64,000 nucleotides of DNA from a virus. A model generated the notes under the pieces. That model was not told the DNA's origin, ran no database searches, and saw only the letters and a list, made by a program, of their open reading frames with translations. A program made the translations under genes and the position numbers. The stretch spans positions 11,766 to 75,765 of the IMG/VR virus record IMGVR_UViG_3300048583_000222. One strand, 5' to 3'. Positions 1 through 64,000 of the stretch are shown here, in pieces. Every line of letters starts with the position of its first letter. Within the stretch, counting starts at the first letter, position 1.

Positions 1-1
1 T

Positions 2-3000
2 GGAATTGTTAATTGTCTCTTTTTGTTGTTCAAGTGCTGATATGATCTTGTTTAGTTCTGCAGATAGCGACTTGGGCTTTTTGGGGTTACCTTGTGTAAG
101 TGCTTTAGGGTTAGCATGTACAATAATGTTCACACCCTCACGCTCTGTCTTGATCTGCAGTCTCTCTTCCAGTACCTTTGCTGCCTTGGCTGCTTCCACC
201 TCATTGCGGAATGTCCATGGACCAGGTGTACCGTCTGCTACTGTAGCGGATGCCGCAAGCAGCATGGAATTAGCCTGTAGGTTTACAGTCTTCGGATTGG
301 CAGGATGCAATATGTACAGGTGTTCCTTTGTACGGGATACGGCCGTGTACATACCATTCATCACTTCCTTATCGGAGAACTTGTGCTGAGCAGGACCGAT
401 GAAGTTGTACTCATGTACGAACACGTGGTTGTACGTGGAGCCCTGACTTTTATGGGACGTCACCGTATAGGCAGGTTCGATGTCCACAATAAGCTTGGAG
501 AGGGCTTCCATCATAGCTACGTACTTGGGATAGGCCAGAAAGTCTGCTCCTCCCGACATGCCACGCAGGTCCGCGGGAATGTTGAATCCCCCGTTTACGT
601 ACCGGTTCGGTTCGCCTTTGCGTTTATCACCTTCAATGCGGTTCTTGATCTCGTAGTACGTATCCTTGGTAATGCCTTGGGTTTCCACTACAATGTTCTC
701 CAGCTCACTGCCAAGGTCGAACTTGTAGTCAAATCCAGGCAGGTCGACTTTTACTGCAAACCATGGTTCGCCATCCCTGTCCAGTGCCACTGTGTCTTTG
801 GTTACGCGTCCGGGAACTACAGATTCCACAATGACACGCTGCATGTTGAAGAAGTCTGCCTTGGCCTCAAGTTCACCTAAGCGCTGAGCAGTTTCCGCAC
901 TGAGTCTTGTGGGTTCATGCGCACTGTTGAATATCGCAATGTCTCCTGCACTGATCTTGGTGCTAGTAGCGATTGCTTCGCCGAAGCGCTTGGTGCGTAC
1001 CATCAGGTTGAACTCTTCCCGTACCTTGTTGGTACTCACGATCATCAAGGCATTTTTCGGATTCTTCATGTCTTTGCTGAGCTCGTTCATGAAGCTGTTG
1101 AAGAAGTCTTCCCGGCTGCTGAGATAGCTTACATTCTCAGAACTTACCCTGTTAGGGAATGCCACTACCGGGAACTTATATGTACCAGTACCTGCCCGTA
1201 CACCGTCGATAGCGGCTCTGTACGCATTCAGTACGGTTACGACATCTGCTTTGTTGGTACGCATGTTCTGCGTCAGGGAGATGCCTGCCGTGTTGATGTA
1301 CTCCCGAAAAGGCAGCGAATCGTTGACCTGGCCTACGGGTGTAAGCTGTGCATAGTCTCCCATGAAGATGACCACCGCATTGTCTGGCGCATCTTGCTTC
1401 AGGTAGTTCATCAGTGTGTCATCGAGCATGGATGATTCGTCAACTACGATGATACTGCTGCTGCGAAGTGGCTTCTTGAACTTGCCACGTTTCTGCTCGA
1501 ACACGTCTGTACCTGTCTGCATGGACTTGATTGCATTGCGCTTAAGGTCCAGTTGCGCATGTATGGTGTCGACCTTTGCATTGGGCAAGGTCTCTTTTAC
1601 CTTTCCCAGGGCACTCTTCAGTTCCACAATAGCGTTGTGTGATGGAGCTGTGATCACCATCTTACGATCGGCAAACTCAGCCAGTACCTTGCGCAGGATA
1701 GTCGTCTTACCTGTACCACCCGCACCAGAGAGTACGAACACGCGCTGTTCGAATGGGATGTTCTCTCCTGCCATAAGCTTGCTGTCCACATCCCCGATGA
1801 ACGCTGGTATGCGGTCGATAGCCTCACGCTGCTTCTCATTGGCAAATACGCCCGGGAACAGTTCGTAGCGAGACATACCTACCTCTGGTTTATTTTCAGC
1901 AGGCTTCTTCCCAATCTTGGGGAATACGGGAGGTTGCCCTGGAATGATCGTATACTCGGTACCGTCCTCTATCCATGGTACGCTGTCCTCGTCTTCTTCG
2001 GGTTTACCGTAAAGACCCAGTACCTCGCTGATGGCTTTCTGACGCACCGGTTCTGGCATGCCATGCATGAAACTGTCGTGTACCTTGACTGCCACACCAT
2101 CGGCTCGTACACCTACGATTACATCTCGGTCGTTATATTCTACTGTACCGGCCGTGAGGATCTCGGTGACACCGCCCTGTTTCATCACGTGGATGATGTG
2201 CGGCAGCGCTTCTGCGAGTACAGAGTCGTGCTTGACGGGCTCTCCGATCATGTTGGCAATGTTGTTGAACAGGGTGTTCAGAAAATCCCACACTGCTTCC
2301 AGTACAGAGCGCTCTCCGTCATACTTCATGTCGTTGAGAATCTTCATGGTCTCGGCGTTCGTCGTCGCGTGTGCAACAAACTCGTGCGGACTGGATGCCC
2401 AGTACTCGCCTTCATGTCCCTTGCGTGCAAACTCCCAAAGCTTGACGATATGGCGTGCAGATTGCATGACAGGATCATTGTAGTCGAAGTGCTTTTCGAA
2501 AACGCTGGTACTCTCCCCTTTAGTCCTGCGATACGCAAACTCTATCATAGGTAGTGTAGCCCAGTGCATCAGCTCGTGTACAAAGGTCTCCTGAACCCCC
2601 GCAGCTGCGTCAGGTCGTAAAGATGCCCCCGGAGTAACTTGCTGAAGTATAATACTGTTCTCAGGCAGCAAGTAAGCCGGTCTGCCGGAAGCAAATCCGA
2701 TCTGCAGTCGTCCAGAACTGTTTGGTCCTCTGTTAGCGGAGGTCCTGTCATAGGTAATCTCCTCTATCAGGTCCTGGAATTCCTGGCTGCCGCTGAAGTT
2801 GTGCAACTCCGTGAGCAGGGTGTGGTACACGCCCGGGAGGGTACCGCTGTTGAGCATATGCGGGATGATGGTGTCGTTGATGTCCTCGACCTCAGATACT
2901 TCCTTGGTGATGCCCAGCACTTGGGTGTAGATCGGGTGCACATTGGAATTCTGCTCGATCTCCACCGGACGCTGCCCATTGGGGACCACAGTGTTGCCTT

Positions 3001-6000
3001 CACGAAGTACGGCCGGTGCCTGGTTATCTGCTACCTGCCAGTCCAGATTGAATGCACGGTTATCGGTCACGATGGAACGGTGAGTAGGTTCGGTGAGGTT
3101 GTACTCATCACTCATCCTGTTGCCAAGCGTGTCTATGCGCGCATACTGAATGCCCGCCTCTTCATTTTCCGTAAGCTTCTTGTACAGTACCACATCACCA
3201 CTCTCCGTACGATGGGAGATGTACGGTGTGAAGTACTTCTTGATGCCTATGGTTACGATATATTTCTGCTGCTCTGCTGTAGGCCCGAGGTCCGGATCAG
3301 GATACGGGAAAGAGAAGAACTCAGGTACCCCTTCATAGGTACGACCCGTTTCCTTGAATCCTGTATCTATGGAGATGGCTTTCTCGGGGTTGTGCCTGAA
3401 CCACTGCTCGGTGAACACCCCGCTACTCAGCATGGAGTCCATGTTATTCTGCGCAGACTGCAATACGTTGAACCAGTTGGTCGCAGCCAGGTATCCAAAG
3501 GGTACATAGCGTACAAAGCTTTGGGCATCCTGTACGCCTCCGGTGAGGAATGCATAGCGGACCAGATCTTCCCCCAGCATGCGTACATTCTTATCCGGAC
3601 TGAGCAACAGGTCCAGCCAGGCCCGTACGTTCTCGGCATCGTCCATCCGTGTTACCTTGGCGGCGATGAAGTTCACCGAATGCGGGTCAAGTCCGTTACC
3701 CAGATCTGTATGCAGACGAGAGAGGAAGAAGTTGTTCTTGCCCCAGCTCAGCTGCGCTTCTGCTACGCGCTCTGCCAGTGATGGTCCATTTTCAGTAGCG
3801 TAGTACAGTCGTGCGCGTTCGGCAGTGATGTCTTCCACGCCCAGTGCCTGTCGTACGGCTTCGCTGTATACATAGGAACGTATGCCCTTCATCACGCTCT
3901 TCTGAATCTCCTCACTGATCTGGGTCATCGATTTACGATTCGTGTAGGACTTGATATGGGTCAGTGTGTGCAGGTACACTTGGCTATGCGGCAGGTAATT
4001 GTCGAATAGGGATAGTGCCAGTGAGTTCACGGTATCGAACAGGAATCCTTTCTCTCCACTTAGCAGGTCATTACCCCCGAGGATGACATCAGGTCCCAGT
4101 ACGATCCCTGCTTTCTCATCCTTGTCAATGACCTTGAACAAGCTGCCATCAGTACCCTTCACGTCTTGTGTGGTCAGTGCAGCCATCTCACTCATTCTTG
4201 TACCCACTGCATGGAATTCCTGGAATGCCCTGAGGATATCGCGTTGTGCCAGATAGTACTCACGCGTGTTCTTTGGCTTGTTGGCCATGTCAAGCAACTC
4301 TTTGGCGGTATATGCCTTGGCTTGTACCGGCTCTCCTTCTCCGATCTTCTTGCTAATCTCAGTGTAGAGCTGGTCGAATACGGACTGCTCGAGGTTAGGT
4401 ACATATCCGCTCAGCATATCCTGTCCGCGTTCCATCAGCAGATTGAATTGCCTGATGATGGGTTGGGACAACATGCGACTCACATAGGTGGTATTGACTG
4501 CTTTGCCTTCCTCAGTCTCGAGAGAAAGGATACCTGCAGCAGCCGGGTAAGTGTGCACAGTCAGGTTAATTTTATCGATCGTACGGTGCTTGGCGTGGTC
4601 AAGGAACTCCTGCAGCATAATGTTGATGTTGTCCATCTTCGTACGAGTCTCTGGAATTCCACTGGCGGGTACATAGACTGAAGTACCATAGCCAGACAGA
4701 TTCACCAATGATATCACACCGTCTTCGTCTTTGAAGATTTCAATAGGCGTTGGTATTTCTACCATCTCCTTGGTTTCTTCATTGTACTCCATAGTACCCA
4801 ACTTGAGGTCAAGGTGCTGGATGGTGGCGAGAAACTGATTGGTCTGTGCACCAAAGCCTACCAGGCTCTTGGCATCTTTCTGTGAAATGAAATCAGCCAA
4901 CTGACTGCTGGCCCCAAAGAAGTTACCCACGGCAGATGGTTTGGCCAGTTTCTTGGCTTCATCCTTAAGGTCAGGCTTGTCCAGCGGACTCATCATGACC
5001 GGGTACACGGAAGCTGCAGTGAGTATCTTGAAGTGCAGGTCAAAGTACTCCGCCATGATGCCGTCTGTCGCGGAAGCTGCTTTGTCGGTTATGGTATAGG
5101 GGCGACGATAGACGAAGAGTTTATCTACGTCAAAGTCAGACCCCATCTGTGTCGTGATGCCGGGAGGTACGATGATGGCGTCTCCCATATTATCAGGCAG
5201 AAAGCCGACGATCTTCATCGGGAGCATCGTGTTGTGCTTCGAAGTCGGGATACGGATACCAACCATCTCGAGTACTTCCAGGGGAAGCCTGGACATGTCC
5301 AGTGTACCATCCTCCAGCAGGAACTCGGTGATGACCATCTTCTGCCCGTCTTGGAAGAAGTGGAAGGGCACCAGTATCTCGGCCGGGGTCACCGTACCAT
5401 CTTCATTGAGTACAGGCATGCGCAACTCACGGGAGCCGTCATAGCCAGGTACCCAGGTTATTCCTGCGGTGGCGCCCAGTCCGGTGAGCATCCGGGTGAT
5501 ACCTACTGACGAGGCCTGTACGTATGACTTGCCCGGTACCTTGGTCTTCACCACGCCATCGATCATGCTCATCATGAGGTTGTGCAGTGGATCGGACAGT
5601 GAGGTGAAGAACAGTGGTGATATGGGACGGCCGTCTACCAGATGGGTGAGCGGAGCGAGTTCATTCTCTGAATAGCTTTTCTTCTTGCCCTCATCAATGA
5701 GACGCTTGATGAACTTGGCCGGATTGCGGAACCTGAACTTACCCTCGATCGCTTCGATGTCCAGTTCCTCTTTGAACTCCTCGATGTTCTCCTGTACCAT
5801 TTGGATACGAAGCGCTTCTTTTTTCTCCCGGATGTTGTCCCTGTTGTAGGTCTGCCCATCCATCAGCGTTACACTGAAGTTCTCAGGCAGGTCAGATACA
5901 ATAAGCTTGTTGGCCTGTGAGAAGATCTGGATCATGTCCTTGTTACGATCATAAGGTACTTCCTGCTGGATGCGGAATCCTTCGCGACTCAGGCGCTGTA

Positions 6001-9000
6001 CCGGCGCGAATTCTATGCTGTTGTAGTTGCCGTTCTTACCAAATGCCTGGAAGGGTTTGCCTGCACCGATCTTCTTGGCGGATATGAATTGTGCCCGGCG
6101 AATGCCGCGCTTCTCCATGTCCTTTCTCAGCTTATCCAGTTCTGTGCCGGCAGTGAAGCCAGCGTACAGTGGGATAGCAGAACTCTTCACGTAGTCATGC
6201 AACAGGGCACCGCGATCCACATTGGGACGCTTGCCATAGTACACGGGCTTGGTGATCTGCAGGGCAATGCGCTCGTGCCCTGCTCTGGTAAACTTTGCGA
6301 AGTTCGGGTCACGTACCAGTGCGATCATTTCATTGTACGTATCCTCGGCGAGCATGCCGAAGCGGAACATCACATCCAGATGCTCTTCCATGGTGACAAA
6401 TTCCTGTGCATCCGTTACGTTCACATCTTTGTATGCAGGTATGCCCTTGATGTAATCCAGCGCTACCGTGTAATCATCCAGTACAATGATATCATAGTAC
6501 ATCTGCTCGGCAGTCCACTCGGTTTCTTTTCCCGGAGCGATGGGGCCGGCCAAACGTTTCTCGTACTCGATGAGGGTGTCAGCTACTGACTTCTTGTACA
6601 CTTGTGCCGGGTCTCCGTACAGGAGCTGAGCCATGGATGTGTTGACCAGGAATGCGTTCATCGCGTAGTTCATCGCCACGAATTCAGAGAGTGCTTTGAG
6701 GTACGTTGGACGATCCACCCGTCGCTTATCGACTATGTACACATCCTTGCGTGACACGCTGATCCCGGCTTGGGTATTGGCTACCTCTTTGATGTAGCGC
6801 TCATTGAACAAGTGTTTGCCAGTAGTCATGTCGACCATGCCGGCTTCGTTGAACTTGCGCAGCTGTATGGCGGTCTCTTCTGTAATAAACTCGTTGAGCA
6901 TTCGCTTCACCAGCTTGTCGAAAGCTTCTGTTCCTTTTCCAGGTGCATTGATGACACCGTCGCTGATCCATATGGTGCCCAGTTCCTCTTCAGTGATTTC
7001 TCCGGCATCCCTTCTCGCCTTCATGTTGGCGTAGTTGAACTGCGGCATCATGAAGAAAAACTTCTTACCCTGCTCGTACTGCTGATGGTCATCGTATATG
7101 TGTTCAGCACTGTTGGCGATCCTGTCGAATTCACTTTCAAACACGCTGTACAGTCTTTCCATCAGTACCAGTGAAGGCTTTCCTACAGCACCGGTCGGTG
7201 TACGCGGGATGTTCATGAACACTGGTGTACGGGACTTGTCCGAGTGTGTAAGGCTCACGTAGTGGGACGATTCCCATCCATTGTTCATGTACATACCCAA
7301 GGCCATGAAGAGCTGGTCACGATCCGACATGTCAGTCCGCTCAGAGGCCGCTTTTCCCTTCATTTTCTTCAATCCCTCCAAATACAGCAGGTCGGCTTTC
7401 CTTCTGCTGGATGGATCATTCTCCCATACCTGCAGCAGCCAGTTGTTTCTGGCAAAGTCCGTATTTTTCAGCTGCTCTCTGTACACTCCTGACTCATCGA
7501 CCAGGTCCAGGAAAGCATTGCTGAGGTAACTGTTCAGGATGTAGTCCCACACATTGTTCCCGGCAAGGTCACGGTGCGAGCTGTTGTATAGCATGTCAGC
7601 ATGTCGTACGTAGATGCGACTGAGCATGTTCATGGTAGTATTCTCGGAGTACAGTGGATTGTTCTTCTCCAGCGTATTTTCAATGCCCTCCTCATCTTTT
7701 GTATTGAGCAGTTTAAGCAGGAACATGGAGAAGATACCATTACCTCCCCCGTCTTTTTTCTCAGACCACTCTTTGATTAGCATTTCCTCCCCAGACTTGT
7801 ACAGGGTCTCGTACATTATAGGTGTGAGCATGATGCCGTTGTACTCAAACATCTTGGTGACCAGCTCCTTGGCTGCCTTGAAATAGATACTCCGCAGTTT
7901 TGCAGCTCCTGGTCCTTTAGCTCCTTCTATCCTGCGCTGGTTCTTTGCTTTCAGCTCCTCATAGTCTGCCTTCAGTTCATCTACCTTAGCAGGGTCAATG
8001 ATATAGTAACCAGACTCTGTACGCTTCACCATAGGAGAACGCTTCTGGGCTTGCTTCCAGTTTTCCAGAACAAGCTTGCGGGCGGAGTATATGTTGGCAT
8101 TGATCGTACGTATCTCTGCGTTGTCGTCCCAGAGTTTGTACTGGATCAGTGCGTACTGTGTGTAGGACTTGGTCATCACGGTGACGAATTCCCGGCGAAT
8201 CTGTTCTGGGGTGGTGGAACTCTTCAAGCGCTGAGCCAGCTTGCGCAGGACAGGACTTCCGGATTCCAGTATTTCCATGTACTTGTCGAAGGAAGGTTTC
8301 GTGTTGGCGAGCATACCCGTGACGTTATCGTATAGGTTCTCCAGTTCAGCAAGGGTAGGGGTACCAATAAAAGAGGGTATGTTGACCAGACCACGCTCCT
8401 CTACAAACGGTACGATCTCCAGCAGCACATCGCCTTCCTTGGCTTCGTGTTTCTCCGCAGCGATCGCTGTGCCATCCGGACCAGTGCGCATGAAGTCCAG
8501 GTTCTCACGCTGATCACCTTCATTGTATTCCTTGGCTTCCTGTGCCGTCATGGGTTTTACTGGGCGAACCACATACCACGTGTCTCCAAGCTTGATGCTC
8601 CCGGAGTCCCCGGGTTTCAGGGAAAGGCCGATGTCGGCGAGCTGTTTTGGCGTGCGGACCGAGTACTTGCGGGTACCGTCAAGGATCTGCTGTATGTACA
8701 CATGCCCCAGCGGCAAGCCGATCACCTTGGGCTTGAGCAGAGGTCCTTCTTCCACATTCTCAGTAGCTGCTATGTAGAGCTTCAACCTGCCCGATGCCGT
8801 AGCTTTTGGGTCCAGGGTGAAGATCAGGTCATTGAAGTTCTCAATCGCCTTGGCTTCCGTGGATACAAGCTCGCCGTCAGTGAGCTGGTCTGTAGCCCCG
8901 TTGCTATCCAGTTCGTTGACCTTGATGCCATAGATGGCCAGACGACGAATGGTAGCCTTCATCAAATATTTCAGGGAGTACAATACATCCTCCATGTTGC

Positions 9001-11671
9001 GTGCATAGGTAGCACCCATCTCCGGAGTGATATGGGTATAATGCGCAGTACCCTTGACCATGACTGCCTTACCTGCGGCACGCGTCTGGTAGATACGCAG
9101 CAGCAACTTGAAGCGCTCCTCTATAGTGTCCTTCAGGGTCTTCACGTCGACACGTTTGCTTTTATTGACTTCCTGTGCGGTAAGGTAGATGATCGAGTCT
9201 GTAGCCTGTGTCTGCTGGAACTGATCAAAGAATCTTCCGCTCTTGCTGCCATCGGCATTGCGAATCTCTACAAACTGCTCGGCCCGGGCTTTGCGCAGCA
9301 GTTGCTCATCGATGCTTAAGGGTTCCCGTAGGGTTTGATCCTGCAGTACCATGTCAGAGGCAATGAACCTCACGGCCAGGTTGTCCATCAGTCCCCTGAA
9401 TCTTTTCTCAAATATGATGTTGTCCGGGATGGGCCCGGCTTTGACAAACATGTTGGCCATTTCCTTGGCGCTGAATCCGCTCAGCATCCTGTCATGGGAG
9501 GTGTACCCAATCAGGAATTGCATGGTGGGGTTCTCCATCGCGGTTTGGTACAGGGTACGCATGTTCTCGATCACGCGTTCATCAGGCATCCGGTTACCGG
9601 CATTCTTACCACCAAGCTTTCCTTCTACGGTGACCAATGGGTATGACTTTCCTTCTGTACCGGTGGATATCTTGGAGTGCTCCCCGAGTACTACCCACTT
9701 ACCCTTGGTACCTCGTACACTGGGGAATTCCTTGGGAGTATACTCTCTGCCTGCGGCAACTGCTGCTGCGCCTGCTCCGTGAAGTCCCTGGTTGTTGGCG
9801 CCGAAGACGAACACTTGGTTCTCACCCAACGCAGTAACCAGGCCTTCGTAGGTACTGTTCTTTACCACGGTCTCTCCTATTGCCGCATCCTTTGCAGAAG
9901 AAGGAGTCATGCCGGTTGTAAATACATTCTGAGTGTGCTCGTATACATTCTTAATAGCAACCTCTCCTGACGGCGTTAGCTCTCGTGTACCTATACCTGC
10001 AAAGTTCTTGGTAAGTGTAGGAGTACCTTGCCATACGAACTTGTTACCATCCCACTTGAACCACTGCCCTTTTTCCTGGTCGAATACATTGACAGGTTTG
10101 CCAGCATCGATAGCCATTTGGACAGCCCAGCCTGTTCCTCCTTTTACTTCTGTGAGAGAAGTCAATTTCCCAATAGCAAATACTGCATCACTGTTCTTAA
10201 CCTGCATCCAGTTACGGGCCAGAAGATCCATATACTTCTCAGGCTTTCTTTTCAAGGTCTGATTAGCCAGCATCACTTTTTCCTTTCCCTCTGCAAAATC
10301 AGCATCGTTTACCTCATCCTCTGGTTTGGACAAGGGGTTTAGGGTCCCATGCCAATAATGCTTGTGATTAGTTACTCCAAAGGTTCGTCCAATCCGATCC
10401 CATGCTGTGTCAGATCCTTTTGCACCGCCAGAGTGATTAGTTAGTGCAGCCATTTCTGTAACAGGATCCGCAGCCATGCCCAGTACAATGGCATCTGGTA
10501 AGCTGTCCCAGGCGTTCATCCATTCCGCTAAATACTTGGATTCTGCAAGGCTTTCATTTAATATGTTGGTAGCAGCTGCAAATGCTTCTGTATATAAGGT
10601 AGGGTTCTCCTTGTTAATGTTCATTGCATTAAGCAGGAAGTCCATAATCTGTTGTAGGAGATTATCGTATTTACGGCCATCCATAGCTGGCAATTCCTGC
10701 AATTTCTTGATAAGTGTTCCATTGGTAAACAGGGCAACAAAGAACTCATCTTCATTGTACATACCATAGATACCTTCCTTAGTAGCAGGGAGATATCCTC
10801 CCAAGTGCTTTTTCGCATACTGATACAGCTCTCTGAAGTCAGAGCTAATTTCAACATTATCCTGCAATTTGCGCCATGACAGGGCATGTAGAATCTCGTG
10901 GATTAGAATTTGATCCATACGTGCACCGGAGTTTCTGGCTATCACGATTTCGTTTGCTGACGGGTCATATATACCAATAGCTTGTATCGGACTGTTACCC
11001 ATACGATTAGCACTGATAACAGCTGAATCTTGCGTTGTGATCTCTATATTGTTGACCTCTGAAAATTGCAGTAGGTGCTCTGCAATGGTAGCAAAGCCGA
11101 TGTTACTATCTGCAATGCGTTGCAGTACATCTGACACTTTGTTAGGCCCATCCTTTGTTACGTACTCTTCCAGTGTGAGGGTTTTGCTACCATCTGCTTT
11201 AGACACTACAGCTCCTGCTGCTTCAGGTCTGGGTCGGATCTCTATACGTGCAGTAACGGGATTGTACACAATCAGCAACTTCTTGTACAGTGGTCCGGAG
11301 ACTTCGGTAAGTTGCTTATCCAGTGCCTTGGCCAGTTTTCGATTGCCTTCGTACTCAAAGAGGCGCCCGGGGATCCGCTTAAGTCCCCCATTCCAGTTCT
11401 CCACCAGCTTCATGTGCTGGGCTACATGGGACACACTTCCCAGTCCAAGTACCTGCAGCGCAGCGTCAAGTGTGGGCTCACCCTGAAGGGTACGCGGGAT
11501 TCGTACGTTCTTGTTCCGAACATCTGTCCAGTCACCGGTCTTTCGCAGGTATTCTACACTGCGTAACATGTACCAGGCTTGTGTTGCGATCTGCTCTCCC
11601 ATTAACTGAGAAAGCCCCGCGAACAGCATTGAAGGTTGACTGTTGGGGGCTTCGAAATTACATTGTAACAT
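2..11671 (-). CDS. Giant virion RNA polymerase polyprotein (>3,890 aa, 3' end beyond window); order N to C: zincin, SLOG, macro-like, RNAP core, zincin, Dda/RecD-like helicase
   Basis: ATG at 11671, 3 nt after the stop of the upstream ORF. Manual translation of many segments and of the window edge is open in one frame, and the ORF track lists no terminated ORF in this frame. Catalytic motif QMGSDFDVDKLF (DFDVDK at 5120-5137) is preceded by GIRIPTS and by YGDPA..YKK..KRLAGPIAPG, as in crAss-like vRNAPs. Also HEILH (10886-10900), HELMH (2564-2578) and GAGGTGKTT (1700-1726). Confidence 0.92.
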   Translation of the reverse strand, partial: MLQCNFEAPNSQPSMLFAGLSQLMGEQIATQAWYMLRSVEYLRKTGDWTDVRNKNVRIPRTLQGEPTLDAALQVLGLGSVSHVAQHMKLVENWNGGLKRIPGRLFEYEGNRKLAKALDKQLTEVSGPLYKKLLIVYNPVTARIEIRPRPEAAGAVVSKADGSKTLTLEEYVTKDGPNKVSDVLQRIADSNIGFATIAEHLLQFSEVNNIEITTQDSAVISANRMGNSPIQAIGIYDPSANEIVIARNSGARMDQILIHEILHALSWRKLQDNVEISSDFRELYQYAKKHLGGYLPATKEGIYGMYNEDEFFVALFTNGTLIKKLQELPAMDGRKYDNLLQQIMDFLLNAMNINKENPTLYTEAFAAATNILNESLAESKYLAEWMNAWDSLPDAIVLGMAADPVTEMAALTNHSGGAKGSDTAWDRIGRTFGVTNHKHYWHGTLNPLSKPEDEVNDADFAEGKEKVMLANQTLKRKPEKYMDLLARNWMQVKNSDAVFAIGKLTSLTEVKGGTGWAVQMAIDAGKPVNVFDQEKGQWFKWDGNKFVWQGTPTLTKNFAGIGTRELTPSGEVAIKNVYEHTQNVFTTGMTPSSAKDAAIGETVVKNSTYEGLVTALGENQVFVFGANNQGLHGAGAAAVAAGREYTPKEFPSVRGTKGKWVVLGEHSKISTGTEGKSYPLVTVEGKLGGKNAGNRMPDERVIENMRTLYQTAMENPTMQFLIGYTSHDRMLSGFSAKEMANMFVKAGPIPDNIIFEKRFRGLMDNLAVRFIASDMVLQDQTLREPLSIDEQLLRKARAEQFVEIRNADGSKSGRFFDQFQQTQATDSIIYLTAQEVNKSKRVDVKTLKDTIEERFKLLLRIYQTRAAGKAVMVKGTAHYTHITPEMGATYARNMEDVLYSLKYLMKATIRRLAIYGIKVNELDSNGATDQLTDGELVSTEAKAIENFNDLIFTLDPKATASGRLKLYIAATENVEEGPLLKPKVIGLPLGHVYIQQILDGTRKYSVRTPKQLADIGLSLKPGDSGSIKLGDTWYVVRPVKPMTAQEAKEYNEGDQRENLDFMRTGPDGTAIAAEKHEAKEGDVLLEIVPFVEERGLVNIPSFIGTPTLAELENLYDNVTGMLANTKPSFDKYMEILESGSPVLRKLAQRLKSSTTPEQIRREFVTVMTKSYTQYALIQYKLWDDNAEIRTINANIYSARKLVLENWKQAQKRSPMVKRTESGYYIIDPAKVDELKADYEELKAKNQRRIEGAKGPGAAKLRSIYFKAAKELVTKMFEYNGIMLTPIMYETLYKSGEEMLIKEWSEKKDGGGNGIFSMFLLKLLNTKDEEGIENTLEKNNPLYSENTTMNMLSRIYVRHADMLYNSSHRDLAGNNVWDYILNSYLSNAFLDLVDESGVYREQLKNTDFARNNWLLQVWENDPSSRRKADLLYLEGLKKMKGKAASERTDMSDRDQLFMALGMYMNNGWESSHYVSLTHSDKSRTPVFMNIPRTPTGAVGKPSLVLMERLYSVFESEFDRIANSAEHIYDDHQQYEQGKKFFFMMPQFNYANMKARRDAGEITEEELGTIWISDGVINAPGKGTEAFDKLVKRMLNEFITEETAIQLRKFNEAGMVDMTTGKHLFNERYIKEVANTQAGISVSRKDVYIVDKRRVDRPTYLKALSEFVAMNYAMNAFLVNTSMAQLLYGDPAQVYKKSVADTLIEYEKRLAGPIAPGKETEWTAEQMYYDIIVLDDYTVALDYIKGIPAYKDVNVTDAQEFVTMEEHLDVMFRFGMLAEDTYNEMIALVRDPNFAKFTRAGHERIALQITKPVYYGKRPNVDRGALLHDYVKSSAIPLYAGFTAGTELDKLRKDMEKRGIRRAQFISAKKIGAGKPFQAFGKNGNYNSIEFAPVQRLSREGFRIQQEVPYDRNKDMIQIFSQANKLIVSDLPENFSVTLMDGQTYNRDNIREKKEALRIQMVQENIEEFKEELDIEAIEGKFRFRNPAKFIKRLIDEGKKKSYSENELAPLTHLVDGRPISPLFFTSLSDPLHNLMMSMIDGVVKTKVPGKSYVQASSVGITRMLTGLGATAGITWVPGYDGSRELRMPVLNEDGTVTPAEILVPFHFFQDGQKMVITEFLLEDGTLDMSRLPLEVLEMVGIRIPTSKHNTMLPMKIVGFLPDNMGDAIIVPPGITTQMGSDFDVDKLFVYRRPYTITDKAASATDGIMAEYFDLHFKILTAASVYPVMMSPLDKPDLKDEAKKLAKPSAVGNFFGASSQLADFISQKDAKSLVGFGAQTNQFLATIQHLDLKLGTMEYNEETKEMVEIPTPIEIFKDEDGVISLVNLSGYGTSVYVPASGIPETRTKMDNINIMLQEFLDHAKHRTIDKINLTVHTYPAAAGILSLETEEGKAVNTTYVSRMLSQPIIRQFNLLMERGQDMLSGYVPNLEQSVFDQLYTEISKKIGEGEPVQAKAYTAKELLDMANKPKNTREYYLAQRDILRAFQEFHAVGTRMSEMAALTTQDVKGTDGSLFKVIDKDEKAGIVLGPDVILGGNDLLSGEKGFLFDTVNSLALSLFDNYLPHSQVYLHTLTHIKSYTNRKSMTQISEEIQKSVMKGIRSYVYSEAVRQALGVEDITAERARLYYATENGPSLAERVAEAQLSWGKNNFFLSRLHTDLGNGLDPHSVNFIAAKVTRMDDAENVRAWLDLLLSPDKNVRMLGEDLVRYAFLTGGVQDAQSFVRYVPFGYLAATNWFNVLQSAQNNMDSMLSSGVFTEQWFRHNPEKAISIDTGFKETGRTYEGVPEFFSFPYPDPDLGPTAEQQKYIVTIGIKKYFTPYISHRTESGDVVLYKKLTENEEAGIQYARIDTLGNRMSDEYNLTEPTHRSIVTDNRAFNLDWQVADNQAPAVLREGNTVVPNGQRPVEIEQNSNVHPIYTQVLGITKEVSEVEDINDTIIPHMLNSGTLPGVYHTLLTELHNFSGSQEFQDLIEEITYDRTSANRGPNSSGRLQIGFASGRPAYLLPENSIILQQVTPGASLRPDAAAGVQETFVHELMHWATLPMIEFAYRRTKGESTSVFEKHFDYNDPVMQSARHIVKLWEFARKGHEGEYWASSPHEFVAHATTNAETMKILNDMKYDGERSVLEAVWDFLNTLFNNIANMIGEPVKHDSVLAEALPHIIHVMKQGGVTEILTAGTVEYNDRDVIVGVRADGVAVKVHDSFMHGMPEPVRQKAISEVLGLYGKPEEDEDSVPWIEDGTEYTIIPGQPPVFPKIGKKPAENKPEVGMSRYELFPGVFANEKQREAIDRIPAFIGDVDSKLMAGENIPFEQRVFVLSGAGGTGKTTILRKVLAEFADRKMVITAPSHNAIVELKSALGKVKETLPNAKVDTIHAQLDLKRNAIKSMQTGTDVFEQKRGKFKKPLRSSSIIVVDESSMLDDTLMNYLKQDAPDNAVVIFMGDYAQLTPVGQVNDSLPFREYINTAGISLTQNMRTNKADVVTVLNAYRAAIDGVRAGTGTYKFPVVAFPNRVSSENVSYLSSREDFFNSFMNELSKDMKNPKNALMIVSTNKVREEFNLMVRTKRFGEAIATSTKISAGDIAIFNSAHEPTRLSAETAQRLGELEAKADFFNMQRVIVESVVPGRVTKDTVALDRDGEPWFAVKVDLPGFDYKFDLGSELENIVVETQGITKDTYYEIKNRIEGDKRKGEPNRYVNGGFNIPADLRGMSGGADFLAYPKYVAMMEALSKLIVDIEPAYTVTSHKSQGSTYNHVFVHEYNFIGPAQHKFSDKEVMNGMYTAVSRTKEHLYILHPANPKTVNLQANSMLLAASATVADGTPGPWTFRNEVEAAKAAKVLEERLQIKTEREGVNIIVHANPKALTQGNPKKPKSLSAELNKIISALEQQKETINNS

Positions 11672-11674
11672 ACG

Positions 11675-14600
11675 TTATCCGCATTTAAGGAATGGATTGT
11701 GTCCATCAGCCAGATATGGAATATTTGCTTTGATCATTTCTCTGTAGACCTGATCAGGCGTTTTCCCATTCCGTACCTCAGACGGTGTGAAGGTATATAA
11801 ATCCTTCAATATCTTCATGGACAAAGGCTGCATATCTGCACTAGGCACGATGGAAGTTACGGTATGCCCTACAAGATCAATATTGGAGTTCAACTCCATG
11901 CCCAGCATCTCATTGGCAGCGTCCAGATCATCGGCACTGAACTCCTCCGAATCGGAGGTAGTGGGGGTGGTTACCTCAGGTATAAGGGTAGCCGTGACTG
12001 TCTGATCTTCCTTGAGTATAACAGTAGCGTCATCGAAGAAAGTGATCATCGGATTGGCAGCGTACACATACTTACCGGCAAGTTGGTTGCGCCCATCTAC
12101 GTATGTGGTGGCGTGAGATTTCACGTAAGCATTGTAGTTAGCATGCTTGTGCACCTTCCACCCACTGGTCTGGTATAGTACTTCCTGGAACTTCTGGTTG
12201 TTATTGATACCCATTACCTCATCCTTGGTGTAGTTCACGTTCCGGTACCGGGTAGCCAGCCCTGCTCTTAAAGCTTCTACGAATTCAGGAGATAGCTCCT
12301 TGTTGCGCAGGTTGGCTACAATGGGCTGCTGTCCTGAATTGGCAAAGCCGATCATGACTGTGGCCAGTCCAGTGGACGGGTCGGTGACATTAAACAGGAA
12401 GTTATTGTTATCCGCCTCTGGGTTATGTGCCGTGTGGGAGGCGTCAAAAGACTGCAGGTAAGTGTACTGCTGGGTGATGAACCGACGCAGGTGCGCAGCA
12501 TTGCCAAAATCGTAACCCGTACGGGCGAAGACATCTTTCAACTCTGCCTGTACATCCGCATCCTTGCTCTTCAGGTACAGCCAGATGGCCCGCTCTACAG
12601 TACGCAGGTCGAGCTCATTCTCCAGCTTGTCCATGTACAATGGAGATACGGTGACAGACCCATTGGCCATGGGGAGCACTACTACAGGGGCATTGTGCCA
12701 TCTGTCCAGTTCGTCTATCGTGTTGTTCACCTCGATTGGGTTGTTCCGAGCTGTGTTGACCACGGTCTGGTTGATCACCGCCAGAGAGAGTGTGGTATCG
12801 GGGAGCATGTCTGTTGCCGGCATGCGGGTGTACTTGGGCTTCTCTCCCGTGTTGTCCACGTGGAGGATTACCCTACCTGGGCCCTTGGCTTCTATGGTGA
12901 GTTGTACAGTACCGGCTTCAGAGATCAGCCTGCGCAGCTTACTCAAGCGCTCTTGTTGTATGGCAAGGTTGTCGATGATTGTACCGTCCTCCAGTTCGAT
13001 GGTCTCTACGATGTTGCGCATGCGCTCGGGACCGCCTGTTCCCGGGAATTGCTCCATCATCCAGTCCCCTGTAGCCAGATATCCGATTACGGTACCCCGC
13101 TCATCTACCAGACGTATGGGTACATTCATATGGTCAGTCACCTTACCATCAGGGTCCGTGAAATCGGAGAAGCTGATGTCCTGCAACTTGTTGGCATGCC
13201 CATGTACCTTACCCTTGCCCTGATAGTTCTTGTCCAGTTCCGCGGTGACCTTAGTACCAGGCTTCAGCTGGGTGGGATCGAGGATAGCTGGATTGAGATT
13301 TGGGTTGAGTCCAACACCTGCTATGCGGTAGTTCCCCTTATCATCGGTGTAGTCCACCGGGTTCAGGGTAGTGGTGTTCACTTTCAGCATACTTACTGCC
13401 TTGGCTTCGTAGTGGGACTTATCCTTACCAACCACAACATCCGGAGCATTGTCCGTCTCGGGTTGTTCAGGGTCTGTCACTACAGGGCCATGGGTAACCT
13501 CAGTCTCGGTCTTCTCAGGTTTCCCTGTCTTGGTACCCTCATCTGTATGGGTCTCCCCGGGAGTTTCCTGATCATCCTGCACGGTAGGCAGACTCTTGAT
13601 GTACTTGCGCAGGGCAGTCAGTGTGTCCATCACCTCATCAGAGAATATAAAGAACAATCCATCATCCAGTGCCTGCTGTGTTTCTGGCAAGTTGCGGAAG
13701 TCTATGTCGGGCAGATTCGGGTCCCGCTTCAGTGCTTCTTCGAATGCGGCAAAGGCAGAATGGGCCTCCGCAGGAATATTCTCCTCCAGTACTTTCAGGT
13801 ACTCAGCCTGCTCTTTGATCAGTACATCGATCTCGTCTTCCACCGGTGCTTCTGGAATAGGTACCGGAGGTGGCGTAACAGTCTGACTGGCAGCCAGTGC
13901 TTTCTCCACATCTGACTTTACAATCTGCTTTCCGTTACGACCAGTAGGTACAATGGTGTTGATGTCCAGTCCATTGAGCTCCGCCAGGGCACGTGCTGCA
14001 GGTGTGATACTCACCCCAGTTTTCGCAGCAGGTTTTCTGGTCTTAGGAGCCGGTGCCGTCCCTGGCGGTGGTACTGTACTTGTAGCTGCTTGTGCCGCCT
14101 GAGCTGCTTGCTCATTGGTTTCCTGCTGTGCGAGTATTTCAGCAGAGTTAAGCTTGAGGGCATCGTGCAACGCAAGTTCTTTTTGTTGTAGGTCATTGAG
14201 TGCAGATTTAAGGTTACTCAAATCGTACTTGTGCTTGAGCATCTTGGTCTTCCAGTTCAGGTTCCACATGGAATGTTCTGTCAGCTTCAATGCATTGATC
14301 TTCTGTATCACAGCAGTTATCCTGTCTTTGATTTGTACGATCTCCTTTTGGGTGGCGTCGAGTTCAACCTCGAGTTTCTGCTTGTGTTTATCCAGACTGG
14401 TCTTGTTGCGCTCTACATGAGCAGCTGCTGCATTGCGGGTAACCTGTGCCTGTAAAGCCACTTTACGATCTTCCTCAATCATCTTCTTACGCTGCTCGTC
14501 AATGGGCCCTTTGATCTTCTTCAGCAGCTTCTTCACGTTGTTGGAATCACTCATGATGTCGTTCAGGTTGGCCTGATTAGCCTGAATCCTTGAACGAAGT

Positions 14601-16915
14601 TCCTCCAGCGAGGCCTTGTACGCAACGAGGTCAGACTTCTTACCGTACTTGGTTGCGAGAAACTTGACATAGTCCTGCAGAGAAGTATTGGGATTCTCTT
14701 TAAGATACTCCTGGTATCCTGCACTGTTAAGCAGATCTTCTGCCTTCTTCTGCATGGTCTTCTTGGAAGATTCAATCTGAGAGTCCATCATTTTCTGCAG
14801 TGCCTTGATCGTAGCCTCAGGTCCGATGTGCCCTACCATCTTGTACTTCTCGAGTATCTGATCTATGGTCTTTGCATCCTTATTCGTGATGGCATCATTG
14901 AACTTCTGTACGTCACTGCTGATGCGGTCTACAATCTTCTGATGCATGTCAATCTCCTCCTGTGCCCTGTTGGCGCCCGCATGCCATACGTCCGCATCAT
15001 AGGATGAATTGCCGTACACTTCATCGTACTCTTCTTCTGCTTTCGCAATCTCAGCATCTCCCTTCTGGAGTAACCGCTTCTGACGGTACACTGTTGCTGA
15101 TTGCTGGAACAGGTAATCTGCCACACCGAGCGTCTGCTCCTCAGGAGTAGTGAACTTGGCGTAGATAGTATCGTGCAGCTTTTGATAGTGCTTGATGTCT
15201 TCGATAGCTTCCTTGGCGCGCTGCTTATAGGAGTTGTCGTCGATATTGCTTGCCAGTCCTTTCTTCATGGCTTCACTCTCCTTGCTTTCTTCCTGCAAGA
15301 TGAGGGCCTCTTTCTGGCGCTGCAGCTCTTCCCGTACGACAGGATCTTCTGTCTCGCGCATCTGTAGGTTCAGCTCATCCAGCTGGGCCGCGGTATCGGT
15401 CTGTGGTACGGTATTGTCCGTGCTGGCAATCTCTTCGAAGGTAGAGATCCAGTTCTCTCCCATACCTACCTGCACGGCATTGAGCGCCAGTACATCGAAG
15501 AGCTGCATGCGAATGCGCTCCATGCCCACCTCGTCTCCAGCTGCCTTGGCTTGCGCCAGTTCCGCCATCTTCTTTTCCTTCCAGTCAAAGTCAGCAGCCA
15601 CAGCTTTCACCAGGCTGTCGAAATAACGTCGCGTACCATCTGCTTGGAGTGTACGGGAACTGACCAGCTTAGTCTCGCGTTTACCATCCATGGGTACATT
15701 CTCATCTACTATCTGCCTGTGCATAGGTATGTTATCCATGATCGCTGTCTGAGCCACACCTCCGAACGCACCAAGGATGAAGTTGAGGGCACCTTCTTGA
15801 TTGGTGACATCACTTAAGGCCCTGTCAAATGAAGTCAGAGATTCCACCAAGTTCTTCTTCTGCCCTTCTCCTACACGCTTACCTTCCGCTTCCGCGTACT
15901 GGGTGTTGATCTCTTCCAGACCTTCCTGTAGTGACTCACTGCCATAGGATGTGATGCCCGAACGGAGCTTTGAAGGAGCTACTTCCTCATAGGCCTTACG
16001 CATCCGTACAGCGAAATCATCTGCCGACTCTCCAGCCATAGGTTTGCCATTCTGCTTCATGAACTGCAATGCCTTATCCTCCGCGTTGCGGAACATGGGT
16101 GCCAGGGCAGTCATGTTCAGGGCCGTGTTCATAATCGTATTCATCTGTACAGTAGTGGATGCCGCATCAGCTGCTATCGTCTTGGCTTGGTTAGCGGCTA
16201 CATTGGGGTCCAGCCCTGACTCTACAAGTTTCCTGTATTGCGCGTTGTAGGCATCCTCGTACACCCGGTAACCACTCATAGCCCCTTCCATGTATGCCAG
16301 TGAGCTGGCCGTGGCAGCGCGCGCTGCAACACTGGCAATCTGCCCCGTGGTACGTCCTGCTGTTGCTGCAAGTTTGGCTAGCGACATGAATCCTTTACCG
16401 ATAAGAGCCCCTGGCAGCGCGAACTGCGAGGCACTTTCAACAAGTCCCCCAATATGAGTGATCCACCAGGCGGAGTCTGTCAAGTCAAAAGTCTGCTCAG
16501 GGTTTTCCAGGTACACTTCTCCAAATGGGTTCTTAGCGGACTTCATCAACTCAGTCAGCTCATTGCTATAGTCTTTGTCCTTGCCCCACTCCCCCACCAA
16601 TGATCCAATATATCCTGTCATCTCTCCTATACCGGTGATGATGTTGAATGGAAGATTAGCCAGTTGTATACCTGCACTTTCCCAGCCTCCCTGATCTTGA
16701 GCACGCAGCTTATTATTATCCGCATTGCTTTTCAGTTGGAATCTATAGTCGTTCTGATCTTCTCCTTGTGTGATGTCTCCACCATATTTGGGATCTACAG
16801 GAGTAGCATGCTGTTGTGCAAGAAGATTCCCGAGCCTGGACTTTCCTTTGCCGGGAGGTTCTTCCAGATTAGATGTACTATGAGTATTGTTGAGAACCTG
16901 TTTGAGATCTGGCAT
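11675..16915 (-). CDS. Large virion cargo/ejection protein (1,746 aa) with internal E3-binding (PSBD)-like domain
   Basis: Long ORF directly upstream of the vRNAP, as in crAss-like phages; coiled-coil-rich, with a hydrophobic Gly/Ala segment near the N-terminus; PSBD-like motif at about 13892-14017. Confidence 0.75.
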   Translation of the reverse strand: MPDLKQVLNNTHSTSNLEEPPGKGKSRLGNLLAQQHATPVDPKYGGDITQGEDQNDYRFQLKSNADNNKLRAQDQGGWESAGIQLANLPFNIITGIGEMTGYIGSLVGEWGKDKDYSNELTELMKSAKNPFGEVYLENPEQTFDLTDSAWWITHIGGLVESASQFALPGALIGKGFMSLAKLAATAGRTTGQIASVAARAATASSLAYMEGAMSGYRVYEDAYNAQYRKLVESGLDPNVAANQAKTIAADAASTTVQMNTIMNTALNMTALAPMFRNAEDKALQFMKQNGKPMAGESADDFAVRMRKAYEEVAPSKLRSGITSYGSESLQEGLEEINTQYAEAEGKRVGEGQKKNLVESLTSFDRALSDVTNQEGALNFILGAFGGVAQTAIMDNIPMHRQIVDENVPMDGKRETKLVSSRTLQADGTRRYFDSLVKAVAADFDWKEKKMAELAQAKAAGDEVGMERIRMQLFDVLALNAVQVGMGENWISTFEEIASTDNTVPQTDTAAQLDELNLQMRETEDPVVREELQRQKEALILQEESKESEAMKKGLASNIDDNSYKQRAKEAIEDIKHYQKLHDTIYAKFTTPEEQTLGVADYLFQQSATVYRQKRLLQKGDAEIAKAEEEYDEVYGNSSYDADVWHAGANRAQEEIDMHQKIVDRISSDVQKFNDAITNKDAKTIDQILEKYKMVGHIGPEATIKALQKMMDSQIESSKKTMQKKAEDLLNSAGYQEYLKENPNTSLQDYVKFLATKYGKKSDLVAYKASLEELRSRIQANQANLNDIMSDSNNVKKLLKKIKGPIDEQRKKMIEEDRKVALQAQVTRNAAAAHVERNKTSLDKHKQKLEVELDATQKEIVQIKDRITAVIQKINALKLTEHSMWNLNWKTKMLKHKYDLSNLKSALNDLQQKELALHDALKLNSAEILAQQETNEQAAQAAQAATSTVPPPGTAPAPKTRKPAAKTGVSITPAARALAELNGLDINTIVPTGRNGKQIVKSDVEKALAASQTVTPPPVPIPEAPVEDEIDVLIKEQAEYLKVLEENIPAEAHSAFAAFEEALKRDPNLPDIDFRNLPETQQALDDGLFFIFSDEVMDTLTALRKYIKSLPTVQDDQETPGETHTDEGTKTGKPEKTETEVTHGPVVTDPEQPETDNAPDVVVGKDKSHYEAKAVSMLKVNTTTLNPVDYTDDKGNYRIAGVGLNPNLNPAILDPTQLKPGTKVTAELDKNYQGKGKVHGHANKLQDISFSDFTDPDGKVTDHMNVPIRLVDERGTVIGYLATGDWMMEQFPGTGGPERMRNIVETIELEDGTIIDNLAIQQERLSKLRRLISEAGTVQLTIEAKGPGRVILHVDNTGEKPKYTRMPATDMLPDTTLSLAVINQTVVNTARNNPIEVNNTIDELDRWHNAPVVVLPMANGSVTVSPLYMDKLENELDLRTVERAIWLYLKSKDADVQAELKDVFARTGYDFGNAAHLRRFITQQYTYLQSFDASHTAHNPEADNNNFLFNVTDPSTGLATVMIGFANSGQQPIVANLRNKELSPEFVEALRAGLATRYRNVNYTKDEVMGINNNQKFQEVLYQTSGWKVHKHANYNAYVKSHATTYVDGRNQLAGKYVYAANPMITFFDDATVILKEDQTVTATLIPEVTTPTTSDSEEFSADDLDAANEMLGMELNSNIDLVGHTVTSIVPSADMQPLSMKILKDLYTFTPSEVRNGKTPDQVYREMIKANIPYLADGHNPFLKCG

Positions 16916-16916
16916 G

Positions 16917-19046
16917 TTATTTCTTTTGTAAGTCTTTCTGCATTTCCTCTACTATAGTACCAAGTTTACTGGACACCTCGCCTGGAGTATTGTACAGATA
17001 CTTCTGCTGTGTACCATCGGCTAATCTGAACACAGCTTCGTATTGTGGTTTGACATTTCCATACTCCTCATTGGTTGATATACCCGATGGATTTACCCTG
17101 CGTAGGCTTACGGTTTCTTTTTTTCCTCCGGGGAGTGCCAAATCAAGCGCTTTATCCGGAGAAGTTTCGAGGTCTCCTAGCGATTGTGCCACAGCTTGTT
17201 TGAAGTAGTGACTTTCTCCTGTGCCCAGTAAGTACTGGATAACATCCTGACCGGCATCCATCTTTACAAGACGTGTGGTTCCTACAGTCTCTCCATCTTT
17301 AGTACCCAGTTTACCTACTTTGAATACGACTTTGTACTTACCATCAGCAGGGTCAATGAACCATCCTCCAAATTTGGAGTCGCCTTTAATAGCTCCGTAG
17401 TCCTTGTCAGTCAACTCAGACCCGTCCATGTTCTTCATACCCAACAGGCCTCCTTTCAAGCCTCCAATGTCGAGATCCTGTGCCAGGTTTGTTACCATGT
17501 TTTCCATGGCTGTGTTTGCAGCTTTACTACGGAACTGCTGTATCGGAACCTCTACAGTACTATTCTGAGCATCTGCCTTTAGTAACTGAGCATAGCGTTG
17601 ATACCCGTCAGTATTCTGTAGTACCCTGGCGTAGGCGTCCTTGTACCGCTTCTCACGCAGTGCCTTTGGATCCCCTGATAGTTCAATAGCCCTATCAAGT
17701 AGATTGTAAGCTTGTTGCCCTGCTTTCTTGGCGTCTTTAATCAGCTCTTCGGTAGGATGGAATCCTGCCTTTTCCATAATCCGCTTTTCACGACTTTCCA
17801 ATGCTTGCTGGGTTCTACGTGCTTGGGCAATCATGTCATTGTTCTTGTCTACTACGTCAGTTACATCCATGTTCTTGCTGTCAATGTAACGCCCATTTGC
17901 ATTTTTAGTAACTCCGTTCAAGCGTAAGTAGTCGTTGGCTCCTGTCTCAAGCTTAGTTACAGCAGTCTGTGTGAGGTCTTTGGCACTGGCCAAGTCTGTA
18001 GGTGTCGCATATTGCATTCCCGGCAGACTAACTTTAGCAAGTCCTGCGAACGTAATCTTATTTTCATCTTCCACCCGTGCTTTAATTCGCGCAGCTGTTT
18101 CTTCAGTAGCTCCCATGTTCTTCCATACGTACTCGTGATCGTTGCGCTGGTACTTCTGACCCATTAGATCTACAGTCTTTTCGATCTCGCTGTACTTGGA
18201 CTGGGCTTTGTACAGCTGGTAGGCCTGCTGCAGGGTAACACCTTGCTGATCTGCAATCTGCTGCAGCTGCGGATACAGAGGGGACTGCTTGATGGCATTC
18301 TCGGGAGTGTACTTGGCATCGTAGCTGTTGAGCAAGGTTTCCTGATTCACCCAAGCCTGGTATTTGGGATCTGATGCCTTGGCTGCATCTATGATAGGCT
18401 TGATCTGTGTTTTGTAATCAAGTTGCTTACGCGTGTTGCCTTCCATGATGTAGAAACCATTGATGTCTTTCTGTATCGTACGTCCTGTAGTGGTTTCTTT
18501 CAGTCCGATCAGCTGCTTGTCGATCCATGCAGGTACATCGAGGTCATCGACCATAGCCTGACCCTGGAACTGGTTCTTCAACTGACCCGTGAGCGGATCA
18601 CGTTGCAGTCCCTTGTACGAACGCGTAGAATAATCCAGCATCTTGGCCGCACGATCGGGTGATACGGTACCCTTGTCGACTTTCTCTTTCAGCTCTTTCT
18701 GGTACTCTGCATACAGCTGCTGGTTCTGTGCAATGGGCTTGTACTCATTGACAAAGTCCCGGGCATCGCGCGCAGTATCACGGACCATGTTTTCATAGTC
18801 TCCTTTCTTGGCACGCTCTCCGAGCCTTCCCTTGTACTTCTCTTTCAGCTCGAGCAGGTGCTTGGTATCCTGCCCGAGGGAGGTAGCCTGCTTAATGCCC
18901 TGATCGATCGCATCTTCGTACTGCAATGCTGTGTCATACCGTCCCTGCATGACCTGTGAAGCTTGGGTCAGCTCAGGAACAGAAGAACCCACAAAGCGTG
19001 GGATCTCTTTACTGTTCGATAATTGGTACATTCCGTAGTCAGGCAT
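16917..19046 (-). CDS. Putative virion cargo/ejection protein (709 aa)
   Basis: Tightly packed ORF between the cargo genes and the giant RNAP genes; helical/charged composition; assigned by synteny only. Confidence 0.55.
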   Translation of the reverse strand: MPDYGMYQLSNSKEIPRFVGSSVPELTQASQVMQGRYDTALQYEDAIDQGIKQATSLGQDTKHLLELKEKYKGRLGERAKKGDYENMVRDTARDARDFVNEYKPIAQNQQLYAEYQKELKEKVDKGTVSPDRAAKMLDYSTRSYKGLQRDPLTGQLKNQFQGQAMVDDLDVPAWIDKQLIGLKETTTGRTIQKDINGFYIMEGNTRKQLDYKTQIKPIIDAAKASDPKYQAWVNQETLLNSYDAKYTPENAIKQSPLYPQLQQIADQQGVTLQQAYQLYKAQSKYSEIEKTVDLMGQKYQRNDHEYVWKNMGATEETAARIKARVEDENKITFAGLAKVSLPGMQYATPTDLASAKDLTQTAVTKLETGANDYLRLNGVTKNANGRYIDSKNMDVTDVVDKNNDMIAQARRTQQALESREKRIMEKAGFHPTEELIKDAKKAGQQAYNLLDRAIELSGDPKALREKRYKDAYARVLQNTDGYQRYAQLLKADAQNSTVEVPIQQFRSKAANTAMENMVTNLAQDLDIGGLKGGLLGMKNMDGSELTDKDYGAIKGDSKFGGWFIDPADGKYKVVFKVGKLGTKDGETVGTTRLVKMDAGQDVIQYLLGTGESHYFKQAVAQSLGDLETSPDKALDLALPGGKKETVSLRRVNPSGISTNEEYGNVKPQYEAVFRLADGTQQKYLYNTPGEVSSKLGTIVEEMQKDLQKK

Positions 19047-19047
19047 A

Positions 19048-20667
19048 TCAATATAATTTGCGGAGTTTACCTCCCATTTTGAATTTCTTCGTGTTGGCTA
19101 TGTACTTGTCCAGTGTCTGATCGGCTACCGGACGCTGCATGTTCTTCAGGGTCACGTACTGATGGTTGGCAGCAGGTGGTACGAAGTAGTCCCCGCTGCG
19201 GGCTGCTTCAGATGTCTGTGCGGCACGTGGTGCGATGTTTAGCTGTGCGTTGCCGTAAGAAGTACCCTGTGCTGATTGGATCATGGCATCTCCTGTGCGA
19301 TCAGCTTCCATGGTCTGGGCATACGCATGTCCTCCCATACTGGTGTGCCTATTGGTAGCCCTGCTGTACACATTGGTAGGTGCACCAACTACACCAGGTC
19401 TGGGTTCTTCCAGAAGTCCTCCGAATGCTTTCTTCTTGACATCTTTGGGGAGTACTAGTGGACGACTAAGCTCAGCGTTCACTTGTGCATCAGTCATAAG
19501 TCCTCTGGGATTCAATGCATCATCGTACGCATTGATTTGATTCAATCCATAAGCAAACAGATCAGGATCTTTTAAGCCTCCTACCCAGGGAGTACGTGTC
19601 AGTACTTCATTGTTCTTCACAGCTTCTGGATCATTGCGTAGCATCTTCTCGAAGTTCTGTTTGTACAATATGGAGTCGCTCGCAGTGGGTGTACGTGCCG
19701 AAGACATTCTGTATTGCGGAGTAGGAATGAGTCCACGAGTCAATCCTGGGCGCGGATCTATAGTACCACCTTTCCCGAACACCTTGTACATACCTCCGGC
19801 ACGCTTCTTCATAATGGGTGTGTTTGTTCTGGGATCAATGCCCATGTCCGCGGTCATCCGATCCAGTACTCCGCTATTGGCGTACACCTTAGAGAGTATA
19901 CCGTATTTGGTTCCTTCTAATTTCATAAGATCTCTTTGGTTGCTTGATGCTACAAACTTGTCTGCTGCATTGGCCAGGTTGGCACTTTGCATGCTCGTAT
20001 TGACCATCTGCCTGTTGACCTGAGCGTCCGCATACTGGTTCTGGTTGTTGACATTCTGCATATCAATCTGGCTGTTGGCCATGTTACCGGTATTCGTGAT
20101 CTGGGCATTGGCGTTGGCCTCAGCCTGATTGATCTGGTTCTTGGCCCGGATACCTTGGGTGAGGTTGGCCGTACGTACTGCAGCGGCTTGATTCTCCGGC
20201 ATGAATCGTACACCCTGATTCATTCCCGCTACAGAGCGGTCTACCTCTGCTTTGTCAGCATCGAAGTTGACCTTGCTGAACTTCACTGGGTTAAAGCTCT
20301 TGGGCGTAGCGGGTTGAGGGGCCCTGCGAAATGCGTTGGCAAAGTTGGACAGGTACGGTGCCACATCAGCGATGTCCCGCTTCCAGTCTCTTTTAGGAAC
20401 ATCTTCTGCGAAGGAGGTTCTATTCTTTACCCACTCATTGGTATCTACAGCAGGTTTGGTAATATTCAAACCCCCCGATTGTGTAGCTGTAGCTTCAGGC
20501 ATCATACCGGCCGCGGTAGGCAAGTTGTCTGGACTTATGACTCCTGTTTGTAAGGCAGCTAAGTCATTGGCCAGAGTACGTACTCGTGGAGTAGGTTTTT
20601 TAGCTGCCGTCTTAGTGGCGGTCTTGGTAGCAGCTGTGTTCGGTTTCGGCTTAGTAGATAACCCCAT
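19048..20667 (-). CDS. Putative virion cargo protein (539 aa), Asn/Gln/Ala-rich with repeated (F/Y)xxGG-type motifs
   Basis: Low-complexity N/Q/A tract; motifs KKRAGG, FGKGG, KAFGG and FKMGG; located in the cargo cluster. Confidence 0.55.
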   Translation of the reverse strand: MGLSTKPKPNTAATKTATKTAAKKPTPRVRTLANDLAALQTGVISPDNLPTAAGMMPEATATQSGGLNITKPAVDTNEWVKNRTSFAEDVPKRDWKRDIADVAPYLSNFANAFRRAPQPATPKSFNPVKFSKVNFDADKAEVDRSVAGMNQGVRFMPENQAAAVRTANLTQGIRAKNQINQAEANANAQITNTGNMANSQIDMQNVNNQNQYADAQVNRQMVNTSMQSANLANAADKFVASSNQRDLMKLEGTKYGILSKVYANSGVLDRMTADMGIDPRTNTPIMKKRAGGMYKVFGKGGTIDPRPGLTRGLIPTPQYRMSSARTPTASDSILYKQNFEKMLRNDPEAVKNNEVLTRTPWVGGLKDPDLFAYGLNQINAYDDALNPRGLMTDAQVNAELSRPLVLPKDVKKKAFGGLLEEPRPGVVGAPTNVYSRATNRHTSMGGHAYAQTMEADRTGDAMIQSAQGTSYGNAQLNIAPRAAQTSEAARSGDYFVPPAANHQYVTLKNMQRPVADQTLDKYIANTKKFKMGGKLRKLY

Positions 20668-20669
20668 GA

Positions 20670-21419
20670 TCAGATATTTAAGTATTGTTTCAGCTCTTCC
20701 TGCTGTTCGTACAGGCTTAGCTCTTTTTGTTTCAGTCGATCTATCGCATTGATACGCTCAGGCGTCCCAGCTTTCTGTTCTATCTTCCCAATTGCCCGGG
20801 CCAGTGGCTTGTGCAACTTGGCAAATCCGAGTGCTTCTGAGAATATCCTGGGTCCGCTCATTGTCTCCCCACCTTCCAACTCTGCATTGTGCTGCGGGAG
20901 TTGTACACCCCCCTCTTCGTGGGAGTTGCCGTCCACCTCTGCCGTATCACTGCTCAAAGGTCGTAGTTCTCCGCCAAACGACTTTATACCATTTACACTA
21001 TTTAACCGGTGGAGCTCTCCGCCATTCTGGTAGAACTGGGCTCCCTTGTTGCCGCGGATCAGGCTTGGATTGTTGGCAATCTCCATGTTGGAGCGATCAC
21101 GTTCATATATCTCCATCTCCCGGAAGTTGCGGGCATCTCCGATCTCCTGCTGCTTGCGTTGTACGGCTCCGCTGATGCCTCCATATAGCGCGCCTACTCC
21201 CGCACCGATCCCAAGTCCCAGTGGACCAAACTGTGAGCCCATGGCCGCACCACTCAACGCGCCCTTGCCGGCGGCCAGTCCTACGGAAGGGGCACGGTCT
21301 GTGGGAGAGAAGCCATCGAGGATAGATGCACCGGCGCCTGCTATGGAGCCGAACAGGGCATTGTTCTTCTCCATGAACCCGCCCTCCTTGTACACTTTGT
21401 AGAATTTAGTCTTCTTCAT
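20670..21419 (-). CDS. Putative virion cargo protein with glycine-zipper membrane segment (249 aa)
   Basis: GAAMGSQFGPLGLGIGAGVGALYGGISG glycine zipper; DGNSHEEGGVQL and ELEGGET motifs typical of Bacteroidota phage virion proteins. Confidence 0.6.
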   Translation of the reverse strand: MKKTKFYKVYKEGGFMEKNNALFGSIAGAGASILDGFSPTDRAPSVGLAAGKGALSGAAMGSQFGPLGLGIGAGVGALYGGISGAVQRKQQEIGDARNFREMEIYERDRSNMEIANNPSLIRGNKGAQFYQNGGELHRLNSVNGIKSFGGELRPLSSDTAEVDGNSHEEGGVQLPQHNAELEGGETMSGPRIFSEALGFAKLHKPLARAIGKIEQKAGTPERINAIDRLKQKELSLYEQQEELKQYLNI

Positions 21420-22171
21420 TACATGCTTTTATCCATGATTGCACCGTGCTGGTGCAGAATGATGTTATAGTTCTGGGTGTTGTCGTACTCCAGGCGGATG
21501 ACGAAGTGGTCGTCCATCAGCAGCTGCTTCTCATACCATGGCAGTGTGGTGCTGATCTTGGTTGTGTCCACACTGTAGTCATTGAAGATATCCTTGAGGA
21601 AAGACTCCTCATTGTTGGTGACTACGTTGCGGAAGTCGTTGAAGTTCCATACACCCTTGCTCTTGCGATGGGTCGCGTAGGACAGGTCCTTGAATACATT
21701 GTCCAGCAGTACGCGGCCGGAACACTGATAGTTGTTCCACACGGTCACGTGTGTGAAGGTCAGATGCTCTTTATCCTTGTTGTTTGCGTCCAATACTTCA
21801 GTTACCCATTGCAGGGCAGCGAGGATCTCTTCCTTGCGGTTGGTCACCACGATATCGATGAAGAAGGGCTCTGGCGTATTCTTGTAGTACATGCCATACG
21901 CCCCTGCATTGTGCTTGTACAATTCATTGTCTTTCAAGGTGTAGAGCTGGTCCCGGGCTACGATGTAGTGATCCGGGGTATACCCATGGAAGAATACCCA
22001 GTCTCCGGCAAGCAAGGAGTAAGAGGCTGTAAAGTCCTCACGTACACTGTCCTGGGCTTCCCGGAACAGGTAGCAGGTACCATTCACATTCTTGGTGTAC
22101 AGACAAGACAGGTCGCCTTCTGTAGCACCTGCAAGGTAGTTGGCAGCAGCCGGGTTGTTACATCCTATCAT
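21419..22171 (-). CDS. C-terminal portion of tail stabilisation/nozzle protein, encoded separately (250 aa)
   Basis: TASYSL...WVFFHGYTP, LYKHN, PFFIDIV and WNNYQCSG resemble the C-terminus of crAss-like stabilisation proteins; starts with a GCxxPxAxNY...SCLY motif; ATGA overlap with the upstream gene. Confidence 0.6.
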   Translation of the reverse strand: MIGCNNPAAANYLAGATEGDLSCLYTKNVNGTCYLFREAQDSVREDFTASYSLLAGDWVFFHGYTPDHYIVARDQLYTLKDNELYKHNAGAYGMYYKNTPEPFFIDIVVTNRKEEILAALQWVTEVLDANNKDKEHLTFTHVTVWNNYQCSGRVLLDNVFKDLSYATHRKSKGVWNFNDFRNVVTNNEESFLKDIFNDYSVDTTKISTTLPWYEKQLLMDDHFVIRLEYDNTQNYNIILHQHGAIMDKSM

Positions 22172-25100
22172 GCTACAATATTAATGGTGATGTAAAAGTC
22201 TGTCGTACCTCCTGTATCTGATGTGGCCCGGCAGTTAAGCTGGTACACATCTCCGATCTCCGGGAACAGGTTTCCATTTACGATCAGTTCTCGGGTAGCG
22301 GGATTTATGGTAAAGAAAGGCAGGGCTGCAGGTACCGTACTGAGAAGCGTGACACTGTCGACAAAGGTTCCACTTAAGGTAGTGAGGACGTAGTTGTTGT
22401 AGACAGAAGCTTCCAGGTCATACGTAAAGCCTACGATCACCGGTATCTTGACTTCATCGCAGCTCACTCCGCTAAGCACTACATTGTTGACGCCCCTGAA
22501 TTCCAGGATACGTCCGTCCATGTAGACATAGTCTCCTACCACCAGTGTAGGGATATCAGCATCCTCCAGGTTGAACCTGACTGCCTTAGAGGCCTTGGTA
22601 TACTTGCAGGTGAGTAACAGTCGCTTGAACTCCGGATCGTATCCTACGGTAATCCCATCCCCAATGAAGGTATTGGTACGGGGAGCGAAGGTCTTGATGA
22701 TCTCCAGGAATGTGTTGTACAGTCCGCCACCCAGATTCTCCGGCTTGGTTTTGTACATGAAGATCTCCTGACTATTGGCATCCAGGAAGAAGTACCCGGC
22801 TGGAGAGCGCAGGCAACTCAAGTCGTGCTGGGTACCAGCATAGCCTAGAGGAGCACTTTGGGCGTCTTGCGGATCGAACTGGAAGATGTCGGCCGAGCCC
22901 AGGGTCACCTGGAGCACGTCGCTTTCCAGCTTGGTCTTGTCTTGGGTCACCAGCAAAGCTGACTTGCAGTGGATCAGAAGTCTATCATCCTGCCCCTCGA
23001 GGTTGACGATCGTACCGACGTTCTTCTTGATTTCATAGTAATCCAGCGGCAGGAACGTACGCCAGCTTCGTGTCTTGTCTTGCCGGCCGAGCTGTCCTCC
23101 GCGGTGTATCCGGAAAGGGTGTATAGTGTTGACTTCGTTGTTCGTGTTGAAGATGCCGGTATCGACACTCAGCTCATTAAGGGCATTGAAGTCCTTGGAA
23201 TAGCCAAACTGATTGGGATCCTGCTTGAGGCTGTAATCGGTAATGTAGTTGTTGACGTCCTCCTTGACAATGGGCGAATTGGGATACCACTTGGAATACA
23301 CATTGCCCGGGGTCTCAAACCGTGCATAGAGGTTCGACGCCGCTTCACAGGCAATGCGCCTGACCACCTTGGTGCCAGACTTGTCCCCGAACTTCTGGTT
23401 GAACTGCATCCACCATCCATAGGTATGGAAGGAGTAATCCACAATGAAGGTATCTCCACCGAAGACTGTACTGGTTGTACCTACGACTTTGTCAGAAGCA
23501 GGGATGACTTTCTGGACCGTGAATGGGGCATAGACATCGTCTCGTACGCGCATCATGTTGGACAGATGGGTAACCTCGTGTGGGATACAAAGCCCGGCAC
23601 TTTGGTTATTCTCGTCTACGTCGTGCAGGTGCGTGGTGATGTCCGCAGTATCCATGACAGAGGCATTCAGCTTGCCGGCATAGTACGCTTCCAGATCTAT
23701 GTTGTGCCAGGCAGATACCTCTGTATTGTTGGGTACCAGCTGGGTCTCTGTTATGTTGCGTAGTCGTTTGGCAGAGGACACCACAGTGGGCGTCAGACCT
23801 TTTGCCAGATAGTCGATCAGGTATACGATCGGACCACGTACGTCGTTATTGCCCAGGTTGTTGTCCTCGATGAATCCTTCAGTCTGCAGCTGGGTGCGCT
23901 TAAGCTTGAGGTGTGTCGACAGGTAATACCCTGTGTCAGACAGTGCCGGCTTGTTGAACAGCAGGTCAAAGCCATGGAATCTCATCGCTTTGGTATCCAG
24001 TCCAAGGGCATTGTCCGGAGGATTACCATCTGGCTTTTTGGCTGCATGGAAGTTGCCTCCTGTAGATACGTATTTTGTACCGCCTCCGGTGAGGGTGAAT
24101 GCCCCACCATTGTAAGCAGCGTACTGTGCACTATGCATGAGCGCGCCTTGGGCCAGTACCGTGGCATTATTGAGGGTACGCTTGCCAAAGCCCAGCTGCC
24201 ATCCGTCGATCTGATCGGCGTACTCAGCCGGTATGATGACATTGGTCAGTTTGAGACCCAGCAGGTCAAGCTTGTTCTTTCCGTAGGTAGTGTCTATGGG
24301 ATACAGGTTTTCCTTGCACCAGGCAATGGAGGGCATGCGGTGATGCCGTACTTTCTGGTTGCGCAGGTTGACCCCACCCAACCCACCGGTACTGGAGTCA
24401 AAGCTCGGGTCGTCGGGATAGGTCTCGTTGTCGTTTTCCCAGTAGCCCATCTCTCCTTCGAGCTGTGCTGCATTGAAACTGGGGATGGTATCCTCTACCT
24501 GGAACTTCTTGGCAGTGATGCCTTGCGTATTGGCCAGGGTCGACGCGTCAGTCTCACCTGCCAGAGGAGCTCTGCCCGGGATGTGGAACCACTGGGTCCA
24601 TCCTCCGCGGGTGAGTGAGTATCTTATATAAGGTGCTACGACTTCTTCGTGCATCCAGCTACGCTTCTCTCCCCGTACGTGCTCCTGAGAAGGCGCCAGG
24701 GTATCAAGCAGTTCGCTTTTCCAGTTCACCCGGATCAGGTTGGCGTAGCGCTGCATGTTGATGGTCGGGGCACTCTCGAGATTCCCCAGATACAGGGCAT
24801 CGTTGAGTTGTCCGATCGTACCTACCTTGGTATAGAAGGCCTGTGGAATGAGTACATTCTCCAGTGTGGTATTCGTGGTAACCTCTGTACCGGTGTAGTT
24901 CAATGTCATCTCTTCCGACGTAATAGAAGCTTCTGGCAGCAGTTGCGGAGTACCATAGACTCCATTGACCTTGTAGAGGATCGCTGCCTGTACAAAATCA
25001 TAGGTGAGGTCCAGGTTGGTCATGGTCAGTACCAGTGACTTGTCGGTCACTGAGTCAGTCGCTCCTGCTACGATCGTCACTCCGGTATTGCCCACGAAGC

Positions 25101-25647
25101 TGGTGATGGTACCGTCCTTCTTGGTGTAACGTACTGCAGCAAAGTAGGCCCCCGGGGAAAGTATCCCGCCGGTGTCCTGGGAGATCTTTACGATGGGCGC
25201 TTGGACAATCGGGAACAGGGAGATGTCTTTCAGGGAGCTCACGTCTGGGTTATCGCAGTTCAGGTAGCCTACCAGTTTGTTCTTGTCGGTAAAGGCCACT
25301 ACGATCTCCCCAAGGTGGTTACGCTGGCTTTCCCCGGTGATATAGAAGTTCGAATGGAAACCCAGTTTGTACGACTCCAATGTATCATCGAGGATAGGCT
25401 GGTAGCTGTCCGTATCGGTATTGAAATAGCCTATGGCACTGTTCACATTATCTGTACAGAACAGGATGGGGTACTTGTCAGAGGGAATTACTCCGATGCA
25501 TTTGTAAGGCAGCACTGCCGCACTCTTCACGAACCCGGGCTCATTCTCCTGCAGGCCCAGCTGTACATTGGACACACCATTCTTTCCGTAACGGTAGGTA
25601 TCCTTCGGTTGGTTCTTAGGGCGTGTATTCTGGTTTATACCTTTCAT
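22168..25647 (-). CDS. Tail stabilisation/nozzle protein (1,159 aa) with C-terminal cadherin-like Ig domain
   Basis: N-terminal MKGINQ...KNG...NEPG, YLGNL, GGDTFI, QFGYSKDF, WRTFL and GYAGTQH blocks typical of crAss-like tail stabilisation proteins; position after the ring gene. Confidence 0.75.
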   Translation of the reverse strand: MKGINQNTRPKNQPKDTYRYGKNGVSNVQLGLQENEPGFVKSAAVLPYKCIGVIPSDKYPILFCTDNVNSAIGYFNTDTDSYQPILDDTLESYKLGFHSNFYITGESQRNHLGEIVVAFTDKNKLVGYLNCDNPDVSSLKDISLFPIVQAPIVKISQDTGGILSPGAYFAAVRYTKKDGTITSFVGNTGVTIVAGATDSVTDKSLVLTMTNLDLTYDFVQAAILYKVNGVYGTPQLLPEASITSEEMTLNYTGTEVTTNTTLENVLIPQAFYTKVGTIGQLNDALYLGNLESAPTINMQRYANLIRVNWKSELLDTLAPSQEHVRGEKRSWMHEEVVAPYIRYSLTRGGWTQWFHIPGRAPLAGETDASTLANTQGITAKKFQVEDTIPSFNAAQLEGEMGYWENDNETYPDDPSFDSSTGGLGGVNLRNQKVRHHRMPSIAWCKENLYPIDTTYGKNKLDLLGLKLTNVIIPAEYADQIDGWQLGFGKRTLNNATVLAQGALMHSAQYAAYNGGAFTLTGGGTKYVSTGGNFHAAKKPDGNPPDNALGLDTKAMRFHGFDLLFNKPALSDTGYYLSTHLKLKRTQLQTEGFIEDNNLGNNDVRGPIVYLIDYLAKGLTPTVVSSAKRLRNITETQLVPNNTEVSAWHNIDLEAYYAGKLNASVMDTADITTHLHDVDENNQSAGLCIPHEVTHLSNMMRVRDDVYAPFTVQKVIPASDKVVGTTSTVFGGDTFIVDYSFHTYGWWMQFNQKFGDKSGTKVVRRIACEAASNLYARFETPGNVYSKWYPNSPIVKEDVNNYITDYSLKQDPNQFGYSKDFNALNELSVDTGIFNTNNEVNTIHPFRIHRGGQLGRQDKTRSWRTFLPLDYYEIKKNVGTIVNLEGQDDRLLIHCKSALLVTQDKTKLESDVLQVTLGSADIFQFDPQDAQSAPLGYAGTQHDLSCLRSPAGYFFLDANSQEIFMYKTKPENLGGGLYNTFLEIIKTFAPRTNTFIGDGITVGYDPEFKRLLLTCKYTKASKAVRFNLEDADIPTLVVGDYVYMDGRILEFRGVNNVVLSGVSCDEVKIPVIVGFTYDLEASVYNNYVLTTLSGTFVDSVTLLSTVPAALPFFTINPATRELIVNGNLFPEIGDVYQLNCRATSDTGGTTDFYITINIVA

Positions 25648-26396
25648 GCTTCGTAGAAGTTACCATAGGTGTCAAAATAGTTCTGTGGCGGGATCAGGGT
25701 GATCATGTCGCACATCTCTTCCATCCGATTGGTGGATGGGTAACGGGTAGCTGCTTTTCCACGAGCGCAGTTCATCGAGTACTGCTGATAGCAGGCTTCC
25801 CAGTTCAATACCGGATCGATCCAGCCACTCTCGATGAGTTTCATGCGGCAGTACCAGTACAGGGCTTCTTTGTAGTTCTCCTGATCGGGGATCAGTGGCC
25901 ATCCGTGCTTGTCATGCGGGGTCTCCTTGTAGTGGAACCTGATGAGCCCCTCTTTGAAGGAGGTGGCAATGTATCCTGGTCCGTCTTCCTGGTACCAGTC
26001 CGTCTGGCTTACCGGCACAGGGATCACCGCACTGTCCTGCTCGTACGCGGTCATTCCATTGGGGCTCTCCACTTTCTTTACCGAGGATATGAATACATCA
26101 CTGGTCTGTGCTTCAGTTGGCCAGCTGGAGGGATGGCGTCCTACGTTTCTTTGAGGTAGTCTGGCGCCTTTGTATTCTACTGCAGTCAGCACCACCAGTC
26201 CGCATGGCATCTCTGCTTTGTAGAAGTGCACATTGCTGTCAAAGAATACCTGACGCAGTACCCATTTGGTCTTCATGTCAGCCATGGCTTCGGTGATCCA
26301 GATCAACAGGTCAGCGAAGTATGCGGTATCCTGCAACTTGGTGTTGCGCAACACTCTTCCTACGATCTCGTCTATGCTTATCTTGTTGTACTCCAT
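25644..26396 (-). CDS. Tail ring / tubular (P22 gp4-like) protein
   Basis: WITEAM, YIATSFKEG and WPLIPDQENYKEALYWYC motifs; synteny with the crAss-like tail module. Confidence 0.65.
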   Translation of the reverse strand: MEYNKISIDEIVGRVLRNTKLQDTAYFADLLIWITEAMADMKTKWVLRQVFFDSNVHFYKAEMPCGLVVLTAVEYKGARLPQRNVGRHPSSWPTEAQTSDVFISSVKKVESPNGMTAYEQDSAVIPVPVSQTDWYQEDGPGYIATSFKEGLIRFHYKETPHDKHGWPLIPDQENYKEALYWYCRMKLIESGWIDPVLNWEACYQQYSMNCARGKAATRYPSTNRMEEMCDMITLIPPQNYFDTYGNFYEA

Positions 26397-26397
26397 G

Positions 26398-26961
26398 CTA
26401 ATTAGTGTATGGGTAATATATGTATGAGAGCTTCAGGTGCGGGTTGCGGATAAGGTGCTGACTGAACTGCTGCTTGAAACCTACCTTGCTCTTGGAGGAA
26501 TTGGTCGGAGAGAACTTGTAGCCGGGAACATGTCCCTTCGCTGACCAGCCAATCCTGCAATAATCCTCTTCGGTGTAGTACACCTTGCGTACCGGTACGT
26601 TCTTTTGCTTCTCCTCATCAAACCTCATCTCCCCGCGCATCGTCTCCTTCCAGTTCACCCGTTTGTTGCGGAAGTTCCGCTCAATGCGCTTGGCATGGAT
26701 GAACCCGCCCTGGTACAGACTAAGCCTTTCTCCTTGTATGATCTTCTCCCGGGCTTCTGCGAAGAACACTGTCATGATGTTGAACCATCTGTCGAAGGTC
26801 AGTAATATTGTACCAGATTCGTCATGCAGTTCGTACGGGATGGCCCTTCTCCTAAGGTTCAGCTTTACCACTTTGGTTCCGGGGTAGCGCTGTTCACACT
26901 GCCTGATGAAGGCATAGTAGATATCCTTAGGAAGTAGGATCCGGCTTGTTTTGGGTTCCAT
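26398..26961 (-). CDS. crAss-like IHF/HU-related protein of the tail module
   Basis: Basic 187-aa protein with EKIIQGERLSL..GFIHAKRIER..VNWKET, VYYTEEDYCRIGW and YKFSP; this family sits between ring genes in crAss-like phages. Confidence 0.6.
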   Translation of the reverse strand: MEPKTSRILLPKDIYYAFIRQCEQRYPGTKVVKLNLRRRAIPYELHDESGTILLTFDRWFNIMTVFFAEAREKIIQGERLSLYQGGFIHAKRIERNFRNKRVNWKETMRGEMRFDEEKQKNVPVRKVYYTEEDYCRIGWSAKGHVPGYKFSPTNSSKSKVGFKQQFSQHLIRNPHLKLSYIYYPYTN

Positions 26962-27577
26962 TGGCTTCCGGGTTTATGGTTTCACTCCGCCACTTACTCA
27001 CAATCTCGTTTATGATAATGTCGATAACGTCACCTGAACAGGGGTATGTACTTTCCCAGAAATCACAGTTCGTACACCCCTTGGTCTTCGCATTGATGTT
27101 GTAGGCCTCTTCCGGGTTGGCGAATATGCCCACGACCAGTATGCTGGGTATGCCTCCTTTCTCTACAGTGAGCATGTCCCGGTCACGATGGTACAGTATG
27201 AAATGCTGAGCATAACGTCCGGCGGTCATGAAGCGCGCTGCTCCGCGGGTCGTGTATCTGTACGCGTTAGAGCCATCTACAGATCCCACGTAATCGTACA
27301 GGATCGAGTTGGCTCTCAATGGTTTAGGAAGCCCGCACTTGGGCTTGGACCAGGTACAGATCATGTCGCCTATCCCTTCCATGGAGTTGAAGCTTTCCAT
27401 AGGTACCTGCATTTCCTGTACAAAGAACTTGCGGTCCTGGGGTGTCTTCTCGAGGGTGCGCTTCAGTTGCTGCTCGCGAATGGTATCTGCACGTGCCAGA
27501 ATGGTACGCTTGAAGGTGAAGTCGTTGACGGCCCCAAGTTCCAGTGCTATGATGTCTGTAAGTTCATTGGGTGTCAT
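26927..27577 (-). CDS. Head-tail ring/adaptor protein (likely start MTPNELT at 27577)
   Basis: ORF 26927..27634 with a more plausible internal ATG; GIFANPEEA and YPCSGDVIDII motifs; synteny. Confidence 0.55.
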   Translation of the reverse strand: MTPNELTDIIALELGAVNDFTFKRTILARADTIREQQLKRTLEKTPQDRKFFVQEMQVPMESFNSMEGIGDMICTWSKPKCGLPKPLRANSILYDYVGSVDGSNAYRYTTRGAARFMTAGRYAQHFILYHRDRDMLTVEKGGIPSILVVGIFANPEEAYNINAKTKGCTNCDFWESTYPCSGDVIDIIINEIVSKWRSETINPEANGTQNKPDPTS

Positions 27578-27659
27578 AGTGTAAATATACTGTGTTATAA
27601 ACAAAAGGACAGCTATTACGCTGCCCTTCTGCATGATAGGTATGTTAAGTCAGCTCACC

Positions 27660-28613
27660 TTAGAGTGCGAAGATCAGCTTGATCTCTGCTTCTGCGTTGG
27701 CGGCGCCATTCGCGGCTACCAGCAACTCGATGCAGTTAGGGTATTGATCTACCTTTTTCACAGTCTTTGCACTGTCAGATGCGATGATCTGGAAGGTGTA
27801 GTGATTGTACTGAACACCAGCTGCTGCCTGAGTGGAGGGAGCTCCGAAGTCAGATGCTTGGGTCATCGGTGTGTTAGGGTAGTTGGTGGTAACACCGTCC
27901 TTGATGTTTGCAGCCTCTTCGAACAGTACTGCCTCCTCGTAGAAGCCAGACCCCAGTACAGTAGCTACTGCAGAAGAACTTACAAACTTCTCACTGGCTT
28001 TGTACTGCGGAAGTACCTTGATGATCGCGCCGAATTCCAGGTTGGAAAATACGATGGTGTCTGTACCGGAAGTGTAAGCTGCTGAAACCAGCAAATCACG
28101 ATCGCGGTTCTCCACAGAAGTTGCATCATTTACCAGGGCTGCCAGACGTGCCATGGCTACGTCGAAGGTCTCGCCTGCTTTTACGACGATGTGGAAATCC
28201 TGGGTGGTAACAGGTCCACCACCAATGGTGAGGTCCATGACCTTGAAACCGAGCTCATCTCCTGTGGCAACAGTAGCACCGGTGTACACGAATGTGCTGC
28301 TTCCTTTAACAGGAGCCACATACGGAGTACGGGTAGCCTTGGCGCTGGCCAGGGTGAATGCTTCTGATTTCTTTACACCAATACCGGTTTTCAAAGCGAA
28401 GAAGATCGGTAGGGTAGCCGACACGTTACCAGCTCCTGAAATCAGGGCACCGGTTGCTGCGTTGAATACACCGATCTCACCTTCCACTGCTTCTGTTACG
28501 AAGAGCGTGAATGTGGTACTGTCTGAATACTCCACCTGCTTGGTGATACCAATGAAGGAGTAGTTGCTGTTGATTCCAGCAGGGTTCTTAAAATAGCGGT
28601 TCTTGTAAGCCAT
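27660..28613 (-). CDS. Putative auxiliary capsid/structural protein (317 aa)
   Basis: Beta/Thr/Ala-rich ORF in the capsid-tail block with highly expressed-type codon use. Confidence 0.5.
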   Translation of the reverse strand: MAYKNRYFKNPAGINSNYSFIGITKQVEYSDSTTFTLFVTEAVEGEIGVFNAATGALISGAGNVSATLPIFFALKTGIGVKKSEAFTLASAKATRTPYVAPVKGSSTFVYTGATVATGDELGFKVMDLTIGGGPVTTQDFHIVVKAGETFDVAMARLAALVNDATSVENRDRDLLVSAAYTSGTDTIVFSNLEFGAIIKVLPQYKASEKFVSSSAVATVLGSGFYEEAVLFEEAANIKDGVTTNYPNTPMTQASDFGAPSTQAAAGVQYNHYTFQIIASDSAKTVKKVDQYPNCIELLVAANGAANAEAEIKLIFAL

Positions 28614-28634
28614 ACGTTAAACAGGTTTAATACG

Positions 28635-29690
28635 TTAGATTGTTGTTCTTGTCATGTTGTCCCTAAGCTTGTTCTCCCAGTCCGGATCAGCCCTGAGTCC
28701 TTTGATGTACTCGATGGCCAGATCACAAATATCGGAGTGTACATTCTCGGGCAACTCGCAATTCTCCTCTAAAGATAAGCTGATCATGCGAGGTCTGCGC
28801 ACATGGTATAGACGCACTCCACTTACTATAAAGCTATTGTCCAGCTCAGTAACCACTTTATCGTTCTCCTGATAACAAAGCGGAGATCTGTAGTAGGTAC
28901 TGGCAAATCCGGAGGCGGTCATCTGTGGAATCACGGTCTGGAAATAGAACCTTCCCGGGAACAGGGTGAGTGGGGAGTTTATGTACTTGGTCCTCAGCAG
29001 CGTGTCTTCGTACGTGGCTACCGTAGTGACGCCGTCGATCAGGATCTGGATGACTGTAGTAGGCAGTCCGGAAAAGATAATGGTGTCAGGTTTGTGTATG
29101 TCCCCGTAGGTTTCCCAGTGTACCTCATAGCCTTTGCTGCGTAGCTCCGCCATCAGTATAGGGACCAGTCTCCAGGTCTCATTCTTGGAAGAGAACCCGT
29201 TGAAGGTAACCCCCCTGTCTGCAGCATGCGCGGTGATGTTGAACACGGGCTCTGCATTAACAGAGAGTACCACACTCTTGTACCACTCTGTATTTGCATT
29301 ACTCTTTACGATCTTCAGGTAGTGGAGGGTGTGGGCCTCCCGCAGGGTCTTGGGGCTGGCCCCGCACAGGTTATGTACATGTGCTTCTACGGAGAGTACC
29401 TCCTGGACGTGGTAAGGAATCACCGCGGCGACATTAGTCTTTAGGGTGTCCCCGTTGTCGTAGCACGTGACATCGGTCTTGTCCAGCAGGGTGGACAGAC
29501 GATTGAGATGCACAAGGGAATCAGCAGCGCCCGGCTCTTTTCGCAGGTCCCCTACATGAGAGCCAATGTACCGGTGTACCGTCTTGTTCAGGATCCAGTC
29601 GATCTCGTCGGGGTAGAACTTACGGCGGGCATTGGCTGCGAGGTTCTGCGTGGCCTGCTCGATCTCAATGTGCATCTCTTTAACGTCCAT
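28635..29690 (-). CDS. Head-tail adaptor/ring protein (351 aa)
   Basis: MDVKEMHIEIE...EIDWILN N-terminus and YHVRRPR..SL..NCELPENVHSDICDLAIEY C-terminus typical of crAss-like ring proteins. Confidence 0.65.
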   Translation of the reverse strand: MDVKEMHIEIEQATQNLAANARRKFYPDEIDWILNKTVHRYIGSHVGDLRKEPGAADSLVHLNRLSTLLDKTDVTCYDNGDTLKTNVAAVIPYHVQEVLSVEAHVHNLCGASPKTLREAHTLHYLKIVKSNANTEWYKSVVLSVNAEPVFNITAHAADRGVTFNGFSSKNETWRLVPILMAELRSKGYEVHWETYGDIHKPDTIIFSGLPTTVIQILIDGVTTVATYEDTLLRTKYINSPLTLFPGRFYFQTVIPQMTASGFASTYYRSPLCYQENDKVVTELDNSFIVSGVRLYHVRRPRMISLSLEENCELPENVHSDICDLAIEYIKGLRADPDWENKLRDNMTRTTI

Positions 29691-29708
29691 CGTGATTTGT
29701 TTTAAAGG

Positions 29709-30653
29709 TTACGCCACTGGCTTACGACGCGCGGTCTTCGGCTTAGCCTGGATGTCCTGCAGGTTCCCACTCCATATCTGGAGGTTCTCGCTGTATTCTT
29801 TGTCCTGGAGTACCTTGACTGCTTCGTCGAGATCCTTGGCGATCATTTTATTGGTAGAAGCTTCGAATATCCGGTCTCCCACATTCTTGAAGATGCCGTT
29901 CTGTATGAACGACTTGATCTTCACGCGCAGTTCGAAGTTGTCTGTCTTATAGACCTTGTTGAAGTTTGCTGCATCGGTGTCAGCAATCGTACGCAGGCGC
30001 TTAGCACGTTGTGCTGGGGCAGAAGCTCCACCGAAGTCACGTGGATCGATGCCGAACATAATCAGCATACCACTGACTTTGGTATCATCTTCTTTGATGG
30101 CCAGATAAGTCGCAATGGCCTGATCTTGCTGAGAAGTGGTTTCGACCAGTACCTTGTCAGCCACTTCCGAATCAAAGATATAGTACAGCTTCAGCGGATC
30201 TCCCACAGAGCTCTCTTTGTCGATGGCTACCTGCGGATGCTCACGTGCGTGGCGATAGCGGACATAGTCCATGATTTCAATGGGCAGGTTCTGCATACCC
30301 TCTTTGTCTTTGTAGGTCACGGGCTTGTTGTTGTCCAGCAGCAGTCCGATCTCCAGGGCCCTACCTTCGGGTCCAAATGGAATCTGTGTGAACATCTCCT
30401 GATAGAACTTGTTGACCTTCTCGCGGAAGAAGCGGTCATCGGCTTCTGCATCAATGATCAGTGGGAGCAGTACGCGCTGTTCGTTGAAGTCCAGTCCGGA
30501 GCCTACAACTTTAGAACTGATGCTCTTCCAGTACGAGCCTATGGTCTTTCGACTCATGCTCATGAATTCCTTTGCACCGGTCTGTACAGAGTCCATGAAG
30601 GTCTCGGTACGTACGATGTTTACAATTTTGCTGTTAGGATGTTTTGCTGTCAT
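29709..30653 (-). CDS. Conserved crAss-like protein downstream of MCP (putative structural/assembly)
   Basis: FYQEMFTQIP..GRALEIGL, PIEIMDYVRYRHAREHPQVA and KLYYIFD motifs; position next to the MCP. Confidence 0.6.
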   Translation of the reverse strand: MTAKHPNSKIVNIVRTETFMDSVQTGAKEFMSMSRKTIGSYWKSISSKVVGSGLDFNEQRVLLPLIIDAEADDRFFREKVNKFYQEMFTQIPFGPEGRALEIGLLLDNNKPVTYKDKEGMQNLPIEIMDYVRYRHAREHPQVAIDKESSVGDPLKLYYIFDSEVADKVLVETTSQQDQAIATYLAIKEDDTKVSGMLIMFGIDPRDFGGASAPAQRAKRLRTIADTDAANFNKVYKTDNFELRVKIKSFIQNGIFKNVGDRIFEASTNKMIAKDLDEAVKVLQDKEYSENLQIWSGNLQDIQAKPKTARRKPVA

Positions 30654-30684
30654 CTGAGAATGATTGTGATTTAGAAATGATGAA

Positions 30685-30692
30685 CAAATGTA
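30685..30692 (-). promoter_or_regulatory. Bacteroidota sigma-A -7 element (TACATTTG)
   Basis: Matches TAnnTTTG; lies just downstream of the MCP terminator and 31 nt upstream of the ATG at 30653; no -33 TTTG seen. Confidence 0.45.
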
Positions 30693-30707
30693 CTCGTTCG
30701 GGTTGAT

Positions 30708-30736
30708 ATAAAGAAAGCCCCACCGAAGCAGGGCTT
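30708..30736 (-). terminator. Rho-independent terminator after major capsid gene
   Basis: Minus strand AAGCCC TGC TTCG GTG GGGCTT hairpin (UUCG loop) followed by TCTTTA. Confidence 0.8.
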
Positions 30737-30764
30737 ATCTTTTTCTCATCCAAAACCAGCGTTT

Positions 30765-32300
30765 TTACGCACCAGCGATACACTGCAGATCGAAGCATGT
30801 GTTAGCACGCAGGATCTGGATACCAGCTGATTTGAAACGTGTATAAGATGACTCGTCCATATCAGAAGCCAGCAGGGAAGCTGAAGACTCCTTGTCGATA
30901 GAGAACGAACCTGTCATGAGTTGGATAGAACGTGGAGCAGGAGTCAGACCGGCGATCACACCATGGAGGAATGAACGGCCTTTCTGAGCAACGTGCTGAA
31001 TGTTCGGCTGACCATCGTAGTCAGAATCGTCGATGAATACACCGCGATATGACTCCAGGGCCCATCCAGTCTCAGGGTGTACCACACCACCTGCACTCTG
31101 GGCCATGGCTACTTTACCATAGTCGAAGATCGGGTTGTGCTTTACCTTGATGGTGTAGCCATCGATGTGGTAGAACCCATCGAAATAACCACCCAGCATG
31201 AGGTTGTAGCCTGAACCAGTAACAAACTTCTCGGCGATATTGCCCCAGTCAGTCAGCATGTTAATGCCCTTCTCTTTCATGGCCTTGTCGAATTCCCTGA
31301 GGAATCCACGTCCACCATGGAAAGTAAGGCTCTTACCAGCTTGGTCCTGCTGAGAGTACAATACGTCGCCTACCAGGTTCTGAATGAAGTTGTAGGTCAG
31401 TGAAGAGTACGTGGCTTTGTTCTGCACCTGCTCGAGGATACCAGAACCACGTGGGATCACCTTACCGGTCAACAGGTCCTTCAATGGAACAGTACCATCA
31501 GCAAGCCTGTTGTAACGGCTGTACCAATACGTGTGTTCACACTGAGATAACCAGTCGTTCTCGAACTGCCACATGAACCAATCCATCCACACGTTGGTAG
31601 ATTTACCTTCGTGATCAGTGATGTTGATCTTCATGATCTTGTTCGCAGCATTACCGGCCCAGCTCATACCAGCCCTGAGGAAGCCCATTTGGTTCTTGTA
31701 TTGACCAGGCATAGCCATGACCGATTCAGTAGAACGTGAGCGGGATTCAGGAACGGCAGTGAACATCGGTACCCATGAAGCGCCTTCTGCTACCTCTGTC
31801 AAAGGACAGAAATCGCTGGGAGCTGCAGGGTCAAGTACGCAGGTATATTCCCAATAACCACCGACATTCTCGGGGTCCTTGCGAACGTGTGCCTGCACAC
31901 CGCGTGCTGACTGGATGATGAAAAACCTCTTGATGAGATTGTCTGAGAAGTACAGTTTGAATTCACCATGCCCGATACCAGGCTTGTCGCCACCGGTATA
32001 AATAGACTTGGTTACTACTGCAGCTTTGTGCAGACGTCCCATAACAGGGTAAGTGAATTGAGGGTCATCCAACTCGACGGCTGAGCGTTTCAGCGCATTA
32101 CCGCCATAACCGATGCCACCCATGGTCATCAGAGAAATGGGATAACTCTTGTTGTAATCACCAAGGATGAAGGTGAGCTTCTTGGTCAGTTCAGAGGGTG
32201 AGCCCTGCTTCTGATGGTAGAAGTTCTCCTCATCGAGCAGCGACTTAGTGTCGAGGATCTGCTCAGAGACTTGATACTTTAAACGAGGAAGCGTGTTCAT
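30765..32300 (-). CDS. Major capsid protein (crAss-like, HK97 fold; 511 aa)
   Basis: Follows portal and scaffold; motifs GEFKLYF, YWEYTC, WFMWQFE..W...EHTYWYSRYN, GSGILEQ, GGRGFLREFD, YHIDGYTIKV..NPIFD and AGIQILRA; followed by a strong terminator. Confidence 0.9.
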   Translation of the reverse strand: MNTLPRLKYQVSEQILDTKSLLDEENFYHQKQGSPSELTKKLTFILGDYNKSYPISLMTMGGIGYGGNALKRSAVELDDPQFTYPVMGRLHKAAVVTKSIYTGGDKPGIGHGEFKLYFSDNLIKRFFIIQSARGVQAHVRKDPENVGGYWEYTCVLDPAAPSDFCPLTEVAEGASWVPMFTAVPESRSRSTESVMAMPGQYKNQMGFLRAGMSWAGNAANKIMKINITDHEGKSTNVWMDWFMWQFENDWLSQCEHTYWYSRYNRLADGTVPLKDLLTGKVIPRGSGILEQVQNKATYSSLTYNFIQNLVGDVLYSQQDQAGKSLTFHGGRGFLREFDKAMKEKGINMLTDWGNIAEKFVTGSGYNLMLGGYFDGFYHIDGYTIKVKHNPIFDYGKVAMAQSAGGVVHPETGWALESYRGVFIDDSDYDGQPNIQHVAQKGRSFLHGVIAGLTPAPRSIQLMTGSFSIDKESSASLLASDMDESSYTRFKSAGIQILRANTCFDLQCIAGA

Positions 32301-32334
32301 GTATATTGAATTTTAATTCCGAGGGTTGGTTTTA

Positions 32335-33423
32335 CTACAGTTCTCCGGGAAACTTGAGGTCTCCAAGTGTAGTACGCTGGTTTTGTGGAGGTGCTGGGAT
32401 GGAGGCTTCGGTCTTTTTACGTGTCCCTGCAAGCTGGATCTGGTTACGCTTTACGTTCAGCGTGTTGGCTTTGCGGGCAATGAGGGCGCTGAGATCGCCT
32501 TTCTTGAACTGAAGGTACAACGACTCTATAATCTGTGGTACCGTCTTGGGGTCAACTGTCTGAGCGATGTAGAAATCCTGCCCATCTGTCTGGATCAGGT
32601 TACGTACGAAAGCATCGAACTGCTTCTTCTCGCTATCAGGAATGACGATCTTGAGATCCTTGGATTCCAGGGTAGTGGCCAGGACTGTGTCCATTTCTTT
32701 TACGCGTCTGTGCCAAGCGGCCTGTTCTTCTTTCGCAGCTTCAGCCAACCTTCTCAGCTCTCTGCGATCTTCCTCTTCCTGTTGTTTGTAAGCTGCATCA
32801 GCTTCAGAACTCAGGGTGTTGGATTTAACAGCCATTTCAACCAGTGCGTCTGCCTTCTCCGGGCTTAATCCGCGTCTCACAAGGTCACTCTTGTACACTT
32901 GCTTTTGTAAATCTACATCATCCTGCAATAAATCATAGGATGGAAGCGATAAAGTTTTGCGTGAGAAGAACTCTTCGTCTGTTCCCCCTTGCATTCTATG
33001 GAGTAAATATGCAGCGCCACGAGGATCCCTGGCAGCCAATTCTTCGTTGACTTTCTGGATAGCGGCCTGTTCTATGGCACGCTCACGTATAACAATACCC
33101 TCCACTGAGTTGGGAGGTACGTCTCCGTACTCGACTGCAAGTTCCACACCACGCATGCGGTTTACCTCTTCGAAGAACTCGAGCTGTGCTGCGATGTCTT
33201 CTTCAGAAGCAACCTCTTCCGGAGGTGTGTCGTCTACAGGGTCTACCGGAGCTGCAGGATCTACAGGTGCTGGGTCTACAGGAGGTGCTGGATCTACAGG
33301 AGTAACCGGAGGCTGTTCTACTAACGGTACTGGGGTTGTTGAGTCTGCGTTTTGGATTTGGGTATCATCAGGAAGTTCATTTAACGAAACCTTCTTAACT
33401 TCTCCCTCTGCTGTTTGTGACAT
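32335..33423 (-). CDS. Putative capsid scaffolding protein (362 aa)
   Basis: Acidic, Pro-rich N-terminus and helical C-terminus; lies between portal and MCP. Confidence 0.65.
   Translation of the reverse strand: MSQTAEGEVKKVSLNELPDDTQIQNADSTTPVPLVEQPPVTPVDPAPPVDPAPVDPAAPVDPVDDTPPEEVASEEDIAAQLEFFEEVNRMRGVELAVEYGDVPPNSVEGIVIRERAIEQAAIQKVNEELAARDPRGAAYLLHRMQGGTDEEFFSRKTLSLPSYDLLQDDVDLQKQVYKSDLVRRGLSPEKADALVEMAVKSNTLSSEADAAYKQQEEEDRRELRRLAEAAKEEQAAWHRRVKEMDTVLATTLESKDLKIVIPDSEKKQFDAFVRNLIQTDGQDFYIAQTVDPKTVPQIIESLYLQFKKGDLSALIARKANTLNVKRNQIQLAGTRKKTEASIPAPPQNQRTTLGDLKFPGEL
33232..33310 (-). repeat. Coding tandem repeat (PVDP(A)n) in scaffold gene
   Basis: Recurrent TCTACAGG/TCTACCGG on the + strand, encoding PVTPVDPAPPVDPAPVDPAAPVDPVD. 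Confidence 0.8.
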
Positions 33424-33449
33424 ATTCTGGATGTTTAGATGCTAAGGTA

Positions 33450-35867
33450 TTACTTTACTGCTTTCTTTTTGGCGGCAGCCTTCGCCTTGAGTTTATCGGA
33501 ACGCTCTTTTGCGGCTATACCTTCAAGTTGTACACCTGCTTTGAGCTTCTCCACGCCCATCTTCTCACTGTGCATCGCACGTTTGTTCTCCTCGGCAGCC
33601 ATCTTTGTACGCTCATCACTCATGATCTTGAAGCGCTTCAGTACGCGATCAGCGATTTCGGTGGCGTCAGGTACGCCGTCTCCGTCATTGTCCTCACTCT
33701 TGGTGAAGGATACAATGTCGTACTCACCTTTGATCATGGTGTTCTGATCCTTGCGATCCCACTCCTTGTCAATGAGCTGCTCTTTCAGCGTGTTCTCGAA
33801 GATGGCAAACTGCTGCTCGAGTTCAATCATTTCCTTCTTGGCTTCCTGCTCACTGGCGGCTCCATCCTGCGCGGCCTTGGCAGCAGTCTGCTCAATGAAC
33901 TTGAGTTTCGTACGAAGCTCGGCGACGTTCTCGGTCAGGATGATCTCCAGTATGGTCGACGGAGAAGCCCCGTTCTGCAGCATCTCCTGCGTGTACATCT
34001 TCAGCTCATCGAGCCTGCGCTGCTCTTTGGCGGAGGTCTTCACCATTACGTTCAGGCAAGCGTTGCAGTACTCCACCGGATCCAGGTCCAGCAGCATGGT
34101 GTCCATGAGGTCTGAGGTGTACAGATCTTTGGTGCCTTCTGAGACCAGTACTCGGGAGAATTCCAGCATCTGGTTGAGGTCCTCATTGACGAACTCTTCA
34201 AAAGAAGTGAAGATGTTGTCGGTGATAATATTGCTCTGGAACAGGGAACGTTCGTTGTTGGTGGGCGAAGACGAGGCGAAGGTCTGACCCTTGCGTGGCA
34301 TGGTGATGCCCAGTACGTCGTCCCACATCTGGCGGTAGTGGTTCTGCAGGTCAATGAGCTGCTTGATGTTCTCGTACATGCTCATGTCCAGGACAGTGTA
34401 CTGGTTCCAGCTCTTGTCCACCTTGCGGTTGTCCCGGTCCATCAGGAAGTACCCCATGGCCTCTCCATAGTAGAAGAACTTCTCTTCATCCCAGTCTCCA
34501 TGGGTAGGTACGGCGTTGACGTCGATCAGCAGGATCTTACCCTTGCTTTTGGCAATCATCCGCTCAATGGTCCAGTTCAGGATCATGACCATGATCTGGA
34601 AAGGCAGCCCGATCTGCATCACGGAGATGTTCTGGGCGTGGGTATCGGAAAAGGCACGGCCGTTGTACGGTAGTGCACCATTCTGTATGGGTAGCGGTCC
34701 TTCTTCACAGTAGATGTCTTCCATCAACCGGTAGCACTGGTAGATCTCATCGCGGTACTCTATGCGGGAAGTTTCCCCAGCCTCCTTGTCTACCGGGTAG
34801 TCCTCGTCGACTTCAAGCTCCTGCATCTCGCCGGTCATGGGATCAGGGAACGTAATGATCTTGACTCCCTTCTTACCTCTCCACACCACGTGGTAGACGT
34901 GCACCAAGTCTTTGGTGGTATTGATGCTTTCCTTTAAGTAGTTGTAGAACATCTGCCCATTGAAGGGCAGGTCCTGGTTGGAGGCTGTACGACTGTAGAT
35001 CTGCTCTATGCTTTTCTTACTCAAGGTCTGGTAGAACTGCTCCACTGCATCAGCCGTAGTGAGGTAGTACCGACGTACTGCCCAGGCTGCATCCTTCACG
35101 AAGGTGGCATTGGGGCTCATGGCATACTTGAGTTCCAGTGGGGAGATGCGCTCGTATTCGAACTTCCCATTCACGATATTCTGGAACGAGTAGGCCCATC
35201 CTGCAATCAGATAATCTTTCATCATCTGGGTACGTTTTCGCAGGAAAGACTGCTGGTCCAGGGTCTTGTTCAACCAGCGCTGACCTTTGATGGCCTGATT
35301 GTCAGCATAGGTAGCCAGGAACCTCTCTTGTATAGCAGCTGGTAGTGGAATCTCCTGCTGCTGGGGTTCTTCCATTCCCGGAACACCTTCTTCTGCTGCA
35401 GTAGCCTGCATGGCTTGGGCAAAGTGTTGGGTCAGGTTCTGTACCAGTGCAGCCTGGGAGCGTTCCTGGTACTCGTTGTATGCTTTTTCCCCGGTGTTCA
35501 CCACCTGAACGACGAAGGGACGTTGGGAGAGTTCGTTAATGAGCAGGTCAATAGAGGTACGTAGTATATTGATGGGACGAATCTTAGCAGGGAAACGCTT
35601 GTGCTGTGCCTTCTTAGCGTTGAGTGGGTCGGTCAGGTGGGTAAACCACGACAGGGGAAACTGGTTATTGTACACTTCATAGAGCTGAGAGATCGACATA
35701 TCACTGGTCGTGCCTCCAGTAGACATGGTCCAACTGTTGCGGATGTAGTACTCAGCGTTCTCATGGAACCACTGAGGTGTCTTCATACTGTACGGAATGA
35801 TCTGATTGGGCTTGCCCATGAAGTTTTCAGGAGCATCATCCAGTACCGAGGGTTGTTTCTTGGCCAT
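33450..35867 (-). CDS. Portal protein (805 aa)
   Basis: FPAKIRPINILR..IDLLINE..RPF, YERISP, WAVRRYY, LPYNGR, KSKGKILLID, WDDVLGITMPRKGQ and NNERS..QS motifs; between TerL and scaffold. Confidence 0.9.
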   Translation of the reverse strand: MAKKQPSVLDDAPENFMGKPNQIIPYSMKTPQWFHENAEYYIRNSWTMSTGGTTSDMSISQLYEVYNNQFPLSWFTHLTDPLNAKKAQHKRFPAKIRPINILRTSIDLLINELSQRPFVVQVVNTGEKAYNEYQERSQAALVQNLTQHFAQAMQATAAEEGVPGMEEPQQQEIPLPAAIQERFLATYADNQAIKGQRWLNKTLDQQSFLRKRTQMMKDYLIAGWAYSFQNIVNGKFEYERISPLELKYAMSPNATFVKDAAWAVRRYYLTTADAVEQFYQTLSKKSIEQIYSRTASNQDLPFNGQMFYNYLKESINTTKDLVHVYHVVWRGKKGVKIITFPDPMTGEMQELEVDEDYPVDKEAGETSRIEYRDEIYQCYRLMEDIYCEEGPLPIQNGALPYNGRAFSDTHAQNISVMQIGLPFQIMVMILNWTIERMIAKSKGKILLIDVNAVPTHGDWDEEKFFYYGEAMGYFLMDRDNRKVDKSWNQYTVLDMSMYENIKQLIDLQNHYRQMWDDVLGITMPRKGQTFASSSPTNNERSLFQSNIITDNIFTSFEEFVNEDLNQMLEFSRVLVSEGTKDLYTSDLMDTMLLDLDPVEYCNACLNVMVKTSAKEQRRLDELKMYTQEMLQNGASPSTILEIILTENVAELRTKLKFIEQTAAKAAQDGAASEQEAKKEMIELEQQFAIFENTLKEQLIDKEWDRKDQNTMIKGEYDIVSFTKSEDNDGDGVPDATEIADRVLKRFKIMSDERTKMAAEENKRAMHSEKMGVEKLKAGVQLEGIAAKERSDKLKAKAAAKKKAVK

Positions 35868-35868
35868 A

Positions 35869-37956
35869 TCAATAGTTTGTAGTCGTTTCTAAAGTCTCTG
35901 CATCTGAGAACAGTTCCCGAGAATAGAAGTTATCTTTACTCTCCGACTCCACCTGCTTTTCCTGCTGGTAGACCTGTTCTCTGAGTTCGTACATAGCCAC
36001 AATCAATGTAGAGATGGTATCTGCGTTTCGCTTGCCATTGAACTTGCGCATTTCCCTAATCCCTACAATATCATAGTAGTTGTGTAAAGTTAATCTCTTA
36101 TTGCCCTTATCGTCTGTGCTACGGTGTTGTTTATGCCAATCTATGACGTAAGTCAACCCCATGCGTTTTCGCTCCGTGGGCATGTTCATCAGGTAGCTGC
36201 GGTTCTTATTCTTGTTGATTTCTTTGGTGTTGATGCTCTCTGGCTCGAAGCAGAGTTTGTGCAGCAGGTGCATGCGCTTGGCATAGTCCAGTACACCTTG
36301 TCCACCTCCTGCAATCTCCCCCTGTACATCTGCATCGTACCACTCAGACAGATCGAAGAGCATTCCGTAGGCACGGTCCAGGTCCTGAGGCCTACCGCGG
36401 TACCAGGCTACAGGCATACCCTCGTTGATCGGATCAATGTTGTTGTACATCTTCATGACGTACACCGTGAATAAGGAGGAGATGTCCTCAGCCTCTTCTT
36501 TGTAGTACGGATCGAAGATGATTTTGTACAGTCCTTTGGGTACCTTACCATGCATGTCCCGGTAGGGTTGCTCCACTACAGTGGCACAGCCTTCCAGGTT
36601 ATCGTCTTTGGTGTGGGGGTAGTTCTCGATCGGTCGGGCCTCGTTCTTGAGCATGTTCATGAACTCGATCTCCCCGTTGTCTTTGCGGTAGAACTCTCCA
36701 TGGCGGAGCAGGGACTGGATCACAGAAGAACGCATGACGCGTTGTTCCTGGGCTTTGAGTTCCTTCTGGCGGAATGGATTGATCGTAATCCGCTGGAACA
36801 CTTCGCTGGGGAAGATGGGGTACTCTGCACAGTACCCGTCGAACTCTCGAGGATCCGGCTTGCGCTTCTCCTGGGCCCGCCTGTCTTCTTCGTACTCCAG
36901 GGCCCCGCGGAAGTCGACGTTCCCGTCATCGTCCATGAACATGGGGTTAGTACGATAGGCAGGTACGAAGTATCCGATCTCGGTAGCTTCCATGCCTTCC
37001 TCCCAGATGTTGGGAAAGGCCAGCATGTTGTACTCCCGGGGGTTATTGAACACGTCCTCCAGTGCTTCGATGGAAGGTCCTTCCTCACCACCGGTACCGA
37101 ACGCGGAGATCTGTCCAGTGGTTACACCACCATCCTGTATGGAACCAATGCACACCTTCAGTGCTTTCTTACCATTCTTGAACGAACCGAACTCCTCGAA
37201 TACAATCTTACGTCCCCGCTTACCCCTGGTCTTGTTGGGATTGTCGATAACCACACCAATGATCTCTGCGAAGTTACCACGCTCCACCCCGAAGCCGTCT
37301 ATGTATGAGGCCTTCATCTTCATTACCTGATCGCTCTTCATCCTGTTCTGGGCCCACTCCGGACAGTTGTCATTGACAAAGTCCAGCATGTCCTTGGCTT
37401 TATTGAGGATACCATCTGTGGACAGATACTGTTCGATGCCGGCAAAGTAGTAGCTCTTCGAACGTGGGATGAAAGTGTAGTTGTAACATCCATCAGAGGC
37501 TTCCTTGAAGGAGAAGCCGGCACCCCGTGCTTTGGCACAAGCAATGTGCTGACCACCATCTGAGTGTACCCCCATGAAGTCCCCGCCATTCCAGGCAATG
37601 TCCTTGAAGTTGTACCACTCGTAGTCGATCTCATAGAAACGTGGGAAGGAGAATATCTTCTCCATGGTCATCTTACCGATCTTACCTCCCTTGCCACGTG
37701 CTTCCGCCACTGCCTTGGCCAGCTGATCATCTGGAAGCTTGGTGATGGGTGTGAAGTTCAAATACCAGACATAGCGCCCGGGTATCCAGAGATCCCCTAC
37801 ACTCATTCCGTTGGCACAGCGCCTCTCCCACATGTCCCAGTACTCCCTGTACTCCCGACTGCCTGCGGGGGCGCGCGTATAGAAGCCACCGTTCTTGATG
37901 AAGTCGGTAGCAGCTTCCTTAAAGTATTGTACGTTAGTGAGTTTGTGGAATCCCAT
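35869..37956 (-). CDS. terL: Terminase large subunit (695 aa)
   Basis: AKARGAGFSF (Walker A-like), RGKRGRKIVFEEFG (Walker B), AFGTGG coupling motif, IFDPY and NADTIST nuclease motifs; uninterrupted. Confidence 0.92.
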   Translation of the reverse strand: MGFHKLTNVQYFKEAATDFIKNGGFYTRAPAGSREYREYWDMWERRCANGMSVGDLWIPGRYVWYLNFTPITKLPDDQLAKAVAEARGKGGKIGKMTMEKIFSFPRFYEIDYEWYNFKDIAWNGGDFMGVHSDGGQHIACAKARGAGFSFKEASDGCYNYTFIPRSKSYYFAGIEQYLSTDGILNKAKDMLDFVNDNCPEWAQNRMKSDQVMKMKASYIDGFGVERGNFAEIIGVVIDNPNKTRGKRGRKIVFEEFGSFKNGKKALKVCIGSIQDGGVTTGQISAFGTGGEEGPSIEALEDVFNNPREYNMLAFPNIWEEGMEATEIGYFVPAYRTNPMFMDDDGNVDFRGALEYEEDRRAQEKRKPDPREFDGYCAEYPIFPSEVFQRITINPFRQKELKAQEQRVMRSSVIQSLLRHGEFYRKDNGEIEFMNMLKNEARPIENYPHTKDDNLEGCATVVEQPYRDMHGKVPKGLYKIIFDPYYKEEAEDISSLFTVYVMKMYNNIDPINEGMPVAWYRGRPQDLDRAYGMLFDLSEWYDADVQGEIAGGGQGVLDYAKRMHLLHKLCFEPESINTKEINKNKNRSYLMNMPTERKRMGLTYVIDWHKQHRSTDDKGNKRLTLHNYYDIVGIREMRKFNGKRNADTISTLIVAMYELREQVYQQEKQVESESKDNFYSRELFSDAETLETTTNY

Positions 37957-37958
37957 AT

Positions 37959-38723
37959 TTAGTCTTCTGCGTCAGGGTCAAATTCAGGTACATCATTGTA
38001 CTCCAGTGCCTCGTCGATATCATCCTCCATCTCATCAGGATCATCTCCCTCCCCTTCCGTGGTGACGCTGCCGAATATACTACCGATAAACTCCTTGAAT
38101 TCTGTACTACCTGTGTCCGGACGTTTACCTTCCTGCCAACCGGTACGCTTACCTTCTTTACCACCCAGCTTACGATCGCCACGTACCGTCTCCTCAGCGA
38201 GCAGTTCTTTGAACACACTGTCTTCGAAGTCTTTGTACGATTCGTATACTCCCTTCATGCTCTTCATGTTGGCAATCAGATCCTTGGCGTTGTGCACCAT
38301 CTCTCCTTTCTTATCCCGCTCTTTGAAGTTCACCGTCTGGAAGTACTTGTCCATCTCATCGAGTCCCTTACGCATGGCTTTCACTGTACGCAGAGACCTG
38401 GCTGCATTCTCCTGGTACCACTCATATATACCCGTAGCCACCTTGACGGTTTCGGTGATATCAGTTTCCTCCAGTTCCGCGCAGCGCAAGGCTTCTTTAC
38501 GCTTCTCGTCCTCATCCATATCCCTGAGCGGACTCTTGAAGTCCACCATCATGTAGATAAAGGTGAAGATGCGCTGAGCGTACAGTTTCTTTCTGCCGTC
38601 ATAGTCCCCGTTACAGGGTTTACTTTTGATCAGGATGGTCTTGAACTCCGGTACCATGCTGATCCAAACACGGTTCATCTGGATGAGTCCCGTGTGCTGG
38701 TTGAATTCGAACAGGTTCTGCAT
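37959..38723 (-). CDS. Conserved protein upstream of TerL (candidate terminase small subunit)
   Basis: FIYMMVDFKSP and helical body with acidic tail; position immediately upstream of TerL; function inferred. Confidence 0.45.
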   Translation of the reverse strand: MQNLFEFNQHTGLIQMNRVWISMVPEFKTILIKSKPCNGDYDGRKKLYAQRIFTFIYMMVDFKSPLRDMDEDEKRKEALRCAELEETDITETVKVATGIYEWYQENAARSLRTVKAMRKGLDEMDKYFQTVNFKERDKKGEMVHNAKDLIANMKSMKGVYESYKDFEDSVFKELLAEETVRGDRKLGGKEGKRTGWQEGKRPDTGSTEFKEFIGSIFGSVTTEGEGDDPDEMEDDIDEALEYNDVPEFDPDAED

Positions 38724-38940
38724 GCTTTCTGATTTTTCGGTTCATGTACTTCAACTTGAACTTCCCAAAGTACGGGATCTGGATAGAGTCTGCAGTCTGT
38801 TTGCGCATGTGGGAATCCGTAAAATGAAAAAGATGGACTACAGCTTCCTGTACCATCTTCTTTGATTCCTTACAGACCGTCGCTGACGTCTGTATACATG
38901 CGTTGTTACATATCTGCAGGTCCCTGAACGATTTGCCCAT
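38620..38940 (-). CDS. HU/IHF-like DNA-binding protein
   Basis: ESKKMVQEAV..LF...SIQIPYFGKFKLK resembles the HU/IHF fold; overlaps both neighbours, so boundaries are uncertain. Confidence 0.5.
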   Translation of the reverse strand: MGKSFRDLQICNNACIQTSATVCKESKKMVQEAVVHLFHFTDSHMRKQTADSIQIPYFGKFKLKYMNRKIRKHAEPVRIQPAHGTHPDEPCLDQHGTGVQDHPDQK

Positions 38941-39706
38941 TGGTAACGTGGTTGAGTAGATGAATTACATCATCACGAAGATAGTCCAATTTATATATTG
39001 TTGGCTTCTTGCTTAACTCACCAGGTTCTCCCATGTCTGCGGGCAATGGTTCGAAGTGATAGAGGGAGCGTGTGTAGGGTCTGAATCCCATGCACTCTAA
39101 CATGTACTGATACATGCTCATCTGCAAGGTGTACTTCCAGTAGCTGCAGTCCATGATGTGGGACAGTGGTGGCTTGAGCATGCGGTACCCAGTCTTCTGA
39201 TCCCACCAGGATCTCCTTGCTATTTTCTCGTTGGTCTTGTAATCTCCCACCGAAGCGTAACGGTGTCCGTGCCTAGTGAACAGTCGTATTTTATCCGCCC
39301 TGCCGGCGAGTTTGTACCCATGGTGCCAAAGCTTAAGCTCAGGATAGACGCCATCAGGCCAAAGCGAGTAATCGAATCCCGCAATATCGGCCATACGGTC
39401 CGCGTTCTGCACTCGGTGAACACCATCTTCATCTTTGTACAGTCCTGATGCATAGGCCAGTTCTTCTTTGAGGTTATGTAGATTGGTTCCCCTGTCCAGT
39501 GAGTAGTCGGTTTTGTTCTTCCACTTGGTAGCCCAGTAGTCAGGAGAATGGCCATGTCGCTCAGCCATTCCCACTGACTCGGACTTTGTGTTGAACTTGT
39601 TGGATACCAGATCCAGTACTTGCGTGACAGACCAGTACCGCTCCTGCGACAGGTTGTAGTACGCATGCAGTTCAGGATCGAATGATATGGGATCTACGTG
39701 CTTCAC
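38906..39706 (-). CDS. PD-(D/E)xK exonuclease (Cas4/RecB-like)
   Basis: SVTQVL, RGTNLH, ELKLW, LAGRADKI, VGDYKT and YTLQMSMYQYMLE motifs. Confidence 0.8.
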   Translation of the reverse strand: MKHVDPISFDPELHAYYNLSQERYWSVTQVLDLVSNKFNTKSESVGMAERHGHSPDYWATKWKNKTDYSLDRGTNLHNLKEELAYASGLYKDEDGVHRVQNADRMADIAGFDYSLWPDGVYPELKLWHHGYKLAGRADKIRLFTRHGHRYASVGDYKTNEKIARRSWWDQKTGYRMLKPPLSHIMDCSYWKYTLQMSMYQYMLECMGFRPYTRSLYHFEPLPADMGEPGELSKKPTIYKLDYLRDDVIHLLNHVTNGQIVQGPADM

Positions 39707-40005
39707 CCCATTAGTGCTTGTTGCAGGGTTCTGGTTAGTATCTGCAGCTTGTGGGACTGTTCTGCGTGTTTGGTCATTAGCCTTTCCAACATAGAGATCA
39801 GGTCATTTCCCCCACTTTCCTTTGTTGAACGTCCTGACTCCCTTACAGGAACTATAGTGCCGCAGATGATCTGGACTTGTGCATCCAAGGTCTCCAGCGA
39901 CATTTCCTTATCTTCGGAGATCTTGTGTAGAGTCTCTACCAGCAGCTTTATATTGCGTGGAGTTACCGTAGCCTGTGGTTCCAAGCATATGTCAGTTTGA
40001 TACAT
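39703..40005 (-). CDS. Hypothetical protein
   Basis: 100-aa ORF coupled to its neighbours by overlap or short spacing. Confidence 0.5.
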   Translation of the reverse strand: MYQTDICLEPQATVTPRNIKLLVETLHKISEDKEMSLETLDAQVQIICGTIVPVRESGRSTKESGGNDLISMLERLMTKHAEQSHKLQILTRTLQQALMG

Positions 40006-40009
40006 AGCG

Positions 40010-40399
40010 TTATTTTAATGCGTTAACAATGCTGCGGAATAGCCTGTCCTTTTTCTGCTGGTGCTGTGGCAGTTGGTAGAATGGTACCAGACAGGGGTGT
40101 GTCTTAAGGTCTACATTCTTCTCCGCTCCGTACACCCATCCTTCAGCTACTTTCTGGTCAGCCCAGCTGTCGTGCATGGCACTATCTCCTGCGTCAGGAT
40201 TGCACAGTGCAAAGGCCACTCCATAGATAGCACTGCTTCGTTGCCACTCTGGAGCATTGTCCCAGTCCAGTTGGGAGTCGTCTCCTTGTGCTTCACACCA
40301 GGCCTTGTTGGCTTGGTGACATACCTTGGCAATCGCCTGCAGGGTAAGCTGCTGGGTGATATCATTGATCATGCTTACGGGATCTATTTGTCCAGTCAT
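40010..40399 (-). CDS. RyR (ryanodine receptor repeat) domain protein
   Basis: MHDSWADQKVAEGWVYG..KN...KTHPCLVPFYQLP..QQKKD matches the RyR domain consensus H..W......GW.YG.......HP.LVP...L.....D. Confidence 0.85.
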   Translation of the reverse strand: MTGQIDPVSMINDITQQLTLQAIAKVCHQANKAWCEAQGDDSQLDWDNAPEWQRSSAIYGVAFALCNPDAGDSAMHDSWADQKVAEGWVYGAEKNVDLKTHPCLVPFYQLPQHQQKKDRLFRSIVNALK

Positions 40400-40749
40400 T
40401 TTGGTAGTTTGTGAAAGTTAAGGTTTACAATAACATTGCGGTGGCGCTCGGTTATCCAGTAGGGGACCTTCTCATTGATCTTGAACACTCCCCGGGAACC
40501 TTCGATGAGTCCCAGGTTCTTGAGTACCTTGATGTTGTTGTGGAAGTTCTGCTGACTGAATCCCAGCGCTTCACTGTACTCACTGAACACCACTACTACG
40601 TGCCCCTCGGCATCGGCCTTTGTACACATCCAAAGCAGTACCTGTAGTGCGGGCTCTGAGGTCAGGCCCAGTACAGACTTCATGGAATGCAACACTGCCA
40701 GCAGCAGGTCATCCGGAGTAGTGACGGTCAGTGAGTGCGTTGTTTTCAA
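40396..40749 (-). CDS. RepL-like winged-helix protein
   Basis: LQVLLWM...SEALGFSQQNFHNNIKVLKNLGLIE..RGVFKIN wHTH pattern; RepL-like genes are known near the terminase in crAss-like phages. Confidence 0.6.
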   Translation of the reverse strand: MKTTHSLTVTTPDDLLLAVLHSMKSVLGLTSEPALQVLLWMCTKADAEGHVVVVFSEYSEALGFSQQNFHNNIKVLKNLGLIEGSRGVFKINEKVPYWITERHRNVIVNLNFHKLPK

Positions 40750-40934
40750 AACTTAGGATTTGGTCGTTCTTTACGTTTACGCTTGAACAAGATTTTATTG
40801 GTTGTGTAGCCTACATTGAACATGTCTTCTGTAGGGTCACGGAGGTTACGCACAGGCCCTCGCTTGTACTTGTAGATCAACTTACGGATAAGGTCTCTGA
40901 TCAGTTTCATAGCGTGGCTGCTTTCACGGCCCAC
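40746..40934 (-). CDS. Small basic hypothetical protein
   Basis: 62-aa K/R-rich ORF overlapping its neighbours. Confidence 0.4.
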   Translation of the reverse strand: MGRESSHAMKLIRDLIRKLIYKYKRGPVRNLRDPTEDMFNVGYTTNKILFKRKRKERPNPKF

Positions 40935-41155
40935 ATGGCTGCTTCTTCTGCTGCGGTCTGGGCCAAGGCCTGTAGACGGAAGAATTCACTGCGCTTTTCT
41001 ATCTCCCCATCTTGTGCAACAGGTGCACTGATAGCTGGTACAGCAAGCTCTTCTACCAGATCAATGAACTTGGCAGCACTCTCCTTGATTTCGTATACGT
41101 GGCCGCTACCACTGGGGTTAAACTCTACGCGTACTCTTGATTCTCCTTTTGACAT
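40907..41155 (-). CDS. Acb2/Tad1-like helical-hairpin protein (candidate immune-signal sponge)
   Basis: GESRVRVEFNPS..VYEIKE.AAKFID and RLQALAQTAAEEAAMWAVKAAT; the C-terminal R..A.A.T..EEA.MW pattern resembles the Tad1 hairpin as I recall it. Confidence 0.55.
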   Translation of the reverse strand: MSKGESRVRVEFNPSGSGHVYEIKESAAKFIDLVEELAVPAISAPVAQDGEIEKRSEFFRLQALAQTAAEEAAMWAVKAATL

Positions 41156-41184
41156 TTTGTGTGGTTGTCTGGTGAATAATTCGA

Positions 41185-41412
41185 TTACAACATAGGGTAA
41201 CCGGTCCCTACATTGGTCGTTGGTTTGTCCTGAGCTGTCTCGCTCTGGTCCTCGCTTTGCTCAGGTTCCTGTACAGAGTCTGTCTCGGTTTCTGTCCCTT
41301 GTTCTGCCAGTACTTCCTCAGCCAGGGTAACTGCGGTGGGTGCGGTATCTGGGGTATTGTCTACACCGATCGTACCGTTACTTGGGTCTACTGTTGTTGT
41401 GTTCTCGTCCAT
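41185..41412 (-). CDS. Small highly acidic protein
   Basis: 75 aa with 17 D/E versus 1 K and no R; A-rich leader. Confidence 0.55.
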   Translation of the reverse strand: MDENTTTVDPSNGTIGVDNTPDTAPTAVTLAEEVLAEQGTETETDSVQEPEQSEDQSETAQDKPTTNVGTGYPML

Positions 41413-41432
41413 ATCATTGTTTTAATTGGTGA

Positions 41433-41849
41433 CTAATCGATGTGTGATTCTTCTCCGGTCGGGTGCATGGTGGTCCCATGGGGCGTGTTGAAGATAGCCT
41501 TCCTGTACACCGGAGACTTGAATACAGTCTGTACAATACCGTGGAGCTCAGTGGCCCGCTTCTCGGCTTCCTGTACCTTGACTTTGAGTAAGGTCACCTC
41601 GAGTTCACGCTCCCGCTTTTCCACTTCCACCTCCCGGTAGGTGAGATCGCCATCCCACTTCTCCTTTGCTTTCAGGGCAATCAGCTCAGTGTCCAATTCT
41701 CCAATTCGCTTTATCCCTACTACACGGGCAGCTTCAGCATTGGCTAGTTGCTCCTCCAGTTCCGGGATACGGGCCAGTTCCTTCTGCAGTGTCTCCCCTA
41801 CCTGTGCCGGCAGGTTCTTGGCGATGATGTCTTTGATTTCGTCTAACAT
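41433..41849 (-). CDS. Hypothetical coiled-coil protein
   Basis: 138-aa ORF with heptad-like charged helices. Confidence 0.6.
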   Translation of the reverse strand: MLDEIKDIIAKNLPAQVGETLQKELARIPELEEQLANAEAARVVGIKRIGELDTELIALKAKEKWDGDLTYREVEVEKRERELEVTLLKVKVQEAEKRATELHGIVQTVFKSPVYRKAIFNTPHGTTMHPTGEESHID

Positions 41850-42100
41850 ATTACTGGTTTTAGTTTTCTAAGTCCTCCCCGCTCCAGGAACTTGAGCAGG
41901 TCTTTTCTGGTGTACCCCCATAGATACGGGGCGTCTGGACCACAGGTCACAGTTTCCCATACTGCTATGTGCGGCTCACATACGGTTTCTGTCCCGTTAG
42001 TACTCATCATTACCAATCCACCGGTAGTCATGGTGTGGATCTCATAGGTCTCCCCGATCCTGATCTCCTCTGGCTTCGGTATGTAGTACTCAGCACTCAT
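41843..42100 (-). CDS. Hypothetical protein
   Basis: 85-aa ORF overlapping both neighbours. Confidence 0.55.
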   Translation of the reverse strand: MSAEYYIPKPEEIRIGETYEIHTMTTGGLVMMSTNGTETVCEPHIAVWETVTCGPDAPYLWGYTRKDLLKFLERGGLRKLKPVIC

Positions 42101-42447
42101 CTTCCTTCAGGTATAACGCTGCAGATGACCATGTACTCAGGACCTATCTGCTCATGTGCTATGATGAACGTCTCAGACTGGCAGAAGATGTCACACACCT
42201 GTATCCCACTAGCATCCGTGGCACAGACATAGAATTCTTTACCACTGGTGTGCAGCAAGACGTTACCTCTCACTGGAGTAGGTCTTTTCCCGGATAGTGT
42301 CTCCAGTCCCAAGTTCCTGTACTTGAAAGTGGTACCTCCGATGCCAGGCTGATCCACTTCCTTAACCAGTGCCTGTACGGCCGCTGGAGCAGCAACTGTA
42401 GCTGCAGCGAGTCCTAGTAGTCTTCTGATAAAGCTTTTCCTATTCAT
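42097..42447 (-). CDS. Hypothetical protein with Tat-like signal peptide
   Basis: MNRKSFIRRLLGLAAATVAAPAAVQA: RKxF variant of RRxF, hydrophobic core, AxA site. Confidence 0.55.
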   Translation of the reverse strand: MNRKSFIRRLLGLAAATVAAPAAVQALVKEVDQPGIGGTTFKYRNLGLETLSGKRPTPVRGNVLLHTSGKEFYVCATDASGIQVCDIFCQSETFIIAHEQIGPEYMVICSVIPEGR

Positions 42448-42448
42448 A

Positions 42449-42568
42449 TTACTCGATTGTTATGGTTCCTTTAAATATCCATGTGAATGGGGCACGTATC
42501 AACTGCCAGAGTCTGTGCAGCAGGCCTTTGCCCGAATTGATGTGCAGCAAGACGTATCTTCCTTTCAT
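42449..42568 (-). CDS. Small amphipathic peptide (39 aa; below ORF-track cutoff)
   Basis: MKGRYVLLHINSGKGLLHRLWQLIRAPFTWIFKGTITIE; fills the gap, with its stop 1 nt before the next ATG. Confidence 0.4.
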   Translation of the reverse strand: MKGRYVLLHINSGKGLLHRLWQLIRAPFTWIFKGTITIE

Positions 42569-42599
42569 ATAATACTCATTAACTTATTGCTCATGTTAC

Positions 42600-42929
42600 T
42601 TAATTTCCGAATGTGCTTCGAAGACTTCTAACGAATCGATCCCAGGCCTGTACCAGTGCGAACCACGCATCTCTGAGGGATAGGCCTTGTACAGGACCAG
42701 TACTGCCACCCCTGCCAGCGCTTCCAGCAGCAGTATAACCAGAATAGTCCTGAGCAGTTTTCGTGATAGGGTCAGATGTGAGCGATGGTTTATCATGTGA
42801 TGATGGTTTCTGTGTCAGTTTGATCTTCCCCGGGACAATGTGTTTGTACTCAGCCTCCAGTGCAGACTTCATGTGCTGTGTGATCTGCGCTGCCGGTGGA
42901 ATGTCCTGTAGTCTGTACTTCCTTGCCAT
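42600..42929 (-). CDS. Hypothetical protein (109 aa from MARKY); first gene of left operon
   Basis: Internal ATG of ORF 42600..43028; overlaps an alternative hydrophobic ORF (42596..42796) in another frame. Confidence 0.4.
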   Translation of the reverse strand: MARKYRLQDIPPAAQITQHMKSALEAEYKHIVPGKIKLTQKPSSHDKPSLTSDPITKTAQDYSGYTAAGSAGRGGSTGPVQGLSLRDAWFALVQAWDRFVRSLRSTFGN

Positions 42930-42949
42930 GAGATGAAGGTAACTACATT

Positions 42950-43110
42950 TCTGATATGTAGTGCAGACTACACAAAATTTTTTTAGTTGTGTGGAAAAGT
43001 AGTGTCGCGGGCGAGGAGTGGGTACCACTTCTGTTCAGGCCCCCCTACTAACTTTTGCGGAGGGTTAGCCCCCGCACACCTAAGAGCGTTCACTAATTTT
43101 CACCATAAAA
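42950..43110. promoter_or_regulatory. Divergent strand-switch region with clustered inverted repeats (candidate origin/terminus/control region)
   Basis: TGTAG-tgcaga-CTACA, ACACAA-(A/T tract)-TTGTGT, GTGG-ggta-CCAC and CTAAC...GTTAG; genes diverge on either side. Confidence 0.45.
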
Positions 43111-43120
43111 ACTCACACAA

Positions 43121-43723
43121 ATGAGCACGAAAAACAAGCGCACCGTAGGTGCAGAAGAGTCCAGGTTCAATGCCATCATGAACTCACGTTTGGTAGCAGG
43201 ATTGCACAACGCAGGCGAGCCTGTCCGTTGCAAGGTCTCTGGCAATCCACTGTTGGGATACTGGGATGAGCGTATCGTTAATCCCACAACTGGCGAGGTT
43301 GGTGCCCTGAAGGACATCTACTCGTTCAACGTGAGCAAGTTGCCTGTCATCCAGAGTCCATGGTTCAAGACGAATCATGCCAATGCCATTGCATTGGAGG
43401 CAGCTGGCGAGGTTGACCAAGCACGTGAGCTGTTCAACAAGCTCATGAATGCTACTCAGCTGACCATGGGCATCATCAACCGCGATGGCACGAAGGCCCA
43501 GTTTGCGAGCAATCAGCTCGTGGACGTGGTTATCGGAACAGCCAGCGTGGAGGATAAGGATGCTAATGGTAATCTGCTTGGCACGACGCATACCGCGTTG
43601 ATTGCCGAGGGGATTACGCCTGTTACCGCCACCAAGCTCACCAAGCAGATTATGTTTGGCGCTGACGTGGAGGAGATTGACGAGGAGCCTGCAAAGGTGA
43701 TCGGCAAGGTTGCCAGCAAGTAA
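43121..43723 (+). CDS. Conserved hypothetical protein, possible OB-fold/SSB-like (200 aa)
   Basis: Clean ORF with AC-rich leader, biased codons, acidic C-terminal patch (DVEEIDEE) and its own terminator; function is a guess. Confidence 0.55.
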   Translation: MSTKNKRTVGAEESRFNAIMNSRLVAGLHNAGEPVRCKVSGNPLLGYWDERIVNPTTGEVGALKDIYSFNVSKLPVIQSPWFKTNHANAIALEAAGEVDQARELFNKLMNATQLTMGIINRDGTKAQFASNQLVDVVIGTASVEDKDANGNLLGTTHTALIAEGITPVTATKLTKQIMFGADVEEIDEEPAKVIGKVASK

Positions 43724-43740
43724 GATCTTCTGCACGACCA

Positions 43741-43778
43741 AGGAGAGTGGCCCGCAAGGGCTGCTCCCCTTGTTTTTG
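43741..43778 (+). terminator. Rho-independent terminator
   Basis: AGGAGAGTGGCCC GCAA GGGCTGCTCCCCT hairpin followed by TGTTTTT. Confidence 0.75.
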
Positions 43779-43791
43779 ACGAGCGCAGGGC

Positions 43792-44373
43792 TCAGGTACT
43801 GAGTAGGCGAGCTCCTTCGAAGTCCAGTCCATCAACTGGTTTTAGGTCCCTGAGCATGTCATCTGTTGGTCGTTTGTTGATCAGCATGTTGGCAGTGGTC
43901 GCCGTGACCTCCACAGCACCGCCACGCCTTAGGTGTACGGGATTGACGATGTAGATATGTGTAGTCTCCGTTGGAATGAGGATGCTCTTGTCAATGAGAC
44001 CTTTAATGGCTGTCCTGTACTCAGTGGAGTTACGCTTACGCGTGACATCAGCTTTCCACAATGCATTGTTTTCGTACAGATCCAGCATAATGAGCCCGAC
44101 TAAGTACCACTCTGAGCGGGTACATTGGGCTGCAAGGTCAGTGTGCGTCACTACAATGGGCTGTCTAAGCCTATGCGATGTCTCTCCGGTGCGATGTCTA
44201 CTGTACTTTGTACCATTCATCTGTGTACGATACTGGTTGAACTCCTTGATCTGCTTGGAGATAGACTGTCCAATGCCCATGACTGCGAAGAAAGCGGGTA
44301 ATGCGTTCGATTTACGTCTCATTTGCGGTGATTTCCCGACAAGATACGACATTTTACGGAGAAAAGCCGACAA
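43792..44373 (-). CDS. Second RepL-like winged-helix protein (start uncertain)
   Basis: EWYLVGLIM...YRTAIKGLIDKSIL...IYIVNPVHLRRG; the YxxNP...G tail is typical of RepL-like proteins. Confidence 0.55.
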   Translation of the reverse strand: MSAFLRKMSYLVGKSPQMRRKSNALPAFFAVMGIGQSISKQIKEFNQYRTQMNGTKYSRHRTGETSHRLRQPIVVTHTDLAAQCTRSEWYLVGLIMLDLYENNALWKADVTRKRNSTEYRTAIKGLIDKSILIPTETTHIYIVNPVHLRRGGAVEVTATTANMLINKRPTDDMLRDLKPVDGLDFEGARLLST

Positions 44374-44824
44374 ACAATCTTTGTGAACGAGCCACTATGG
44401 CTGATCTATATTTCTACCTCTGATAAGAGAGGGGGTTAGGGGGAGAGATAGGGTTCGAGTCCTAACAAGGATCCTGCACATTGCGTAGAAATCGTACAAA
44501 ATGCTACTAAAAGAGCCTCAAAGCTACGCAAAGTCTCATGAATCAGACTCAGTGGCAGGTGTTGTTCTCGTTTTACCATCGAAAGTCCAACTATTGAGAC
44601 CTTCGGTCGGCCTCGCGGCGGGCCTATACCACTCGACCACTCTCAGGTCAACTGACACACTGTCCTATTCCTCCCTTCCCTGGCAGTCTATGTAGCTCAC
44701 AAGCCATCACACAGCCTACAACTGCCTCATCCTGACCCATATACAACGTACCTCTTGTAGCTTGTACACGCTCCAGTCCACACACAACTCACGAAACATT
44801 CACAATAACCATAAACCATTTCAC

Positions 44825-45058
44825 ATGAAAAGGATCATCGCACACATCTCATTCACACTCGGCATCCTCATGCCACTGGCCTGCCTCTTCAACGCCTACC
44901 ACCTGTACATGTACACATACCTGGATGCACCTCGCATCTTCCTCATGCTCTTCTGCATAGGGGTATGTCCACTGTCAGCGTACGGCTTCATATCATTGTA
45001 CCAAGACCTCATGGCTTCGTACAGGCTCTCACGTTACTGTGAGGACAGGCCTGAGTGA
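44825..45058 (+). CDS. Small two-TM membrane protein (early region)
   Basis: MKRIIAHISFTLGILMPLACLF...IFLMLFCIGVCPLSAYGFISL; AC-rich leader. Confidence 0.55.
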   Translation: MKRIIAHISFTLGILMPLACLFNAYHLYMYTYLDAPRIFLMLFCIGVCPLSAYGFISLYQDLMASYRLSRYCEDRPE

Positions 45059-45237
45059 GTCTACAACTCATTGCACCCTCGAATCGACTCTGTGTCCACT
45101 ATTGGTACGTGGACATGCTACCACAGCAGGAGGAAAACTTCTAGAGGGTGCATACTTTACCGGGGACAATGGGCACCTCGTAAGCTGAGCGAACTCAGCA
45201 TTGCCCTTATTTTGACAGCTATCAGCTACTTACACAT

Positions 45238-45642
45238 ATGTTGTATTGTATAGAACTCCGACCAATAGCAGGTATATGCTACACTCTTGTGGTAGAAGCA
45301 GACAATCCAGCACATGCCATGGCCTCATTATCACGTACCATGCGTATTGAGCTTGGTGTATACCGTGCACGTAACATCAAAGAGGGTAAATCCCCTGATC
45401 ATGATGAGTACCAGCACATGAAGCGTTCTAAAGAGGCCCTGCGTACAGTGCGCAAGTACTACCGAAGACATAAGCCAACCTGGGGATGGAATCAGCCTGT
45501 ACCGTTTGTTACAGTAAGCCTCATCCCACCTGGTATGGCATGCAGTGCATCTTATTTCGGATACGGTGCTAACGGTGATCGCAGTATCGTAGGCCGTAAA
45601 TTCTTTCAAACCCAAGATCTACTGACCCGCAAGAAGTCATAG
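45238..45642 (+). CDS. Hypothetical protein
   Basis: 134-aa ORF in the early gene run. Confidence 0.45.
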   Translation: MLYCIELRPIAGICYTLVVEADNPAHAMASLSRTMRIELGVYRARNIKEGKSPDHDEYQHMKRSKEALRTVRKYYRRHKPTWGWNQPVPFVTVSLIPPGMACSASYFGYGANGDRSIVGRKFFQTQDLLTRKKS

Positions 45643-45720
45643 TATGGGTACGGAACCATTGATACATATACGTACTGTCCCGAGCGTCTGGTAGACCAGG
45701 GGCAGTACGGTATTGGTGGA

Positions 45721-45728
45721 TAACTTTG
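45721..45728 (+). promoter_or_regulatory. Bacteroidota -7 promoter element (TAACTTTG)
   Basis: Exact TAnnTTTG 19 nt upstream of the ATG at 45748. Confidence 0.55.
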
Positions 45729-45747
45729 TAATCAACATCTACATCAT

Positions 45748-46128
45748 ATGATCACATTAGCCACCTTACCTCAGGCTACAGCTCAAGAGGTATTCGACCA
45801 AGTAGCCATTCACCTGCTCACACAAGGAGAGAAGGCCGTAAAAGATGGTACATGCTTGTACAGAACAGAGTCTGGTCTGAAGTGTGCTGCAGGAGCCCTC
45901 ATGTCAGATGAGGAGTATGCAGCGCTCCCTGAAAATGACCGAAAATCAAGTTGGCGTAATCTGGTGTACGCTACACTAGCACCTTTCGAACATGTTGACT
46001 TGATAAACAGCTTGCAACACATTCATGACAGCGCTAATGTAGATAACTGGGAAAGATATCTGCTTATAACAGCCAGAGACTTTAACCTGAGGCCAACAGT
46101 AGTCACCAACTTCAAACATGCTGTATGA
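45748..46128 (+). CDS. Widespread phage hypothetical protein
   Basis: QEVFDQVAIHLLTQ...CLYR...LKCAAGALM.D.EY...LQHIHD pattern common in phages. Confidence 0.7.
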   Translation: MITLATLPQATAQEVFDQVAIHLLTQGEKAVKDGTCLYRTESGLKCAAGALMSDEEYAALPENDRKSSWRNLVYATLAPFEHVDLINSLQHIHDSANVDNWERYLLITARDFNLRPTVVTNFKHAV

Positions 46129-46179
46129 GTGACAAAAAGAAGGATACTTTTTAAAGCTTACCATGTGAAGCATGGTTAT

Positions 46180-46220
46180 GGGTGTATCCTAGTCGCTTTC
46201 TAGGCACCCTTTATTTCTTT
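46180..46220 (+). terminator. Terminator-like hairpin
   Basis: GGGTG..CCTAG tcgcttt CTAGG CACCC followed by TTTATTTCTTT. Confidence 0.6.
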
Positions 46221-46234
46221 ATCTTGTCACCAAA

Positions 46235-46462
46235 TTGTATCCACGTATGGAACATACCTTCATACCCCGGGAGATCTACCTTCAGATGGTAGCAGTCTCC
46301 ACAGGACAGACCAGGGAATTGCTGCAACACATCGCAGACAACTGGGGCAGTCCCCGAGCTGAGTTCTATTTTCAGCTCCATAGTTGTAAAGCACTGGTCA
46401 TACGTATCAACGAAGATGACCACTCCATGGCCAAGTCCATCCAGCCCATCTGTCACAACTGA
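46235..46462 (+). CDS. Hypothetical protein
   Basis: 75-aa ORF, start uncertain. Confidence 0.35.
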   Translation: MYPRMEHTFIPREIYLQMVAVSTGQTRELLQHIADNWGSPRAEFYFQLHSCKALVIRINEDDHSMAKSIQPICHN

Positions 46463-46499
46463 TCTAACATTCATCACCATCATCAAAACAAAACGCATC

Positions 46500-46739
46500 A
46501 TGAAACCAAGAGCTGTTTCACCACCACCGTCTATTAGTAAGAAAGAGGCCGGCATCAAGCTGGCAAAGAGTTTTATTGCATTGTTCTTCCCATTCTTATT
46601 GATATGGGCCTTGTACATACTCACCGGGTTTGCCTTTGAGCCTGGAGATGTATTTGCATCTCCCACATTCTGGGCCATAACCACCTTCTACATGATGCTG
46701 GCATTGTGCATTGTATCACATATCTGGGAGGAAAACTAA
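46500..46739 (+). CDS. Small two-TM membrane protein
   Basis: MKPRAV...FIALFFPFLLIWALYILTGF...FWAITTFYMMLALCIV. Confidence 0.6.
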   Translation: MKPRAVSPPPSISKKEAGIKLAKSFIALFFPFLLIWALYILTGFAFEPGDVFASPTFWAITTFYMMLALCIVSHIWEEN

Positions 46740-46744
46740 GGAGT

Positions 46745-47053
46745 ATGAAAAAGAACTATGTGATTTACAAGTACTGTCCCCGGGTAGGGGAGCCCATGAC
46801 AGCGTACAAAGACCTGCGGGTACTGTCCATTCAGTACAATGCAATGGATGTCAATGGCGAGTCATTCTGTATATGGGCAGTAGTGGATACCAATTCACCT
46901 GCTCATGACTACCATTTCAGGATACTGGGAACAGGTAGTCAGCTTGATCCAAGATATCCGTATTACCTTGCTACATTTCAAATGGTACCATTCGTATGGC
47001 ACCTGTTCTGTGATCAGAATATCGATCCCATCAACAGTAAACATTTTCTCTAA
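46745..47053 (+). CDS. Widespread small phage protein (beta-rich)
   Basis: IYKY...VLSIQ...CIWAVVD...FRILGTG...YLATFQ..FVWHLF pattern. Confidence 0.65.
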   Translation: MKKNYVIYKYCPRVGEPMTAYKDLRVLSIQYNAMDVNGESFCIWAVVDTNSPAHDYHFRILGTGSQLDPRYPYYLATFQMVPFVWHLFCDQNIDPINSKHFL

Positions 47054-47076
47054 CAAATCAACAATCTTCCAAGAAC

Positions 47077-47505
47077 ATGAAAAGATTATTTACGGTACTG
47101 TTAGCCTGTCTGATGGTGGGCGCAGTACAATCCCAGGGGTACCTGGAGAATTGCACAGTAGACCGGTTCAGCTATGTACAGGCCTATGCCCAGCCGCAAG
47201 GCGGAGGTATTGAGGTAGGTGTATGGCCACAGGAGTCTGTATTTAAGCCTAAGGTAGCAGGCTCTACGGAACTGGTACAATCCACTACCGTAGCACCACT
47301 CATGTACACCACAGGCATAGCCCGGGTCAACCGGTATGTGTACGGTACAGGCAGAGTGGGTATCAATGATTTGGACCGACTCTATCTGGGTGTAGGACTC
47401 AGGCTCTCATTACCTGTATCATCCACCCCGTGCAGTGTACTGGTAGAACCCCAGTACAGCACATTAGGCTTTAACACAACAGCAGGCTTTGGCCTGGCAT
47501 TCTAA
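47077..47505 (+). CDS. Secreted small outer-membrane beta-barrel-like protein
   Basis: Sec signal (MKRLFTVLLACLMVGAVQS), alternating beta-strand pattern, C-terminal GFGLAF beta-signal. Confidence 0.55.
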   Translation: MKRLFTVLLACLMVGAVQSQGYLENCTVDRFSYVQAYAQPQGGGIEVGVWPQESVFKPKVAGSTELVQSTTVAPLMYTTGIARVNRYVYGTGRVGINDLDRLYLGVGLRLSLPVSSTPCSVLVEPQYSTLGFNTTAGFGLAF

Positions 47506-47516
47506 GGAGGTATACC

Positions 47517-47933
47517 ATGTGGATAATAATAGCTACAATCATAGGGGCACTGCTGGGAGCTGGATTGATGTACATTGCCCGGGAAAAAGAGGTGATTGAC
47601 ACGAAGAGGGACTATAGTGACCGGTTCGAGACTGCAAAGATGCTGTACAAGGAGCTCCTAACTTCCAAGGAGCGTGTTATTGCCTATCAGCGCGAAGACT
47701 TTGTGGATAAGCTGGAAACATACAAGCAACGCTTAAAAGATGTAGAGAAATTACACGCAGATTCCCGCTCTTTGGAATCACTTGCATTCTTTGAGTATGC
47801 CATCATGCGTACTATCCCCAATGTCTTTACCGACACCGACTGGGATATTATACGTGGTAAGTATGCAGTTATGTATGATGATTTCTTAATCGGCCTCAAG
47901 GCCAAAGAGGGGGTAGAGCCATGTTTCAAATAA
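47517..47933 (+). CDS. Membrane-anchored coiled-coil protein
   Basis: N-terminal TM WIIIATIIGALLGAGLMYIA followed by a charged helix. Confidence 0.6.
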   Translation: MWIIIATIIGALLGAGLMYIAREKEVIDTKRDYSDRFETAKMLYKELLTSKERVIAYQREDFVDKLETYKQRLKDVEKLHADSRSLESLAFFEYAIMRTIPNVFTDTDWDIIRGKYAVMYDDFLIGLKAKEGVEPCFK

Positions 47934-48346
47934 CATCATCCCCCTCAGTGTTTGTACTACTGGCATTGCTTGGCATCGCGTGCTTTGCGTGTACAATACT
48001 CGCTATTAAGATACAGACTGATAAAGCACACATGAAAGATATGTGGGATTTGACCGATAAACTGCTGGCCACTCGTACTAAAGACCAGGAAAAGATCAGT
48101 GATTTGGAGGGTATTCTGTGGGAATCTGAGGTAGAACTCAAAGCCCTGAAGGCTGTACAGTCACATACCACGCAGCTCCCTGCCCGTAATAAGGATGGTG
48201 TACAACTCACCGTACCCAGCTATCTGATAGCTATGGATTTTGCGGAGTATGCCCTTGCACGAGCTACATCTGTAGAGAATCTATCTAATCTGTGGAGTAC
48301 ATATTTTGAGGACTGCGCCAAACGCGCTGCACAAAATCCTCAGTAA
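47921..48346 (+). CDS. Membrane-anchored coiled-coil protein
   Basis: N-terminal TM VFVLLALLGIACFACTILAI followed by a coiled coil. Confidence 0.6.
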   Translation: MFQITSSPSVFVLLALLGIACFACTILAIKIQTDKAHMKDMWDLTDKLLATRTKDQEKISDLEGILWESEVELKALKAVQSHTTQLPARNKDGVQLTVPSYLIAMDFAEYALARATSVENLSNLWSTYFEDCAKRAAQNPQ

Positions 48347-48405
48347 CTCGCTCAATTGAGCTAAACTCTCATCAGACGCCCGGTGTTTCTACACGTGGGT
48401 TTTTA

Positions 48406-48552
48406 TTCGGCACATGATGGAAGGGCAAACATAGGGGACTCACACCCGGTATCGCTTAAACGTGTGAGCGCAGGCTGTACTCAACGTTGGTACAGCGTCA
48501 GGTAAACCTGAGCGCAAAGCTTTACTTGGAGGTTCGAATCCTCCTGGCCGAA
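48406..48552 (+). ncRNA. tRNA-Leu-like RNA with anticodon arm replaced by a multi-hairpin insert (about 147 nt)
   Basis: Acceptor TTCGGC(A)CA/TGGCCGAA, Leu-type D arm ATGATGGAAGGGCAAACAT, perfect T arm GGAGG TTCGAAT CCTCC, GCAA-capped variable arm; three extra hairpins inside. Confidence 0.65.
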
Positions 48553-48563
48553 CAAAATTGAGA

Positions 48564-48720
48564 TGTACATGCGTAAAAGCTGGAAGGGTAATTCCTATGT
48601 GCAAAAACAGAACGTAGTAGTAATACTACCGAGTGTAGTTAGTATGGTAATGGCTACACGCAGACAGCACCATAAGCCTCTGTGCATCTCAATCTTATTG
48701 ACAGCCTGGAAAGACAGGCA
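48564..48720 (+). ncRNA. Unassigned structured RNA between the tRNA-like RNA and tRNA-Phe
   Basis: Serial hairpins TGTACAT/ATGTGCA, GTAGT/ACTAC, GTGTAG/CTACAC, GCAGA/TCTGT, TCAAT/ATTGA and GCCTG GAAAGA CAGGC; no convincing ORF. Confidence 0.4.
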
Positions 48721-48723
48721 AAA

Positions 48724-48796
48724 GGAGCAATAGCAAAGTTGGTCTATGCGGCGGACTGAAAATCCGAAGATTGTGGTTCGATCCCACATTGCTCCA
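48724..48796 (+). tRNA. trnF: tRNA-Phe(GAA)
   Basis: GGAGCAA/TTGCTCC acceptor, CGGA CT GAA AA TCCG anticodon arm, TGTGG TTCGATC CCACA T arm; CCA not encoded (A-CAA). Confidence 0.9.
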
Positions 48797-48874
48797 CAAA
48801 CTAAAGTAGGTTTTTCACAGGGACTTGATCTCCTAGCCTGTTTCTACATGCTGGACTTTTTTATCTTTACCTAC

Positions 48875-49177
48875 ATGAAAAGTATCCTGTTCCTACTCCA
48901 ACTGGTATGGTGTACCACTGTGCATGCGCAGAAACACGCCGGGCCTATCTTAGAAGAGCACCCCATTTACGGCCCTACCAGCTCACTGCTGGGGGTAATG
49001 CGCAGATGGAATCCCTCTTACTTTTATCCGCTCGACTCCTCCTTCCACAAGTACATGAACAAGTACGATCGTGAGTTACTCTTCGATCCTGCACGACTGG
49101 ACATGTATCTCAAGGACAGGAAGTTCGTGTGGTTCCGCCATTCAGACACCACATTTCTACCTTTTAAATTAAACTGA
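48875..49177 (+). CDS. Putative secreted protein
   Basis: MKSILFLLQLVWCTTVHAQ signal-like N-terminus; the track's start at 48746 overlaps the tRNA and is wrong. Confidence 0.55.
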   Translation: MKSILFLLQLVWCTTVHAQKHAGPILEEHPIYGPTSSLLGVMRRWNPSYFYPLDSSFHKYMNKYDRELLFDPARLDMYLKDRKFVWFRHSDTTFLPFKLN

Positions 49178-49572
49178 TGGATAAACATCTCATCGCCCCA
49201 GCACATGTAAAGACCTTCGTATTCGGAGGCAGAGCCAAATTCATTGTACAGCATGGTCAGCAGGAGTACACACTCAGGGTAGCTGTGACTTCGTACGACA
49301 AGCACAAGTTCAACATCTACCTGAACCAGGAATGGATGGGCGCTATCTATAAAGTGGCAGGCGTTACGCTGGACCAAAAGATTGGTACAGCTGAGCAGCG
49401 ACTTGTTGTTCAGGAAATCCTTGACAGTGTACTGTACGAGAACTATCCGCATGACATGCATTTCTACCACATCGGTATTTGCGGTATCTGTGGCCGTGAC
49501 CTGACTGACCCGTATTCCATTCATATTGGTATTGGTCCCACATGCAGAAAGCGTGTAGGGCTGGTAAAATAA
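49177..49572 (+). CDS. DUF6011-like zinc-binding protein
   Basis: C-terminal CGICGRDLTDPYSIHIGIGPTC motif. Confidence 0.75.
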   Translation: MDKHLIAPAHVKTFVFGGRAKFIVQHGQQEYTLRVAVTSYDKHKFNIYLNQEWMGAIYKVAGVTLDQKIGTAEQRLVVQEILDSVLYENYPHDMHFYHIGICGICGRDLTDPYSIHIGIGPTCRKRVGLVK

Positions 49573-49667
49573 AGAGGCCCGCAGAGAACTGCAGGCCGAC
49601 TATCCAATATCCTAAGTTCCCTACGAACTCATGGAAACATTAAAAATGTCAGTGCAAATATACACGT

Positions 49668-49772
49668 ATGGAAAGCAAGAAACAACAGGATACATACAAT
49701 TTTCTAGTTATGATCCTCATCGTATTAGTAGTCAGCATAGTTACATACCTGACCAAACAGATCAGTCCTTGA
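49668..49772 (+). CDS. Small single-TM peptide (34 aa)
   Basis: MESKKQQDTYNFLVMILIVLVVSIVTYLTKQISP, translated manually. Confidence 0.4.
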   Translation: MESKKQQDTYNFLVMILIVLVVSIVTYLTKQISP

Positions 49773-49798
49773 TGATGTGGGATTGTTGTTTATGTTAG

Positions 49799-49840
49799 AT
49801 CCCTCCTGTACTGAAAAGTGCAGGGGGATTTTTTTTTTTC
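49799..49840 (+). terminator. Strong Rho-independent terminator
   Basis: ATCCCTCCTGTAC TGAAAA GTGCAGGGGGAT followed by a run of about ten T. Confidence 0.9.
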
Positions 49841-49859
49841 ACCTAAACTCAATGTGACT

Positions 49860-50135
49860 ATGTCACAACAGCCAATGAAACCCGCTCCGATTGTGCTGGA
49901 GCGAGGATACTGTACTTGTACAGCAGCACCAATGGCCCACGGAGGACTTGAAGGATACATGGACAACATGGACTACAAGTATGAACTCATGATGGACTCG
50001 GGCATACCCAGCGCACAATGGTATAGGGTATATCATCACCAGGATCCAGATGAGGATGTCTATTACCAAACCTGCAACAGTGGTATATTCAAACAACATT
50101 TCCGGATATTCCGGGTAGATACGAAATTATTGTAA
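49860..50135 (+). CDS. Hypothetical protein
   Basis: Internal ATG of ORF 49818..50135, downstream of the terminator. Confidence 0.5.
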   Translation: MSQQPMKPAPIVLERGYCTCTAAPMAHGGLEGYMDNMDYKYELMMDSGIPSAQWYRVYHHQDPDEDVYYQTCNSGIFKQHFRIFRVDTKLL

Positions 50136-50154
50136 ACGCTAAAACATAAGCAAC

Positions 50155-50655
50155 ATGGACAACAAGAAGAAGGCAGAGAAAGTATTCTCTACCAAAGCCC
50201 AGAAGATCGCCTCAGTAGAGGCACTCAGGTACAATTGCGAGCATGGGCTCTTTACTCGTGCAGCACATCTCAAGGACCGCTTTAATGTGAGCAATACTAT
50301 ATCCAAGTTATTGGCAGAAGGTATTATCATAGAGAATGGGGTAAAGCACAAGTACAAGTGGATGACTGATAAAACTCCCGAAACTATTGTGGAGGCTATC
50401 TGGAATACACATGGTAGTACAGGTAAAGAGATTGGAAAAATTGTGGGTGGGGCTACCGATAAGCAGCAGGACATTGCGCTACTGCCAACTCCTCATGCCG
50501 AACCAGTAGTGGAAAAACCTGCAAAAGCACCGGTTAGTAAGGTAACCAACGTCGAGCAGGAGATTAGATCCTGCTTGGACCGCTGTAAGGAGTACGGTAT
50601 CAGTAATCAGGCCAAGTACATTGCAGATCATCTGCGACACCTGAGGGCTGTATGA
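50155..50655 (+). CDS. Hypothetical protein (possible wHTH)
   Basis: 166-aa ORF with AC-rich leader; N-terminal helix-helix-beta-hairpin pattern. Confidence 0.55.
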   Translation: MDNKKKAEKVFSTKAQKIASVEALRYNCEHGLFTRAAHLKDRFNVSNTISKLLAEGIIIENGVKHKYKWMTDKTPETIVEAIWNTHGSTGKEIGKIVGGATDKQQDIALLPTPHAEPVVEKPAKAPVSKVTNVEQEIRSCLDRCKEYGISNQAKYIADHLRHLRAV

Positions 50656-50963
50656 GCAAGAAATTCACTACGCCTTTCGAGTATGATTACATATTCAAAG
50701 GCCCAGACCAGAAAGAGCATACCCTACGCTTTGTAGGGGAGTACACCAGTGAGTGGATCGATGGACAATTCCGCGAGACCTCTAACGCAACCGACATTAT
50801 GTTGGATGGTGCACCCGTCGGAGAGCTGATTATGCACATAGTAGTGGAATTCGATGACTTACATTTTGCCAACCATATCAACGACCTGCTGGCGGAACAT
50901 TGCCGCAAGTTATATGTGGAAGACGATGATTACGATGACTGGCGACAAAAACAGGAGAAGTGA
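50652..50963 (+). CDS. Hypothetical acidic protein
   Basis: 103-aa ORF with ATGA overlap. Confidence 0.6.
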   Translation: MSKKFTTPFEYDYIFKGPDQKEHTLRFVGEYTSEWIDGQFRETSNATDIMLDGAPVGELIMHIVVEFDDLHFANHINDLLAEHCRKLYVEDDDYDDWRQKQEK

Positions 50964-50996
50964 TATGAAAGTAATCTATGAACCAGCCGAGAAATT

Positions 50997-51270
50997 ATGA
51001 CCCCCTCTAAGTTAGACCGTGATCGTGGGTAGGAGGGTTGCGTAGAGCAACTAGGCGCCAGTATGCGAAAGTGTAGCTGGTAGAGTGCTGAAGTCGACTA
51101 GGCACTCGTGGATACCCCAAGTAACCGGAGGATGCCGAGATTGGGGGCACTACGGTAGGCGGTAGTTGAAAGGTACTACGACGGTAAAAGCCCCGTGCGG
51201 GAGACGTACACCGCGGAATGACCCCCTGATGCCTTCCTGCAGCAATGTGGGAGGGTGACGGGGGTATTTT
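50997..51270 (+). ncRNA. Unassigned multi-hairpin structured RNA (about 270 nt)
   Basis: At least seven stems, including CCAG-TATGC GAAA GTGTA-GCTGG, GAGTGC/GCACTC, CCCCAA/TTGGGG, GTAGT/ACTAC and a terminal ACCCCC...GGGGGT stem plus ATTTT; no ORF of 60 aa or more on either strand. Confidence 0.6.
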
Positions 51271-51292
51271 ATAACATCAAAACAACAATCGC

Positions 51293-51616
51293 ATGGTCAC
51301 AGAACAAATGACTATGGACGAGATCATTCAGATTTGCCGGGTCGCTTTGGCAGAATGGGAAGCATTACACAAGAAGTACCCACAAGGAGCCCCTTTGAAG
51401 GTACGTCAGAATCGTAGAATAGCCTACGGACTGTGTTATTATTTGAAGCATGTACTAAACTGGGCTGACTTTCAAGAGTTGCTGGTACCTGAGCTGTTGG
51501 AACACAGAGGTAGCCTATTCTTGCCCCACATCCGGCCGTACAACAGGAAGAAGTACCTGCCTGTACGCATCCAGTTTCTGAAGAATCTCATTGAGGAACT
51601 CGAAGAAGCTAAATAA
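51293..51616 (+). CDS. Hypothetical protein
   Basis: 107-aa ORF with AC-rich leader. Confidence 0.6.
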   Translation: MVTEQMTMDEIIQICRVALAEWEALHKKYPQGAPLKVRQNRRIAYGLCYYLKHVLNWADFQELLVPELLEHRGSLFLPHIRPYNRKKYLPVRIQFLKNLIEELEEAK

Positions 51617-51675
51617 GCACTCCCTCAGCAGACGAAGAATCCGTTGATGAAGTGGCGGGGGAGCTGCTTATTTTT
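51615..51675 (+). terminator. Terminator-like long hairpin
   Basis: AAGCA-CTCCC ... GGGAG-CTGCTT followed by ATTTTT. Confidence 0.5.
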
Positions 51676-51701
51676 ACTACCTTTAAACCCCCTTTTCAAT
51701 T

Positions 51702-51920
51702 ATGGAGAATTCATGGATGATATTTGCCCACGAAGGCAATGCAAACCACATGTGGTACTGTGGCAATGACCACTATGTAGACCTCGAGACCGGAGAACAA
51801 GCCTGGGACATGGATATGGACCAACTGCACGAGATCCTGCACAACAAGAGAAAGAAACATTTTACTGACAACAAAACACGCTACGTCATTGTAGCACGAG
51901 GGACACGTTATGAACCTTAG
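51702..51920 (+). CDS. Hypothetical protein
   Basis: 72-aa ORF. Confidence 0.55.
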   Translation: MENSWMIFAHEGNANHMWYCGNDHYVDLETGEQAWDMDMDQLHEILHNKRKKHFTDNKTRYVIVARGTRYEP

Positions 51921-52356
51921 AAAACCAAAACTGGCCAAGCTGGTGGATTCCACCAAGAGCCTGGCCCTGCAAAGTGTCGTACATGATCTGGATGTCTTCA
52001 AGGAGCAGATGCAGGTCCTACTGGACAGGCATACAGACCTGCTCACAGCCCATTACGAAAAGGAAAAGATCATGGAGCGGATCCACAGCATCACGGATAT
52101 ACAGGATCTGCTTGACTTTAAGCTCAGTATACTTCCTTCGAGTGCTATGGACACCGTAGCTGAAAGCATAGATGAGCTGTTCCCCAAGGAACCTACGTTT
52201 GTACAGGTACAGCTGTATCTGGAGACACTTACCCAGCTCTCAAAAGGCGGAGGAGATTATGTACGCGAGCAGCTTCGTCAGCGTATCCAGAAACTGGCCA
52301 ACGAACAGAGCCAGGCTGCAGGCCGAATCATCACTCCTCCAGGCATAATATCATGA
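51910..52356 (+). CDS. Hypothetical helical protein
   Basis: 148-aa ORF overlapping its neighbours. Confidence 0.6.
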   Translation: MNLRKPKLAKLVDSTKSLALQSVVHDLDVFKEQMQVLLDRHTDLLTAHYEKEKIMERIHSITDIQDLLDFKLSILPSSAMDTVAESIDELFPKEPTFVQVQLYLETLTQLSKGGGDYVREQLRQRIQKLANEQSQAAGRIITPPGIIS

Positions 52357-52763
52357 TGCTCCGGCATCTGATGTTGGAGGTAACAGATGACTGTGCCAAC
52401 ATCCGGCAGACCTACTCTACCCGTACAGCAGAGGAAGTGGAGACTATCCTTGTACAGATCTTCGCTGGTCTGGAGGATATGATCATGATGTATGTCAAGC
52501 AGCAAGACTATCCAAAGCACAACCATGAAGTGTACAAGCCCCGCATGCTGAACCGGCTTCCGGAGTATATCAGACAGCGTATTGTTGCACAGGTGGACAA
52601 TGCTCTAGGAGAAGAAGAGCTTCTATTGAAGTTTGATCTGTACATGATCCTCTGTACCAGTGTGGGTAATACCATACAGGATGAGTACTCTGCACAATTC
52701 CAGAAAGTAAGAAAACGCCTGGCTATCGTAGCCGGCAAGGACATTAATCCGAAAAATAACTGA
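52353..52763 (+). CDS. Hypothetical helical protein
   Basis: 136-aa ORF with ATGA overlap. Confidence 0.6.
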   Translation: MMLRHLMLEVTDDCANIRQTYSTRTAEEVETILVQIFAGLEDMIMMYVKQQDYPKHNHEVYKPRMLNRLPEYIRQRIVAQVDNALGEEELLLKFDLYMILCTSVGNTIQDEYSAQFQKVRKRLAIVAGKDINPKNN

Positions 52764-52765
52764 TC

Positions 52766-52939
52766 ATGGGTAATAACAGAAAAGCCACAAGAGGCAGAAG
52801 ACAGATATTCATTCCAAGAACCGTGAAGGTGCAAACCGCTACCGGGCCGGTAACACTGCAGGATCCGAGGCGCATGGAAAAGTACTTCATTTGCAAGCTC
52901 CCCAACGGTAACACGTTCATGAGTAAGTCTAACTGGTAA
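52766..52939 (+). CDS. Small basic protein (57 aa; below ORF-track cutoff)
   Basis: MGNNRKATRGRRQIFIPRTV...KSNW exactly fills the gap before ung. Confidence 0.5.
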   Translation: MGNNRKATRGRRQIFIPRTVKVQTATGPVTLQDPRRMEKYFICKLPNGNTFMSKSNW

Positions 52940-52950
52940 ATTTTACAGCG

Positions 52951-53640
52951 ATGACCTTAGAAGAAAACATAGGCTCCGAGTGGGCCCAGGCATTGTCATG
53001 CGAATTTGACAAGGAGTACATGAAGATCATTGCAAGCCGTATACTCGCACAAGGAGACAAACTCAGACCAGCTATTCCGGATATATTCAATGCCTATCGT
53101 AGTACACCCGTCAGTAATGTACGGGTGGTTATTATGGGGCAGGACCCCTATCCAGGTAATGAGGCCCATGGCCTGTCGTTCAGCAGTAAGCTGGGCAGTA
53201 TACCTCCCTCATTGCGCATCATCTTCAAAGAGCTGGAGCGCAGTGGTATGGGTAAGCGTACTACGCCTAACCTGCAAGACTGGGCAGACCAGGGAGTACT
53301 CATGCTCAACAGCGTACTCACGACAACTTATAGGGTAGCCAATGCGCACAAGGACTGGGGATGGCAGCACTTCACGCATGCTACACTTAAACACCTTAAC
53401 ACATTGCAGCAACCTATCGTATACATGACCTGGGGTAAGCCTGCTGGTGAGTTGGTAAGCAAAGCATTCAAAGACGATGCGATAGAGGAAAACTTCTTCA
53501 GTGTACGATCCAGATTGCTCCTCACTGCATGTCATCCACAGGCAGAGAACTACTCCGGTGGTAAGCTGCAGTTTATAGGATGCGAGCATTTCTCACTGGC
53601 CAATGCGTTCTTACGCGACAAGGCCATTAAATGGGTATGA
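52951..53640 (+). CDS. ung: Uracil-DNA glycosylase (family 1)
   Basis: VRVVIMGQDPYP, HGLSFS, IPPSLRIIFKEL, WADQGVLMLNSVLT, HKDWGW, VYMTWG and HPQA motifs. Confidence 0.95.
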   Translation: MTLEENIGSEWAQALSCEFDKEYMKIIASRILAQGDKLRPAIPDIFNAYRSTPVSNVRVVIMGQDPYPGNEAHGLSFSSKLGSIPPSLRIIFKELERSGMGKRTTPNLQDWADQGVLMLNSVLTTTYRVANAHKDWGWQHFTHATLKHLNTLQQPIVYMTWGKPAGELVSKAFKDDAIEENFFSVRSRLLLTACHPQAENYSGGKLQFIGCEHFSLANAFLRDKAIKWV

Positions 53641-53641
53641 T

Positions 53642-54064
53642 ATGGTAAGCGTAAAAGAGCTTTCCGAAGGACGGATACTGATCATGGGAGGGTCACGTTA
53701 CGAGTACCCTGATCCGGTTATGGATTACTGTCCTATAGCAGGCAAACCTACAAAGGAACGCAGCCTGGAGATGGTACTGATGCCGGGCAAGACCGTGGAG
53801 GACCTTAGGGTAATCCTACGTAAGTATCCGCAAATCAGGATTCAGCACATCATTGCCCACGAGCCCTACATCACTGAACGTGAACAGCAGCTGATCTTCG
53901 GTCATATCAAGACCATACAGGAGGTAGCTGCCTGGAAACGCATCAAGGTGGAGGGTGTGGATTATATCGACGAGTTCGGCTTTCATGTCTACGTACGGAG
54001 CGAACTTGATTTCTTTGGCAACATGTCGGACGTAGATCTCCGGTATGACAACGAACCTGTATGA
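53642..54064 (+). CDS. Hypothetical protein
   Basis: Internal ATG of ORF 53603..54064; ATGA overlap with polA. Confidence 0.55.
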   Translation: MVSVKELSEGRILIMGGSRYEYPDPVMDYCPIAGKPTKERSLEMVLMPGKTVEDLRVILRKYPQIRIQHIIAHEPYITEREQQLIFGHIKTIQEVAAWKRIKVEGVDYIDEFGFHVYVRSELDFFGNMSDVDLRYDNEPV

Positions 54065-55365
54065 TTTACGTAGTAGCACGTCAGTGTAATAACGCAACTT
54101 TCGACCAGTTCATGTACTGGCAGAAAAACCAGAATCGCTTCATGGTGGACAGTGAGACTACGGTACATGAGCAGTGGTGCGAACGTCAGCTGGTGCTCAT
54201 CCAGTTCGGTAACGGTACAGATGAGTGGCTGCTGCAGTGGAGCTTCCTCACAGACATGCAGAAGGCACGGGTGCGCGGTATCCTGTTTGACGACAGGCTC
54301 AAAGTATTGCACAATGCCTATTTTGATTGTATCGTGTTCCGCTTTGCCGGTATGGTCATGCGCAACGTGTACTGTACTATGGTAGCGGAAATGGGACTGA
54401 ACTGTGGCAAGCTTAACCGGGAAGACGAAGAGGAGGAGGATGTGGAAGGTGCTGAGTTGGGGTTCTATTCCCTGGCTGGGCTATTGGACCGCAGACTCAA
54501 TCTTCGTATCTCCAAGGAAGCGCAGACCAGATTCGGGGACGACATCCTCACTCCTGAGAAAGTAGAGTATGCTGCTATCGATGTACGGCACCTGTTCAAG
54601 ATCCAGGAACTGCAGCGTCTCGACCTCCATGAAACAGATCTGGAGATGACCTGTGCACTGGACTGTGCAGCCATTCCGGGACTGGCGGAGATGACCTACA
54701 ATGGAATGCCGCTGGATACTGTAGCATGGCGTGCCAACATTGACCTGGCCTGGCCGGTAGTACAGCACTCTATTGCCCAGCTCGAGCAACGGGTGAAAGC
54801 AGAGCCCAAGCTACTGGCTAAGGTCATTGAGATGCAGCGCTACAGTGATGAGGATAAGATCGTACTGAACACCAACTCGTTTAACCACCTGCGTACCATC
54901 TTTGCGCATGTATTCCCTGAAGTAGGCGGTGCCACACGTGCGATCGTTCGTGGGTTCATGAAACATCATGACATTCAGGATCCTGAAATACGCACCGTGT
55001 TCCAGCACTTCGAAGCAGGGGATACGGAACCTCTGAAGATGTACCTGTACAATCACCACCGGGATTTCCTGATCAGTAATGACTGGCTCATCCCGGCAGG
55101 AGCCATCACCATCAACTGGAATTCCCAGCAACAAGTACTGGCTCTGCTGCAGGTACTGGACAAGAAGCTTCAAGCCTTAGATAAACAGTCCATGAGTAAG
55201 TTCTCACATCCTATAGGTCTTGACCTTAAGGATTATAAAGATTCCATGAAACTGGTTACTACCTACGGCGAGAAGTTCATTGAACAGCACGTGGAAAGCG
55301 ATGGCATGGTACGAACCACGTTCAACGTGATCGTATCTACCGGTCGACTCAGCAGTCGCAAGCCT
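54061..55365 (+). CDS. polA: Family A DNA polymerase, exon 1 (3'-5' exonuclease and thumb; 435 codons)
   Basis: FMVDSET (ExoI), LHNAYFD (ExoII), YAAID (ExoIII); ends at STGRLSSRKP, and exon 2 resumes NMQNIP. Confidence 0.92.
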
Positions 55366-55547
55366 AAATATATTGGGCAGCGTAGCCGTGAGGCACGTAA
55401 AAAATATCGGGTGAACTCAGGGAAAGCTGAAATGCCAATCCTGAGCCAAGCTGTAGAAGGACTAGTGAATCTACAGAAGGTGCAGAGACTAGCGTGTGAG
55501 ACCAACAATAATCACGCAAATAGCGCCCGATTACTTGAAAGGAATGT

Positions 55548-55578
55548 TTTGAATATACGGTCATTAGCCGTATGTTTG
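55548..55578 (+). promoter_or_regulatory. Intron-internal Bacteroidota promoter (-33 TTTG, 19-nt spacer, -7 TATGTTTG)
   Basis: Full consensus with correct spacing; ATG of the endonuclease 4 nt after the -7 box. Confidence 0.7.
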
Positions 55579-55582
55579 TAGT

Positions 55583-56323
55583 ATGAAAAGATGGAACATA
55601 AACATCAGCAAAGAAACGATTGAGGAAATGCAGCGAGCAGGCTATACACAGCTAGAAATGGCATCCAAATTAGGGGTATCAGTGTCTGTGGTGGAACGTC
55701 GGATCAAGAAATTCAACCTACAGGGGTACAGTCCTGTCAGGTATAATCTTATGACCCCGAATAACCCTGTATTTTGCTATTTACTCGGCTGGTTTGCAGC
55801 TGATGGGTACTTGACTAAGCACAACAGGGTTAGTCTTCGTACGTATGAGCACGATGTCGTTGACAAACTGAGTAGTTACTTTGGTACACGCAAATATGAA
55901 ATACGTAGAGAAGGTAAGTGTAGTACACACGAACTGTATTTTGCACAAGCTCCTGCAATTTTCAAAGAAATCTGTGGACAAGGTAAAACCAGAGATTGTC
56001 AAGTACCCGCTGTTCAGTATTTTGATATGTTTCTTAGAGGAGTTATTGAAGGTGATGGTACAATAAGACCCTTACAACACAAAGGAGGAGGGCTCGTTCG
56101 TATCTTCACTTGTTCAGAAAACTTCGCTTTAGAACTACAAGCACGATGTCCTTATCCGTTACGTCTTCGCAAAGATCGTATGGGATGGGAACTGAGTTCA
56201 AACTCCACACAGTTCTTGTCTTATGTGTACACAAATCATCTTGATTTTGTGTGTTCGCGTAAGTTCAAACGTGTGCAACCTCGCATTCAAGTAAATGATA
56301 TAGTCCAACCTAATGGAAAATGA
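55583..56323 (+). CDS. Intron-encoded LAGLIDADG homing endonuclease with N-terminal HTH
   Basis: YLLGWFAADGYL and FLRGVIEGDGTI double motif; HTH TQLEMASKLGVSVSVVERRI. Confidence 0.9.
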   Translation: MKRWNINISKETIEEMQRAGYTQLEMASKLGVSVSVVERRIKKFNLQGYSPVRYNLMTPNNPVFCYLLGWFAADGYLTKHNRVSLRTYEHDVVDKLSSYFGTRKYEIRREGKCSTHELYFAQAPAIFKEICGQGKTRDCQVPAVQYFDMFLRGVIEGDGTIRPLQHKGGGLVRIFTCSENFALELQARCPYPLRLRKDRMGWELSSNSTQFLSYVYTNHLDFVCSRKFKRVQPRIQVNDIVQPNGK

Positions 56324-56339
56324 ACCATTAGATAAGTTG

Positions 56340-56663
56340 AATATGCAGAACATTCCGGCTAAGGAAGCAGTAGGTAATCGTTACCGCAACTGTTTTGTAG
56401 CAGAGGATGGCTGGGTGTATGTGGACAGTGACTATGCTTCCCAGGAGCTGGTGGTGATTGCCTTCATATCGGGAGATCCGGTATGGATGGATGCACTGCA
56501 AAGAGGTAAGGACCTGCATAGTGTATGTGCAGAGGTAGTGTACAAGGATCTCTGGAAGCGTTCTGCTGATAGTGATTGTGCGTACTACCATGACGGACAG
56601 AAGAAGTGTAAGTGCAAAGCCCATAAAAAGCTGAGGGATGGTATCAAAACCATCAACTTCGGT
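56340..56663 (+). CDS. polA: Family A DNA polymerase, exon 2 (motif A to motif B; 108 codons)
   Basis: NMQNIP, DSDYASQELVVIA (motif A), DLHS and KTINFG. Confidence 0.93.
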
Positions 56664-56673
56664 TAAATTAAAG

Positions 56674-56681
56674 TATCTTTG
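56674..56681 (+). promoter_or_regulatory. Intron-internal -7 promoter element (TATCTTTG) in the P1 loop
   Basis: Exact TAnnTTTG; ATG 4 nt downstream, the same geometry as intron 1. Confidence 0.6.
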
Positions 56682-56685
56682 TAGA

Positions 56686-57204
56686 ATGAAATCACAAAGT
56701 AGCCAGGCCGAAGTAAAACTTTCCAAATTCGGGGAACTCTCAGCAAGTAACGTTGGAGACAATCCCGAGCCAAGCACTGTAGAGAAGTCTGCAGAGGCGT
56801 GTGTAGAGACTAGACGGAAAGTGTGTATTAAATGTGGGGGAGACATACCCTCAAGGAAGTACAGCAACGCAAAATACTGTAGTGATAAATGCAGAAGTGC
56901 ATTCATATCACTCAGACATGCACATCGTACCGGCCGCATCAAGAATCCTAATGTAGGTTCTGGAGGAGCCCAGCAAGGACAAGCCAATCATCAGTACAAG
57001 ACTGGTATAGGCATGTACACTAAGCTGGGATTCGCTGCGCACGGTAAGATTTGCAACAGGTGCGGAGCTACAGCTACCTTGATCCATCACAAGGATCACA
57101 ACCGGTTGAACAATCAGGTTGATAATCTTGAGCCGTTGTGCAAACGGTGCCACCAAGAACATCACTGTGTTCGTGATCTGGAAGGCAAATACACAAAGGG
57201 ATAG
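56686..57204 (+). CDS. Intron-encoded zinc-finger/HNH homing endonuclease
   Basis: CIKC..AKYCSDKC zinc finger and CNRC..IHHKDHNRLNNQVDNLEPLCKRCH HNH motif; start could alternatively be GTG at 56821. Confidence 0.88.
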   Translation: MKSQSSQAEVKLSKFGELSASNVGDNPEPSTVEKSAEACVETRRKVCIKCGGDIPSRKYSNAKYCSDKCRSAFISLRHAHRTGRIKNPNVGSGGAQQGQANHQYKTGIGMYTKLGFAAHGKICNRCGATATLIHHKDHNRLNNQVDNLEPLCKRCHQEHHCVRDLEGKYTKG

Positions 57205-57236
57205 TCCACGCTGTCAGGAAACTGACAGAAGCCGTG

Positions 57237-57785
57237 TTGGCATACGGCATGAGCAAGTACAAGCTTTCTGCGAGTCTGTCCATTTCAGTACCCGATGCAG
57301 ACAAGCTGATCACCGAGTACTTCACCCGGTTCCCTAAGATCAAGAAAGCACTGACGTACATGGGCCTGTTCGGTGTACGTAAAGGCTACATTCAGACACT
57401 TGCCCCGTTCTTTCGCAAGCGGTGGTTCCCGTACTGGAAATTCGCACGTCGTAACATCGACGCACATATCCAGGGAGTCCAGTACGACAGTACACTGGGC
57501 AGTATAGAACGGGCAAGTAAGAACATGCCAGTCCAAGGCAGTTCAGCGGACATGACCAAAGTTGCTATCTGGATGATGCATGAGTACATTCACCTGAATG
57601 CACTATCGCACAAAGTCCGGTTGGTAATGCAGGTACATGACCAGCTAACCACGAGGGCACGGAATGATTATGCAGAGCAATGGAAGGAAACCATGCACCA
57701 GCTCATGCTGGATGCTGCAAAGTTCACCATCACCAATGGCCTGTTAGGGGCTGAGACAAACATCACAAACGTATGGACCAAGTAA
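57237..57785 (+). CDS. polA: Family A DNA polymerase, exon 3 (spliced product about 725 aa)
   Basis: LAYGMS, YFTRFP, GYIQTL..RKRW, ERASKNMPVQGSSADMTK and MQVHDQL (motif C). Confidence 0.93.
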   Translation: MAYGMSKYKLSASLSISVPDADKLITEYFTRFPKIKKALTYMGLFGVRKGYIQTLAPFFRKRWFPYWKFARRNIDAHIQGVQYDSTLGSIERASKNMPVQGSSADMTKVAIWMMHEYIHLNALSHKVRLVMQVHDQLTTRARNDYAEQWKETMHQLMLDAAKFTITNGLLGAETNITNVWTK

Positions 57786-57793
57786 TCCACCCT

Positions 57794-58183
57794 ATGTATG
57801 CACTGCGCATTGATGTCAGGTTCGTCATCCCGAAATTCGTAGATACGGATTTTGCCAAGTTCCTGCGTAAATGCGTCAGTGAGTACACTGGAATTTCTGA
57901 AGAAGCTATTCTGAGCCACAGTCGTAAGAGAGCTACTGTAAGAGCAAGGCATCTTACGGCACTGGCCCTGTGGCGCTATAGTGAACTGACCTTAAAAGTA
58001 ATTGGGCAATTGATAGGTGATAAAGATCATACTACAGTTATCCATGCACTGGGCCTCATTGAAGGGTTCTTTGACATCAAAGACCCTGAGATAATGCTAT
58101 TTGTAAAACCCTTCCTGGACAGGTACGACGCCATCTATGGCGTGACACGCAGGGTAGGGACATCCGGTAATCACAATATCTAA
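57794..58183 (+). CDS. DnaA C-terminal-like HTH protein
   Basis: ILSHSRKRATVRARH...YSELTLKVIGQLIGDKDHTTVIHAL matches DnaA domain IV (R...AR, GgRDHtTV.h). Confidence 0.8.
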   Translation: MYALRIDVRFVIPKFVDTDFAKFLRKCVSEYTGISEEAILSHSRKRATVRARHLTALALWRYSELTLKVIGQLIGDKDHTTVIHALGLIEGFFDIKDPEIMLFVKPFLDRYDAIYGVTRRVGTSGNHNI

Positions 58184-58202
58184 CATTTACAACAGATTAG
58201 AC

Positions 58203-58640
58203 ATGTTACAACACGAAGAAAGATTTCACGACGACGTGAAGCTCGTATTGGTTTACAGTCTGCTGACCCGCTCCATGCTGAAAGTACTGCAACGCAGTGT
58301 AATCGGAAAAGCCAGTCACAAGACCCTAACTGATGCGGCCTTCTCATGGTTCTCGCAGATCAGACAGAAAGAACTGCTGTTCACTGACACACTCCCCGCG
58401 GTAAAGGAATTCGTAATGGATAACCTGCCCAAGAAGGACGAGCTGGAAAGTGACATGCTGGACTCCATCGCCGAGATGAGTCTCTACATCATCATGCATG
58501 CTAAGGACAAGAATTTGCATGAAACTATTACTCACGTTACCAATCCATCGTACAGGAAGTGTGAACTCCGCAAGGCCTGGCAGGCCGGCGCAGGACTCAT
58601 GGCCTTTGAGGACTGGTACAAAGACAATCACGAACAATGA
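58203..58640 (+). CDS. Hypothetical protein
   Basis: 145-aa ORF; ATGA overlap with the helicase. Confidence 0.55.
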   Translation: MLQHEERFHDDVKLVLVYSLLTRSMLKVLQRSVIGKASHKTLTDAAFSWFSQIRQKELLFTDTLPAVKEFVMDNLPKKDELESDMLDSIAEMSLYIIMHAKDKNLHETITHVTNPSYRKCELRKAWQAGAGLMAFEDWYKDNHEQ

Positions 58641-60103
58641 TACAGCTGAATCAAGGCCAGCAGGCTGCGCACGATCAGTTAGTAGCGTACATGTTGCGCA
58701 AGGACAAGAGTAAGGACATGTGGTTGTTGAAAGGATACGCAGGGACAGGGAAGACCACCACTATTGGTACGGTACTGTCCACTGTATTCGACCACTACCG
58801 AACGGTGAATATGAATTCACAGTACCCGGTAGATCCGCAAATTGCAGTCAGTGCTCCTACGCATAAAGCGGTACAGGTACTCAAGAAGATGCAGACCTTC
58901 AGTTCGAATGTGGTGTATGCGACCATACACTCTCTATTGGGACTCAAAGAGCACATCAACCCGATAACGGGTAAGCAGGAGTTCAAGCAGGATTACGATC
59001 CGAACAGACCTCCCCGCATTGAAGGGTTCAGCATCCTGGTACTGGACGAGACCTCTATGCTCAGTGATGAGCTGTTCAAATTGCTGCTACCCTATGTACG
59101 TGATGGACTCAGGCTCGTCATGATGGGTGACCCGGTACAGATTCCTCCGGTAAATGAAGGGGATCCTGTCCCTTTCATGGAAGCAGGACAGCAGAAGTAC
59201 AACATCGGTACCATGGAGCTCACGGAGATTGTGCGTCAGGCTGCGGATAACCCTATTCTGGGCTACGCTACAGAGCTGCGTAACGTGTACAAGACCGGTA
59301 ACCCTGTTGCTGCTACCAGTATAGTCAATGACCGTGGTATCATAGTCATGGAAGGTGCGGATCGTCAGGAGCAACTCGACCTGATCAAGGAGCTATTTGC
59401 GACAACTGACTTTGCCGATGATTCCGATCACGCCAAGGTCATTGCATGGACAAACGCTACGGTGAATGCTTCCAACAATATGATCCGCAAGATCATCTAC
59501 AAGCATATACTCGAGGAGCGTGGTGCCATACCCAGTATTCTGCAGGGAGAAAAGCTGATCTGTGATGGTCCTGTGAAGGACAGTGAACAACCCAGTAAGA
59601 TCCTGTTGCATACCAATCAAGAGGTAGAGGTACTGTCCTATACGATCGCCACCAAGAAGATCACGTTCGAAACACCTGAGTTCAATCTGGAAGGGGATAA
59701 TCTGGTAGAGGTGGACATCAAGTACTACAACTGCCGCATCTCGTACGAGGTACTGGACAATGACGGAACCATCAAGAAGAAGGAAAGCGTCATCCATATT
59801 ATCCACGAGAACAGTGAACCTGAGTTCGAGAAGTACCAGTTGCAGCACAAGAAAGCTACGATGGCTCAGAAGAATCCACAGATCCGTGCTACCATGTGGC
59901 GTAAGTTCTATGCCAATGAGGAGCGCTTCGCGTGGATGAAGTACAACTACGCCATCACAGCACACAAGAGCCAGGGGTCCACCTATAACAAGGTGATCAT
60001 GATCAACTGGGACATGGACAAGAATCGCAAGGTAGAAGAACGCAATCGTATCAAGTATGTGGCAGCCACCAGGCCCCGTCACATGCTGTACGTGGTAAAT
60101 TAA
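58637..60103 (+). CDS. dda: Dda/RecD-like SF1B helicase
   Basis: GYAGTGKTT, SAPTHKAV, ATIHSLLGL, VLDETSM, MGDPVQIPPV, EIVRQ, YAITAHKSQGSTY and YVAATR motifs. Confidence 0.9.
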   Translation: MIQLNQGQQAAHDQLVAYMLRKDKSKDMWLLKGYAGTGKTTTIGTVLSTVFDHYRTVNMNSQYPVDPQIAVSAPTHKAVQVLKKMQTFSSNVVYATIHSLLGLKEHINPITGKQEFKQDYDPNRPPRIEGFSILVLDETSMLSDELFKLLLPYVRDGLRLVMMGDPVQIPPVNEGDPVPFMEAGQQKYNIGTMELTEIVRQAADNPILGYATELRNVYKTGNPVAATSIVNDRGIIVMEGADRQEQLDLIKELFATTDFADDSDHAKVIAWTNATVNASNNMIRKIIYKHILEERGAIPSILQGEKLICDGPVKDSEQPSKILLHTNQEVEVLSYTIATKKITFETPEFNLEGDNLVEVDIKYYNCRISYEVLDNDGTIKKKESVIHIIHENSEPEFEKYQLQHKKATMAQKNPQIRATMWRKFYANEERFAWMKYNYAITAHKSQGSTYNKVIMINWDMDKNRKVEERNRIKYVAATRPRHMLYVVN

Positions 60104-60108
60104 CCAGT

Positions 60109-61317
60109 ATGGCAGAAATCAATGAGATCAAAGATGGTATCCAGGATGCTGCCTTTGTACAATGGAGAAAGAACCTCTGCCGTGGTACCATAGCAGGTGC
60201 CACTGGCATGGGGAAGAGTCGCATTGCTGTAATGGCCATGGAGTATATACGTAAGAGTGTCGAGCCTCTTTCGCCACGCATCCTGATCCTTGTACCTACT
60301 GAAGAACTCCGGGACAAGAACTGGCCTGAGGAGATTCGAAAGTGGTGCAAGACTGATGCGGAGTATGAGAAGGTTATGCTCAATGTACGCATGGAATGTT
60401 ACGCATCCGCTCATACCGTACAGGGAGAGCAATGGGATCTGGTTGTACTCGACGAGATACACCACATGACTGATCGTGTGGAAACACTGTTTCACTACAA
60501 TCAGATCATTGCGGTGCTGGGCCTTACGGCCACACCTCCCAACCAGAAACGTGATCTGGTTAAGTACACCCTTATCAGCCAGTATGCCCCGGTAGTATTC
60601 AAGTACACACTCGATCAGGGCGTGGACGATGGGGTTGTTGCGGACTTCGAGATCATCGTGATCAACGAGGGCCTGGACAACATCAAGAAGAACATCACGG
60701 GAGGTACTGCCAAGGCACCTTTCCTGACAACCGAGGCCAAACAGTACGAGTACCTGAACAATGTCTGTAAGCGGGCCATGGCCATGCCACAGAGTCCGCA
60801 GAAGGACAATGCGGTGAAGTTCAGTATCCTCAAACGCAGCCGGTTCATCTACAACTTGCCCAGTAAGACTGCGCTTGCCCGTGAATTGCTCAAGCGCCTC
60901 CCTGAGGATCAGCGCATTATCACTTTTTGTGGTGGTATTGAGCAGTCCCGGGAACTGTTCGGGGAGAATGTGTACAACAGCAAGGACAAGAAGCTCAATA
61001 AGCTGGAGGAGTTTAAGAAGAACCTGGACATGAAACGGTTAGGAGTAGTAAATGCCGTCGACGAGGGGCACAACATCCCTGACATGGACATTGCCATCAT
61101 CGTACAGACCAACTCCAATGATCGTACGATCGTGCAGCGCATAGGCAGGGTTGTAAGGGTACGGGAAGGGCACAAAGCACTGGTATTTGTACTCTGTGCT
61201 GCCGGAACGCAGGACGAATTCTGGGTGAAAAAGGCGCTCTCAGAGTTCGATCAGAGTAAGATAAAACATATCCACAGTAGAGACATTTACACGGGTAGTT
61301 TCTTCGAAAATCGCTGA
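60109..61317 (+). CDS. Superfamily 2 helicase
   Basis: ATGMGKS, VVLDEIH, LGLTAT, DEGHNIPD and VQRIGRVVR motifs. Confidence 0.9.
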   Translation: MAEINEIKDGIQDAAFVQWRKNLCRGTIAGATGMGKSRIAVMAMEYIRKSVEPLSPRILILVPTEELRDKNWPEEIRKWCKTDAEYEKVMLNVRMECYASAHTVQGEQWDLVVLDEIHHMTDRVETLFHYNQIIAVLGLTATPPNQKRDLVKYTLISQYAPVVFKYTLDQGVDDGVVADFEIIVINEGLDNIKKNITGGTAKAPFLTTEAKQYEYLNNVCKRAMAMPQSPQKDNAVKFSILKRSRFIYNLPSKTALARELLKRLPEDQRIITFCGGIEQSRELFGENVYNSKDKKLNKLEEFKKNLDMKRLGVVNAVDEGHNIPDMDIAIIVQTNSNDRTIVQRIGRVVRVREGHKALVFVLCAAGTQDEFWVKKALSEFDQSKIKHIHSRDIYTGSFFENR

Positions 61318-61348
61318 TTTTTCTGTATTTTGTATACCCTTTTCACGT

Positions 61349-61876
61349 ATGACAAATCTGCAAGAAGCGGTACAATACCTGCTTGAAAATGGCTTCGCAG
61401 CCGTTGTCAAAGGCAAGTATATGTTCACCGCCAAATTCAACAAGGAGATCCTGGGTGTGACCAAAGGACTCGCCATGATGCCGGGAAACATCCCGGTCGT
61501 GATCGAACCTGACATCCCCAAGAAAATCACCTGGGAAGACATGTACCAACGCTTCATCCTCGAAGCCAAGGTACCTGCCAGAATCCTCAATCCCAGAGGT
61601 ACTGCCTACCAGACCAATGCGTACAGTGAGGGTGGTATGAAAGCATTCCGCAAAGCCATCGAGAAGGAGAAGATAGACTATCAACTCCTGCTGGAAGCTA
61701 CGCAGTTGTACTATACCAGCAGCATTGACCTGAAGATGGCCATAGGCAGATTCATGGAAGAGGGTAGCTGGCGTACATACTACCAGGAACTCATCGACCA
61801 TAAGAAAGCAGGTACACTATCCGATCACGTAAAATCCACCAAAGATGAGTCAAGTACACGCTGGCGTATCGGATGA
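61349..61876 (+). CDS. Hypothetical protein (possible helicase loader/replication factor)
   Basis: 175-aa ORF directly upstream of and overlapping the replicative helicase; function inferred. Confidence 0.5.
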   Translation: MTNLQEAVQYLLENGFAAVVKGKYMFTAKFNKEILGVTKGLAMMPGNIPVVIEPDIPKKITWEDMYQRFILEAKVPARILNPRGTAYQTNAYSEGGMKAFRKAIEKEKIDYQLLLEATQLYYTSSIDLKMAIGRFMEEGSWRTYYQELIDHKKAGTLSDHVKSTKDESSTRWRIG

Positions 61877-63041
61877 TGGGTTAAACATCACACCAGAGCT
61901 TAGGTCCATTGTGGACACGGTCGTCAATTGGGAATCCCTGGAGGCAGGGCATTTCATGCGACTGGTAGAAGAAGGTCGCAAGGGAAAGAATGTTGGTTGG
62001 GGCAATGGGTTCACCCGACTCAACAAGTACCTGCACGGTACACACAGGGGACGGTACTACCTCGTCGGAGCAGACAGTGGAGTGGGCAAAACCACTTATG
62101 CGGACTTCTCCTACGTGCTGGAGCAATATGAGTATGCCAAGCAGCACGGGAAGAGGTGGTTCTGTTACTACTACTCATTTGAGCTCAGCAAGACCGAGAA
62201 GATTGCCAGATGGGTAAGCTACTTCATCGCCAGTAAGTACAATGTGGTCATGCCATCCAATTACATCCTCGGCCGTATTGCCGGGAATGTACCGGATGAC
62301 AAGGCCATGGGCTACATACGGGCCGGGTATGCCTACGTGAATGAGATGCTGCAGCACATCAAGTTTATTGATGACGCTGTACATCCGACCAAGATCTTCA
62401 TGACCCTGCGCGCACATTACGCCAATCATGGTACGATCAAGGAAGGAAAGAAAGCACCGGGCAAACAGTACGGGCCCATAGAAGGGTACACGCCTGCCCC
62501 GGGGCATGAGGACGACATGGTGACTGTAGTCGTCGATCACGTAGCGCTATCCCATTCTGAGCAGGGTATGGACACTAAGCAGACCATTGACCTGCTCAGT
62601 AAGTACGCAGTCGCATTGCGCAATCTGTTCGGAGCCACGTTCGTGTTCCTGCAGCAATTCTCCACTGACATGCAATCCTGGCATCGTAATGCCAAGAAGA
62701 TCTCCGACAAGTTCATCGCTCCACAGCGACTGGACTTCGGTGACTCCAAGTATACGTACCGGGATGCTGATGTTGTACTGGGTCTGGTGTCACCACATCA
62801 GTTCGAACTGCCCAAGTACTTCGGGTACGATGTCGACCAGCTGGGCGGGTACATGCTGGGTACACACATCATGAAGAACCGGTATGGTCCCTCATCTGTG
62901 ATGATGCCTATGTTCATGAACCCGCTCTGCGGTGTACTGGAGGAACTTCCTGCAGATACCCACGAACTGTCCCTTGAGGAGCATTTTGAAAAGGCCCGTA
63001 AAATTGAAGAGTTATGTCAGAAATTCTCACCAAGAATGTGA
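61845..63041 (+). CDS. DnaB-like (SF4) replicative helicase, crAss type
   Basis: YYLVGADSGVGKTT, YYSFEL, VVVDHVAL, FLQQF, GDSKYTYRDAD and HIMKNRYG motifs. Confidence 0.85.
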   Translation: MSQVHAGVSDDGLNITPELRSIVDTVVNWESLEAGHFMRLVEEGRKGKNVGWGNGFTRLNKYLHGTHRGRYYLVGADSGVGKTTYADFSYVLEQYEYAKQHGKRWFCYYYSFELSKTEKIARWVSYFIASKYNVVMPSNYILGRIAGNVPDDKAMGYIRAGYAYVNEMLQHIKFIDDAVHPTKIFMTLRAHYANHGTIKEGKKAPGKQYGPIEGYTPAPGHEDDMVTVVVDHVALSHSEQGMDTKQTIDLLSKYAVALRNLFGATFVFLQQFSTDMQSWHRNAKKISDKFIAPQRLDFGDSKYTYRDADVVLGLVSPHQFELPKYFGYDVDQLGGYMLGTHIMKNRYGPSSVMMPMFMNPLCGVLEELPADTHELSLEEHFEKARKIEELCQKFSPRM

Positions 63042-63775
63042 TGTTGCCCGCGAAAGTCGTAAAGGCAACCAGGTTATCTCCCAAGATACTGGTACTATAC
63101 GGCGTACCCAAAGTGGGTAAGACAAAAGTACTGACGGATCTGGGCGACGAGTGCCTCATCCTGGACACAGAAGACGGTACGGCTATGTACGACTGTCTGA
63201 ACGTGCCCATCAGCAGTGCTGCCATGCTCGATAAGTTTATCGACGCGGTCAGGGCTGAGGCAAAAGCCCGTAAGGAATCCGGCAAGACCGGTGATGAACT
63301 GTATCCGTACAAGTACGGTGCAGTAGACACACTGGATAAGCTGGAGGAGATTGCGGAGATCGAAGCCACCCGAAAGTACAAGGCCAGTAACCTATGTAGC
63401 AAGGAATTCAAGGCAGAAGGTAAGAGCGTCACCGAGCTTCCGCACGGTTTGGGCTACTACTATCTGCGTGAGGAATTGTTACTGATGATCAACAAACTGG
63501 CGCCGATTTTCAAGTACCTCATCCTTGTTGTCCACGTGAAGGAAAAGCTTCTGGACAAGAAGGGAGAGCAAGTGAAGGTTAATGACATTTCACTGACCGG
63601 TAAACTCGGTATGATGGTGTGTGCGAAAGCAGATGCTATCGGATACCTGAGCCGGGAAACCAATGGACTCCAGGTCAGCTTCCAGACCTCGGAGAGCCAT
63701 GTCATGGGAGCTCGTCAGCCACACCTGGCTGGGCAGAAGTTCCCGTTCGACTGGAAGAAGATTTATATCGATTGA
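63014..63775 (+). CDS. AAA-family ATPase (Sak4-like recombinase candidate)
   Basis: LYGVPKVGKT, ILDTEDG, AVDTLD, GLGY and ADAIGYL motifs. Confidence 0.8.
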   Translation: MSEILTKNVMLPAKVVKATRLSPKILVLYGVPKVGKTKVLTDLGDECLILDTEDGTAMYDCLNVPISSAAMLDKFIDAVRAEAKARKESGKTGDELYPYKYGAVDTLDKLEEIAEIEATRKYKASNLCSKEFKAEGKSVTELPHGLGYYYLREELLLMINKLAPIFKYLILVVHVKEKLLDKKGEQVKVNDISLTGKLGMMVCAKADAIGYLSRETNGLQVSFQTSESHVMGARQPHLAGQKFPFDWKKIYID

Positions 63776-63801
63776 CCGAAACGCGTAAAAATTAACACGC
63801 T

Positions 63802-64000
63802 ATGTTAGAGTTTCTGAAGAAAGTACAGGCCACAGCGCCTGAGACTGCGATCCGCAGGGCCAGCGGAGTTCGTAAAGAGCGTAACCCAGTGAACGCTGAC
63901 CTGCGCATATTCGTAGACGGGAGTGTGTATCCCTCTGCGGACCTGGCAGGTAAGTTCAAACTGGAGTATGGCAACAAACCCGAAGAGGGACAATCTGCAA
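63802..64000 (+). CDS. Hypothetical protein, truncated by window end
   Basis: MLEFLKKVQATAPETAIRRASGVRKERNP..., open to the end of the window. Confidence 0.55.
   Translation, partial: MLEFLKKVQATAPETAIRRASGVRKERNPVNADLRIFVDGSVYPSADLAGKFKLEYGNKPEEGQSA

What the first reader, a model, noticed from the sequence alone, without database searches (positions are those of the whole stretch)
55548..56690. Both intron endonucleases appear to be made from leaderless mRNAs off identical internal promoters
Seen: TATGTTTG-TAGT-ATG (55571-55585, with -33 TTTG at a 19-nt spacer) and TATCTTTG-TAGA-ATG (56674-56688) share the geometry TAT(G/C)TTTGTAG(T/A)ATG in two otherwise dissimilar introns. Established: TTTG-N19-21-TAnnTTTG is the Bacteroidota sigma-A promoter, with starts a few nt after the -7 box. 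Inference: transcription starts at or next to the A of ATG, producing splice-incompetent leaderless mRNAs. This would be a convergent solution for homing genes in a host lacking Shine-Dalgarno dependence. A hairpin ATACGG/CCGTAT overlaps the first promoter.
Basis: partly seen in the sequence, partly recalled or inferred. Interest (0 to 1): 0.7.

Follow-up and report, generated by a model that had tools for sequence, protein, structure and literature searches.

The report
Leaderless-type host promoters inside phage introns
Two self-splicing introns in the DNA polymerase gene of a crAss-like phage each carry the promoter box of Bacteroidota hosts exactly four bases before their homing-endonuclease gene; related phages keep this layout, so the endonucleases are probably made from their own leaderless messages, a Bacteroidota version of what phage T4 introns do.

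Summary
Both 15-mers are at the stated coordinates. TAnnTTTG-N4-ATG occurs only twice in the 95.7-kb phage genome, both times at an intron ORF start.

The window encodes a family A DNA polymerase split by two group I introns. One has a LAGLIDADG ORF in the P8 loop. The other has an HNH ORF that starts in the P1 loop and runs through the ribozyme core.

Comparative evidence favours real host sigma-A promoters:
- 6 of 8 distinct intron-1 homologues keep a TTG-containing -33 element, a 19-20 nt spacer, a perfect box, then 4 nt and ATG.
- 10 of 11 long-P1-loop intron-2 homologues keep the box 3-4 nt before the start.
- In IMG/VR, the extended 18-mer sits at an ORF start in 82% of 109 distinct hits, and 48% have a -33 TTTG. 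A permuted control gives 27% and 3%.

Covarying RNA hairpins overlap both boxes, as in T4 introns, where a promoter lies inside a translation-blocking hairpin.

No transcription start data exist, so "leaderless" remains inference (about 0.6). "Identical promoters" and "dissimilar introns" are overstated. Another first-stage note of this scan (e1-2559803) describes the same geometry at an endonuclease gene in a different genome. Verdict: a new variant of a known kind.

The parts
54061..55365 (+). polA exon 1 (3'-5' exonuclease domain plus start of the family A polymerase domain); ends in U at 55365
   Evidence: Pfam PF01612 59 bits; PF00476 profile positions 29-126. The join to exon 2 restores the STGRLSS..PNMQNIP motif seen uninterrupted in relative L001.
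55366..56339 (+). Group I intron 1 (974 nt). The ribozyme core lies 5' of the ORF. P8 is 55534-55540 with 56287-56293. P7' and P9 lie inside or after the ORF's 3' end. The terminal G is at 56339.
   Evidence: Rfam RF00028 43.3 bits, E 1.8e-9, below the gathering score of 50. The P8 arms are reported as inverted repeat I2. Boundaries are read from the sequence.
55541..55556 (+). Segment containing the -33 TTTG; it is the reverse complement of the first bases of exon 2 (56341-56356)
   Evidence: Inverted repeat I3, 16 nt, 88% complementary. 5 of 500 shuffles reach the score. Partly kept in relatives.
55548..55551 (+). Putative -33 element TTTG of the intron-1 promoter, 19 nt before the -7 box
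   Evidence: (spacer 19). TTTG, or TTG in L216, is kept at 19-20 nt in all 8 distinct homologues.
55555..55573 (+). Conserved hairpin in the promoter spacer; its 3' arm overlaps the TA of the -7 box
   Evidence: Predicted in every homologue. Covariation score 0.321 against 0.167 in shuffles, reached by 2 of 500; one pair shows four pair types.
55571..55578 (+). Putative -7 box TATGTTTG of intron 1
   Evidence: A perfect TAnnTTTG is kept in 6 of 8 distinct homologues; 2 have one mismatch.
55583..56323 (+). LAGLIDADG homing endonuclease ORF (246 aa) with an N-terminal HTH; its A at 55583 is the predicted transcription start
   Evidence: PF14528 36 bits (cut-off 22.5); HTH_24 E 3.7e-4; PHROG endonuclease. 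7 homologues at 49-57% identity; at all seven (all fetched) the ORF lies in a polA gene, and the sequence upstream of the ORF start aligns at all of them. The 5' end of the predicted transcript is unpaired.
56340..56663 (+). polA exon 2
   Evidence: PF00476 profile positions 127-196.
56664..57236 (+). Group I intron 2 (573 nt). P1 pairs exon 56656-56663 with the internal guide 56707-56714. The terminal G is at 57236.
   Evidence: Rfam RF00028 57 bits, above the gathering score of 50. The P1 pairing is recovered by folding.
56674..56681 (+). Putative -7 box TATCTTTG of intron 2, in the P1 loop, with no -33 TTTG
   Evidence: The box is kept 3-4 nt before the start in 10 of 11 long-loop homologues. 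Its six defining positions are the most conserved in the loop.
56677..56699 (+). P1-loop hairpin (56677-56682 pairs with 56694-56699) with the AUG in its loop; its 5' arm is the TTTG of the box
   Evidence: Minimum-free-energy folds of the loop in 9 of 11 long-loop homologues, with different stem sequences. Also seen in the precursor fold.
56686..57204 (+). HNH endonuclease ORF (172 aa). The first ~45 codons are ribozyme core. The A at 56686 is the predicted transcription start.
   Evidence: PHROG HNH E 2.8e-13. PF13392 20.4 bits, below its cut-off. 117 homologues besides the window's own protein, nearly all full length, with the frame open through the core.
57237..57785 (+). polA exon 3
   Evidence: PF00476 100 bits, profile positions 218-379.

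Best explanation
Each intron carries its own promoter for the host's primary sigma factor (the Bacteroidota -7 box TAnnTTTG, plus a -33 TTTG in intron 1). The box sits so that host RNA polymerase starts at, or within a base of, the A of the endonuclease ATG. This yields a short mRNA with no leader. It lacks the 5' part of the ribozyme, so it cannot splice, and a 5'-terminal AUG can be used without a Shine-Dalgarno sequence.

On the long polymerase precursor the same DNA is transcribed into hairpins. In intron 1 a hairpin lies directly upstream of the AUG. In intron 2 a hairpin holds the AUG in its loop inside P1. These hairpins probably keep ribosomes off. That protects ribozyme folding, which matters most for intron 2, whose ORF runs through the core.

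Shown: the motifs, their conservation, the hairpin covariation, and the general promoter-plus-ATG grammar in SD-poor phages. Inferred: promoter activity, the exact start site, leaderless translation, and the repressive role of the hairpins.
For: 1. Genome-wide, box-N4-ATG occurs only at the two intron ORFs.
2. Intron-1 family, 8 distinct sequences at 49-57% protein identity. A -33 TTTG (TTG in L216), a 19-20 nt spacer, a 4-nt gap and ATG are kept in all 8. The box is perfect in 6, while the n positions and the 4-nt gap vary.
3. Intron-2 family: 10 of 11 long-P1-loop members keep the box 3-4 nt before the in-frame start. T-12 and A-11 lie outside the hairpin stem yet are invariant. The flanks have diverged, and no member has G at the n positions.
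4. L208 carries both introns, and both have the box at 4 nt.
5. IMG/VR scan with the 18-mer: 109 distinct hits. 82% open an ORF of at least 60 codons, 59% are the first ATG, and 48% have TTTG at 19-21 nt, in a histogram peaked at 19-20. The permuted control gives 27%, 7% and 3%; Fisher p = 1.7e-7.
6. In 1235 other ORFs of those loci (8.6% SD-like), the box-to-ATG distance peaks sharply at 4 nt: 26 ORFs, against 2 at 3 nt and 8 at 5 nt.
7. Literature: the -7 element spans -12 to -5, with 4-5 nt to the start site (PMC6847099; PMC9723704). Leaderless or very short-leader mRNAs are 3.7-5.5% in Bacteroidota and include transposases.
8. The phage is SD-poor (8% of ORFs) and crAss-like. The cultured Bacteroides phage crAss001 has the same box 19-35 nt upstream of several structural-module genes (portal, tailspike and others).
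9. The predicted leaderless RNAs have an unpaired 5' AUG.
10. T4 precedent for internal promoters combined with hairpins (PMC2988022).
Against: - No transcription start or expression data exist for this or any related phage.
- Intron 2 has no -33 element.
- The intron-1 box has G at -9, which is almost never seen in F. johnsoniae promoters, although one non-seed gene start elsewhere uses the same box.
- Three relatives have a one-base defect at a near-invariant box position: L210, L303 and L298.
- Five intron-2 relatives have a 3-nt gap, which ordinary genes rarely use.
- Seven short-loop relatives have no box inside the intron.
- In intron 1 the TA and n positions of the box lie in a covarying stem, and the -33 TTTG lies in a segment complementary to exon 2. 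RNA-level constraints could therefore explain part of the conservation.
- The phage itself hardly uses this box elsewhere.
Confidence: 0.6

Rival explanations
1. RNA-level element only. The conserved bases are kept because they form hairpins in the P8 loop and P1 loop of the ribozyme precursor. These would aid folding, P1 docking, processing or translational control. The endonucleases would be translated from the precursor or from the excised intron, and the likeness to a promoter would be incidental.
For: - Hairpin covariation in intron 1 is stronger than box conservation. The stem is intact in all 8 homologues, while the box is imperfect in 2.
- P1-loop hairpins with differing stems occur in 9 of 11 long-loop introns.
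- The -33 region is complementary to exon 2.
- A at -3 is frequent, as expected for leadered Bacteroidota initiation.
- Short-loop relatives manage without any box.
Against: - T-12 and A-11 of intron 2 are unpaired yet invariant.
- The fixed 4-nt distance to ATG has no structural reason in intron 1.
- The same 18-mer, together with a -33 element at 19-20 nt, marks ordinary non-intron gene starts in many phage contigs. This shows the sequence is a promoter-plus-start module in its own right.
Confidence: 0.2
2. The promoters are active, but the product is not a strictly leaderless endonuclease mRNA. Transcription might start a few bases away, giving a 1-5 nt leader or cutting into the ATG. Alternatively the promoters might mainly serve other ends, such as extra transcription of downstream polA exons and replication genes, or autoregulation by the endonuclease.
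For: - The published gap between box and start site is 4 or 5 nt, not a single value.
- 3-nt gaps occur in relatives.
- I-TevI represses its own intron promoter through a look-alike of its homing site, and here a look-alike of the exon-2 start overlaps the -33 element.
Against: - The sharp 4-nt peak at true ORF starts argues for starts at the A.
- Transcripts from these sites lack upstream exons, so they cannot yield polymerase.
Confidence: 0.12
3. Chance resemblance: two AT-rich stretches in front of two ATGs happen to fit a loose 6-base consensus.
For: The consensus has only six fixed bases, and the genome has 28 copies, none of them enriched near other genes.
Against: The motif occurs exactly twice in the genome at N4-ATG, both at intron ORFs. 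It is conserved across diverged homologues of two unrelated ORF families. The control scan points the same way.
Confidence: 0.03

Closest known systems
Phage T4 td, nrdD and nrdB introns (I-TevI, I-TevII, I-TevIII): "genes within genes"
   Same: The endonuclease ORF inside a group I intron has its own promoter within the intron. An RNA hairpin that forms only on read-through transcripts limits translation, and the promoter sits so that its own transcript lacks the hairpin. The rationale is to keep ribosomes out of the ribozyme core (PMC2988022).
   Different: T4 uses phage-specific middle and late promoters and leadered mRNAs with a Shine-Dalgarno site hidden in the stem. Here the box is the host's general sigma-A type, there is no leader and no SD, and in intron 2 the ORF crosses the whole core rather than only its 3' edge. 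T4 is shown by experiment; this case is inferred.
Bacteroidota primary-sigma promoters (-33 TTTG / -7 TAnnTTTG) and the minority of leaderless mRNAs in Bacteroides and Flavobacterium
   Same: Same -7 box. Same 19-20 nt spacer in intron 1. Same 4-nt distance from box to start (PMC6847099, PMC9723704, PMC7366714).
   Different: In the hosts only 3.7-5.5% of mRNAs are leaderless or have very short leaders. Here both mobile genes of the locus use that mode, while no other gene of the phage does. Intron 2 lacks a -33 element, and intron 1 has G at -9.
HNH-bearing group I introns in phage DNA polymerase genes (SPO1 I-HmuI and relatives; recalled from memory, not checked here)
   Same: An HNH endonuclease in a group I intron that splits a family A polymerase gene of a phage.
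   Different: Those ORFs sit in a peripheral loop and are SD-led in Firmicutes hosts. Here the ORF begins in the P1 loop and reads through P3-P8.
Group I introns of crAss-like phages (Yutin et al. 2021, PMC7886860)
   Same: CrAss-like phages are known to carry many group I introns with endonuclease ORFs in core genes.
   Different: In the passages I searched, that paper does not discuss how the intron ORFs are expressed. PolA introns of this environmental lineage are not described there.

Membership tests
Group I intron (Rfam RF00028) | Covariance-model score at or above the gathering threshold (50 bits) | tested here: met
   Intron 2: 57.0 bits, model positions 1-253.
Group I intron (Rfam RF00028) | The same threshold, applied to intron 1 | tested here: inconclusive
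   43.3 bits, E 1.8e-9, below the threshold. The model cannot bridge the 746-nt ORF-bearing P8 loop. The U-G pair at the 5' splice site, the terminal G, P7/P7' and P8 are visible in the sequence. The exon join restores the polymerase profile at positions 126/127.
Bacteroidota sigma-A (sigma-ABfr) promoter | -7 element TAnnTTTG | tested here: met
   55571-55578 and 56674-56681. Conserved in homologues.
Bacteroidota sigma-A (sigma-ABfr) promoter | Refined -7 element TAHHTTTG (no G at -10 or -9; Baez et al. 2019) | tested here: inconclusive
   Intron 2 (TATC) fits. Intron 1 (TATG) has G at -9. The same box precedes another leaderless-type ORF elsewhere.
Bacteroidota sigma-A (sigma-ABfr) promoter | -33 element TTTG, 19-21 nt upstream | tested here: inconclusive
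   Present for intron 1 (19 nt) and absent for intron 2. The element is weak or absent in many genuine promoters.
Bacteroidota sigma-A (sigma-ABfr) promoter | Transcription initiates from it | not testable with these tools
   No transcriptome or start-site data are available for this phage.
Leaderless mRNA | Start codon at the 5' end of a primary transcript | not testable with these tools
   Only the geometry could be tested. The 4 nt between box and ATG equals the published box-to-start distance and the sharp peak at phage ORF starts.
Leaderless mRNA | No Shine-Dalgarno or other leader signal needed; AUG (not GUG or UUG) start | tested here: met
   Both starts are ATG, with no SD-like motif upstream. 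The phage as a whole is SD-poor: 8% of ORFs.
LAGLIDADG homing endonuclease | Pfam LAGLIDADG domain above its cut-off | tested here: met
   PF14528, 36 bits against a cut-off of 22.5.
HNH homing endonuclease | HNH motif or domain | tested here: met
   PHROG HNH families, E 2.8e-13. Invariant HH, N and H columns in alignment A1. Pfam PF13392 reaches only 20.4 bits, below its 24.8 cut-off.
T4-type intron "gene within a gene" regulation | Promoter inside the intron plus a hairpin that forms only on read-through RNA | tested here: inconclusive
   The sequence arrangement is present, and the hairpins covary. The function of promoter and hairpin was not tested.

The most novel reading that the evidence does not exclude
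In SD-less Bacteroidota hosts, intron-borne homing endonuclease genes may generally be expressed through a 5'-terminal AUG, reached by two interchangeable routes.

- Route 1: a host-type promoter inside the intron starts transcription on the ATG. This applies to the window's two introns and the long-P1-loop relatives.
- Route 2: splicing itself makes the 5' end. The short-P1-loop relatives place the ATG at intron nt 3, so the excised intron (added G plus two bases plus AUG) is nearly leaderless.

This would explain why the HNH ORF of this family always begins in the P1 loop and can afford to run through the ribozyme core. The RNA that is translated is never the RNA that has still to splice.
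Probability: 0.3. Interest if true: 0.72.

Novelty: new variant of a known kind. Interest (0 to 1): 0.55.

Why it matters
How intron-encoded homing endonucleases get expressed without wrecking the ribozyme that hosts them has been worked out essentially only for T4. Bacteroidota and their phages, including the abundant crAss-like phages, use neither sigma-70 promoters nor Shine-Dalgarno sites, so the T4 solution cannot simply be copied.

The data suggest a portable module of host promoter plus ATG. It works in any Bacteroidota phage regardless of that phage's own transcription programme, which would help such genes move between phages.

There are practical consequences:
- Gene callers mis-start these ORFs. 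Examples are L213, L303 and the window's second ORF.
- Box-N4-ATG can be used to annotate leaderless genes in Bacteroidota phages.
- The two sites give exact, cheap predictions for 5' RACE.

Tried and rejected
- **Nucleotide search of the locus against named phages:** no match. A protein search gave only a distant crAss-like hit (cr85_1, 27%).
- **E. coli-type promoter and terminator scan:** nothing above shuffles. This is expected for this host type.
- **Single-protein locus searches:** the LAGLIDADG query found nothing in IMG/VR, and polA exon 3 found only one relative.
- **Survey of 125 unrelated phage intron cores sharing a 15-nt core motif:** only 3 had the box within 12 nt of a long ORF. 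Most of those phages are probably not Bacteroidota phages, so this neither helps nor hurts. The SD-poor subset was also uninformative, apart from L059.
- **Core-motif scan for more intron-1 relatives:** one ORF-less intron and one chance hit.
- **Host assignment of the 18-mer-bearing contigs by nucleotide similarity:** failed. That they are Bacteroidota phages rests on SD poverty and on the promoter motifs themselves.
- **Alternative start GTG 56821 at the P8 strand:** considered and rejected as the main start. More than 100 homologues keep the frame open from the P1 loop, with indels in multiples of three.
- **Upstream ATG 56638:** rejected because it is not conserved.
- **A second hairpin holding the intron-1 AUG in its loop:** considered, but it is not kept in relatives.
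- **P0119 context:** no DNA available.
Full report
**1. What is at the locus**

The window is part of a single 95.7-kb contig. It has 49% GC and giant ORFs of 4951 and 1746 aa. Only 8% of its ORFs have a Shine-Dalgarno-like motif. Its only protein-level relatives among named phages are crAss-like, and earlier notes of this scan also call it an environmental crAss-like phage. A Bacteroidota host is therefore an inference, not a fact.

On the + strand a family A DNA polymerase gene is split three ways:
- Exon 1: 54061-55365.
- Intron 1: 55366-56339.
- Exon 2: 56340-56663.
- Intron 2: 56664-57236.
- Exon 3: 57237-57785.

The exons match the Pfam polymerase profile at positions 29-126, 127-196 and 218-379. 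A 94-kb relative (L001) has the first junction uninterrupted. Intron 2 passes the Rfam group I threshold at 57 bits. Intron 1 scores 43 bits, E 1.8e-9.

Intron 1 holds a LAGLIDADG ORF with an N-terminal HTH in its P8 loop. Intron 2 holds an HNH ORF that begins in the P1 loop, 22 nt after the splice site, and stays open through P3-P8.

**2. The observation**

They match at 13 of 15 positions, and the match extends into ATGAAA. Intron 1 has TTTG 19 nt upstream of its box; intron 2 has none. The box itself is not enriched in the genome (14 per strand) and is hardly ever found before genes. The full geometry, box plus 4 nt plus ATG, occurs exactly twice in the whole genome, at the two intron ORFs.

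**3. Intron-2 relatives**

The HNH ORF has 117 homologues besides the window's own protein, nearly all full length. In alignment A1 the first ~45 residues are conserved because they are ribozyme core: the guide sequence, P4-P6 and P7. Length changes in the variable P6 loop come in whole codons. The reading frame through the core is therefore real, and the start always lies between the splice site and the guide sequence.

DNA was obtained for 18 distinct family members. They fall into two classes:
- **Eleven have a long P1 loop (41-82 nt).** Ten of them carry TAnnTTTG 4 nt (5 cases) or 3 nt (5 cases) before the in-frame start. The eleventh (L134) has a TAnnTTGY-like variant. The six defining box positions are the best-conserved columns of the loop. 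The n positions are never G, and the flanks have drifted.
- **Seven have a short loop (14-29 nt).** They have no box inside the intron. In five of them the ATG is at intron nt 3.

**4. Intron-1 relatives**

All seven LAGLIDADG homologues (49-57% identity) were fetched, giving seven distinct sequences; at each of them the ORF lies in a polA gene. All keep TTTG (or TTG), a 19-20 nt spacer, a box, 4 nt, then ATG. With the window, the box is perfect in six of the eight distinct sequences. In L210 it ends in A, and in L303 it has A at -6. The n positions and the 4-nt gap differ between sequences. L208 carries both introns, each with a perfect box at 4 nt.

**5. The RNA side**

The covariation score is 0.321 against 0.167 in shuffles, reached by 2 of 500. 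One pair shows four different pair types. Its 3' arm contains the TA and the n positions of the box.

In intron 2, the P1 loop of 9 of 11 long-loop members folds into a hairpin. The 5' arm is the TTTG of the box, and the loop carries the AUG. Stem sequences differ between members. The window's precursor fold shows P1 enclosing that hairpin. The predicted leaderless RNAs have a free 5' AUG.

This is the logic described for T4 introns: a promoter placed so that its own transcript lacks an inhibitory hairpin that forms on read-through RNA, which protects splicing from ribosomes (PMC2988022).

**6. Is box-N4-ATG a real gene-start grammar?**

I scanned IMG/VR for the 18-mer common to both introns, with the two variable positions left free. 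A composition-matched permuted pattern gave 46 stretches.

| Measure | Real 18-mer (109 distinct hits) | Permuted control (30 distinct hits) |
|---|---|---|
| ATG opens an ORF of at least 60 codons | 82% | 27% |
| First ATG of its frame | 59% | 7% |
| TTTG at 19-21 nt upstream | 48% | 3% |

The -33 TTTG was not part of the query, and its spacer histogram peaks at 19-20 nt. Fisher p = 1.7e-7.

These loci have about 32% GC and are SD-poor (8.6% of ORFs). Among their 1235 other ORFs, the distance from the nearest box to the first ATG has a sharp peak at 4 nt: 26 ORFs, with 8 at 5 nt and 2 at 3 nt. There is also a broad hump at 15-30 nt for leadered genes.

Published work places the -7 element at -12 to -5, with 4-5 nt to the start site. 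It finds 3.7-5.5% leaderless or very short-leader mRNAs in Bacteroides and Flavobacterium, transposases among them. The cultured Bacteroides phage crAss001 uses the same box 19-35 nt before several structural-module genes, such as portal and tailspike. The window's motif is thus a standard, minority gene-start module of this host-phage world.

**7. Interpretation**

The best reading (about 0.6) is that both endonuclease genes bring their own host-type promoter and are transcribed from the ATG as leaderless, splice-incompetent mRNAs, while hairpins silence the same start on precursor RNA. The two ORFs belong to different families and sit in different loops, so the arrangement arose at least twice.

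The caveats are these:
- There are no start-site data.
- Intron 2 has no -33 element.
- The intron-1 box has G at -9.
- Some relatives have one-base defects or 3-nt gaps.
- Part of the conservation in intron 1 can be credited to RNA pairing.

The main rival (about 0.2) is that only the RNA structures matter. It fails to explain the unpaired but invariant TA in intron 2, and it fails to explain the genome-external evidence in section 6.

**8. Comparison and novelty**

Internal promoters plus hairpins for intron endonucleases are known from T4. The new elements are the host sigma-A box, the zero-length leader in an SD-less system, conservation across crAss-like polA introns, and an ORF that crosses the ribozyme core.

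In my searches of the held library I found no paper that describes leaderless gene starts in Bacteroidota phages or in their introns. One paper speculates about leaderless initiation for hidden HNH genes in mycobacteriophages. Another first-stage note of this scan (e1-2559803) reports the same geometry at an endonuclease gene in a different genome.

Noticed in passing
window 55541-55556 and 56341-56356: The intron-1 segment that holds the -33 TTTG is the reverse complement of the first 16 nt of exon 2. That is 14 of 16 identical, or 15 of 16 pairs as RNA counting one G-U. 5 of 500 shuffles reach this score. The pairing is partly kept in relatives, with one possible compensating change. It could be a long-range RNA pairing, an operator like I-TevI's, or a scar of ORF invasion.
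   Followed up: partly
L137, L140, L222, L223, L224 (short-P1-loop members of the HNH intron family): The ATG of the HNH ORF sits at intron nt 3, so the excised intron RNA (added G plus 2 nt) would itself be nearly leaderless. The same ATG also lies 4 nt after the exon codons for I-N-F-G, which form a near-box (TTCG in place of TTTG).
   Followed up: partly
L222, around the 5' splice site: The exon codons here read ATT AAC TTT GGA, giving a perfect TAACTTTG exactly 4 nt before the intron ORF's ATG. The exon does not end in the usual GGT, so the splice junction needs checking.
   Followed up: no
L298 380-1620: A variant of intron 2 in which a second endonuclease gene (LAGLIDADG_2, 198 aa) is inserted after P7. 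This splits the frame into a 39-codon ribozyme-encoded stub and a 136-aa HNH ORF. The P1-loop box ends in A rather than G.
   Followed up: partly
L305-L422 (IMG/VR contigs, about 32% GC, SD-poor): Box-N4-ATG is a recurrent gene-start grammar: 34 of 1235 non-seed ORFs have the box 4-5 nt before the ATG. L338 has three copies of the 18-mer within 6 kb. The hosts of these contigs were not established.
   Followed up: partly
L059 (80-kb SD-poor contig), ORF 162 nt after the intron core motif: Another intron ORF (269 aa) is preceded by TATCTTTG. The box forms the 5' arm of a perfect 8-bp hairpin, and the ATG follows 17 nt after the box. This looks like a short-leader version of the same design.
   Followed up: no
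window 30685-30692 (- strand) and 45721-45728 (+ strand): These are the only other boxes in intergenic DNA of the window. They lie 31 nt and 19 nt before the ATGs of a 314-aa and a 126-aa ORF, and are candidate ordinary leadered host-type promoters. Several other intergenic gaps instead show a GC-rich hairpin followed by a TTATTTT-like run.
   Followed up: no
window 56638-56640: An in-frame ATG inside exon 2, in a different frame from polA, makes ORF finders start the HNH frame 48 nt too early. It is present only in the window and in L208.
   Followed up: yes
L213 1926 and L303 (about 60 nt before the called start): Gene callers started the LAGLIDADG ORF at a downstream ATG. The conserved box-proximal ATG lies upstream in the same frame.
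   Followed up: yes
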